Part shown: in pieces, positions 1 through 64,000 of the stretch | How the letters are laid out: every line of letters begins with the position of its first letter | Position numbering within the stretch: the stretch's first letter is position 1 | Source of the DNA: Ascidiella aspersa | Taxonomy: Eukaryota | Length of the DNA stretch: 64,000 nucleotides | NCBI GenBank assembly: GCA_963924565.1 | Contig: OZ004615.1 | Location: 17,298,001-17,362,000 of the forward strand | Reading direction: 5' to 3' | Program-made: the position numbers and the translations under genes | The notes under the pieces: model-generated | What the model was told of the DNA's origin: nothing | What the model saw: the letters and a program-made list of their open reading frames with translations, nothing else | Database searches by the model: none

Positions 1-145
1 ACTGGTTTCGACCTGCTACCTGTGTATGTGTATGCCATTTCCTTGGCGACCTGGGACCCTTCCTACAGGTTTCCACTTTACAACGCTTCCGCGGAGCGTT
101 CACATCTTTTTACAGCGCACAGTTCGGCACGACGGACGAACACCA

Positions 146-3100
146 TTAGCCGGTGCCGCCGGCCGCTACCGGTACGCTCTGCAAGCTTCCGGGTTGCGCA
201 AGCCTAACGTAATGCTGGCCCGTGTTGATGTCGTACACCACATTGCCTTGTATCGAATCCGAATGGATCGGTTTGAATACGTGCTGTGGGTGCACAAGGG
301 GCTGCTGCTGTACAGGGTAAAATCCCTGACCCGAGAACGACCTGTGCGGCTGCATGGCCGGGACCACCTGAATCTTTCTGTAGCTGTGCGAAATACCGGG
401 GTCTGTTGGGCTGTGGGTCAAACTTGCCGCTTCCTCGGGATTCGAGTAGCAGCCGCTGTCGTAGCGCATTCTGTCCGCAAATCCTATGTCCTGGTAAATG
501 TTGCTTGTCTGTTCCCCTCCGCTGGTGGACCGGTTCGGGTGGATTTTGGGAAAGGTCTCGCCCGAGGAAATAAAAACGCTGTCCGATCTTGTGCTATTCG
601 ACGCGGTTGAAGCCTGGCTGTTTTGGCGCAAGGTCGTGTGCTCTGTTGTTGCACTAGGGGGCAAACTTTCCTGATGCTCGTAGGCCTTGCCGCGCTTTTT
701 GCATCGGCGGATCGAACAGTAAACTACGAACGCTACCACCACCATTCCGAACGCCACGCAAACCACTATAACCCAGAACACGGGAGAGTCTATGATTAAG
801 TCTTTGGTTGGCTCAGCTTCTTTGGGAACTGCCTTCACCGCCCTATCTGCTACCACACCCATCTTTTTAGGTTCTCTCAATGGCGTTGCTGCCAATGGCG
901 ACGTGCAGTTGGACTGTTCTCGTTTATTGTCGTCACACTGCTCGAAAAAATGCGCTTCAACTTTTCTCAACTTTAAACCGCGAAGTGTATCGGGTGACGC
1001 GCACGTGACGTCAAGGACTCTCGCCCAGTTTCCGGCCAAAGGATTCCGGAGGAACACCTGCAATCACAAACAATAGTAAAAGTTTAATACTTTAAAACAA
1101 AATAGATGAGACTGTGTGAATTTTTTTAATTTTAATTTTTCAAAACTGATTTTCTTAAATTTGAATAAACTCTATTTTGTTCCGAATAAACTGCATTTTG
1201 TTCCTTTTTTGTTCCGGGCCTTTTAACATTGAGAGTTATGAAAAACTAAGCATTCTATAGGTTGTGAAAATTAACCCATATTAACTTGACAAAAAAGCTT
1301 GGTGATTTGTTTTAAGATGTCAAAGTTTATATATACTTAACAGGTAAAATGTGGTATTTAATCATTATGGCGTTCAGAATTTAACAAAACAATGTTTAGA
1401 AGGTGGCAGATTATTTTCATCACGGAATGGTTGCCTGTTCATATTTAATGCAACCTAAAGTAACGTGGCTCACCCAGTAGTCGCGTGTCGCGCAATCGCA
1501 CGCGACGTTGTTGTCGCTGACTACGCTCTGGGCGGAAGGTTGATTGCCACCTGTTACCATCGTGTGGAAGATATCGGGCGAGATGTGTCGAAGTTTGTTG
1601 AACTGCAGCTGGATGCTGGTAAAATCCCTGTGTAAATAAAAAATATGCCAATTGTGCTGACAAGGGTAACGACGGCGACCAAGCTAGTCGCTCTGAGGTA
1701 CGGAAAGGCACTCTATCTATATCAGGGGTTCTTAACCTTTTTTGTACGTTTTACCCTAATAAAGATGAAAATCAGATTTACCCCCAATATATAAAATGGT
1801 ACCCTTTTATTTAAAAAAAAAGTGCCAAATTGCATCAGTTATATTCAATGCGACGGTTGCCCTTGCTTTTTTGGCAACGAGTTGTTCAATTTTTGGCAAA
1901 GTAGTAGATAATACACAACGAAAATGAGTCCCGTCAACCGATGTGGATATTTTGATTTACCCCCTAAAACGAGAAAATTTACCCCCTGGGGTAAATTTAC
2001 CCCAAGTTAGGAAAGGCTGACCTATATAGCTATCAATTATTAGTGCGCTACGACTGTACGTTGTTTTATTCGTGTGATTAAAGTGCAAAGTTACTCCGTT
2101 ATGTACGTCATAAACAAGTGCTCCAATCAGGGAGCTATTTGGGGTCATTTCATGTTATGGTCCGATTCTGTTGCGATAGCTGTAGCAGTTGTATAAGGCA
2201 AAGCAAACTCTTTGTGCTTATGTCAATCGCGCAAACCCAATGTGACAAAGGTCAATACAAACGAATGGGACTGTTTGTTTTATTGCTTCGCTAGTGGTTG
2301 CTATTGCGATGAATAAATAACAGACCTAGGTTTCTACCTTTAAAAACTGGTCAAGTGAATATTGAAAAATGAAACCTGTAACTAAGGTATTTTTTTAATT
2401 TTTCGTTTAATTTTAGGCTACCTGTAAAAATAATATAAAATATGCCAAATAAAAAAAATAAAAGGCAGTGGTTTACTAGAAAAGTGCAATTGAATAAATG
2501 CGCCTTTTCTAAACTACATATTAGGTACAAAACAGCAAACAATTTTGATACAATACAGCAAACAGTAAATAACTTCAGATAAACTTAGCGCCAACTCAAG
2601 TAGTTGATGATCGTCACGTCCAAATGGCGAAGCAAAACAGCCCAGGGCTAATATGTTCGCTATCTAGATACCTTCACGATAAACTACCTTTTCTTAAATT
2701 GTCCAGGGTCACTGATGCAAGACAGGTTGTTGTGCGACAGGTTCAGATCCTTTAACTTGGTGAATATTCTCAAATCTTTGCCAGAAAACCCTTGCAAATG
2801 ATTGCGATGCAAATCCAACGTTCTGTCGATACAAATGTTATTTGATTTTAAGTGTTTTAAGTATTCACAACCTTCTATTGAAATCATGGCAACCGTTGGT
2901 TAAAAATTTTCGAACGCGCACAAAGTGCGGTGTCGTCATTTGCCTGTTGGTTCAGTTCAAGGCGTTATTTTTCACATAAACCAACTCACTTCTAAGCATC
3001 CTTGTGATTTGACCCCTAGGTGGACAGACACACACAAAAAAAAAACGGGTATGATCTATATTTCATGCGATAAAATCGTATCTAAAAGCCTCGGTTAAAC

Positions 3101-6100
3101 GGCATTAAATTGCACAGTGTCGAAATTTCGAAAAATCAAAAAAAAACGAAAATCTTTAATTGATGCGACAGTGTATGCAAAACCGAGTTCTTTTTGTGTG
3201 TGCTGGTAGGTATATCACTCCACAAAAATTTTGTTTGCTTGTCACTTGTTTACACTGAGAGCAAACTTACCAAAAACGTTTTGTAATCGTAATTCAACAT
3301 ATAGTGGTGAGTGGTGAGCAGTAAAATAAAAAAATGAGTTTCAGTGTTTTGGAAACTGCTGGGTAGAAAGGAAGTTTTAAGCGCGATTTATTGCGATTGG
3401 GGTGTGCGCAAAACCGCAATTTCGCCACTGCTACGGACGAATATACGTTTTGGTGCCGTTCAACTTATCCGCAAACACATTAACGACTTCCGTACAACCT
3501 GAATAGTAAGACATCTGGAAGGCGTTACTAGTGTGACGTTAGCTGTTTAATCACATGGAGACGGGTTGGCAAATAAATAAAATGATGCGAGGAAAAGCGT
3601 GGGTTAGGGCTTATTTGATTCCGACGCAAACTTACAATAAGCTCCAAACTATGGTGACTATAATATAAAAAAACATAAGATCCTTTGAAAAGGGGAGTTT
3701 ACAATAGAAGCTCACCTTAATGAGGGAAAGACTGTCCCGTGACCCCACTGCAACGACTTAAGTGCGTTTCCGCTAAGGTCAAGTGTCTCCAGCAGCACTA
3801 CGTCACTAAACGCCTCCGGCGAAACGTAATTAATGACGTTATCGGACAGGTCTAGTGACGTCAGCATTTTCAAGTTCGCGAATAAACCTTCGCTAATCGT
3901 TGTCAGCCGATTGTGCCTTAGAGACAGCATCTGTAGTTCCAATGTTCCTTAAAAGCAAAACCAAGTCCGTTAATTACCAACCTTTAGAAGTGGAATAAAA
4001 GTTTTATAAAATGCAATTTTTAATAGTGCATTATCACTTAACCCAGGCAGGCAAAGATAACCTGGTTTTGTTTACAAAAAGCAGCATCAGAAACAATTGC
4101 TTGTTTTTATTTAGAAACTTGCAAAATGTACGCAGCTTACTTTGAAACGTTTTAGATGAAATGTTGGCAATCTTGTTGTTGGACAAAATCAATCGTTGAA
4201 CTTTCTTACAATACTTAAACGAATCAAAATCTATTGATTTCAACCTGTTTCCATTCAAATTTATCACTTCGAGCCGTGGGTAGGGTTCGAAGTCACCTGA
4301 AGGAAAATTTACTTTATTAATTGTCTATTAATAAAAGTTTTAACCGCAGACATGGAAGTGTAAATGCAGGTATTTTTTAAAAAGTTGCGAAAATTATTCA
4401 ATTTTTAACCATTTATGTTTATTTCTTAAAGCATAACTTGTTTAACGCTCTCCCGAGCCTACAGGCCCAACGTGAATTACGTTTTCTGACACAAATAGGG
4501 GTGAAAGAGAATTAAAAGTTTGGTGACCCAACAAACTCTCGCCAAGCCCTTCTTGCAAGCGACACATGCAAACAGAGTTTGCCGAAATAAAATGAAACTG
4601 TTTGATAGCGTGATACCTTCCATTTGCCGTTAACGCGTGTTGGCGTGGTGGCGCAAGGCCAACGGTTAATATTTAACCGTGTATAACCAGCCTGACTTGT
4701 GTGCCGTGTGGGCGGGTCCCACGCAAATCATGCAAAAGTCCGTTTTTTTGCGACCTCATTGCGCGACCGAAGTAAAATTCCCCTAGTTGCTCATCTAGCT
4801 GACCATGCGGCATTTTAGTAACTAGGTCAAGCTTACATAACGGTTTCCTTTGAATAGCCCAGACCATAGTCGAAACTGTTTCCAGTTGGCGATCATGTAC
4901 TTAACACTTGGGGGCCGGGCGTTTCTGACCTGTAGAAGTTCCTATTAGGTGACCACGTACGGGCTTCAAAAAGCTTTTTACGTGACAAAAAATGTACACT
5001 TTGACATAGCGGCAATACCCATAATCGTGCAATGACTACGTCCTAACTTTTTCCGGGCAAGTATTTTAGCGACGACGCATTGTTGAAGTTTTGATCTGGA
5101 ATGAATATTGTCTAACCGCGTACCCCTAATTTATTTTTGTGCTGCGCGCGGACCATGATAGACGAGAAATTTCAGAGATGACGTCAAAATACAAATAAAC
5201 TATAGAAATCTGCTAAATTCGTACATTCAGTTATAAAAAGTTTTATTTCTAATTAAATTTTTTTGAAAAACTGATTACTTCTTAAATGAACATTAACATT
5301 TCAATTAGGACTTCATGAACCCCCTAAAACTAGTTCACAGACCCTAAAGGGGTCTATGGACCTCAGTTCAAGAAACCCTGGTTTAAAGCATAAAGGGCAC
5401 TCTGGGATTAAATGGCAAACCTAATAATACAGCGAAAATGTGATGTGTTATGTTATAGCCAATTTTTATCTTGTTCCATTTACCATACTTGTATCGCAAA
5501 TACGCCATCACAAATTTGACCGTTTTTGTGCTGTAGAAAGATGGGTAGAAAACACCCTCGGCATAAATTTCCAGGTAACTTTGCGAGAATTATTCTTAAA
5601 TCGGATTTTTTGGCGTTTCGTTCTCGGCGGGAAATAGGTCAAAAGTAAACAGTGTACCTTTGCGAAAGCCCCCACGTAAGTTAAGGCCGCGAGCTAAAGT
5701 TAAGAGAAGTGGAAATCCCGGCGGTCACCACCTTTCCCCCAGACGCCCGTCGGCGGATTACACGGCGCAACCAGAATAGATGCGGAAACCCGATCGTCGA
5801 ACGCGTTCACCAGCAGACGCCATCATTACCAATTATACGCAGCTGTAGCCTATGCAACTGGCCACTGCCTGCGAACCAGTGGCGGCTTTGTTTGCCGAAA
5901 GTGACAAAATAGTTCATTAGGACACCAAATTTATATGTTTTCGTTATTCTTTACTCTCAAGGCTTATTTCCACCCTTTTTATTCGTGATTTCGTATTTTT
6001 TCATGCAAAAACGCCGTTCATAATTGACATTGGCAATGATGATCCTTAATAACAAGAATCGCACCGCAATATTGGTTGTCCCACCACCCCTAAGGTTCCT

Positions 6101-7777
6101 GAGCCATGGAAATTGTATGTTGGCGGTGGATATATTAGGGGATATGTCACCGTCAAAATTTTTGACCTTTATTTTTGGAATCAAAACAGTTAACAAACCT
6201 TTACCTTGTGTTTGTGGTTTCATGCAGTGTATAAAACAATGAGCACTATTAACCTTTACGCACACCGCGCAGGTTGAACCACGTTTTTGTTACAAGGCGA
6301 TGAATTTGTGTTTAAAACGTTTTTCCACCCGCATTATCGTTATAACATTATTGATTATTGCGCTGGAAGCCGCCCAAAATAGTGTGCCGTTGCTAAATGT
6401 AACAGGTTTGCATTGACAAGAACAATAGACCCTCTTTGTAGCAGATAAAGTTCCGGACCGTTCCGGCTTACTTTACCACTATAGCACACGCGGTTAAACC
6501 AGTGTTCTCCACTTGTGGTACACAGTACCACTAGTGGTTCGCGAAGGCTTTTAAGGTGGTACACGAGCATCTTTCAGCTATTACGCAAAGTTTCTAAAAA
6601 CTAACGCAAATGTAATATTATTGCGGCTTCCGTAAGCTATTTTCTGTCATTTTGCCACTTTATTGCAGGCAATAAACCAAAATCTACACCTTGCGTAGGG
6701 AAGGAGTTTTTAAGTTAGTTTAAAAAGCTTAAAAATTAACTATTAGTTAATTTGAGTAAGTTTTTTTTATATAAAAGCACGAGGCGACAGTAAAAAGCCA
6801 TTAGGTGACATGCGGCCCAGAAAAGGGTAAAAACCACCAAGTTGAACGGATAAATATATGTTTATAGCTAAAGAATTTTTTTAGAGAGGGGGGATAAACG
6901 TCCAACCTGGAACGAGCGCTTCCATGCAGGTAACGTTGAACATAAGCGTTGTGCCGGTGGCTGGGTCTGCATATGCTTCGACCTGTTGAGGCGCAGGAAT
7001 CCGAGAGAAGTTGGTGTCATCACACCAAAGCTCACGTTTGTTGTAGTCGAAAAGACACCTACAATAACAGTAGATGGATAGGTGAAAATAGAATTTACAG
7101 CAGACAGGTTTCAGGCACACTAATTTACACACCTGTAAGTTATCAGTTATCGTAATATGTCCGCTATTCATTTCTTCCCCTTTATTTGAATGTCCATAGG
7201 TGATCCCAAATGTCAATGTTGTCAACGATTTGCGAAAACACCCTAGACGCTCGACACTGCGGATAGCGAATCCGAGCAAGCGATTTAATAAAATATAAAT
7301 CAGAGACATGTGCTCATTATTGCCTGGAGTCAACACCACAATTTGTATTCTTCGATTCCCCAAAAATAAATGTTAAAAAGTAACCCAGTAAAATGATTAT
7401 AAAAGACTCTGAACAAGCAAACTTTTTTGCAGTAAGGCGTGAACTTTAGGGGAACACAAAGAAGCGTATAAACTGATAACGTCATGTATTAACTACATAC
7501 ATACCCTTCCCTATCCCCTTCTCGAAATGAAAGTGAAAATTTGCAAACAAAACCTAGGTACTAAGGCAACAAGGTAGCAAACACATCGTCCTGCCACAGT
7601 TGAACATATTTAAACTTTAAACGATTTAGGCATGCAGCGTAAACCCGTAGATTAGTTATGTCGTTCTACTTACTTTGTGTCGTGCCTCACTTCTCCGTTG
7701 TTGCAGCTTGCAGCACAACTGAGAGAAAACTTAACACAAATGACGATTCCGACGTTCCAGATAAGTTTAATGAACAT
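146..7777 (-). CDS. Leucine-rich repeat single-pass transmembrane protein (signal peptide, LRRNT, ~8-9 LRRs, LRRCT, TM, long cytoplasmic tail), ~614 aa
   Basis: Phase-consistent exons 7674-7777 (MFIKLIWNVGIVICVKFSLSCAA, signal-like), 6907-7058, 4141-4296, 3716-3947, 2688-2822, 1474-1627 and 146-1057 total 1845 nt. LxxLxLxxNxL repeats (LEVINLNGNRL, LTSLDLSDNVI, LKDLNLSHNNL), LRRCT NNVACDC...W...VTCASP, TM VFWVIVVCVAFGMVVVAFVVYC followed by RRCKKR. No Ig, FN3 or TIR domain recognised. Confidence 0.85.
1723..2019. mobile_element. hAT-type MITE in an LRR-gene intron
   Basis: Ends CAGGGGTTCTTAAC / GTTAGGAAAGGCTG; 8-bp flanks ATCTATAT / ACCTATAT (7/8 match); internal TTTACCCC repeats. Confidence 0.7.
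5110..5380. mobile_element. Partial MITE of the same family as 35537-35736
   Basis: Right end GGACCTCAGTTCAAGAAACCCTG and internal CGCGGACC...TAGAC match the 35.5 kb copy. The left end is not resolved. Confidence 0.5.
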
Positions 7778-10029
7778 GTTCAACTTACGGATAACGCGTC
7801 TGCTGCACGTTATGCAAAAGCTAAAGCTGCAAGGAAAACACACTGGGTGATAAGCTGTGGTTATCGCATCTTTGCAATTCCGCGAACGCTAGTTCGATTA
7901 CAAAGAAATCGTAATAGGGTACCCAGGTGTCACTATATAAAGACGAATTGTATTGATTCTTGACAAGCTTTCGCACCACCGTTCTTCATTAGGTCAAAAG
8001 AAATCGAAGTGTCATAAAACAGCAAATAACAATGCACAGCGATCATATCAATCACGACATTAACATGTTGGCAAGGCAATGCCCCTGCCAAACATCCCAT
8101 TTTGACCCATAACAAAGACAGACACTCCCCATTACATGTACAGTACAGAAACCAGCAACACTCCCTGCTGCTTTTGTTACCTTATTCGTGTACGCAAAGG
8201 TGACGGAAAGTCTGCACCTCTCAACGTGACAAAACCGATGCTTAAATCACTGCCAATTGGACTTGAACGCCAGATTCTAGCTCAATGGCCCCCGCAGTGC
8301 GCGCCTTATTTCGCTACTGGCAACCTTTGCTTGTTCTCTTTCTCGGTTGGCTTTGCCTAGACTCTTGTTTGAATATCGGTTCCGCTATTTGCTCGCTCTG
8401 CTCAGCTATTGACCTTAGATGCCTGGAGGTCTGCAAGCGACGGGACGTTGTCGGCAAAAACAAGTTTCTTCGGACGACCGCTGGCCTACGCAGGCTGCTT
8501 GCGTTGCGCCGAATTCTTACGTTGGTTTGTGCGATATTTACTCTTGACGTCACTGCTTTATATTTGTGACGTCATATATAGCTAACGTCATTCGGATTTG
8601 ATGCACACTAAGCGCAAAGCTATCTTTTAACACTAACAGCAACGCTTTTCAGGCCAGAAAAAAACGTAGTGCAACATAACCTAAGTTTAAGGTTAAATTT
8701 AAACTTTATCCTTCAAGTTAACGTTATACATTTTACGAACATTGGCTTTCACCTAAGTTGGCCTGTTCCTGTTGAAAGCAACGAAAAACGTTTCGCTTCA
8801 CTTGCTCTGGACTTGCCCTTTTTCTGTGTCATGTTTGGTTAAGCGTAACGCGTTTCTGAGATCCGGCTCTTGGTCTTTGCCAAGAAATTGTAATCCGGCG
8901 TTCGGGTGTTTCCCAGCGAAAAGCACTTCAAAAACTATTTAGGCGCTAAATGCTTGGTTAATCTCGTGCTAAGTTTGAAGACCGCTAAAAGACAACGTTG
9001 GTTCAGCGAACACATAAAATAGAAAGCCTTTTAGGTTTTTTAACAACAATAAGTTGGCGACACCGAAGCACAACAAGGTATACCCTTTCAGGGAGTTGTG
9101 GCGTACAATGTACATACTCAACAATAACCTCGTGCAGAACAATAACAACGTGCGTCAAAGCTACTCAAATAAGTAGTATGGACAGCAAAGGCGTTGTTAT
9201 TCGTACGATGTCGAGATATTGTATTTCAAACACTGTTGTAACACGGAAGTTGCCAGGGCACAAATCAAAAAGCCCCTTTCATTACAACACTTGCTCAATT
9301 TTGTAAAATCTTTTGTATTAGTTATATACGGTTTATGAAATTGATTCTTCTTATTGACAGGACAGGTGTTCTTTTCGGAACTAAGCATGTCGGGGTTTGT
9401 GTTGCAAAATTCAGCCCAGGTGAAATTTAATACAACAGCAATTAAATTGTTTTTTCCCCACCACTGTAAATAGCAATTTATTATTATTCGTGTATAGCAC
9501 CAGTTACAGACAGCCAGACACACATGTCAAACGTATTTTAGTTTAATTGCATTACTACCTTAACCAATTGGTAATTCATAAACTACATGTAAATGCATTT
9601 TGGGACTAGGGTTCGAAGCAGAGGCGTTCGACTCAAAGACAATGTGCCAATATTTTAAACCTTGTTTCGTAAAACTTTTATGTAAAACTATTTCCTCAGA
9701 TTTTGTTGACAGTGGATCAAAAATTCTTTTTCTTGCAATGTCGCAATGCCCCAAGTGGCGGGTATTTTGTTTTTTGTGAAACGGGTCGTGTGTTCTTAGA
9801 CAAGATGTCATAAGTTAAATCTATTTTATTAATATTTTTTCCACAGTAATTTTATAACATATTTTCGTTCTTCTTACTTAGAAGAAAATCTTTTATGTAA
9901 TTTGAAACATAACAAACAGTTACTTTAGTGAATTCTCCAGGTTTTAGCTAAGGATGATGCGGTTTAACCACATTACATATGGCTACATGGCAGAACGAAA
10001 GAGACATGTGTCAAATGGTAACTTCAAAC

Positions 10030-10476
10030 CAGGGCTGCGGAGTCGGGGTCGGACTCGGGACTCGGAACTCGGGACCCGGGACTCGGGCCTCGAGGAGTCG
10101 GTTTGTTTTTGCTGGAGTCGGACTCGGGACTCGAGTAAGACCTTGTAAAACTACCCAAGTCCTGAGTCCGGCATGCGCAGGCGCAGTACCGAATTTTAAA
10201 ATTGATATGGCCGCCAAGTGGAAATTGTAAAGGTGGAATATTATATGGTGGAATTTTTTCCAACCATGTATTGTGAGTGAATAAATTATATGACATCCCT
10301 ATAAGTAGATTGCTGAATATCCACGTTATTTTAGTTACTTATAAATTTGTGAAATACAGGCTGTAGTGTCCGGGCCGGACTCGGGACTCGACAAAATCGC
10401 ACATTTGACCGGACTCGGATTTAGTTTGTTGGCCGGAGTCGGACTCGGGTTATTTTTAACCGACTTCGCAGCCCTG
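10030..10476 (+). mobile_element. hAT-type MITE, family A (GACTCG-rich)
   Basis: TIRs CAGGGCTGCGGAGTCGG / CCGACTTCGCAGCCCTG; flanks CTTCAAAC / CTTCAAAA; subterminal GGACTCG repeats; three more copies in the window. Confidence 0.85.
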
Positions 10477-10920
10477 CTTCAAAATATCAAATATTTTACT
10501 GGTCGTCTAAAATGTTTTACTGCAGGTCAACCGAAAAGTGCCGTGATTCAAATTGCTCTTTAATCACATCGAGAAGTCGTAACAATCATTAACAAAGTGT
10601 AAAACAAAACGTTTATCTAATTTAAAATAACAAAAATCAGTCAAAACTTAGTTTTTGCGGACAAATTGAAGGTACTAGGTAACTGAAACACGTATAACCA
10701 AACATGAATGGATTTGTGAGAGCTCGAGTCTCCACACATTGTCGTTAATACACAAACGTTAAACGGACCGTAGCCAATAAATTGCCATAAAGTTAATTAC
10801 CGATAACTTATCGCACACAACCTACCGAATTTTCTGCAAAGTAGTATATTTCTTTATTATACAGTATATGGTATACAGAGAGCAATTTAGGCAGAATAAA
10901 GCTCATGGTTGAAAACACAT

Positions 10921-11123
10921 TGTTAAGTATTACGCATTTCGAGCCATGTACTGTAGTCGTTTCGCACCCTGCGGCTTAATTACGTTATTCGCATTCTTGT
11001 GCTGATTGCTGATTGATTACAGTGCTATTGTGGTGCTATGCTAATTGATTTCTTTGCTACTTAAACCGTGGTTGGTTTCGTTTCATTGCCTATTACTTCA
11101 CTGCTCTGATCAAGAATACAACA
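10921..11123 (+). repeat. 5' LTR
   Basis: TGTTAAGTATTACG...AAGAATACAACA; direct repeat of 13567-13769. Confidence 0.95.
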
Positions 11124-11124
11124 T

Positions 11125-11137
11125 TGGCGAAGAGGAT
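11125..11137 (+). promoter_or_regulatory. Primer binding site (tRNA-Ser GCU-like)
   Basis: TGGCGAAGAGGAT lies 1 nt after the 5' LTR and has one mismatch to TGGCGACGAGGAT, the complement of the 3' end of metazoan tRNA-Ser(GCU). Confidence 0.7.
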
Positions 11138-11193
11138 ATTTTATCTTTCATTGTTCGACTCCACGCTATTGAAAATCTTCTTCAAGGCTGACG

Positions 11194-13493
11194 ATGGAAA
11201 AGTTTTTCGAATTTATGCAAAAGCAAGTGGAAGTTCAAGAAAGACGTCATCAAGAACAGATGGAAGTTATGATGACGCTACTGAAGAAGACATCCTTAGA
11301 TGAAAGTTCTTCTTCGCCCCGTAACAGCGTGCCCCAAGCCACGCCAAATTTCTGCGCGTTCGATTCTACAGTGGAGCTTTGGCAAGACTATTTGTCAAGG
11401 TTTTATACTTTTGTCAAGGCCCATGAAGTTCCCGAGACGAGACAAGCGCAAGTTTTTCTGACGAATCAGAGCGGTACTGTATACAAGCTTCTGGCCAATT
11501 TGGCATCGCAGAGTTCTCCACCCAAACAGGTTAATGACCTAAAGCTGGGCGAGAGTAAAGCTTTCATGGATGAGCAGTACGACCCCAAGCGTTTCGTGGT
11601 AAGAGAGCGTTTCAAATTTTGGAGCGATATGAAGCGTAAGCCGGGGGAATCTATCCAGGAACTTGCAGCACGTATTCGTCAAGACGCTTACCTGCGACTT
11701 TCCATCTATCACCGACCCTTTGGACGAAGCATTACGGACACGTTTCATCTGTTCTGTTGGCAATGAGGCTATCCTGAAGGCTGTATTTAAGGTAAAAAGT
11801 GACGAACTTTCGTTTTCGCGGGCTATACAAATTGCAACAGAGACGGAAGATGCTCCTCGGGCTGCCAAAGAAACTGTTTTCGCGGCAGAAATGGATCCCT
11901 CAGTAAACAAGCTCAAAAGCCACAAGAAGGCATGGAAGTACGGTTTTCAGGATTCGCGAAAGGAACCGTTGTTGAAGTGTCATAGGTTCGGGAAGCCTGG
12001 ACATCTTGCGACAACCTGTCGTTTTAAAAACTCCAGGTGTAATTTTTGTAAGTGCACAGGACATTTGCAAGCAGTATGCAGATTTCGAGCGTAAGGTCAG
12101 TGGCATCTCTTGACTGCCAGCTTATGCCAAAAATGATTTATACACTAGTCGTCGACTCCAAATCGTTCAACGTAGAACTCGATACTGCTGCAGGTGGCAA
12201 CATTTTGTCAACCAATGTTTGGAGAAGTATTGGGCGGCCGAAGCTTGATGACACGAGCGTTGCTTATCGATCCGCTTCCGGCCATTCTCTTAATATTATT
12301 GGTTGCTGTCGTTTGAAAGGTCAATGTTCCTAACTCACATGCCACCAGCATGCTCACGTTTTACGTAACGAAGCTAAGCAATTTAAACATTCTGGGAAGA
12401 GATTCCATTCGTGATTTGAAAATTTCTCTGGACAAGATTATGTATGGAACCACCAAGTCGTTTTCCAGATCAGTGTCTGCAATTGAATCATCCAAAGATT
12501 TCCAAGCAGAATGTAAGAGGATTTGCATGGATTTTCCTAATCTCTTTAAAGAAGAGTTGGGAACCTTACAAGGCTTCGAATTAGAAGTGCAGTTTATGAA
12601 TAATCCAACTCCGGTGTATCACAAGCCAAGGCCCGTTCCGTTTGCTCTGCTCGAGGGTTTAAATCAAAGTTACGAGGCAGGAGTTCGAAACGGCACATGG
12701 ACGCCTGTGCAATTTAATGATTGGGGTACACCGGTGGTGCCTGTGCGAAAGGCGCCATTACCAGGACAGACATCTGGTAGAGTTCGGGTATGCGGCGATT
12801 ACTCTGTAACTGTGAATCCTCAACTCGAGACACATCGCCAGCCCCTACCGTTACCAAGTGATCTAATGCAGAAACTTGGAGGAGGTCACGGTTTCACCAA
12901 GATAGATTTGGCAGATGCATACAACCAGATCAGACTTGGCCCAGAAAGCCGAAAGAGGTTAGCCCTCAGTACTCATCGAGGCGCTTTTCTTCAAAATATG
13001 TTACCTTTCGGAATTTCTTCTGCACCGGGCTATTTCCAAAAGTTAATGAACGACATCACTCACGATTTACCAGGTGTGGCGGTATTTTTAGATGACATCT
13101 TGGTCAGCGGTTCTTCTAAAGAGAATCATTTGCAAAATTTGCGTCGTTTGCTTCAACGGCTTGATCAAAAGGGTTTACGTTGTCGGTTGGAGAAATGCAA
13201 ATTTGCGCAAGAAAAAGTTGAATACCTTGGACATGTTCTCACCAAGGAGGGCATTGCAAAAGGAAGTAAAGTCGATGATGTCATAAATATGCCCCCACCA
13301 GAAAATGTGTCAAATCTTCGTTCATTTTTGGGTTCCGTGCCCTAACACATTTTGATCAAACTCTGCCCATTGGAATAGCATGCGATGCGTCCAGCGTAGG
13401 AATTGGTGCGGTTTTATTTCATCGTCTTGCAGATGGAAGTGAAAGACCAATAGCCAACATATCGAAAACGCTGACTGACTGCCAGAGGAAGTA
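11194..13493 (+). pseudogene. Disrupted gag-pol of the LTR retrotransposon
   Basis: Gag (ERFKFW...KPGESIQELAARIRQ) with a frameshift near 11688; two zinc knuckles (CHRFGKPGHLATTC, CNFCKCTGHLQAVC); protease ELDTAAG; RT (RVCGDY, KIDLADAYNQI, LPFGISSAPG, VFLDDIL) in 12350-13345; RNase H start (ACDASSVGIGAVL...ERPIANISKTL) at ~13342-13493. Further frame breaks near 12080 and 12333. Confidence 0.9.
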
Positions 13494-13566
13494 TATGCTC
13501 CGCAACGTTTTTGTTGTTAATGTCGTGATATTGTTATTGCGCAGCTTTGTAATTTTGTTGGCGAGG

Positions 13567-13769
13567 TGGTAAGTATTACGCATTTCGAGCCATGTACTGT
13601 AGTTGTTTCGCACCCTGCGGCTTAATTACGTTATTCGCATTCTTGTGCTGATTGCTGATTGATTACAGTGCTATTGTGCTGCTATGCTAATTGATTTCTT
13701 TGCTACTTAAACCGTGGTTGGTTTCGTTTCATTGCCTATTACTTCACTGCTCTGATCAAGAATACAACA
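13567..13769 (+). repeat. 3' LTR
   Basis: Direct repeat of the 5' LTR, followed by the TSD CACAT. Confidence 0.95.
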
Positions 13770-16700
13770 CACATGATGTCATCGGTAAAATGATAGGTTA
13801 GCCTTGAAGCTTTGCGGTTCTCAAACTCCAAAACTGCGCTTCAATGCTGTCTGAGACTTAACCAAATCCCACTCATTGTTGGTCACTGGGGCGCAGCTAA
13901 ACCTAAACTAAAAATAACTTAATGTAAGCGTAATGTAGCATTCTGACGCGGTGTTGCATGCAATGAGCTGAGCTTGACTAGTTCGTTTGGCTATGTATCG
14001 ACATTAACAAATCGAACTCTAATGAAAACTCAAGCACGCAACCATTTGTAAATTGCAAATATTGTTCTCAGTACCGGTAGCTTGCTCTACCCGATTAAAA
14101 CGTGGTACACATTAGTCGATCCCCGAATCCATAGAGTATTACTCAGAAACTAGCATTACTATGTGTAGAAAAAAAATCAACAGACGTTAGGATTTTCTTC
14201 CATTCTAACTTTGGTATGCTGAAAGCCTATCGGTCGGCATTAATTTATTATGTGCGACACCGGGTGCCAATTACCTTCGAAATTAAAATACCTGATGAAG
14301 TTCTTTCAGATTTAAATTTTTTTACCGAAAATGATTCGGGGTGTTTGTGCTTAAATCATAAGCATTTGAAAACCCCTTTCGCTTGAACTGGTGAAATACG
14401 GTAGTAACAGTAAACCTAAAACATTATGTCTTGTTAATATGTAAATATTGTTGGTTCGGATTTGTGTATTTGAATGCTGCATAAAGAAACAAGAATATAC
14501 AAATAACTATAATTGGTAGAAAAAGTATTAAAGCTTCATAATGTTAGCCTGTCGCTTAAGTACATTTCGAACTAACCGATTGGACCAAAAAAGCGTTGAC
14601 AAGTCCCCAAAACAGTATATCTAGCCGTTGAGTGACGCTAGAGGATTGAAACTTGCGAGTCTTTCGCACATGTTGCGTGAGGGATAAACAGATGGTAATA
14701 TAGAACACTGATCTCACTATTCTACTTTTGCTGTACATACATAAGCGATGCAGATTAGGCCACTTACTATTTATTTCCCTGGACAAAAAACATGAAATGT
14801 GGTGCTGATGCGCCAAACTGTTTAACATTATTCTAAACAACAAAACGTTAAATCCTACACTTTTTGGGGTGAAACGTTTAACTGAAATGATAATTGCACA
14901 GTTAAGAGTGTTCATCGGTTTAAATATTTCGCCTCACAGACAATCATCGTTGCACAAAATGTTATTGCAAACATGCTATTTAAAGGTTGTTGAGTTTTGT
15001 ACTTTTTCTAGCCATTTTTGTCACACTCTTGTCTTAATGTGTACAACAATAAAATCAGTTATTACCTATAAACAAATTAGTTTTACAATTTTCTAATCAT
15101 GTTTAGATGTATAACCATATTATGAATAAAACTAATAAATATATTGCAACCAATATCAAAACATTTTCGAAAACTAGCATCATCGATCGATGCTAACTAA
15201 CGCACAAGTTCGAAACACTAAATATAATTTTTTCTTTACATCCCTTACACTGAAACAACCTTCCCTATGATATTTTATAGTTCAAAAGATTTTTGTAACA
15301 TAATTAACCGATGGCCAAGCACTACGCATTTCGTTCACGATGAGATAACTTCACAGCGTCTAAATAAACATTTGAAACCACGAAAATAGGTAACGTTTTA
15401 AGAATATCTCAAGGCTACCCTGAGATGGCGCTATTGAGCTTCGAGTAATTGAGGATTAAATTTATGCGCTCTGGTGCATGTGAAACTCTAAGTCATTAAA
15501 ATATAAGCAACACTTTTAAACATGTATAACTTTTTGTGTAAAGAGATTTTGGATATAAAGTTCTATATGTTAGACAGGGATGGGCAACCAACGGCCCAAC
15601 GACCGGATCCATACACTCAACGAAATCATTCGGCCCGAGGCAATTCTTAAAACTATAGACACAAGGTAATGGTGCATATATTCTAAATATATCATCAAAC
15701 AAGTTTTTTCGCACTCTGTGCGGATCTCATTTTACTTTCGGGATGTTTGTAGAAATCTTCTCAGCCCAAAGGCGCCATCCCATAGTGTGGTACTCTCAAC
15801 AATGAAAGTTAAGTCCAGGTAGTCTATAATAATCTGTATAAAATGTTTTTTCTTGCGCTTTGCGTGAATATTCAAATATGACATTGCATCAAGTATATAT
15901 CGACCCTTTACAAATCACACTTTAAAACAGATAAACATTTAAATTTATGACGCTTTTCGCAAGTATTCATGTTACCGTCTTTGCTTTGTGACCATAGATC
16001 CTCGTGGATTCAAACTTTTTCAAACAGGCAATTTTTGCGAAAATTAAAGCTTTTATGTAATTTAACGTATTTATGATATGACCACTGTAACGTAAGAAAC
16101 GCCACAAGAACTTTAAGAAGATAAACACTGTGTTTTTGTGCTTTAACCACTTTTTAGGATTTATGTGAAGCAATAAATTTGTCAATTAAACTCACAAATT
16201 TTAGTTTCATTAAATGCATTTTTTTCACGTTTTTCCTCCGCTTTACTTATAATTGACTTTTTTGAATTTCATAAAATCCTAGTGGTCACTGTTAAGGCGT
16301 ACCATATCATATTTCAACCATACGTTTTGACAACAAAATTGTTACTACCTCCGAGAGTTTGGCTTTAACCTTCTACTCAAAAAAGGTTGCGGCTGTGCTA
16401 GAGGTTGTAAAATGCGATATAATGACTATTTCCACTTACTTGATTAAAATATATTGGCTACAAGGGTTCGCCCTGCAATTCCCTATAACTCGCCGCTTAT
16501 ATTTCACCAATAAGCATAGGCAGTTAACAGTGAGAATCTCCCAACTTGATATTTGATGTATTTCGATTTCTAGAATAAAAGGAATCGGAATTAGCAGTAA
16601 AGGAAATCTGTTAAAAAAAATACGGCGTCCACTAGGTAAAACTATACCTCTTCTATGAAATGTTTGTGTGCATTTTTAAGGTGTCGTTCCTTCGGTAACC

Positions 16701-17970
16701 GATTTTCTAGCCTTGCTCCTTTTCTCAAAAATCTCCGAAATATTCTCATTTCTCGAAAATATATAGAAATAGTCACGTTATAGGTTCACAACCGCGTAAT
16801 AGCTTTCTTCGACAACCGGAGATTTATAACGGCGAATAGCCTAATTTTAAACTTGCTCCGTAACTGATTAAAAAAATAACACACTTTTTTTGGTGAAATT
16901 CGGGAAATTGTTTTTATCCATTAAAAACAGTTTTTAAAATAATAAGAAAACTGTTACATACTTATTAACAGATTGTTTGTATTTTATCTAAGAAATCGTT
17001 TTTGACATATAGACAATAGTCACACCCACACATCAAAATGTGGCTATGAACAGTTAACATGGTCGTTCGTTGTTCATGACACTCGAGTTTCACTTAAGCA
17101 AAAGACTTCGGTAAGCATCGAAAAAAACGCTTTCTTCTGAAACATTTACACGCATTCTATAAATAGGTCAGTGATTGCTCTTTTTCCGACATCCTTGCAC
17201 TCTTTACAGCTGCGGTCGGTTCAGTGAACTGGCAACTTAGGGCCGACCCGAAGCGTTTCGTGTTTTCGACAGATGTAATCGGGATATTCGAATACGCGTA
17301 TATGGGCATTGCCTTTACGCGCTTGCCACTTGTAGCACGAACGTTCAAAAATAGTGTCGGGAGTTTCTGTTTACCGATGATTTTTTCGCGAAAAAACGGG
17401 CGATTGTTACGTGAGAATTTCTCGTCCGCCCAATTAAAAGACGTAGCAGCGAATTACTTCCACATATCGGGGCATTCCATTGACGATTTGTTACCCCACA
17501 GGAAAATAACAGACGCACTCACGCAGCAACCTCGCGGTCAATAATTTAAATGCAACTTCACTAGCATTTTGTTTCTTGAACGGAATAAATTTAATGTGGT
17601 CATACCAGACTGATAAGATTTCACAGCACACTGAAAACACATTGTTTATTGATGAAACCGTATAAAAAATATGTATGGTCGCCCGGGCACACGCGTTGAC
17701 TTAACACGAAAATAAATACAATATAAAAAAGAAAAGTAAACGAAATACAAACAAAGAAAAAGAACTGTCTCTATTTTAAACAGGCGCAACCAAGCCGGTT
17801 AATGAATAAAGTTGAGCGTTGTTTTTATCCGGTATATTTTTAATAGGGACTGTTTTAAACCGAATGAATAATACTTATTTTAGCTTTTTAAGTTTATCAC
17901 CTAAATCATCAAAAGGCAGAATTTGCAAAATATTTATGTTCATAATTATAGTTAACCGCAACATTTACAA

Positions 17971-17974
<4 letters not shown>

Positions 17975-18006
<32 letters not shown>
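17975..18006. repeat. (TA)n microsatellite
   Basis: About 16 uninterrupted TA units. Confidence 0.9.
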
Positions 18007-18012
<6 letters not shown>

Positions 18013-18774
18013 GTTATTTGAAGTATGTAAAATCAAATTTAGTTGCTTGAATTCAAAATTTAAGCTTACATGCCAGTTGTGCAAATTGAACTTGCATTTT
18101 GAGATAAAAGTGGCTAAATATATTTCCTACCGCTGTTTATAAGCATTAAAAGACAAATAAAATAAAACAGTTTTAGACCCATTTAGTCTGCTATTTGGTA
18201 CAAAAAACAAATACATCATAAATAGTACAAAAAATATATTTAAAAAGAAAAAGGCAGACTTTTGAAAACAATCCCTTTAAAAAACTTGCAACGAATCACA
18301 TTGGCATTAAAATGGCTTTTTATTGTAACTTGTCGGTAGTTTCACCAGGAACTTTAACATAAGCATGGCTATTTTGGGGTGTTTTAGGAAACCCTAGGGC
18401 ATTACAAACTGGCATAGCTTCATTTAAATAGAATTCTTAAGTTAACACTATCAAAGTGTATCGTTAAAACACCGATGCTTAAATCGTTACGGTTTATTGA
18501 ATTTATAAGATACATAATTAAAGCCAAATACAACCGACAGTAACTATTTTAAACGAAGCAGGAAAAAGACAAACTAAATAATTTCGCGGATACAACCAAA
18601 ATGTTGTAGTCATAACTCCAATTGCGAATTCAGGCATCTTTGGGAGCATGTTACGTTGCACCTTTCTTTTCGACTCTTGCTTTGATGAAACATTCCTGTT
18701 CACGTTTTCGTCTTATCGTATAAAAGAACGCCACAAACGTGCAGAATGTAGCACTTAACTCAAAGTTGGTTGTT

Positions 18775-21700
18775 TCATCTTCGCGTGAGATTGCGTATAG
18801 TTCGCATCTGAAAGTAAAATAAATTTTATTTGGAGAAAGTACAGCAAAAATTTAAAGACACATTGTGAAAGAAAGACGTAAAAATACAAGATTTTCACGT
18901 AAAAAAGGTTTGCAAATTTATTTTTTAACTTAGAAACAAAACTACTTTTAGATAAACTTCATCTTAAAACAGCGCCCGTAAATGTTCCTTTTCGCATTTT
19001 ATCGTGTAATTTGTTTATCTTCCTAATCTATATTTTTTATATATTGTAGTGGTAATACTACGGCATTTTATGTTGGTTAGTTTGAAACAAATGTGTTTGA
19101 AACTTCAAAGTAAATAGCAAAAATATATCAGTGCAATTTTGGTCACCAATTTTCATTGAAGGATGGTTCCTCTCCAAATTTTAACGAGTCGGGCACCATT
19201 ACAATCTTATGACAGGAACAAATCCCTCAGATCAAAGTTAACAACATTTTGCACACCAGGGCGTCTCAGGCTGCATGGGGTTGGTTACCATTTAAGCCAT
19301 TGTTATATCGTGCGGCATTTACTCAAGGCAAACGCCAACGCAAACGTGCCAATCCTTTCGGCGTCGACGTTTTCTTAGCAACGTGAACGCAGGAATTTCT
19401 AACAATTGCAAACCGGGCTAAGTCCATGTATTTCCAGGCCGGAACCGAGAAACACCTGGCTGAGGTAAGTCATTAAAGAAAGTCTCAGCGGATATTGAAA
19501 GACCGGGCGGCAAAGTTTGCGTAGCCTAAGAATGGGTTTGCCGATAGCTGAATACGTGGTGGACCTCCTTACTTACTCCAAAGTCCGTCTCAAACAATGG
19601 AATGAACCTTGATCAATTTGGGTTAAAGGCGAATGAATTGAGTTAAACGAACGGTCATGCTTTACTATGTGCGCTGTGGTTCGTCAAAACAAGACCAACG
19701 CAAAAGTTATGCGTGAATTTTTAGACCTCTGTCCGACACTGCTCCCTCGAAACTTCAAACTCAAATAACACAGTTTTGTTTACACTTGTCGCCCCTTAAG
19801 TACACAGGGCCACTCGCAAATGTGTACTAAATAGAAATTAGGTATTGGTGCTTTAGCGTACGTCAGAATAGACGCAAAACGTTATAACAAAGTCTGTCAC
19901 CTTCCGTCAAATTTTTAACGCTTATCTTTTTATAATGTTTCAAGTAAACAATGATCTATACAAAACTTGATTTTTTCGCTTGTGTTGTGAATGGTCAAAA
20001 TCAACGCGTTTAGTCGCCTGACCTTTTTTCTTGCCCTACGTTCCTAAGAGGGGCGGTAGGCAGCTAAAATTAGAGTTTTTTGTTCTCGTGCATGTAACAG
20101 CGCAAACCATGTCGTCGGAAATGTGCTAAAGCGCCTACAGCTTTTAAGTTATATCTACACAAGTACACGCTTTCGCACAATACAAGTCATTTCTCAATGT
20201 TTTACATTTTGAACACGTTTGTTTGAAGTTCCTTATTCTGGTCAGTGTACTGGGAAATACGCGGGCTTTTGATCAATTGTAAAAAATAATGTGCGAATCA
20301 ATATCGTGACTGCGCCAGGTCAATCGTTTTCGACAAATCGTTTTTGTTTAGTTTGTTTCTTGTTTACCATAAGTAAAACGAAATGACGTGGAACAGCTCG
20401 TAATATCACGAAATGGTCCGTAGTTATCTCTTACTAATTTATTTTCGGAAACTCGTGTCACGTAAGACGTGCTTAACCTGTGAAAACGTAATTACTTCGC
20501 TTTCGGAGAGTATATTTTTGGGGAACCTAACTTTTAATTATTCGTTTTACGTTTTTATCTTTTTTGTCAGGTTGCGTGATTTACGTTATTATTCCATTCA
20601 GTACTGATTTTAAATCATAATTTAACACTTCTGACACAAAGGCTGCTACTTCTTGCTTACCTGTTGTGAAGATAGTTCAATCGGCCGAGGAAACACCGTC
20701 CACGTGACATCATCGCACGGTGGTGACGTCATGGTTCCATTGTAACGCACGGCCAATTCCATGATGTGCTCAGGCGAATAGCCTCGTTGACTTGAATCGG
20801 AAATCAACCTACAAGAAAAGGTTTATTGAGTTGTAAGTTTAAAACAAAACCTTTAGTGGATGGTAAAGAACACTGGGTGGGTGGCAAAGACACTATTTAA
20901 CAATCAGTTTTGTACCGAAATCTGGAACGTGGTTAACTGTAAAGTTTTGCGAGATCTTAAAACTATTAGGAGGATATTTTTTTTAACAAAGAAATTCCAA
21001 AATATTTTGCTTCTTGTTTACTTACACTAAAAATGAAACAGTACTGGTACACTATAGTTAGCAAAACAAAGCACAACATGGTAAATACTTGTATAGATCT
21101 TGCTTTGATTCGGTTTTGTGTCTGCTCGGATTCCTCCGCACTCTACCTCGTCGGTTTGGCATAAAAGAAAGGTCTGATATCAAGCCATGCCACCTCTTGT
21201 TTTTAATCATCGACCGTTCCTGAGTAAAAACAGTATTAGAATTTTTCGTGCATTATCTCAAAACACGACGTCTGGGAAAGTCGGTGAAAAAAAATTGGCT
21301 GCAATTAGTCACGTTTTGAGTGCGATTAGTCATATATTTAAACAACTTCATAATATTTTCTTCCTAATGACGTTTCAAACTCTAGAAGAAAATCTAAATT
21401 AACCAACATAAATGTCAGACTTCCATCTAGAAAAGTACTATTGAGTCACCCATTTGGTTTCCTTGTAAACATCAGTGGCCAGTTGTTTCTAATTCAGGGG
21501 AAAAACACGGTGAATCTGCTAAGTAAGCTTTTTGAGTGTTGAGAGTTCTTACACTATGCGGTTATAAATATCACTTTTGTAAAGGTGTATAATTTAATTT
21601 TGTGCCATTCGTTTCTAGAAAAAAAGGGGGTTTAAAATCCACCACGAGTTTGATTAACTCTGGTTTAAATATTTCTACCATCATCTCAATAATAAGTAGT

Positions 21701-24039
21701 GACTATTTTTTAGTAATTGTTGACCAATATTGACACAAAATGGATGCCAAGTTACCTTAATAAGGAAAGCCATTGCGTAGGAGCGACTCTCGCCATGAAG
21801 GTGTTGATGGAATATTTGCATCTAAAATGACAAATAATGTTGTTAGTTAAAATAAAAAAGCTAGGGTGCCTGTAAGAAATGAACCGCGTGAATGCGTTCT
21901 TCTCGAACGCCTCTAATAGCATCGATGACGAGTCAAAAGACAGGATAAACGTAACCTACAGTTTGTTAACCTCAGAAATCTGTTGTCTTAGCAACACTCA
22001 CCGAAAACATTTGACGCACTGCGAATCGAAGTCTTGGTCGAAAGTCCAAAGTTAAAGAATGGCGTCTACGTCAACAATTACAAGCGTTTACTTTTGTGTG
22101 GTTTAGTTTAATGTGGCCAACCAAGCCCAATCAAAGTACGCTCTGGTTATATTTGCTGTATTCTATTCCATTTTTCTTTTTCTTTCACCTTTAAACTAGT
22201 ATATCAAGGGAGCTTTCTCTACAATTTTTTGGTGATTAATTTGTATGCGTTTTGAGTACATAAGGTTACCACTAATTTTAAATTTCTTTCTTAATTTGTT
22301 TTTTTAACAGAAAATACAGTTTTTCGATGTATTACACGTTTTCAAGAGGTAAATGTATCTTGCAATATATCCCAAACGTGATTATTATATATCGTTCTTT
22401 TACCTACTTTAGTGTATTTTCGAGGATTTGATTTAATTATATACACTTTTCGGCAATTATACCTTAAGAGAAAATTTAAATGAATGCCATGTATGTTTAG
22501 CTTTTAAAAGTTGTTACCAATGCTGTTAAATATACTTGTTCCCCATTAACCCAAACATCGTTTTAAATATGATTTTGCTATTTTTTTCCTATTATTTTAC
22601 TTATTTATATTAAAATAATGCATGATGCAGATGACAAGATTCATTGTAAAACAGGGCGATACGAAGTTATAGCTTTTCATGATAAATGCCAGCCAATATT
22701 GAATTCGATGCATGTAGGTTTTAACGATTTACTGGCTGTATAATATACCCTATAGGCCTATATCTTAGTAGGAATGGCGACTTTGAGCCTGAACAACATT
22801 GGCAATAAAATAAAATAAATAACACGATTTTTTTAACGCCTTAATTTATTTGAATTGATTTCTTCCTTTGTTTCGATGCTACACGGTTGTGCGAGAATTT
22901 TTCAATGTTACTAATATTTTACAATTATTTTACGATTTCTGTTAGCAGTGCACAATATTTAAAGTATTTTTAATTAAACAAGTAAGGCTACGAACTAAGA
23001 TTCAAAAATGCGCGTAAAATTGCTCAGTAATGAGTACACGACCTATTTCTTACCTCTCCGGCATATTTTCTACCGTTGATTGTGTGGTCCGACCCAGAAT
23101 CTTTCTTGTGGCCCCATTTGATGTGAACACTTGTAACGTTTATATCCCTGCTTCCGCCAAATTCCGTGGCTATTGTGGTGTACACGCTAGTCATTACCGG
23201 GACCATTTTAACTAAAAAAATAAATGACATTATAGTAGGCGGTGCGAACTGTCTGTGCTCAACGATAACCGATGTTGCCGTGTTTACCGATTTTTTATGA
23301 GCAATTCATAAACAACTTTGTTTTACCTTCAAATGACACTTATAAAACCTATGAATTCTTTGACTGAATCCTCAACGGATAAAAATTAAAAATAGTGTAA
23401 AAACGTTACCATATTTAAATAATCCTACTAATAATAATCAAAAAGGTAATATAAACCAACCAATATTGTTTGTGATCTTAATGTTCCATTGATGCGTTCC
23501 TCTCCACATATTTTCCATGGGGAAATTGCCGAGGTGCTCTTCACTGTTGCCAGGCGTCACATTCATATAAGTAATGTCGCATTTCTTTTTTGATCGCCGA
23601 TGTCGTATCACTGGAAAGAAATTTTAATTATAAGTAAAACAACCAAGAAAAACACAAGACTTTTCTGAAATGGATAATCGAAGCGTTTTGATATTTTACA
23701 TATAAAGTGAAAAAGCTTTTCTTACGAAATACCAAAAGATATAATCGCAATGAAAAATCCATCGACAATCAAATATGGCGGTAAAAATATTATATTAAAA
23801 AGATTTGCCAAAGTTTTTCTGTAAAACCTATAAGGTTTGAAATAGGTTCAAAGTTGTATCGTAGCACACGTAAGCCAATGCGCAGTAGCTCTTACTCCTA
23901 ATCTCAACATGTCAGACGCCTAATCAGAAACGTTGCCTTTATTACCTTGTCCGAGTTTTGGGCTAAGACGCTCCAGAGAAACGCTTACGCCACTGCAGCT
24001 CGTTAGAACGGCGAGGAAAAGTAACGAAAGTGCGACCAT
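18775..24039 (-). CDS. Secreted alpha-carbonic-anhydrase-related protein, probably catalytically inactive, ~259 aa
   Basis: Phase-consistent exons 23946-24039 (signal MVALSLLFLAVLTSCSG), 23461-23610, 23054-23211, 21756-21821, 21089-21219, 20661-20808 and 18775-18807 total 780 nt. alpha-CA motifs: SVHIKWG...GSDHTINGRKYAGEMQIFH, RYNGTMTSPPC..VTWTVF..PIELSSQQ. Confidence 0.85.
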
Positions 24040-26378
24040 TGTGTTTCCGTTGAGGTTCTGCTAACAACGCCAAATCCTATTCTGTTTATATACGGCCGGG
24101 ATGAAATTCTCATTACGCTCACACTTTTTCGTTTCTTTCACCGCTCGACGTTTCAGATTGGGCGCACGGCAGCTATGTGCAAAAAAAACAAATATGACCC
24201 CAAAGGTCACGAGTGTGTTATCTTTTATGTTTGACCGAATCATCATTGGCCTGTGAAAATGCCAAGCGGATTCTCGTTAGAAAAGAGTCCATAGGTTAAT
24301 TAATTCTAAATACCATCAAGGTCTTTTTAAGATTCTTTCATCAAGTTTGAAGTTTTGAAATAACTCATTAACGCAAAACAACGCAGCGCCGCCCTTTGCC
24401 GCAGCCGATTTGTCCCAATAAATCAAACAGTTTTAAGGTCATGCAACTTTGTAAGTTTAAAAATTTTGATTTTCGCCAAACAACTAAACATTTTAAGTGT
24501 TTTTAGTAACAACTATAAACAGTGACACGGCTCCCGGGTTATTAGTCGAAATCAATATCGAACAAATTTATTTTGAAACGGTGTGCTTCACAACTTATTC
24601 GCCATCAACTGTACAATGAATTAAATAAATTGTTTTGTATAAAATTTCTACCCCAAAATCGATAACTAATTTTTAGAAGTTATGAGAAATATACTTATAT
24701 CACTTATTTGGGGTCTGAAAAAACAGTGACTTGTCAAACGGGTCTTTGATGCGCTAAATTATCTACAATCGACATCTTTAATCAGCATGAACTTTGCCAG
24801 TGGTTTTAAAACACGTAAATAGATGTGCGCCTTTCAAGGCTTTTCTATTGAATACGGTCAATCAGACAGCATTTCCTTGCAAAATGTAAATATGGCGTTT
24901 CTATAACGTCGGCCTTTTAAAAAACGTGGTTTAAAAATAAAGTTCTCGGAATTTTAAGAATATCATATCAGTGTTCCTTTCACACAATCGTCAAAATGCT
25001 TACAAGATAATTTTGATCAAAACCAATCATAACCATAATTATTTTAAGTTCTACTTATAAATTGCAGAATTAAAGTTGTTATAGTATACAGGGCTATCGC
25101 CATAACGTTAACAGAACAAAATGTTCAAATGATTTCTGTAAAAATTGACGTTGGTTGGTAGAAAATCATTCCTTAAATTTTCCAACATTATCGTGTGCTC
25201 ACAGGAAATTCAATACGTTTTTTTTTTTTAAATTACAGATTAAAAGGTCAAATATTATTTTTTGAAATCTCTTTTAAAAGAATCAGATTCCTAAACAACT
25301 TATAGATAAATCATAGTTCGCGGCATTTTTTCATCTTTGAATTCGCGTTGTTATTTCGTAAAATTTTTGTGAAACTGTAAGCCACGGCAACAGATGTTTA
25401 AATTTGTTGGGATGCGTACTGAGTTTTGAACATTACAGAATTCAGGTCGTATTATTTTATGTTGACTAAATCCAACAAAAATGTAATCTGTGAACGACAA
25501 TTTCACATTAGCCGGAGTACATAACAAGTCGTTATTACAAACACGCCCCAAGTCATGTCTGGTATTTGAGACCGCACATAGTCATCGTGTTAAAGTCACG
25601 TTTAGAGTTTACAAAATATCATACTGTAAATCAGGATTAAAATGTTGCTCACTTGCGCCTCCCAACGCTAACAAATCTGAAACACGTCAGAAACCGGATA
25701 AAAATGGGAAACATACCATTTCTTGCTTTTAAATGGTGTTTAACGCTCGTACTAGCATACGCCGCGAAGATGTTAAAATTATATATAGGCTACTAGGTAG
25801 CAAGGGTGAAAGTTGAATAATTTGCCTACCCGAGGCTTTAAAAATTTTCAAATAGTTTCACAAAGTTACGTCACAACGGGACGTATAAATCATGCATTAA
25901 AACTTAAAAAATCTGTGGTTGTCGTCCAATGGCGTGCACAAATAGGCATGTAAAACTTAGTTCGAATAGCCTACATTCAAGGCCACCGAGGATGGCCTGG
26001 TGAAACAGGATATGGCCTGGCAAAAAATATTTTTTTACCGTTACGGTATCTACAAAAAGTGTTTTCCTGGAACGCCATTCTGGACCGTTCAGGCTTGCTT
26101 TCACAACTCCTAGGACCAGGTAGTAATCAAGTGAGTCAATTTTTGTGAAACATTAAATACTTTCTCGTTCGACGTTCGTCAGCTTGGATAGCACAATAAA
26201 CATTTTTTTTTCTTTATAAATCAAATCAGAATCGCCACAAATTGCAAAAAAACGTAAAAAGGTTGACTTTTTCTTACCCCATATTGTACAAATGCCACCA
26301 TGGAAAAATTTCGATAAAACCACTTGCTCTGGTCTCATTGGATTTGCTGGAAATAAGTCTTGCGCGAGACTAATTTAT

Positions 26379-26387
26379 TCTTTTTCC
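26379..26387 (+). promoter_or_regulatory. TCT / 5'-TOP-like polypyrimidine initiator of RPL18
   Basis: TCTTTTTCC ends 13 nt upstream of the ATG-only first coding exon, as is typical of ribosomal protein genes. Confidence 0.6.
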
Positions 26388-26400
26388 ACGGCGTGAAAAC

Positions 26401-29400
26401 ATGGTGCGTTGCCCTACGAAATATATTCAATTATTTCTAACTTTTTAAATATATTGCTTGTTAAACAACTGAATAGACGCGATTTTATGCAAAATACATT
26501 TACCCTTAATTTGAGTTGATATTTAAGTCGATGGTAAGTGTGAACCAAGAACAGAGCGGTCTAAATTCGAATTTTTTTTTACTTTGGCTATATAAAATGT
26601 TAAAACAATAAGTTGAAATCTTGGTGGTTTAATTTGTACCATATATAATTATTTTTACTTTAATGTTGTTGTGACAGGGAGTGGATATACGCCATAACAA
26701 GGACAGAAAGACTGTTCGCAAAGCACCCAAGAGCAATGACATTTATGTCAAGCTCTTGGTAAAGGTACGTGTATAACGATTCAAATACCCTGAAGAAATA
26801 TCTGAAGCTGGTCCAAAATTCTACCACTTGTTTACAATAACGAAACGATTTATCAAAACTGAAATTGCTAAAAATAAATAAATATGGGAGAATAAATAAT
26901 AATAAAACTTGACCCACCAAATAAAGTAAGCAACACAAACCCTCAACGAAAATGTAGTTGGATTCTGGACAGCATCAACTATATACTCTTTAAAGATATG
27001 GGTCGCTGGTCCAGAATGGTGCTTTGCAACCTTTTTCCACTTGTGGCACACCAACAGAGCTAAAACAATTTGTTAGCACCCTATGAAATATATGTTGATC
27101 GACACTAAACAATATCAGCAAATATCCCAGGCAGCCAAGAAAAAATGGATCAAATTGTGACGAAATGCGCTAAAGGTGCATAAAAATTTATGTATTACAT
27201 TCCTACATTATTGATTTTATGGTTTGTATCTTTTTGCAATAGCTGATTAGAGAACAGAGTGCTTTTTATTTTTGCCTAATTTATTTTTCGAAACAGCTTC
27301 CAACACTAATTAAACAATCACAAAATGCTAATAATATATTTATAATGATATTTCATAGGTTTAAAGTGTACGTTTAATCTTGCTTTCCACTTTGGTGTAA
27401 ATTTAAAAACAATTGTATGTTTATACTCCCTATTTGAGTCATTTCCTGTGATATAAGATAACTTATAATTTTTCGCCTTAATTTGACTGTTTATTTATTG
27501 AGAAGTGCCCTTACAAATTAGGGCACATCGCAACACACCAGTTACGGAGCACTTCACGAAACGAGTTGTCAAAACTGCAAGGAAGGAATTAATATAACGA
27601 TAATGCTTGACCCACCCAAACATAAAATTCTAACTCACACCCTAACCCAAATGATGTTGGCAATATAAACCTCCAGACGAAAGAAAGGGAGAGCTAAGCC
27701 AGTCTGCGATGTGTGGTAGTTGCACACCCAAAATGTTGAAAAGCAATTTGTGTGCACGCTTTAATTAGAAACTTACACATCTAAATTTAAAAAAAGGGTA
27801 AATTGTGCTGATGTTGGAATAAAACCGTAATTGCATACCTAGCCACCTTTAAAATTTGGTGCAGCGCACACAAGATCTTGGCATGAAATGCAGACTCTCC
27901 GCCAAGGTTGTGCATTGCTACATTTCGGAAAATAATCTTTTATAGTAATACATTTGTCTTTTTGGTGTGAATAAATTGTTAGAATAAAACTAATCCTAAT
28001 ATTTTTCGTGCAGCTTTACCGATTTCTTGCTCGAAGAACAGAGGCTTCATTCAATAAAATCATCTTGAAGAGGCTATACATGAGCAGGGCCAACAGGCAG
28101 CCGTTGTCCATTGCACGACTGGTATGTTATTTTTATCTTAAAATCTATTGTTGACCTTGTTTTGTTTTTTTTAACTTAAGCATTGTTCCAAGTGTTGTTA
28201 TCATACAACTCAATCTTTGTTAATCTTTCCTTGAAATTAGTTGTTTCCAATCTATGTGTAGTGATGCCCTGGTGCTTGATTTTTGGTTTTCAGGGCAGTT
28301 GTACAATGATCCTGTTATTACTGATCAAACAATAGTTGATAAAAATTGATAGCTCTACTCTGGGCACAAACAGTATTTTGGGAAGCTGACAAGCCCAGGG
28401 GCCAGTGTGGAAGTATGACAAGTGCACCAAGGCAAACTCTGCAATATTTTTTAACTTTACAAGTGATATCTGAATTTTTTTTAATTTTATGGAGAACCCT
28501 TTATAATTAACAGGTTATTACCAAATACAATTATATAGAACAGGGGTCACAAGCTAAAACCAAACTCACCAAGGTCTCGGCAAGCTTTAATAAATTATTA
28601 ACAACAAATTTATATAATAAAATACTTAAATGTGAAGCCCAATAATTTAATTGCGTATCTATTTTCCTGCAAGCAAGGCTAAAAAAACTGTCTGCAGTGG
28701 CATTTAAACTCCCTACCTGGGCTATACTAGAACCGTCACTGCAACTGAGTGTACTGTGATATGTGTGCTGTTTTCTTTGGTACGTACTGCTTCTGAAGGG
28801 CTAGATAGCAGTAGTAAACACTTGCAGACTGAGTAGATTGCCTCAAAATGCTAACATGCATTAAAGGCAAACAACATTCTAATTTTTTTTAAATAGTCAA
28901 AATATATGGGGGCATTGCCTCCTGCCCAGTTTGGAAGGGACGGCATGCTGGATAATTAACACTCGCGAGCCATAGGTTGCTTAGCCAAAATGGAAGATTG
29001 AGATGGGTACACTCAGCTTCACCCTTCGTATATGGCTGTATTTGTATGTTGTTGTTTTTTTACTTTTACATAAATACCTAAAACTAGCAACAAACCCAGG
29101 CCAACTACTAGCAAGCGGATAACAGAAGAGCTATTAATTTATTTTTCATTTTGCTGCAGGTTCGCAACATGAACAACCCAGAGCGTGATGGTAAAACTGC
29201 TGTTGTAGTTGGAACAATCACCGACGATAAGAGGATTTACAAGATCCCAAAGTTGAACGTTTGTGCTCTTCGTGTGACTGAAGCAGCAAGAGCAAGGATC
29301 CTTGCTGCCGGTGGAAACATCATCACATTTGATCAGCTTGCTCAACAGAGTCCCAAGGGACAAAACACTTGTCTCATGCAGGGTTAGTGCAAAACTGCCT

Positions 29401-30118
29401 TCTATATTGGCATTAAAATTTCATGCTCTAACAGTTAATCTACACATTGTTTAAGTGGATATTTCTTGCATAAATAAAACCAATGCAGACCTGAAAGTCA
29501 AAAAAATGTAATACCTTAAACAGCTAATCCGTCGCATATCATATATGCGTTTTGATAAACACTAGTGTCAATAATTTGTTATTATATTATCAAACAGGAA
29601 GTTTTTATATAAAAAGGCTTTAATTATTTTCGTATCACGTTTTTAGCCAAATTGAATAGGTTATTCGCCATAAAAAGACTACTAAAGGTCCTGCTTCCAA
29701 ATTGTAAAACAAAAAATAAACTAGATGGGAGTCAATAGCAACAGAGAGCTAAAACGATGACGTCACAATATTTTAGGTTTTTGTACCCCAATCGAAGGTC
29801 CACACCACTCTAAGTCATGTCTGAAAATTTGAGAATTCTGCGATGTATACTTTCCCTATGAAGCTTTGAACAAAAATCGGTGTGAAACATTTAACGGCAA
29901 AAACAAGATATGTCCGTCCGGCCCATATATTTCCATATTTTTTTATTCTTACGCGTAATCTATTTGTTGCAGGACCGCGAAAGGCGCGCAAGGTGTACAG
30001 GCACTTCGGCCGTGCGCCAGGCGTCCCGCACAGCCACACAAAACCATACGTTCGTTCCAAGGGCCGCAAGTTCGAAAAGGCCCGTGGTCGTCGTCACAGC
30101 CGTGGCTACAAGGTCTGA
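26401..30118 (+). CDS. RPL18: 60S ribosomal protein L18 (eL18), 188 aa
   Basis: Exons 26401-26403 (ATG), 26678-26764 ([11 protein letters not shown]...), 28014-28121 (LYRFLARRT...), 29160-29382 ([12 protein letters not shown]...FDQLA) and 29973-30118 ([31 protein letters not shown]) total 567 nt; all introns GT-AG. Confidence 0.97.
28541..28985. mobile_element. Degenerate hAT-type MITE in RPL18 intron 3
   Basis: Left end CAGGGGTCAC and right-end-like CTCGCGAGCCATAGGTTGC. No TSD seen. Confidence 0.35.
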
Positions 30119-30185
30119 GCACCTGCAAATCATCGTCGTTGGCAGCGGGTACTGCTACTGCTGCTGCTACACGTTTTGCGTGCCC

Positions 30186-30191
30186 AATAAA
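30186..30191 (+). terminator. Polyadenylation signal of RPL18
   Basis: AATAAA begins 68 nt after the stop codon. Confidence 0.65.
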
Positions 30192-31063
30192 AATACGACA
30201 CAAACTGTAGGAGTGCTCTTTTAAGTTGCAATTAAATGCACCAACCGTGTGTAACAAGGTGGAAAATAGAAAAATATAGCGCCATAAAAAAAAAACATTA
30301 ATTTTTGCTGATCCGATTTCCAATAAGCTTCTTCACTAGATTATAAGGTCCGACTACCGAGGAAAAGTGTAGATTTTGAACTCCCGCCCTTAGACCAAAC
30401 TTAGAACAACATCAACGTCGGAATAAAACAAAGTTCGGAATAAGACCAAATAGGACTAATACTTCTGAATAAAATCTACATGGCCAGACTATAGAGCAGG
30501 GCGCCCAAACGTTGCCACTAAAACGTCCGACGTCAGACAGGTGTCCTTTAATCGTCCCATACCAGTTTAAGGGGCAATCATTAAATCCGGTAAAGCAAGA
30601 TTCGGCGACCTTTTTCTGGTCTCGGGCCAAACTAAATTCAGAAAAGTTCTCGGCCAGACGTAGTAAATTTGCACTATCAATTTTATTAACGTGTGCTTTC
30701 TAAGGGTTTTGTTCTAATAATTCTGAACACGGTCGTACCTCGGATTTTTATGCAAATGAAAATCAGTCCTAATTATAAGGCGCGAAGCTCGAAAAAATGC
30801 GTTTCCCAAGTTGAAATTGTCAAAACTTTAAATTTAGAAGGAGACAGATTGGGGTGCAAATATTGTATATTGTTATATGTTTACCATAAAAGTCGTAATG
30901 CAGAGTTTCCATGCGCTTGACGCCTTTGGGCCAAGAATATTCACTCAAAAAACAAATATAGACCTACGCAAATATACGGCGAAGTCAAAAAAGATTCACT
31001 TAAAGCTTCTTATTTGCATTTACGTATTGTTAAAATGGGCAAAAAATAGGCTGTATTGCCTAG

Positions 31064-31429
31064 CAGGGCTGCGGAGTTAGACTCTGGACTCGACAGACTC
31101 GGTTTGTTTTGCTGGAGTCGGACTAGGGACTCGAGTAAGACTATACCCGAGTCCGACGTGTGCATGCGAAGCACTCAAATTCGAAACTCATAAGGTCGAA
31201 AACTGTAAATTGCAAAGGTTGAATAGCAAATGGTGGAATATTTTCCAACCATTAATTGTGGGTGGATAAATTATATGACACCCTATGAGTGAATTGCAGA
31301 ATCCTTAATTTAGTTACTTAAATGGGTGAAATACAGGCTGTAGAGTCGTGGCCGAACGCGGGACTCGACGAAATCGTTTATTTAGCCGGAGTCGGACTCG
31401 GGTAATTTTAAACTGACTCCGCAGCCCTG
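31064..31429 (+). mobile_element. hAT-type MITE, family A
   Basis: CAGGGCTGCGGAGT / GACTCCGCAGCCCTG; flanks TTGCCTAG / TTGCCTAT; colinear with 10030-10476. Confidence 0.85.
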
Positions 31430-31440
31430 TTGCCTATAGG

Positions 31441-32049
31441 CAGGGTTACCATCTTCTCAGCCAAAAAAATAAACACGCTACTAAAGATCAGTGACAGATC
31501 CAGGACTCCGGGGGTGAAATCCCAGGTTTCAGAAATAACGTTATAAAATAAAAACTTGAAAAACAGCTATTTTGTATGCGCAAAACGTAGCTTAATCGCG
31601 CGAAGCGCAAAAAAGTGCGTTTATTAGGTTGAAATTGGCAAGTTAACCACCCTTATTTAATGCAATCTTTGTCAATTTTTTCGCGTCAGAGCGCATCAGT
31701 TATACACCTTTTAAACCGTGGTGCATGGCAGCATGAAACGCCTAATTCTGACCCTGCCTCGTAGTTAAGTTTGGTTCACTTGGCGTAGTTTGGCTTGTAA
31801 TAAAATTATTGATTGAATGATTTACTGTAATGCATCTAGCAATTTTTTTGTAGTAACATTGTGTTTTCCATAGCCTCTGGGCTGATTTAGCATTTTGACT
31901 GTACTGACACAAAAAGAAACTAAAATAAGACTAAGCACACAACTCTAAAATAAGCACGTTTCTTAGAAGTAAGCACATTTGCGTTTTCTAAGACACTGCG
32001 CCCAAAAATAAGCACAAATCTTAGAAATAAGCACGGTATGGTAACCCTG
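31441..32049. mobile_element. hAT-type MITE, family B
   Basis: Perfect 12-bp TIR CAGGGTTACCAT / ATGGTAACCCTG; flanks CCTATAGG / CCTATAGT; repeated TAAGCAC subterminal motifs at 31930-32035. Confidence 0.85.
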
Positions 32050-32250
32050 CCTATAGTGCTCAGCTTTTAAAATAGGTCGCGGGTCGGATGAATTACATTG
32101 GCGGGCCGATCCGGCCTGCAGACAAACGTCACAAGTTATAACGTAACGTCATAATTTAGTAATGTTAAGAATGGAAAGATGTAAATGAAGTTCAATCGGG
32201 CTAAAATTTGTTGTTTGTTTGGTTAACTTCGGAAAAAAATTTCTTATAGG

Positions 32251-32631
32251 CGGGGTTGCGAAGTCGGTTAACACTAACCCGACTCCGACTCCGGGAAACA
32301 AAATAAACATGAGTCCGAGTCCCGATTCCGAGTCCTGTCAAATGTGCGATTTCGTCGAGTCCCGAGTCCAGCCCTGACTCTACAGCAGTATTCCGCCAAT
32401 TTATGTAACTAAAATAACATGGATATTCAGCCACCCACATATAGGGGTGTCGTATAATTCATTCAGTCACAATACACGGTTGGAAAATATTCCACCTTAA
32501 CAATTTCGAGTTTGCCGCCATATCAGTTTTTAAATTTGGTACTGCACAATTCAATTTCGGATTCGCCCCATGGGAAGTTTTACGTGGTCTTACTCGAGTC
32601 CCGAGTCCAGCAAAGCAACTCCGCAGCCCTG
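32251..32631 (-). mobile_element. hAT-type MITE, family A (reverse orientation)
   Basis: Reverse complement of family A; ends CGGGGTTGCGAAGTCGG / ACTCCGCAGCCCTG. No clear TSD. Confidence 0.8.
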
Positions 32632-34110
32632 CCAAGGTTTGACGTTTAGCCACATAAAAATATTACCCAATTGCTTGCTATAAATGTGAGCCTTTGACAC
32701 AACAGGACAATGACTGCACCGATATCACGAACGAAGCTCGCACGAAGCGCAAAAAAGTGTGTGTTTATCTATTTTAACAAGTTCGACGTGTTACTCACGA
32801 TACCATCCCCTATTGAAAAGAAATTACACATTAGGGCAAACGGACAAAAAATAACTACCAATTCAAAAAATTTGGATTTTTGATTTGGAAATTTTAGGTC
32901 ACAGAGCACAAGTCGCGCACAAAATTGAAATGATTTTCTTAAAATTGGCAAACTATTCCAGTTAATTCATAAGCTTGAAAAGTCATTTTATTTAGATAGT
33001 TAAAGGCAAAAAAGGCAAAATTATTATAGTTTGAAAACTTTTACCAAAATAATATTCAACTTGTTTTATACATAAAAATAATAATAAAAACATACTTTTT
33101 GAATCACGGAGAACGGAGTTTTATTAAATAAGCCCACGAGCCTTTTGAAAAATCATTTTAAAAAGTCACGCTGTCATGCTTCTCAGCCTTCTTATGTTGC
33201 CCACTTTTTATAGGTCGCGGCCTCCCTAATTTTACTTGCAATCCTCTTTGAATAACTCGTTTTTGCCAAGTGGTTCTAGCCACGTAAAGCAATAGGCCAG
33301 AGCCTATCTTGTTTGTTTAATAATATTTTTAAGCTAGGAGAACGGAGTTTCGCAAACAAACACACCGAAACCTTAAAAACTACTCAAGTCGCTATTGTAG
33401 TTTATTCCTATTACCTTTCTTGATGGCAGTTTAATTAACCTATAGAAGACATTTTAAGGCACTGTTGTATGTATTTACGGAAAAAAAATTAAAATTTCAT
33501 GAACATCGGCTTATTGCGTCATAATAAAACGAACTTCGTTGAAAAGAAATAAGTTAAGCTATTATTGTCAGGCACAAGGGAGACACAATGGCGAAAAGAA
33601 TATAGAATGCGCAAGCTACAAGTGGCGAATAAAAAAACAATAACACGTAAATAGTTCACCCTATAACCATTGCAAACTGGCGAGCAATGCGACAGATCAT
33701 ACACAAAAAGGTTTTGTTTTCAAGTCGATGCCGGGTACTTACAAGGCTGCTTTTTTAATTAAAACGCAGAGCTGAAAATGTAATGAGAAAATTTCCGCAA
33801 ATAAATAAAGTTTGCAAATCGCAGAAGCTTCAATGCAGTTCTGTGATAATTTAACGGCGTTGCAATTATTTCAAACGAGGAAAACAAAATAGTGACAGTA
33901 TATATTGCAACACGAGTGTTTAATAAGCACCCATCATACGAAAATACCGTTAAATGAACAAAAAATACGTTTTTTTGGTTCTCCAAATCTGTTAAAACGG
34001 CAACCGTACAGCCAACGCTCATTTTTATTGCAAATTAAAATTTGGAATTCATTTTCCGGCGTTAAGAAAAAAAACTGAACTTGTTACGAATGATCTTAAA
34101 TTCAGTGGCA

Positions 34111-37074
34111 TTATGATTTCTGCAGCAACAGGTTTCTGATGGCGCAGTTGTTGGCCAACCCGTTGCTTCCATGAGCCGGCTTCTGGGGGTGAACTCTTCC
34201 CTCGGTCAAAAGCCGTTTGCACACGTCACCAGGCACGTAGTTGTGAGGTGACGTGTACAGCGGTGACGTCGCGTTTTGCGGTAAGACGACCGAGGTGGTG
34301 TCGTTGCCTGGCATCTGTATCAGCCAAGCGCCGGCCACTCGCTTAGTCCTCACCATCTTCCACTTTCCATCTTCACAGCGCATCGGCATCACGCTTGTGC
34401 GGGTGCTCGAGTCACAGTAGTCCGTCTTCATCACGGCGTCCTCTAGCGACCTAATGTGGGCGTCGTCCAACACAGTCGCGCTCACGCGGTGGCGCAAGAG
34501 GTTAATCTGATCTACGTTTCCATGCGGCTGTTTACCTGAAATGGCGGAGCTGCGCTGCGCCTGGATTTGCTTGGTTGGGGATGAACTTGGCTTGAATATT
34601 GGGGAAATTCCATCACCATGAAGGCTCCTGAAGGGATTGCTTGGCAGCATGGGTATGACTATTTCCTGCGTGGGTCTTGTGTCTGCGTTTCGGGGCTGGT
34701 CGGACTTGTGCAAGTCTCTTTCGAGTATTTTGCTCGCCACATTGGAAAGAGTTGACAACTTGCTATCGTACTGCGGCGCGACGACGTTCGTGGCAGGTTT
34801 GGCGTGCAGGGGCAGCGAGGCGCGTGACAGATGCTGTGGCATGCTGGCGGGCGCCATAAGGTGCGGCATGCTGACAGGCGACGGCCTGAAAAGACTGTCA
34901 ACTCGATTGGCCTGCAGCAAAGAAGCGGGCGGGAAGTGGATCGGAAAGTCGCGCGGCACAAACGAAGCGACACTTCCCGGCACCAAGTTGCTCGGACACA
35001 CAAGACTGGCACGAGTAGCCAACGAGGCGTTGCGGGTTGCCACGCTGCCACTGCCGGGTGCCAGGTTGTTGTGCCCTGGTGGCGGCACTGAATACACGAG
35101 GTCGCCAGAGGCGCACTGAAACGGCAGAACAGTGGCGAACTTGTAGCCGTCGGTGGACGCGGCGGCGACGAAGCCGTGCGAAAGTTTGTCACCTGAGATG
35201 TAGGTGGCGTCCAGGGCGCGATTGTGGAAGCCCGGGGTGCCCCATTGTGACGTTGCGGCCAGCGACGGCGAGGGCGTGGCCGATGGGGGCGTGGTGTTGC
35301 GTAGCAACGTGTCCATGTTGATCTTGGGCGGCAGAGCTTCGGAGGAAACTGACGGCTTCAGCAGACTGGAAAGTAAACTCTAAGTTAAGATTCTTAATCC
35401 AAATTACTGAACATATGAAGATCAATATAATTATTTGACAACAATAATGTAGTGTACAAAAATCAAATCAGAATAAATAGAGCTAAAATAGTTGGGCAGC
35501 CGGACAAATCGAAGGACTGTTTCGTATCGTTTAGCTCAGGGGTTCTTACACTTTTTTTTACCGCGGACCCTCATAATTTTTTTTGCTTCGCGTGGACCAC
35601 GGTAGACAAAAATAAATTCAAAAATTACGTCATAAATTGACGTCACATTACAATTCGACTAATCTGCTGATTTCGGTCAAAAAATGTGAACGTGAACCCC
35701 AAGGGGGGTGCGCGGACCTCAGTTTAAGAACCCCTGATTTAGCTGGAGAAAGCTCACCTTGTTATGCGGTCAATCATGTGTTTGTCGTAGAAGGCAACTA
35801 GCGGTGACGCGGCTGCACTGTTCTCTACCGACGCCCCTTCGTTTCGGGCAATCTCGTCTTTCCTGCCGCCGAAAGTTCGACGCTGTTTCGAATCAAAGGC
35901 CCCTGTTCAAGAATATAAATCCGTGTTTTAATTTCTTTATAAGTGTATACGTTGTCCAATGCACCATAGGATAATATATGACAGGTTTAAGAAGGTGGAT
36001 GGGCGTTGCTGGAAACAAATAGTAGTTCCACGAAAAGATGCGACGCTAAGGTCGGCGGAGGTTGGTTTTTAAATGGGGTTTTACATGCAGAAAGATAAAC
36101 AGTTACGTCAGTGAAACTAATTACAGTTATGCAAACACTTACTTGTCACAATGTCTGGGGCATATATACGCCATAAAACGTCAATGCAGGTTAAATTACC
36201 ATGTTATAGTGGAAACTCTTTTAGCGGGGGGGGGGGGGCGATACACAAGCCTATCAGCCTAAACCAAAAAAAGGCACTCACCTTCCATAAAACCGCACGC
36301 CTTGCTCGGTTCAACAGTTTCAACCTGAAAAAAAAATGTTGGGTTGAGGTCAAAAGTATGAAGTAATGCATTTTAACAATTTCACTCAATGGCCGTGTTA
36401 ATAGAAACACATTTTTCTATGTACTACAAGCAACTGAACATATGAATACCAGAACAGAAACGTTAACTACATATAGAAATATTTTGTTCTAGCAGGCAAA
36501 GCGAGTTAAAACGCGAAGATTATGTTTCGGTCACTATTAGTAATGTTTATTCGCATTATTCAGTAGGCTTATGAACGTTTAATTTGCCAGTTGGTAAAGT
36601 TTATAAACTTTTTTTATCATGGGTAAGCAGATTTTCTCTTGCAATAATAAATGCCCTAGACCCGTGTTTTCAATGCTGCTAACTCGAGTTTTCGCCGAAC
36701 AAGTAAGATAGAAGACTTACCTCCGAACCGCATTCCATCGGCGAGAATCCACTTTGTGACGCCATAACACTTTCGACGCTAGCGACGCGCTTCGCCCGCA
36801 TTTTCTCAATCTCAAAACTCTCCTCCTTAGGTGAATTTGAGGCCGACTCGCTGCTTGGCCTCTTCCTGGAGGCAGACATGAGATGCTTCTTCTTCTTCAT
36901 TAGAAAAGGATGCTCCTGCCATCGATGCTGCGTCATGTCCGACTCAGAAGAACAGGCGAAGTCACAGTGGATGCAGGAGAACAGGTCCTCATCTTCTAGG
37001 ATCGGAGGACTCCTGGTGGCTCCCATGAGTATGTTACTGTGGAAGGGTCGAGGGTAAACCGTGGAAGAAAGCAT
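34111..37074 (-). CDS. Protein with one N-terminal C2H2 zinc finger and a long Pro/Ser-rich region, ~598 aa
   Basis: Phase-consistent exons 36721-37074, 36282-36324, 35758-35902 and 34111-35365 total 1797 nt. Finger FSCIHCDFACSSESDMTQHRWQEH followed by basic KKKKH...RKRP (NLS-like). The start codon is the first in-frame ATG and is not verified. Confidence 0.75.
35537..35736. mobile_element. hAT-type MITE in a zinc-finger-gene intron
   Basis: TIR CAGGGGTTCTTA / TAAGAACCCCTG; flanks GTTTAGCT / ATTTAGCT. Confidence 0.8.
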
Positions 37075-38001
37075 CACACAGAAGTCTTGCAGTTGGTAAG
37101 CAGATTAGTTAAAGTTTTTACCTGAACGCCTGACGTAAGTACGTCTATAAAAAAAAACAAATAAAAGTTAGAAAGGTACGACAGATATTAAAATCATATG
37201 AAGGTAAAAAGTCAATAAAAAAATTTAAAAAATAGTAAAAACCTTAACAAAATGCAAAACAAACGCCACAGCGAAAAAGCTTTGATCACAATTGACCATA
37301 AAGCATTTGGACGCGTCGTGTCAGGGTTTAAAGCGAAACCAATCTTTGACAAACAAAAGCACAAAAGAAACACGCATGTCTATACAAAAAAGCGACGCAA
37401 GCGTTTTCTGCTTTTCATTCGCCCTACAGCCATAGCAAACGTCGTCCGTTAACTGCAGTCACAAAAAACCCGTTGGAAAAGTGAGCGGCTGTTCGGCAAG
37501 TAAACGCAAGTCGAAACACAAGCACGACGTCGGCAGCGCGGCAGGTCGCTACAGCTTGCTCGCTGTAGGAAACGCACACCAATTAACTTCTACCTTTATC
37601 GGCGGAACGGGACAGAATATGATCGGAAAAATTAGTGGCGACGCACAAGTACCAAGAAATCGCCGAGCGGCGGTTTGGGCGACTTCTGTGCGATTTCATG
37701 GAAAAATAGAGGCGCAGCAGAGCGTTTCGGGAGAAAGCGAATGTGGAGAACATTGTTTACAACTAAACGCAACACGACGTGGCTGGCTGGCGCACGTGTT
37801 AAAGGTAAAATTTGATGCAGTTGTATTGACGTGACAGCATTACAATGCAGTCCGGTCGGTGCAAAAGCTATATGTTTACATTTCGATCCTGCATCGTTCG
37901 CTTAAGATGTGCACAAATATTGGCCAGTCGGCTAGTTTTAAACCAAGCATAAAAAAACAGCGCGACAACAAAAATGACATTAGCGTATTGAGCGCCGCTT
38001 T

Positions 38002-40161
38002 TTATATCAACTTGAGCTGCAGAAGTCTCTTCTTTGTGGCCGCCTCCAGCGCGACCTCGGCTTGCTGTCGCTCCTTTGGCGGAAGATTGGCGATCTCATC
38101 GTCGCCCATGGGACGCTTAAAAACGTCTACGTTCGCCTGCTCGAATGCGGCTCGGATTCGCTTCATGTCAGCCGAGGTCTGGTCATTGATGGCGAGCAAA
38201 TCTTCGTCGCTCCCATGCGCGATCGCGTTAGCAGCTTTCATGATCCTAGCAACCACGTCACGGACGACATCCAACGCTTCGCGCTCTTCCTGTTTGCCGG
38301 GTTCCTCTTGCGGAGTTTCATTTCGCTCAGCTGGAACACCGTCCACCTGGACCTCCGAGCCTCCGTCGGACTTCGGAGTTTCTACCTTGAGGGGTGGTGT
38401 CTTGACGGTGACGGGACTAGGTGGTTTAGAAGGACTTGTGACGCTATTCGTCTCGCTTTCCGAGTATTCGGGTTCAGTTAAGTAGAGCTCGGCTGCTTTG
38501 AACGGAGCTGGAAGTTTCTCGGGTTCCAACCTCCGCCGTAACCGTTCGATCTGTTCGTCAGCAGCATCTTGTAGTTCCGATTTAGCGAGTCTTTCCTCAG
38601 TTAGCAACTTGCGAGTCTTGATTAATTCATCGCGCATCAGTTGAAGCTCGTCCACCAACTGGTCGCGCTCGCTCTTCAGCTCCTCCACGTTGTCGAGAAG
38701 AGGAGTCGAGCCTCCGCTGCCTCCACCGCCTTCCTCCAAAAGCGGGGAGCGCGTCTTCGATTTTTGCTGCTGCATCTGCTCGGATTTTAGAAACTTTTGT
38801 AGTTTGACGCTGAACCAATCGCGCCACGGGGGAAGAGACGGTGTCATTTCAGCGATAGGAAATTGCCGTCGATTTTCTCGCTCGCTTTTCAATATGTTTA
38901 CCAGCTTATGGTTAAGTTTGTGTTCGATCATGGCGCCCCGTATTTTCTCGGCAGTTAACACTCGCATGCTTCCCTTGACAGCCGCGTCCAGCTGCTTCCA
39001 AGTACCGCAATCCATGATCTTTTCCCTCGCAATAAGTAGGAAGCTGGCGCAGAAACTTGCCACCGGGTCGTACCGTTCAACGTCGAAACCTAGAATTACG
39101 TGGTCCCAGACGTACATTAGCGCTTCAAGCGGTAAATATCCAACCAGCAGTGACCTTAGACAAGGTCGAAACAAAACGCCAATGCAGTTGCCGGACGACT
39201 TGTTCGCGTGCCTTGTAAACAAAGTTTCCAATTGATTAAGAAGCCTGGGCTCATTGTTGGTTATAATACGCTTCGCTTCAGCGCAAAAGTTCACAAAACT
39301 GCGCACGTTATCCTGTGACGTCATATAGTCTGGTCGTCGTTTCAAGAACACCTCGTGTTGTGACGTCATAACTGCTAAAGACTCAGTGGTGAGAACTTGT
39401 TTGGGTGACGTCGTAGAGTCAATTTTGTCTAAATGTGAGCCTAAGGTACAATAAACGAACGGAACTGCCAAAAGATAGTCTGTGTCTGTGAGCCCAACGG
39501 TGGACTTTGACCTCAAGTGATGGTAAGACAGCAAATGTCGCAAAACCGAGGTCGCTTCTTTAAAGTTCAGCAGCGGCGCTAAAGTATGGTCGGATTTAAG
39601 AAGCGCCTGACTTTTTTGCGAAATTTCAAAGTCTAAAGGCGAAACCAGACGTTGCTTCAAACCAGAACCGACGGCTTGTTTATATTCGTCTTTGGCTTTG
39701 TTGTGCTGTAGCTGATTTTTCCACAAGACGTATCGCATTTTCCGAGAAATTTGAACACCGTGACACTGTTGCATGTGAGTCTTCATCTCTGGCCATTTGT
39801 CAAGCAATATTTCCACAGCATTATCACATTCTCTGGCAATATAATCCAGTCTTGTTAATTCCTGTGCTTTGCTGGCCTTGTAGTTATCTGCTTGGTTACC
39901 AAGTTCTTTATCCAAATTACTACTGACAACTTTCAGCAAGTCTGTATATTGAGGGTCTGATTTAAGTAATTCCACAGCGTCTAGTATTAAAATGTTTTGT
40001 TCTTCGGCAGATAAAGAGCTAAAAGTTCTTACGCCATTATCTCGCAAATGCTTAGAAACTTCATCAAACAAAACCTTGGAAAAGGCGAGCCACTCGTCAG
40101 AACGTAAAACCTTTTGTTTCGACACTTGAACCCAAGTTGGTATTCCACTTAAATTCGCCAT
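38002..40161 (-). CDS. Intronless 719-aa protein with a degenerate Rab-GAP/TBC-like domain and coiled coil
   Basis: Uninterrupted ORF. TBC-like segments RYVLWK, LRHLLSY, LLAVPF and LRSLLVGYLPLEALMYVWDHVIL; heptad region LKSERDQLVDELQLMRDEL...IERLRRRL; splice acceptor in the 5' UTR near 40199. The ORF is secure; the family assignment is tentative. Confidence 0.8.
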   Translation of the reverse strand: MANLSGIPTWVQVSKQKVLRSDEWLAFSKVLFDEVSKHLRDNGVRTFSSLSAEEQNILILDAVELLKSDPQYTDLLKVVSSNLDKELGNQADNYKASKAQELTRLDYIARECDNAVEILLDKWPEMKTHMQQCHGVQISRKMRYVLWKNQLQHNKAKDEYKQAVGSGLKQRLVSPLDFEISQKSQALLKSDHTLAPLLNFKEATSVLRHLLSYHHLRSKSTVGLTDTDYLLAVPFVYCTLGSHLDKIDSTTSPKQVLTTESLAVMTSQHEVFLKRRPDYMTSQDNVRSFVNFCAEAKRIITNNEPRLLNQLETLFTRHANKSSGNCIGVLFRPCLRSLLVGYLPLEALMYVWDHVILGFDVERYDPVASFCASFLLIAREKIMDCGTWKQLDAAVKGSMRVLTAEKIRGAMIEHKLNHKLVNILKSERENRRQFPIAEMTPSLPPWRDWFSVKLQKFLKSEQMQQQKSKTRSPLLEEGGGGSGGSTPLLDNVEELKSERDQLVDELQLMRDELIKTRKLLTEERLAKSELQDAADEQIERLRRRLEPEKLPAPFKAAELYLTEPEYSESETNSVTSPSKPPSPVTVKTPPLKVETPKSDGGSEVQVDGVPAERNETPQEEPGKQEEREALDVVRDVVARIMKAANAIAHGSDEDLLAINDQTSADMKRIRAAFEQANVDVFKRPMGDDEIANLPPKERQQAEVALEAATKKRLLQLKLI

Positions 40162-41960
40162 GATATATCATTAAAGTTCTAAATGCGAAAAGCTAAACCT
40201 GTAGCACAAATTTGCTTTCTGAAGACTGTATTTCAACCGCCAGCCAACCACACAATAAAAGAGTGAGCCCCGTATCCCATTACATCACAAAACAAGGTTT
40301 GTTTAAAAGCGCAGGGCTAAAAATGACCATTGTTGCCTAGCAGTCCCCAGCCAAGGGCCTGTAGCATCATCAACAAAGGTCGGTATAATGAAACTTTGCG
40401 AGAGTCTGTTGTTTCTTCGGTCAGCTGTGGACTAAAAATATGAAAATATGTTTGCGGTAAATACTGTCACTTCACGTTTTTCGTATGCCTATACAGTCAC
40501 TGCAGTACACTTGTGTTGCTGACACGTCCACTACATAACCAGCATTACACCAATATTCCAAATAATAACACAAATGATCACATATTTCACCTTACGCTAA
40601 CTGATTGAACAGTGTTACCACTAGCTTGCTTCGTCAACATGCGTACACTACAGAAACTTTGATACAGTCATCACCAAAGCTGTATAATTGTCTGTGTATC
40701 GCACTAGACTTTAACCTTTGTATTTTACTGCTCAGTTCGGCTGTACATCTCCACTGAGGTTATTCATGTAATCTGTCAAAATTTGGTAAACTTTAGCACG
40801 TAAAGTGTACTTTGGAACAGCACAACAAAAAGAGACTTTTATTTGAAAGGCGCGGCGTGCCATTCAATTTATTGACTCGGTTTAAAAGTTTAAACATGGA
40901 CCTTGACAACCACTGAAAGTCACACATAGCGCCTGATATATATATAGGCTAACTATAGCTTTTCGAAGGTACACTTGCAGCCTTAAATTGAGTACACCAT
41001 CAGCTACTTCCCCATTAGTTATCACGCCTCGCCTTCATACAGCAAACCCAGTTACCCTTAACGGCGTCACTTATCTTGCTTGATTAAACACGGCGATAAA
41101 TTAAATAACCAACGGATTGCGTCATGGCTGGTAAAACATTAACCTGACTTGCCAATAATTCGCCATTATCCAGAAGAAAGAGCTGATTTTACAGTTTTTA
41201 AGCTTCATTATATTCGCCCTTTCTTTGAACGACTGAACGCTAAATTAAATTGTTGTGATTATACGATTAATTACCATACTTCCTTAGATACCAACCTACG
41301 CAGAATCTCGCTCACCGCCGACAAGGATAACATTAAACTTTAGAACACTTAATTTTACTCGAAATATTGTATTTAATAATATGTATAAGGCCTACAAACT
41401 GAATTAAATCTATTTTTTAACATAAGCGAGCATTCCACTTACTTTAATAAACCGACGAAGAAAAGCTTATAATGCGTTAACCAACACAATTCTAATTTGT
41501 ACGTAATCAACTTGATTTGAACTCACAGCACAAATAAATCTGGCATATGTCGTCCACATAAAATTGACCACATGGCATAGTTTTCCACTGGTTTGATGTA
41601 ATGTGTCGTACTTCGAACCCTTCGATCGGACGGCCAACCCGCCTGCGTGACCCAAAGTTACCTCGCTGTTCACAGCATCATTCGAGCGTCTTGCCGGCCT
41701 TGACGGCGAGGCTGCAGTTTGTGATGACGACACAAACACTCGTTTATTATAATAAAATAGAGCATCGTTGGTATTTTAACGTGTATACATCCAAATTTAC
41801 AAGATTGGTTGAGTGATGTTAACGTTCTCTGTTTAAAAAAATAAATAAACACAACAGGATTCTAAGCATAAAACAAGTATTGTTTTTTTGTTTTTCTAGA
41901 TTTTTTAAACTCCTGTTTACAAATTTTGTTGTTTTTTGTGCAATCTAGAAAGGTACACAG

Positions 41961-43111
41961 TCACGCCAGATGTTGACCAATGGCGCAACGAAGCAAGTAG
42001 TCTGTAGTAACCCCGAATTTACGCGCCACTGCCTTCTCAGACTTCGCGGGGTCAATGAACTGTAGAAGGCGAGGGTCGTGCAAAGTCGAACGCCGAAACG
42101 CGTGTTGAGTGTCAGAGGGCAACTGTTCCGTTGTAACCTTTGTACCCTCGGTAGCGATTCTGTTGCTTCGAAATCTAGGTTGGGGGTCTTTGATGTTTAT
42201 GCTAGTGCCTACACAATATTTACATTCAAACAGTAACGTCTCTGTTTTGCCTGTTCAGTAGGCAAAACATGTGATCTTTTGACTATACAAGCACTGCTTA
42301 AACCAGTGAGTTTTTAAACAGATATCGGAAATACTTCATCAAATAGATGTTTTCTAAAAGGTCGGAGTAAAACCATAACTGCTCTTTTTGTTTCTGTGCT
42401 ATATGTTTGATTTTGCCAAACATCTGACCGTATTATTAAATCATCCGTTAATCTTACCGAAAAATTTAAAATTTAAACATGAACAAGAATAACTCACAAG
42501 TAAACAATACATTTATCGTTAAAAGATTTGCCAAACATGATCCAAAATAATGCTCTTACTTATATACCAAGCTTAGATCATTACAATACCTGTTAAATAA
42601 ATTTAACAGAAAATAACATGTCAACTATATAGTTACTCATGAACGCCGTAAAAACGAGACATTTAAATTTCATTGAAGTGTTATTCCGACATGATAGGTC
42701 TTTTTCGAAATTAGACGTTATTGCGACTATTACGTTTATGTTGTTCTAATTTCGGTTTTATGACTGGAGTACATTACAAACTCTAGTTCGAATCTTATTG
42801 GCTCACCATGCAGTTGTTCGGCTATTCATGAAGTTGCTGTCAGACGAAACAATGTCTACCGACATGTACTTTGTACTTTGTATCCTTCTCTTACAAAAAT
42901 GTTTACTGTGCTATAAATTGCGAACGTGATGGTTCAAAATTGATTTTGGTTTTGAACTTGGAGGCAGACAGAGGTTTACGTAACCCAAGGTAACCCCGCA
43001 CTTCACGCGACCGATAGTAACCTGTCGACGGTTCAGACGTTAGTAGGTGACATTTTTTTACCTTGAGCTAGCGTGGCAACATTAGATTGAAACGTTGATA
43101 ACGCGTCACAC
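41961..43111 (-). CDS. Possible 3' exons of a small unannotated gene
   Basis: A 50-nt exon at 43062-43111 (ttctcag / AAG-gtaaa) joins in phase to an open terminal exon at 41961-42208 (81 codons plus stop). The 5' end was not found. Confidence 0.3.
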
Positions 43112-46100
43112 CTGAGAAACTACTCGAATAAAGAAGCACACGTGATGATGCAGCTGGGTACTTCAGTGCACTTTTGGATCCCTGATATACATTCAAGTAC
43201 AAAGCCACCAAATATATATTTATGTTTTTGCTCCACCCTAAAGAAAATATATTATACTAATTAAAAAACCAAAACTCGTTAGGAAGTACATTGATCAATG
43301 GGTGAATAAAACGACACATCAAAAAATTAAAATAACGACTTGCTTTCTATGCCCATTAGCGGATTAGCCTACATTTTAGCGATTATACAATAAACAACAT
43401 GGGAATATATGTTCTAAACATAAACTTGTTTATTTATATGCAACTTAGTCAAACGGAAATTTACCAAGATGAGCATGACACTGACATGGTGTCAAGCAAA
43501 CTAATAAAAAATATAAAACTTTAGCCAGGCCCACGAAAAGGAGGAAAAATAAAAGCAAATTACCGGAAACATTGAATTATTTTGAGTGACCACCAAAGCG
43601 TCAAGGCTTCAGTTTTGAATTCGAAATAGGACTATGACGTCATTTTTTAAGTTTCCGTATTTTGGTAGACCCTTTTGTCAGGTATTTATACCTGTTTGCT
43701 TTTTTGAAGATAAAATGAGTCACAACACTACTTAATGTTACGGCAACTAATTAAGAACACGCAAAACACTGAAACTTTCCCAATATAGCAACGAGCGTCA
43801 GATGGCACAGATAGGTCAATGGACGCTTGAATATGTCAAATTGTTAAGGCGAGGCAATAAGCAAACTTTCCATTCCGATTTGTACGTCAACATCACATGG
43901 ATCCCCCATAGTGACAAACATAGGATTTTATTTTATCATAGTAAACATATACTTCAATGGCGGCAACAGAATAAAACGTTTACCTAGCTTATACATTTTT
44001 TAACTTGTGGTCTGTGGTATTCTATAATAAGTTGGGAACACAATCTACCACAGTTGATTGCTGTACGTGCGACTTGTTTGCTTAAATTAAATTAGTTTTT
44101 CAAGGCCCCATATTGTAGATATCGCCCGGCAATAATTACTGAACCGACGATGATGGAGCAAACACTGCACCCATATTCGAACGCAGATTGCCTTTGTACT
44201 TTTAATCAAGTCTTAAACAAGCGTCTAACACTTTTGTTTTTTCTTATGCACATATTATAATATAATAAATATAATAATTATCAATCCCTTACGAGTGTCT
44301 CTAAACCAAACATTCTTTCTTTTTACTAATGGTTTATTTTAAACCAGCGACTAGCGGTGCTTATTAGTGAAGTTTTAACTGAACGAAATGGAACCTTTGT
44401 CAAGCTCAAGTTAGGATACTGAATTATGGCGACTAAACCTCTGTACTGACGCCGAGTGGAAATTATTATATCGCGTTGGTTTAATTTGCAACGTTTTCGA
44501 ATCTAAGAATTTTTTTCGAAAATCGTTAAAAGCAAAACAACATATCCAACACTTAAATTGCAAAATATATACTATATTTACAAATACTCAATACTAATGC
44601 TTCTAACATATCACATGTTGAAAGGCCTAAAGGAACTTACTAATAACGAACTCCTCATGTTCGTTATAAAAAAATGTCCTCTTATTCCTTTCCTTCTCCA
44701 AACAACTGCAAAATGTTTTCGCTCTTCTAACTAAGTTAATTAGGCTATTACTATGTTTTCCAGCATATAAATACGTTTCACTAGGGCTATCTAACAGATT
44801 ACACAATTCTTTAGGTCCGGCCAATGCGATTGAAATTATTAAATAGCGGGAATGTCCCGGAAGCACAAGAGGATTTATTTTGCTCACAGGTGATTTGTTG
44901 TCTCCCTGAAAAAATGTCACTTATACGTACGGCCAAGTAGAAAATTCGGTTTTCAGCAAACTTAACATTTGTTGAGTACATATTTATCAATTCAAAGGTC
45001 CTGGTATGTAGGGTATTTCATCCTACCTTACACTAAGGGGATAAGCAAGTTAAATGTAAAACTTGACGTTTTGACAACAACCAGGTTTCCTACAAACCTA
45101 ACGAACTACGATTAAAACAACTGTTTTTTCCAAACACTTGTTGATCCAAGCCGGCGATAGGCCTACGCAAGGGATTTTTATCATGTGAAGGTGTAAGTTT
45201 TTGATACTATTTTTACAAACTGGTATCTCTTCGCCTGTAAAATATTTAGTTTATGTCCGATGTACTTGTATAGCAAAGAGATAAACAAGAATCATTTTTG
45301 AAGATAATCAACATATTTACTTATACTTCAGTTTGGCGCTACAATTGAACACACATAAACTCAACTGACCAATGGAAACAACACAATTGACACGTGATTG
45401 CGAGCGACGCAGCATAGAACAAATCAAAATTATAATGGCCAATCAGGTGAGTTTCTTTTAGTGCGGCTCTGGGTAAAAAAGAAATATCTGTGGACTTCAA
45501 AAACTAAAACAATTTTCCAGGAAACGAAGTAAATAATGTGAAGAAAATTTTAATCAAAAATCTTTAACGTGATAAGAAACTGGTTCTCGGTGTAGTAAAA
45601 TCAGTGTCCCTTTTGATATTCAAATATATTGTACGGGCTTTAAAGGAAGCATTGGATTATCGTTGAGGAAATAACTAATTATGAACAAACGGTAAACCCA
45701 TCTTATAGGCTCTGAGTTTGCTAAAGCGCGAGAATAATACACGCTACATAAGGTATAGTCGGAAGTATGCGAGCTTTTATTTACAATATGCAGTGTTGTA
45801 TTCAGGTTTTTGCTGAAACGCACCAAGTCATCGTTGTGTTAAGGATTGTTATTCGGACGCAGGCTTTTTAAAATAACAGCTCAATTTACGATTCACGTGG
45901 TTTTGTTAAAACAGTTTTTTGATGGAAAATAATCAAATCGATCAGTTTTCCCTTTTTGATAAAATTCCATTCGCTTTTTATGCAAGGACGCGACCTGAAC
46001 TGTATTTCGTCATTACGACGGATTGCTGTGGGAGATTTAAATGACTTGTATACAACACTGCAAATATATAAATCAAAGATTGCCACGATAGAAACATCTA

Positions 46101-47132
46101 AATATCTGGAAACGAAGGTTAAAACATTGGTCCTGTATGTTGAAATAAGTTTTGAAAACAAAATTGACAGTGTTAAATAAAAAGCACAAATGATGGATAG
46201 GCTGCTAAATTTAATGACAAGTTAAGAAAGGTGAGTAGTATAACGACTATTTAAAATGCAATGAAATATCTAGAAGCCTTGTCTTTGTTATTTCAACTGT
46301 GTAAAAGTGTATTGTCGGTGGCAATCTCTGAACAGATAAATAATCATAATATTCCTGCTACTGGCTTGAAGAGTTACAATATGAAATGTTGCGCATATAA
46401 TACGGAGAATAAATTTTGGTTAAATGAAGGTTGTACTTCAAATGAATCAGGAGATAAATAATTAAAAGCAATTGCTTTAAACGCTCGTGAAGTTATCACA
46501 ATAGTGTTTAAACTAATCAACATTTTCGATTTTTCAGCAAAAACTGGTTAGCTAAATTAAAGTGAAAAACTATATAATTCACATCGAATTAATGACAGGC
46601 AGCAATTTAGCTAAGTGCATATATTTTACTGGCGTTGGCAAAAAACGCGGGTATGTCAGATTTCTTTTAAGAGATTGCAATTTTGGGAGTAAATTTCAAA
46701 TTTCATTTTTAATTTTCCATGAATGGTATAAATAAAAACATCCAACCAACACCAAGTAACTGTTTAAATGAAAGGGGAACACGCCCATCACAAAATAACA
46801 TACAATATAATGTAAACAAATGTCCTACATGCTAGCGACAATGTACAGTAAAGTGCTCTACAGCTATATATATATATTATTACATGTAAAGATCATATGT
46901 GCTAATATTCCAGACGTTAATCAACGGAACAATTGCGGATTTGCTCAGCACAATCTGTGACGCAACAAGAAGCGATAAGAAGAACTAAAGAAGTGACGCA
47001 AAAGTGAAATTCTACTTGTAAGAAGTCTAAATAATTAGATGAGTTTCAGTAGATGCCAAACAAAATTGAAAATCGCCTTCACGTTCCCACTTGACGGCCT
47101 CGAAGATTGTGGTGTAATAAAGAGGTGACTGT

Positions 47133-50100
47133 TTACGTTGGACGATTGGGAATAGACGGTCTTCCGGTCGGGGCTGGGCGCCTGAGTTAAAAACACACTT
47201 TCGTTGGTCATAAAAAAACATAAATTAAAAGTACATTTTGCTACTTATTAAGAATTGTGGATCCCTAAACCTAATGGATAGCGGCTAATAAGTAGTATCA
47301 GTTCGTGCCCGATACTAGGATGATGTCGGTGCCGACCAAATGTTAGATTTACTTGGGGGTGATACGAACTATAGTTTGCAACGTAACGTAATATTTTCTG
47401 CTTTAAAAGGTAAATATTTCAGAATAACAGCCAAGGTAAATAAATGTAGAGCAAATTTTGGCCTAATAATGTGGACAACGTTGCACTTGCATGTTAAAAT
47501 CATATCAATTTTTTGGCAATATTAGGAATGGCACTTAGTGTCGAATCAAAAGGCTATAGTCGGCCGAAAATATCTTGTATCGGCCATAAATAATATAATT
47601 ATTGTCATGTCTTTGCGTCGGCCTGCGTATCGGGCTGGTATCACCAATATAATAAACAAAGGAGCAAAAATTTAACCGAAAGAACATAACCAAGACTGAG
47701 TCAACTTCATTCTATTTCCTGCAAACGAAGATACAACCTACCTTGGAATAGAGGGGGGCGCCCGGGTGGAACCGGGGCGGTTGGGAATCGGCGGTGCCGC
47801 CGCGGTGGGCATCATCGGAGGGGGCATCGAGGGCGCCTGGGAGGGCAGACCGGGGGGCATTCGGCCACCGGAAGGACGCGCAGGCGGGGCTCGCCGGCCA
47901 GGACTGCTGCTCCGTACGCTGGGTTAAACAAGGTGATATAAAACACTATTGGTAAAAGAGTATGAAAAGGCGTATCTTTATGGAATCCCAACCATTGGCA
48001 GCAGGTTTTTGCTTGTCGATCACGGTGACGATGCCAGTAATAGGCAAAATATATATTCTTTTATAAAGTGTCTGATCCTGGTTTTACTCAGGTTCTTAAA
48101 CTTTGAGTTTTATTTGTTTGTTTATTGTTAAAAGGGGTTATTTGGTTATTTTTACGTCTGCTTTTCTCCGTCTTTTGCACTACACAAAACCTGTTTGGTT
48201 TGTAGGCACTTTTGGGACCGGTGCGTGACCCAATAAAAATGGAGCGTTTTTAGCGGCTTTATATCATGCTCACGACGCTTTGTCATATTCATAAGTTAAA
48301 CCGTATAACTAAAAAGTTTTCAAATCGTTGCAGGCAGCAGCTGCGCCTGTGGGGTAAACAAGACCTAACGCAGTGACCAAGTTCAAAGTAAAAGTCATCA
48401 TTGAAAAAGAGTGCAATAGTATTAAACTGGGAATTTTGAAAAGTTCGGCGAAACCTAACGTTTGAAACGATGAGGGTGCTTATTGGTGCGAAATTGGGAT
48501 ATAAGCACTTTAAAACAAATAAAATTCGTTCATTATAAAAGCTTATTGTAACACTTGCCATTAAGGATACAAAATTACAAATATTAAACACAATAAGAAT
48601 ATTAAACTGTTAGTTTAACAAGGCATGACTGTTAGTTTGATCAAGACAAAAGACCTAAAATGATTGGATTACTTTACATAGGTTCACTAGGGTTGTTTAC
48701 TTTGTAGATTTCTGCAAGTTAAGCCCTTGATACTTTGCCAAAGTATTTGGAATTCTGTGTGTGCAAAATAACTTAATAGAAAATAATCAGTCGTGTATTC
48801 GTACCCGGATTACAGTTTAAAATTCAACTACACTGTCTTTAAATTGTGCCGCGTTTTTTTAAAATATATCACAGCCTAACACGAGATAATAAGAATAAAA
48901 AAACAATCATAAAACGAAAAAAAAAAATAATAATTGCCAGTATGGCAGAAATCGGCGCCTCGCTATATTAAATTATAAACTGGCTTTTTAAATCTTCCGT
49001 GAATATACTTCTAAATCCAACGGTATGTTTATCACAACGCACAATGGAGCTTTATATATATATCTGCGTATTTCACACAGGAGTTGTAATTAGTGCATCA
49101 TAGGTTGTCCAACACCGGATAGCATTCGACATGCTCGAGTCGCGTGATTCAGCATTTCACATTTATTTGGGTTTGGAAAACGCTCGCCAGCCAGGCCGCT
49201 GCTTACACAGTAGACGCGGTTAGTCACAATCAAACAAGGGTTAATGTGCATTAGTCAACAGCCGGTAGCTGTACTACTAGCTAGGACAAGTAATCTCATA
49301 AGCTGAAGCAAATTTTCTCAGCTAGCGCTTTGAAGAACAACAGAATCTTTTTTCCAACAAAGTTTTTTCGAAACCACTTTTTAAAGGGCCAGATTAATGA
49401 CAAAATTTGGCCTTTTTATCGAAACCGTTAAAGCGATGCTTAACATGACATCACGTTAGGAGCTTGGGGTCTGGTTACAGGCGCTGACAAACAAGTTAGG
49501 TTCATGCACGTTCCCTATTACAGTAGTTCTTTTTTTGTTAAACTAGGGCGGCGGTGCAGTTCAGCGACCTCGTCTTGACACTGCTCCAGCGTTTCAGCGG
49601 CGCCTGTTGCCCGTGGACCTTTTGGGGCAGGAGGGCGCCCCCGTCGAGAATGTTTTCCGCGCTGGACGACCGCACCATTGCGGATCCGGGAAGAGGGGGC
49701 CTGCTTTTTGTTACGTTTAGTTACTGCTGGAAGTTGGCCAAAACCGTTGGTTTTCGACAGCTTTTAAGGTTGAACGATTGACTGTTTATTCAGGCGGTTT
49801 ACCGAGAGTTTACCCTCTTTGTAAATGTCGTTAACTGCAATTCTCTTTAAAGTGGGCGTTGCGTTAATCAGTGGACGACAACCAAATATATTTAAATCAA
49901 TGAGCGAATTTGACGTGCTTTTCAAACACTAAAAAAACAAATATCCCAACGATATTGAAATCCAAACAACATTGTGATTTACCCGTTTTCATTGTAAATA
50001 AGAAAACACGTTATATGCGGCTAAGGTTAGATTAATTGTTGGCAAGTATAGTTATTTTGATGTTTGACTGTGTTTTAACTGCTTACCTTTGTCTCATGGT

Positions 50101-53100
50101 GTTCACAGGTGCCGACCCGCCGCCTCCGACTCCGTTGTAAGAGGTGTGAGTTGGCGACTCTTCCTGGATCCAGGAGTTGTCCACCGGAGGCGGGAGATTG
50201 GTCTGTGCGGTCTGCAACAATGGGATGTGTTCTTACTTCTTAACACGAGATATAACGAGCGATTTGCTGTACGACGATGTTGCACGATGTAGGAAAACAA
50301 TGGAATAATAAAATATGCTACTTAAAACATACCTAGTTAAGGTTTTAACCAAGTGTAAGGAACATGAAGAGCTCGTGTTATTTCAAATAGTGTTGAATCA
50401 TAAATTAAGAACGTGATTGTAATGCCCATTTGATTTTATGTTACAAATATTTTATAGGTGCTTTTGTTCCTGTATATACTAGGAACTACAAGCCGTGGGA
50501 TAAGCTTTGGTGAATTGTAGGAAATGTTGTGATCCAATTTATTTAGGAATTAGCGACTAAAAAGCAAACGGGTAACTGTAATTAGTATTGGTTTAATGAG
50601 AATGGTGATTTGAATCCTCGATATCCTAATAGTTTCAAGTAAAGTTCCCTATGCATGCTACCAAGCAAAACCGTATCATTCTGTACCACCTTCATGTTGA
50701 TGTCTCCCATGCACTTGAGAGCCTCCTTTAGGCTCTGGTACATCTTCACCATCGTGTCCCTCCTTTCTGCTTCCTCTGCCGACTCCTCCATCAGATTGTT
50801 CTGTCGTCAACAAAATTACTTTTAAAATATATATAAAGCATTAGAAAAAATCACAGTGACGGCGATAGGTTTTAAACCATTACCAACGCCGCTCTTCCAA
50901 AAAATACAAATACTTTAATAGAGTTATAAAAGATATCGCGCACTTTAAACCAGGGGTGCTGAGTTGGATAAGAACTTTAAAGCAACCAGAGTTTAACTAT
51001 GCCTGAAAAATAAAGTCGAATCCTAGTCCGTAGAGTCCAGAGTCCGGCTCTGGAGACCAACACTACTGCGCATTTTTAACGCTTCTGCAAAGTTGGCAGG
51101 ATGGCAGCTCGTGCCGCCGATAAGACACACATATAACCTCGCTATCGGTTTGCGCCCGTTTAATGAGACCACTGATATGCTGTCTGCTGGTGAAGCTTAC
51201 CGCATTCCCTGTGGAGTAGAGGTGAGCGAGAACTTCCGTGCTGATAAATTCCTTTGTCTGTTTGAAATATAACACAACACATGTGACAACAAACAACAAA
51301 AGTGTATCAGTGTATGGCAGGTATACTGTATTAAACAATATTAACGCGAGAACAAAAATTTGAATAATTTGATTGAAGTTTGATTTACTTCTGAATGGCT
51401 TGTTAGGTGTGTTCTTCGTGTAACAAATAAGCAGTCATAACTAACAATAATGAATCAAATGCCGAATTTGAAAAGAATCAAATAATAGATTTTTGTGCCA
51501 ATCGTCAAATCATATTGGTTTTAAATATCAACTACCAGCATCTCAACTACACAAGTTTTGTTAAAATAATTCGCTTTAAATACCCAAAACGGCCAATGAA
51601 ACGCAAAACTTACCGACCTAGTTCAAGTCACTATCGACTGCTAAAAAACACCAAGCATTCACTCGCCTGGTTGATCATGATGTTCATAACGATCTTTGGC
51701 ACCAGATCGCGGATTGTTTTGTTGACGATGGCGATGTAGCTGTCCACCAGGTTCCTGATCGTCTCTACTTGCCTCTCGAGCTGAGGGTCCAGACTGGAGG
51801 ATGCCGATGCTGCGTCGGAAGAGGAAGAATGGCTGGAAGAGGTCTACGGTTCGAAAGGAACAATGCGAGTTAAAAGGAAGTTTTTTTAACGTAGTTTTTG
51901 ACAGTTTACCGGTAATGGAAATGGACTTACTTCTATTTAACAGAATTTTGAAAGACTTGTTGAAAATGAATGTTTAAACGTTTGAAAATATATACCATTC
52001 ACCAAACACCATTTAAGTGAAAGAGCACTATTGGTGGAAAATATGTTTTACTTGAACGTTCTTGAAGGTTTACTTAAAAAGTGGCAATAAATATCTTTGC
52101 TATAAAACCTATTTCCAGTTAGTAGGCTTGTTGTGCGGTGAAGTGCGCGGAAAACACATAAAAATATATGTTTTTTTTTGCACTTCCAGGCACAGGTTTT
52201 GGTAAGTGTTCTTTAGGAACAGGTCGAATCGTCTTTTTTGGCGTTTTTAAAGAATTTGTTACACATGTTGCGAAATGTTGGAAAACTTTATACGGATATT
52301 TATAGTTGTGAATATATCAGGATAACTTGTACAATGTAAATGGAATATTGGCAAAAAGTTGACAGAGCGGTTGCAATTTTTGGAAAGTAGCAAGTGGATT
52401 AAATACGTCTCAATTCGAATTTATTCGTGTTACAGAAAGGTCATGCTCTTTTGATACTTCAGGCGTTCCAAAAAAATTCCAAAAAGATCGATTTATACGA
52501 ATTTGCGTTTACTTTTCGAACGCAGCCTTCCTTATAAAAAGAAAGTTTGCTTTAAATCACCCTCACCTCAGTGGATCGTTCAGGGTAAACTCCAGCGCGA
52601 AGCAGCGAGGCTTTCCAGCTATCCACCACTTCTTGGGTCTCAGCGGATAACTCAAGTTGCCTGTAAAGCAATAAAGCACGGTCACAATTTAAAAACGACT
52701 CTAAGCGTAAGTGAAACTGATATGCATTTTAAGGAGAGTGAAAAAATATACAAATTAAGCAAATGACTTTATCACCTGTGTTATAAATCGCAAAGTTGAA
52801 ATGTGTTATACGATTAAATACGTTTTTAAGAAATTCTGATCCGCAAACATGTGCTTTCACTGTCGAAAAAATAACTGAAATAACTCATATTTAAACCGCA
52901 ATTTTTTTCTCATAAGAAAAAAATAAGATTTGGTAATAGTTAGGGACTTTTTTTCTGCGCTATATATATTATATACATTTGGTTTGGTTTAAGAGTGGAA
53001 ATTTGTCGTGTAAATCTTACCTATAATCTTTGTAGACGTTTCTCGATTCCGTGTTAAACAAAGCAAAGCCATATTTGCTCGACATGAATCCCTTTTCGAG

Positions 53101-56100
53101 ATCGCGCATACGAATGTTGTCCAGCGACAGGACAAACTTTTTGTCTTTTTCCTAGAAAGTTAAAGCAACATAAACATTTACAAACACTAAGCTAACAATT
53201 GCAACACTTTGGTTAATACATCCAACATCGCTTCGAAAAAAATGAATAAAGAAAATGTTTAGATTAGAGACTCAGTGGTCAACCTATTACGAGTGGTGGC
53301 CCATTTTATTGAACAAAACACTTTGTGGCCCCAGGGCTGCGGAGTCGGACTCGGGACTCGAGGAGTCAGTTTGTTTTACTGGAGTCGGACTCGGGACTCG
53401 AGGAGTCAGTTTGTTTTACTGGAGTCGGACTCGGGACTCGAGGAGTCAGTTTGTTTTACTGGAGTCGGACTCGGGACTCGAGTAAGATCACGTAAAACTA
53501 CCCGACTCCACGTTGTTTTATTTACGTTATAGGTGGAAATACAGGATGTAGAGTGTAGAGTCAGGGTAGGACTAGGGACTCGACAAAATCGCATATTAGA
53601 CCGGAGTCGGACTTGGGTTTTTTTTTAACCGACTCCACAGCCCTGGACTGGCCCCTTGCTCACGTTTTAGAATAATGCTTCATAAAACGTTACAAGAGAA
53701 GTCTTAAAGATGTAGTAAAAGCCACAAATCGAGTTTAACTGCCTACTAATCAAAAACATATATGTTTGTGAACCTCAGAAGGAGGCTTCACTCCTAGATG
53801 GTCCGCGATTGAGAAACGATGGTTTAGGCTACAGGCCTTCTGGTGACGAGCATTTTGAGACCAAATTCTTTATTCTTTTTTGGCTTAGTCTCTAAAGTCA
53901 AATGCTGTGGTCGGCAACGAATGTATAAGCCTAGACAGAATGTTTTTTCCCTTTACTTCGGTTTTTCTGATTCTTCGGCCGACATAGTCGCCAAGTCGCC
54001 AAAATTCTGCCATACTGGCTACAGGGTTGAAACAAACGACCGCCAATGCAAAAATAGGTCTATTCGAAGGTCAATTAACATTCACAACGTAGCATACTAT
54101 TTTCGGACACAAATGTTTGAAAATGTTGAGCTATTTTAAAAACGATTAAAGCAATAAATAATTCTTCTGCTTATACACTGTACCACGGACGCACTGTCGT
54201 TCAAACAAAACTCCAAACTAATTTTTGTGCGATGGCAGGACAATAATCGAAACTCGTGATTTGTGCAACCTACCTCATCATCTTTGTACCACTGAAGGTT
54301 CTCCGCACTTAAAGTGAACCAGAATTCCTTGGAACCACCCCGGATAAAGCTTAAGTTGTGCATCGTTAGCCATCCTTTGCGGATAACCTGGTTAAAAAAG
54401 CAAAACAGGTTCAACTCGACAGGTTGTCGGGAAGGTTTCGTCTTTCGTCCGGTTATAGTTTGTCAAGAATGTGTGTCAGTTTAATTGTTCGGCCATATTT
54501 AGCTGGAATTTTTTTTAAACTGTAAATTTTAAAGATCCACCATTTTTATTGATGTGAGGAATCTTTATTTTTCCCCCCGAAGGCTTTAACTGGCAAACAA
54601 ACATGTAAAAAATCTACTAAAATTTACTTTTAAAGTTTCTAATTATGACAAAGTCCAGTGGTATATTTTAAAAGAGAAGTTTACAATCTAGCATCACAAA
54701 ATTTTATAATACAAATTTAATGAGCATGTTGTTTTACTTTGTACCTAAAGGGAATACCTGCCAAGCACCTTGTCAACAGATAACTTAAAAATGCAAAATT
54801 TTTGCACAGCACATATGCGCAGACACAGCAGTTTTACAAGTTTGCAGAACAATTAATAAGCAATTATTGGTGAAACGGTTAATATGCAATGTTAGTCATA
54901 ACATTGTGAAACATGCATAAAATAACTAAGCATTTTGCAATTAATAACAAAATACTGAGAACCTGTCGCATATAAAAAAGAATGGCAGCTAGAAATATAT
55001 GTCTTTTAGTGTGAATTTGTTGTGATGCGTATAAATGTGCATGCAATTGGGAAGATAGTGTCTTGCGTTGATTAATAACATTTAATGCAGTGGTTTAACA
55101 TAGGGGTTTAGGTCAAGTATGTACGGCCAATACACTGCAGACTTCAGCAACTAGATAATTCTAGGGTTCCAATTCAATGAATCAGAGCAAAATGCGGCCA
55201 ATTCTAATTTTAATCTAATTTAGGAATTGCTTGTGTCATCTAATTCTAGTTATAATCTAGTTCGGATTTTAACAAAAATTCTTCTTTGTCCAGTGGCATT
55301 TTTAGTCTTTTAGTCAAAACAAAGAATTTAAATTAAAACTCTTTGGATGGAACGACTTGTATGTAACTTTTTACAGTCTAAAAAGCATATGCAATGCTAA
55401 AATCCATAAAATTAACACACGCATATTTACCATTCATATTCTTAATTAGAATAATTCACGATTTAAATGAAATTAATTGTGAATAATCAAAGTAATTCTA
55501 GTTGAAACTTGCTTTGTTAAGAATGTGGTAATTCTAATTCCAAATAAATCTAGTTGTCCCAAGTCTAACACAGCGTTACGTGCATTGCCGTGTTACATTA
55601 GTATAAACAGTAGCCATATGTTTGTGTTATCCTAAGTATGATTTCACTGTTTAATGTATGGCAGCACTTGGTTAGTGTGTGAAAGTTGTGTTTATGTGAA
55701 CTAAAACTAGCAGTGCTGTGCAGGCATTTGTGGCAGTTAATGGTCAAACCTTCACCAGGACTCAAAGCAAACCCACCATATCCTATAAATAACAATCAAG
55801 CAGTGGTTATTAGTGGCTCATTAGATCACAAAAATGTGAAATCAGCATATAGGGTGATGTGAATGGTGTTACGTACTGGATGCAACATTGTTATTTCCTT
55901 GTTGCATTTAAAGTTGCAGCAAATGAACACACTGTGATTGTTTCACTAGATGGCCACACAAAGATCTATATATTTTCTTTTTATAGAATTTTTTATTTGG
56001 AGTTAAACATTAATTTTCGTTAAGTGGTATGCATATTTGCAGTCATGCCAAATCTTAGTTTATTTTTCTTAGTATTATATCCACCATACAACTACCAACT

Positions 56101-59100
56101 GTATAGATCAACAAAATGTGAATCAAGTGATATTTATCAGCATTACATACAGTATATGCTGAATCACGTAAGGTCTGTCTATTCTACATCAAACACAGTC
56201 TACATCTACAATTCTTGTAACAGCAAAACAACTGTGGTTACCTGATTGCCGACAACTTTTTTCTTTGTTCCCCGGTCAACTCCTTTTTGTGAAGCACTAT
56301 AAGAATTTTTTTTAAGTTTAATTGTAGGAAACTAGCTTAATTAATAAAATAAATATGAGTTACCTTGACAAATAAATATAATAACCTAAAGTAACTTTTC
56401 AAAAAGATGGCTACATCATGTTTCAATGATCACCAATCACCAAAAATTAATTCTTCTTTAAACATAATTAGTTATATATAAAAAAAAAAAAATTAATACT
56501 TGTACCAAATACAATATTATTCATGCAAATAGAAATTTGAACAATTAATATTTTTTGGTCGGAAACCATTAAAAAAATAGAACAAATATTAAAAAAGGTG
56601 TATCCAGTTTTGTATGGTGGTAATAAAAGTAATTGAGAAAGAAATACGTTAGTAGATCAAGAAAATCAAAAGCGCCCCTTTTTTGCATGTGTATTTCAAC
56701 ATTGTAATTTCACATTCGCGAGAGTTATTAAAATCAACGACCTAAACACTAATATTTCATATGTATAAATATATAAATATATACAAAGCCAAAGCAAACT
56801 ATTACACATTATAAATATACTGGATACACCACAAAAACGAAGTAAAAGTTTTAAATTTAACAGAATGACATGCCAATTAAAACATGCAAAATTGTGCAAT
56901 AAGGAATCGCAATTCAAAGTTTTTTACTTGGCAAAACCGATAAAATCTTCATGGTTTGTGTTTATGTAAGAGATCTCACAATCTAGCAAAAAGTCGACCT
57001 ACGCAAAACAAAATAAAGGAAGCTCATAAGTCTAGAGTTAAAATTAGAAGGTGCTTGAAAAAGGCAAGACAGAGAAAAATCAACTTCTTGACCGATTAAG
57101 TATTTGAAAATGTGCAAGTCATAGGCATATAAAAGATGTTTTAAATAACAAATCTAATCAATTGTTTTAGGTTACAGTCTCTAAACGCTGTCAAATTATT
57201 TTTAAACAAGCAAGTAGGTTTTCTACAAAAAAATAGGAAATTTTCTACAAAAATAAGCCTTGAATAAAAATCATTGAGATTAATTCTAAAATATAAGAAG
57301 TTGATTTTAGCCTGAAGAACTTTTTCAAAACATGGCCTTGAATAACTTTAGGTCAAGCATGATGTCAGGAATGAGTCATTCCAAGTGCAAAGGAAAATAT
57401 TTAGAGTGATCCCCCCTTCAAATTTTCGATAAAGACAACATATTGTAGTATGATTTTGCCCAAATTTTTTTCTCAATGTTTCAAAAAATACAAATATGAG
57501 ATTTAAAACCCCTCAGCTAAAATAAATCCCAAAGCAACTTTTTCCTATAGGATTTGTTGACCGCACATCCTGACAAGACATGCTCCTTCATCCACATACA
57601 CTTACGCTGCAAAGCCTATGAAGTCTTCGTGCATTTTATTTATGTAACAATATTCAAAATCAATCAACCTTAGAATCTAAGAATAAAAACACATGGTCAT
57701 ATTATGACTTATAAAACTATGCATCTTCTTAACTACAGTTACAGAAGAATTATTATTAAAACATAAAGTAAAAAAAAAAAACTTTGTCATCATTTGTCAT
57801 AAAACCTTTGTCATCATTTGTCAGCGTGTAACTTCTTTTTAAGTTAAAATCAAATTTAAATGAAAAAGACACAAAGTGCCTTAAACAGAAAAAATATTTT
57901 ATTTTATTTACAAGTTTCTAATAGGTAAAGTTTTAATTTAGCCCTCTGTGAATCAACATTTTTTCTTTTTTAATTTAACAACAGGTATAATTTTTTGGGG
58001 GGCATTTTTATCTAACTGTCAATATATATATTTAATGTGGCAGAAAAGCTGTTCAAATATTACAAATAAGTTTAATTGTGATTTATCATAATAAAAGTTA
58101 ACAAACTTCACTAGTTAATGCACAGTTATTGCATTATTTAAGATGCCATACAATACTGTGCACATTTTGAACTTGAAGGAGTAAACAAGCAAACTCAAAA
58201 AAGAGGACATCAACATATTTTTACTGTTTGTAATTTTGCTGCATGTGGTAAATTTAGAATCTTTTTTGTGAGGGAAATCCTAATTTGGTTATCCCAACAA
58301 TCCCAGACATACTTTGCAGTGAACATTAATCAAATGTTATACAGCGAGAAACTAAAACTATTGCTAATTAATCCTATCTGCATTGTGGACACACATCAGA
58401 TAATGTTAGACAGGTTGTAACTATTAAGTACGATATACGATTGAGTTACATAACTTTGGGTATCAACTGAGGGATTAACTTGGTCCGCAAAGGGTTAAAC
58501 ATATTTAACAGGCTAATCAAAATTATATGTTGGAAATTCACCAGTCTGTAAAAGGGTTTAGAAACGTTTAGCTCCAATAATTTAAACTAAATATTGCAAA
58601 CAGTGGTGAAAATACCTGTGCCTTAGTTTGACTCTCTTTTTGCCTAACATGTGTGCTCACAATTCTGTCTGTTTCCTCCCGTAGCATTGGGTATCGCGAC
58701 ATCTGCATGAAAATTTGACATAAATTTATTAGTTTTTTTTTTCGCATTGAACAAATAATATATTTGAGTACTACATCAAAGAGACATGAAAGTACTTAAC
58801 TGTTACAACTAAAAGTGCTACATGAAAGAGAAATAAAGGTACCTACTTTTTGGCTACATATCCGCAGTACATTCATCAATTCACTGCTCACCATGTCCAC
58901 ACATTTTACAGCAGGCTCCTGAAAAAGGTTAAACATTTATGTGCAATAAAGAGAACATTACGATTTGGGAAGCAACAAAAGGGTAAAACAGTAACTAAAA
59001 TAAATTTAATTCATGGGTATGTAGATTGACTATGTTGAAAAAGCAGCAGTTTCTTACAGAAACACTGCATTTATAAAACCTTGGTTATTTTAACAAATCA

Positions 59101-62100
59101 TAACAAAAAAGCAATAGAGACATTGACCAGAATTTAAGCACAAATATAACACTCAGGCTATGAAACCATCAGAACAATTATTTATTACAAATCATTTTAA
59201 GGAAAGGCAGATATTTTCTTTCTATTAATTTAAAGCATGAATATTGCATTATTTAGTTCAGTGAAACTGTTTGAAAATGTCTACAGTCCTATATGCTCCA
59301 CCTAGGGTCCAGGAATCATGGATAGCAAATATCTGAACAAGAAAACCAATTATAATTTTAGGTACCTTTAAACTTTTAATTTGGCTTTTTACAATTTCCT
59401 CGAAAGCTTGATCTGGTGTGAACAAGCCAGTCCTGATACCATGAATATTTTGGATCACAACTGAAATTTCTCTACGCAGAGTTTGTTCATCAAGATCCAT
59501 CTAAAAAGTTACAAATTATGACATAAAATCCAAACCTTGTAACTAACATGGCTATAGCTGGGGAAATGAAACCAAGCCTGTCAATAGAATTACTTAATGC
59601 ATTTGTGTTGTTACTTTTACTTGTCTCACTAAATGGAAACTTTCAGTTAGAATAAATTCAACAGTTGACAAGCATAGTTGTAGGTTACGGCAAACTACAT
59701 TAATAAAAAGTGTTTTTTACATTAATTAACAGTACTACACCTTGGAAATGAAGTTTATTTATGGGTTATTAAACTGTGTGTTGGTTGTAGCATTGCATGT
59801 TCAATAGTATAAATTCGACAGCTGACAAGCATACTTGTAAGTTACAGCTATCTCCATGAATAAAAAGTCTTGTCACTTTATTGAACAGTACTACAGCTTT
59901 TAAAGGAAGTTGATTCATGTGTTATTTAACTGTGTGTTCGTTGCAGCTTTGGTATGTTTGATAGTGGACAGTGGACGGATGCTGAATGCGCTTTTAATAG
60001 CAGCAAAATATGTAATCCTTGATTTTCCAGATTAAATTTATCCTGGTTTCCCCATAGGCTAGCTTTGACCATCTCAATAAAGAACAGCATTTAGGTATTC
60101 AGCCAAAATATAATCTGTTGGTTTATAATTTTTACCATTGAAGCACCCGACAAAGTCACCTTACAAAACATAAAACATTTACAAAAATTACTGTAATATT
60201 AATAGCTATACTGGGTATATTAAATATTCTATTACAGAGAAACACACTTACGAGACATCACTCAAACCAGAATTTTTTTAAACTAAAGTATATTTGATAG
60301 AAGTACCAGAATGTTCACCTAAAATTTACCTCTTTCTGCAATTCTTCTTTGTATTTTTTGCCACAGCTTGGATCCCATAATCTTGGAAAAGTCTACCATA
60401 CAACATTACATTTACCTGAATATACTGGTTTTCTAAACTTTTTTTCTAATATCTAAAATATTATACTAACGAACTCGCTGCAATTTGCATTTAACACTGT
60501 TTTCTCATCTACCACTCATCTGTCATTTTTGTTTAATTTAATATTGCAAATATGCACATCATAAGATGTTTCAAAAGGTTAACGACACTGACATGCTACA
60601 CAGGTTAGAAAAATATATTGCACATTGCTATCCCTGCAGCAAAATATGAACCTCATAAAACTGGCGCTTTTTTTAGAAGTAAAGAGAGTAGTTCTTTCCA
60701 AATCTATAATGATATTTGATTTTCTTTCCTAGACCTTGGCACAATTGGACAAGGATATGGTTCAAAGACTCAGCCTGCATAAAGCCTGCTATGCTAAAGA
60801 CTAGAAAATAACTGAGACTGAGACTAAGACAAAAAATGGCCACAGAGCGGGATGAATTTAATTGGGGTTCGTAATTAGCCTAATTAAAATTAGGCAAATC
60901 ATGGAAAAAAGTCAAACAGTTTTTATCTAGCTTTTACTGAAGTAAAATTTCACATAGCAATGCAGTTGGTTTACCTTGACAAGTTCGTAGGGAAACCGTT
61001 CATGGAATATTCTGTTAATTTTCGCTCCCCCAGAAAGTTCACTTGTGTCGATTGAGGCTCCAGTTCCCTCGATCAGTTGCTCAAACGATTGGTTAAAAGC
61101 CTGAATCATTCTGCATGGAGTGATAAAACATTATTGACTGTAACTTGCAATCGAACAGCCTTGAACTTCACAGAAAACATATTGCAGACTTTAACAGTGG
61201 ACAAAGCCATACTAGATGTATTTGAACTTTTAACATTTCAATAATGATTAAAGAAACTTTATCTCACTGGTTTGTATATCTTTTTAGAATCAATATAGAT
61301 TCTAAAATAGTTTTAAAGAGTTTTATAATCTATATTGTATCAAGGTTCTTGCTATCTTACTGCAGCATAGCCTTAGTCTTGCGAGCTGGATCATCAGGCT
61401 GATAATTCTTATACTCTTCCACTTCCTTCTCGATTTCCATCATTTGCTTTTGTAGTTTGGCTTGGAGTGCTGGCAGTGTGTCTTTGATGTGGTTTGTCAA
61501 TTGCTGGAAAAAAGTGGACAATAAAATATTGGTAAAAAAATTGTTTTATGGTTACAAACACAAACCAACAAGTAAAGGAAAAAAATATAATGAACATATA
61601 TATGCTTTAATTTACTGGATGTTCGGACCTGGTTAAGAACTTTCTGAAGATGCGGCGTTCCCAGACGATCAGCCATGTGACGATAAGAAGAATGGCTGAT
61701 GAAGAAGCGGCGTTCAGCAGCTAAGGCTGCCCTGATGTCTTTGTTTCCATCAATATCTTTCTGACTGCGGTTCACCACACCAATGTAACCTATAAGTTGT
61801 TTGATTGAGAGTTATAAATCATTTATAGCCACTGTTATAAATACAATGATCACGTATCCTTCAGTTACTATATATGGCCAAGAAGCAGAATATATTTTTA
61901 AGTGTTGCAGCTTGCACACAATTTATTTTTAGCCTGAGCAAGGGAGGTGTATTGGCTTTATGTTTATTTTCTAACTATAGTGATTTATAAAACAATTCAA
62001 ATTTACCTTGAAGGAGTACACTTTAGGAGAGATTTATGGGTTTACTTTTATTATAAATTTTATTATTTACTACTAAAATTAAAAAATATATATATTTAAA

Positions 62101-63993
62101 TGAAAAAAAAAAACAATAAAAAGTATGCACTATTGTTAAAACAATGATTTTGTGAACCAGCCTAAAGTACAATGGCTTAACACCATTTAAAAATATATAT
62201 TAAAATTAAATGATTTGTAAAAGTTTAATGATTTAAAGACAGGCAACATATGCAATAGGAAAATGAATCCCTTCTTAGAAATGAAGCATTAATGTATCAA
62301 ACCTCTTCTTAATGGTAGGAGTTTGTTTTCTAAAATAGCTTTTGCATCAGTTCCATCATCCATGAGATCAAGTTTGGTTATGACTCCGATAGTTCGCGAT
62401 CCTGCAAGTAAATACTTCCAATAACTATTTGGAATAAAATTTAGAGCTTCGACATTTTACCAAGAAAAATTTCACAGCATATTTAATAAGGAATTATCTC
62501 CGCTTGGGCGTTCTTAACTCAGTGGAACCTAAAAATATTCAAATGGTACACAAACATCTAGCATGTCGGTGTTATATTATACCAGCTTATATTACAATCC
62601 ATGTTTTTTTTCTATTTATAAAAACATAAATGTGCAGCTATAGCTTAAATATGATTTGTTTTTTATGACTTTTTTGGGCAAAACAATATCTTTTCGAACC
62701 AAGTTGATCGCAGTGACAGTAAAAAAGACAATAGATGGTGCACGACCACAATGGTTGACAACTACTGATTAAGGTAATCAGCAGACAACAAGAAAACAAT
62801 TGATAATGGTAACTAAGTATTTTTGTATCAAGTTACACTGTTTGTAGGAGAGTGAAAATTAATGGCAGAGTGTAATAAAAGATTTCCTTGAAAGGTAATT
62901 CTCTAAAGGCAAAGTACTTACATGGACACCAAGTTATATATAATGACAAATAGATTACTGAAAATATATAATGACAAATAGATTACTGAAATGCTGATAT
63001 TTGGTATTACCACAAAAGCACATTACACTTTTAATGGCAAAATATGGTAACACAAATCCTAAATACCAAACTATATCTAAAGTGTGCAACTATGCAGGCA
63101 TGTTATAACATGTAACAACAAAATATTGTCTTTAGCAACAATTTTGACCTGGAATTCTTAATTATGTTTATATTTTCCTAAGCAAGAAATTGCAGTTATG
63201 TAGTATTTTAGTTTTTTTATAAACTATGTGTATTAAGTGGTAAAAAAACAAAATAATACAGTAAAATCAGTATACTTTATAGACACTGCATATATTTTTA
63301 TTATAAATATTGCCAAATTAAACAAACCCTGGAATAAAAACAGGAACATTTTTAGGTTGTAAACTGGTCGATAACCATATACACAGTTTCACACCTTTTA
63401 ATATTCAAATGTTTACAACACACAGTAATAACACGACAGAAAAACCTTGCGGGTCGAATTCTTTTGCTACTTTCAGGGCATCAGAGTTGGCGAGATCAGC
63501 ATTAGCAGGAGACACAGCGAGGATGAGACAATTGTCTTTGGACACAAACTGAGCAATCATGTCTTTGATTTGGTTTTCTATGTCCGCCGGTTGGTCCCCT
63601 ACTGGGACCTTGGTGATTCCGGGCAAATCAACCAGGGTGAGGTTCAAAACTAACACAAAATAATAAAAACAATAAGACTGTGATGATATACACAGTATTT
63701 TTAACATACGCATCAAACACAGATTAAAATAGCAAAATTTTGTTTTTTTCTTGTAAAACAATTCACTTTGCTTTGTAAGGCACATACGCATATTTTCAAC
63801 AGATGTTTATTTTTATAATAACAAAATATCAACTCATCCCTACCATGTGGGGAATATACTCTAAGATTGATTGGGATTGCACTGATTCCTTTATTTGATC
63901 CAGTCATCCGATCTGTTTCTTCTTCAATCTCTTTTCTAATATCGTCAAAATTTGTAAACTTTTTCCCTTTGCAGTGTAGAAATTCACCCCATT
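47133..63993 (-). CDS. DNM: Classical dynamin (GTPase, middle/stalk, PH, GED, PRD), 5'-truncated by the window end
   Basis: Exons 63844-63993, 63446-63649 (LTLVDLPG), 62303-62401 (TKLD), 61629-61789, 61361-61503, 60975-61110, 59366-59500, 58847-58918, 58616-58702, [57606-57676 or 56928-56998], 56242-56296, 54274-54387 (VIRKGWL, PH), 53021-53151, 52567-52660, 51667-51843, 51201-51257, 50690-50800, 50087-50211, 47742-47918 (PRD) and 47133-47181 ([16 protein letters not shown]); all phase-consistent. Confidence 0.96.
49538..49700 (-). CDS. Putative alternative terminal exon of dynamin
   Basis: GC-rich island after a CAG acceptor; phase 2 matches the upstream donor; encodes [20 protein letters not shown]...[18 protein letters not shown]. 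Confidence 0.55.
53332..53645 (+). mobile_element. hAT-type MITE, family A, with an internal 40-bp tandem expansion
   Basis: CAGGGCTGCGGAGTCGG / CCGACTCCACAGCCCTG; the 40-bp unit is repeated 3.5 times at 53341-53481. Confidence 0.85.
55139..55566. mobile_element. Degenerate MITE with AATTCTA subterminal repeats
   Basis: Imperfect TIR AGACTTCAGCAACTAGA / TCTAGTTGTCCCAAGTCT; flanks TACACTGC / AACACAGC. Confidence 0.5.
56928..56998 (-). CDS. Dynamin mutually exclusive stalk exon B (canonical type)
   Basis: 71 nt, tag / gtaaaa; encodes [23 protein letters not shown](N). Confidence 0.9.
57606..57676 (-). CDS. Dynamin mutually exclusive stalk exon A (divergent type)
   Basis: 71 nt, ttcttag / gtaagt; encodes [23 protein letters not shown](A). 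Confidence 0.8.
59652..59965. repeat. Diverged tandem duplication (2 x ~157 bp) in a dynamin intron
   Basis: Units start ATAAATTCAACAGTTGACAAGC (59652) and ATAAATTCGACAGCTGACAAGC (59809) and align over their length. Confidence 0.8.
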
Positions 63994-64000
63994 CTGCAAA

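Follow-up and report, generated by a model that had tools for sequence, protein, structure and literature searches.

The window (the whole analysed stretch of Ascidiella aspersa DNA, 64,000 nt) contains a classical dynamin gene, whose relevant exons and associated elements are listed in Table 1. All regions of the Phallusia dynamin map in order on this gene by tblastn, which identifies it as a classical dynamin with all five domains in one gene. The Pfam set of its relatives agrees with this assignment, the best PDB matches are dynamin-1 and dynamin-3, and the closest named proteins come from Phallusia, Clavelina and Ciona (93-82% over a 45-residue exon). Only one other Dynamin_M locus was found in the genome, a Drp1-like gene (DNM1L) at G000:C2:15844000-15854500 (L002-L003).

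Table 1. Features of the dynamin locus in the window, with the evidence for each
Feature	Positions	Strand	Basis and remarks
Classical dynamin gene (GTPase, stalk, PH, GED, proline-rich tail)	47136..64000	minus	Located by tblastn with the dynamins of Phallusia and Clavelina; exons 1-3 fall immediately beyond the window end
Upstream exon, 87 nt, human residues about 446-474	58616..58702	minus	Frame reconstruction; spliced joints
Exon A (71 nt); a diverged orthologue of the F481-type ascidian copy	57606..57676	minus	Comparison with relatives; zero spliced reads seen
Exon B (71 nt); orthologous to the C481-type ascidian copy, and the form seen spliced	56928..56998	minus	X4 reads, X3 contig joints
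Downstream exon, 55 nt	56242..56296	minus	Joined-exon reconstruction; spliced joints
Predicted long-range RNA duplex that would loop out A, 5' arm	58453..58476	minus	Folding; suggestive only
3' arm of the predicted duplex, 71-99 nt past the A donor	57507..57535	minus	Folding; suggestive only
9-mer GCATGTCTT, 23 nt past the A donor, contains the Rbfox-type GCAUG	57575..57583	minus	Also follows the orthologous exon of L005; shuffles p 0.10-0.14

The surroundings of the pair have features of their own. An exon of the proline-rich tail (49574-49714, minus strand), likely a cassette exon, occurs in longer Clavelina isoforms and is missing from the Phallusia protein. Downstream of dynamin lies a stop-free frame of about 720 codons (38005-40167, minus strand) with a proline-rich, coiled-coil-like end. 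The intron past the downstream exon harbours a very high-copy repeat (55100-55500), whose contig depths add up to more than 10,000 in runs X1 and X2 and on which some RNA reads fall, on both strands; a simple filter found no microexon in this intron (Ciona has KFGKE and Clavelina DM). In one X1 contig, 34 window bases (59309-59342) are missing, an intronic length polymorphism.

In the stalk region, exons A and B form a tandem-duplicated pair of homologous neighbours, as had been predicted from the DNA of the window. Both are preceded by AG and followed by GT, both run from phase 0 to phase 2, and they are identical at 43/71 nt; a pair with the same properties (homologous neighbours, equal length and phase, canonical splice sites) occurs in L005, a contig from a related ascidian. 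The either/or frame logic put forward in the original prediction holds throughout. Joining the upstream exon to A and B leads to an early TAG in B, and joining it to the downstream exon with neither copy leads to a TGA in the next exon, so that joint inclusion and joint skipping are both non-productive; inclusion of A or B singly leaves the frame open, with 790 stop-free codons over 21 joined exons. Joints of the two non-productive kinds are absent from the joints listed for the RNA data and from the 47 ascidian isoform records (three species) that contain the segment. When the window was scanned together with 9 kb upstream, only these two copies emerged, scoring 111 and 86; the next hit scored 37. 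Exon A and its flanks are single-copy in the genome, and an assembly error can be ruled out for A, since contigs from three runs (X1, X2 and X3) span it with no listed difference inside. Short repeats around the locus appear to be AT-rich chance matches.

Raw RNA reads come from one run, X4, of which 7,793,684 records were read (about 6 in 100). Six reads join the upstream exon to B and one joins B to the downstream exon, so that two of the anticipated joints (58616>56998 and 56928>56296) are seen, whereas the joints anticipated for A are missing from X4: depth is zero across A and none of the upstream-donor junctions leads into it (0/6), a shallow count that places the 95% upper bound on the share of A at about 39%. 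Both joints of B are also present in X3 contigs, with depths of 35.8 and 47.7; contig depth is a poor measure in this run, which is of unrecorded type but contains spliced joints. In X3, A lies within an unbroken intronic contig (depth 39.5) with no branch at its edges. The sum of the spliced-to-B (35.8) and unspliced (49.7) depths roughly equals the upstream junction depth of 80.8, which leaves little room for A, though contigs drop rare forms. An A-to-B junction is seen neither in X4 reads nor in X3 contigs. Altogether the RNA evidence comes from at most two samples; in it B is the form seen spliced, and inclusion of A in transcripts of this species is a candidate only. The introns around the pair (56297-58615) are covered at depths of 25-67 in X3 contigs, compared with 0-8 in neighbouring introns, and contain sense-strand intronic reads in X4, a possible sign that splicing here is slow or detained.

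Other ascidians possess both copies. The two versions of the segment differ at residue 481 (numbering of human dynamin-1) and are found in public isoform records of Ciona intestinalis (19 F and 7 C, n = 26; for one cluster, 15 of its 25 members are among those listed), Clavelina lepadiformis (3 F and 6 C, n = 9) and Styela clava (9 F and 3 C, in the 12 of 13 records that hold the segment), species that represent three ascidian orders. The single Phallusia record and the three records of C. savignyi contain F only. All these are counts of gene-model records and differ from expression levels. Among 80 metagenome loci kept from 281 relatives, three have two copies; the other 77, many of them short or intronless, carry little information on copy number. 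In L005 and L006, which belong to one organism and are identical in both exons, an F exon is followed 603 nt on by a C exon, with donors GTAAGT and GTAAAT. The counterpart in the window is A followed by B, 678 nt apart, with donors GTAAGT and GTAAAA. L005 is the nearest relative found, matching 130/143 residues in four constitutive exons (Phallusia 119/143), and its second exon is identical to B at 23/24 residues. From the shared order, donors and residue 481, A is taken as the F copy and B as the C copy. This orthology relies on order, donors and residue 481 because the exon tree, built on 23 columns, resolves little: no branch is starred, a branch at 70/79 sets the C group apart, and A forms a very long branch. 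Collectively, the pair is almost certainly an ancient either/or exon pair of ascidians. As far as the compared sequences go, the conserved difference between its copies is F versus C at residue 481, not the NKMH of exon A.

Literature searches on dynamin with ascidian, Ciona or tunicate, to which subscription journals were largely inaccessible, found no paper on the pair. Both versions of the segment are nonetheless already present in automatic gene models named 'dynamin-1(-like) isoform X..' of Ciona intestinalis, Clavelina lepadiformis and Styela clava. The pair is thus apparently undescribed in papers, yet its visibility in these models makes the surprise moderate.

Exon A of Ascidiella aspersa has departed from the ancestral F type. 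Against its L005 orthologue, only 14/24 residues of A match, compared with 23/24 for B; A differs at 10/24 residues, while four constitutive exons together differ at 13/143 (Fisher p 0.0002). When Phallusia is used as sister and Ciona as outgroup, changes private to the lineage affect 7/24 sites in A, compared with 7/154 elsewhere in the middle domain (p 0.0006). Against relatives, the changes in A are K477R, L483Y, S484C, T488K, N489M, D491E and N498A. F copies of other species match each other at 19-21/24 residues and, unlike A, keep YINTNH[DE]DFIGFAN. Among fetched proteins, T488 is kept in 37/37 other distinct peptides (a set in which H490, D492 and F493 are fixed by the search pattern) and in Drp1, and is lost in A; position 484 is S or A in all 37, and Y483, M489 and A498 occur in none. 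No relative with the residues of A was found among these 37 peptides or the 80 loci, in a search that could reach such a relative only via the flanks of A. Judged by this comparison, NKMH is private to exon A of this species. The original prediction had read the change from NTNH to NKMH as an evolved switch between the copies; this does not stand, since all other ascidian F-type copies examined keep NTNH and the conserved contrast is at residue 481.

The many synonymous differences between A and B had also been put forward as a sign that both copies are under selection. Synonymous sites are, however, saturated even between orthologous exons of the window and L005 (pS 0.75-1.0), and dN/dS was therefore rejected as a measure. 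The synonymous differences thus reflect the age of the duplication and not present selection, and present selection on both copies in this species is not supported: A has outpaced the remainder of the stalk in its drift by a wide margin and is not seen spliced. HEDFIGFA is still conserved in A; three of its codons each carry two or more changed positions with the frame kept, and at the donor the last two exon bases have changed from AA to GC. Inside A no SNPs were found, which is compatible with chance as about one would be expected at intron density. In neutral simulations run to 7 or 9 amino-acid changes, with 0.05-0.16 indels per substitution (the top rate being our estimate from polymorphisms at the locus), 4-27% of runs end with length, frame and AG/GT unbroken, and in 0.5-8% these come with 8/10 near-invariant residues kept. 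This favours some remaining constraint on A, with an ascertainment bias in that an intact exon is what gets flagged.

The duplicated exon corresponds to residues 475-498 of human dynamin-1. In the Phallusia AlphaFold model, which is poor overall (mean pLDDT 56), it covers the end of stalk helix 452-487 and a low-confidence loop after it, with pLDDT values of 87-93 up to residue 480, 66 for 481-490 and below 50 from 490. T488, F493 and F496 presumably belong to stalk interface 3. A literature search on T488 and F493 returned nothing relevant, and the three residues are not named in the available portions of PMC8437954, PMC12550548 and PMC5090216. The Drp1 equivalent of Y485 is Y493, a residue that both stalk interface 2 and assembly require according to PMC10864337. 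The Drp1 (DNM1L) gene of the same genome keeps the threonine lost by exon A.

Exon choice may be related to splice-site strength. In a small and rough matrix built from the gene's own 19 constitutive sites, the acceptor of A scores 2.7, below all 19, and its donor 2.9, below 18/19; B scores 8.4 and 5.9. The accessible part of PMC5740500 gives as grounds for exclusion a donor-to-branch distance below 50 nt or a U12 donor. Steric interference was rejected, since the intron between A and B measures 607 nt (532 in L005) and its candidate branch points lie 16-46 nt from B; U2/U12 incompatibility was likewise rejected as no U12 donor was found. Folding predicts a duplex between the two arms of Table 1, paired as 58476-58453 with 57535-57507, that encloses A at -30.0 kcal/mol, a value as low as which is reached in 0/97 shuffles (mean -22.4). 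The duplex forms in the fold of the whole 1641-nt stretch, with pair probabilities of 0.93-0.99 at 5/6 positions checked, and both arms are single-copy. It is one of six intron pairs tried and the strongest among 20 internal exons, but one constitutive exon reaches -28.3, equally far from its shuffles. Two segregating alleles weaken it to between -24 and -27, no comparable duplex was found in L005, and no competing partner for the 5' arm, as in a docker/selector model, was detected (next best -15). Looping out of A by this predicted duplex is therefore suggestive only. Between the window and L005, none of five intron pairs contains significantly conserved elements (p 0.17-1.0). GCATGTCTT occurs both after A and after the F exon of L005, which is not significant against shuffles; its GCAUG is the Rbfox motif. 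A downstream Rbfox site favours exon inclusion.

Taken together, these data suggest a scheme in which an ancestral ascidian duplication would have produced two stalk exons used one at a time. Exclusivity would be enforced by splice-site competition, and products with both copies or neither would be removed by nonsense-mediated decay. In Ascidiella aspersa, A is likely skipped by default, on account of its weak splice sites and of the predicted intron-intron duplex looping it out, and a tissue-restricted factor, perhaps Rbfox acting via the GCAUG after A, may switch it on. Since the exon encodes the last part of stalk helix 3 together with the loop leading to the PH domain, exchange of A and B is predicted to tune how stalks pack and assemble. 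With moderate confidence, B can be seen as the default and A as a minor exon, rarely included and under relaxed constraint; the loss of T488 is hard to square with A as a normal working isoform.

The main rival to this minor-exon reading is full decay, a possibility with a smaller but real share of the probability, in which the ancestral F isoform was lost, through weak sites or the duplex, and A is a dead remnant drifting neutrally that has acquired no indel or stop yet. The original prediction had linked a dead duplicate to missing reads into A and to absence or decay of A in related species; no reads into A are seen in X4, A has diverged in this species, and relatives retain the F copy. The RNA data fit such a remnant, with 0/6 junction reads and zero X4 depth on A, and with the X3 intronic contig and depths accounted for by B plus unspliced RNA, as do the seven lineage-specific changes including T488K, the weakest splice scores in the gene and the altered exon bases at the donor. 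These RNA data are shallow, however, given the upper bound of about 39%, a maximum of two samples and the loss of rare forms from contigs, and neutral drift reproduces an intact exon with most invariant residues in only 0.5-8% of simulations.

Two further explanations give A a function of its own. The acceleration of A might mark a positively selected new isoform, whose changes at 483-489 and 498 alter assembly and yield, for instance, a subunit that polymerises poorly and has a dampening effect in one cell type. The changes do cluster beside Y485, whose Drp1 counterpart is needed for assembly (PMC10864337, in its accessible text), and the three codons that differ at two or more positions have kept the frame; but relaxation explains the acceleration equally well, saturation prevents an estimate of dN/dS, no expression of A is seen in the RNA data, and no second species with its residues was met among the 37 distinct peptides or 80 loci. 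The idea is improbable. More doubtful still is a poison or decoy exon that, when included with B or by stalling splicing, sends transcripts to decay and so sets the dynamin level, its splice sites and frame-shifting length being kept and its protein not. The early TAG of A plus B, the relaxed protein sequence next to retained splice sites, and the coverage of the flanking introns (25-67 against 0-8 in X3), which suggests slow or detained splicing, would suit this role; no A-to-B junction is seen, however, HEDFIGFA is still conserved in A, and the X3 coverage comes from a library of unrecorded type in which contig depth is a poor measure.

Ascidians are the closest invertebrate relatives of vertebrates. 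They have one classical dynamin, in which a separate stalk pair evolved at an exon other than the vertebrate one and has been retained in three orders, and Ciona offers a simple, transgenic-friendly animal in which to ask what stalk isoforms do. Exon A of Ascidiella aspersa provides a natural example in which one copy of an old pair is apparently losing constraint, of use for studying how exon pairs are lost or repurposed.

The best-known dynamin pair is that of exons 10a and 10b. In the available text of PMC2916854, these exons of vertebrate DNM1 and DNM2 are mutually exclusive, invertebrates are said to have one isoform, and the pair is linked to complex neurons, for which it is read as a vertebrate specialisation. 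The DNM1/DNM2 pair is also given as vertebrate in a list (PMC4494069, in part), supplement rows of PMC5740500 describe the human pair as a 139-nt exon, an excerpt of PMC3923563 cites competing RNA structures for human dynamin-1, and exon 10a has clinical weight (bioRxiv 2022.06.02.492389, in part). The accessible portions of PMC3228551 and PMC8373072 contain nothing on the ascidian 71-nt exon. Like 10a/10b, the ascidian pair is a tandem duplicated middle-domain exon of a length not divisible by three, with one copy used at a time. It differs in measuring 71 nt and encoding residues 475-498, whereas the vertebrate exon measures 139 nt and encodes residues 399-444. The exon-10 region of the window is single-copy, cut into exons of 135 and 72 nt, and it shows no variation among the Ciona (26/26) or the Clavelina (9/9) records. 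Conversely, in a fish DNM2 cluster (15 of 43 members) the 475-498 segment has one version and exon 10 has two. Homology of the ascidian pair with 10a/10b is thus rejected: since a different exon is duplicated and the exon-10 region here is single and cut differently, the two pairs are independent, which bears out the separate origin first proposed from the position of the exon and adds conservation across ascidians.

A metagenome locus, L072, that ends 530 nt after the second copy carries two tandem 158-nt dynamin exons (4319-4476 and 4917-5074), each corresponding to the 87- and 71-nt exons fused and each flanked by AG and GT. The copies are alike at 105/158 nt and 40/52 residues and are preceded by a single set of upstream exons. 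L072, which we take to be arthropod-like, comes from a non-ascidian animal in which this part of the stalk was likely duplicated independently as an either/or pair. It is tempting to view the stalk as a recurrent target of convergent exon duplication (vertebrate exon 10, ascidians, the L072 lineage) and A as an expressed, duplex-gated isoform that alters assembly by breaking T488; this combination is unlikely.

Among human mutually exclusive clusters, 60% have lengths not divisible by three (PMC5740500 and PMC8373072, in the parts accessible). The ascidian pair resembles tandem-duplicated mutually exclusive exons in general in its homologous neighbours, equal length and phase, and frame shift on joint inclusion, and differs from them in that one member is apparently losing constraint in one lineage.
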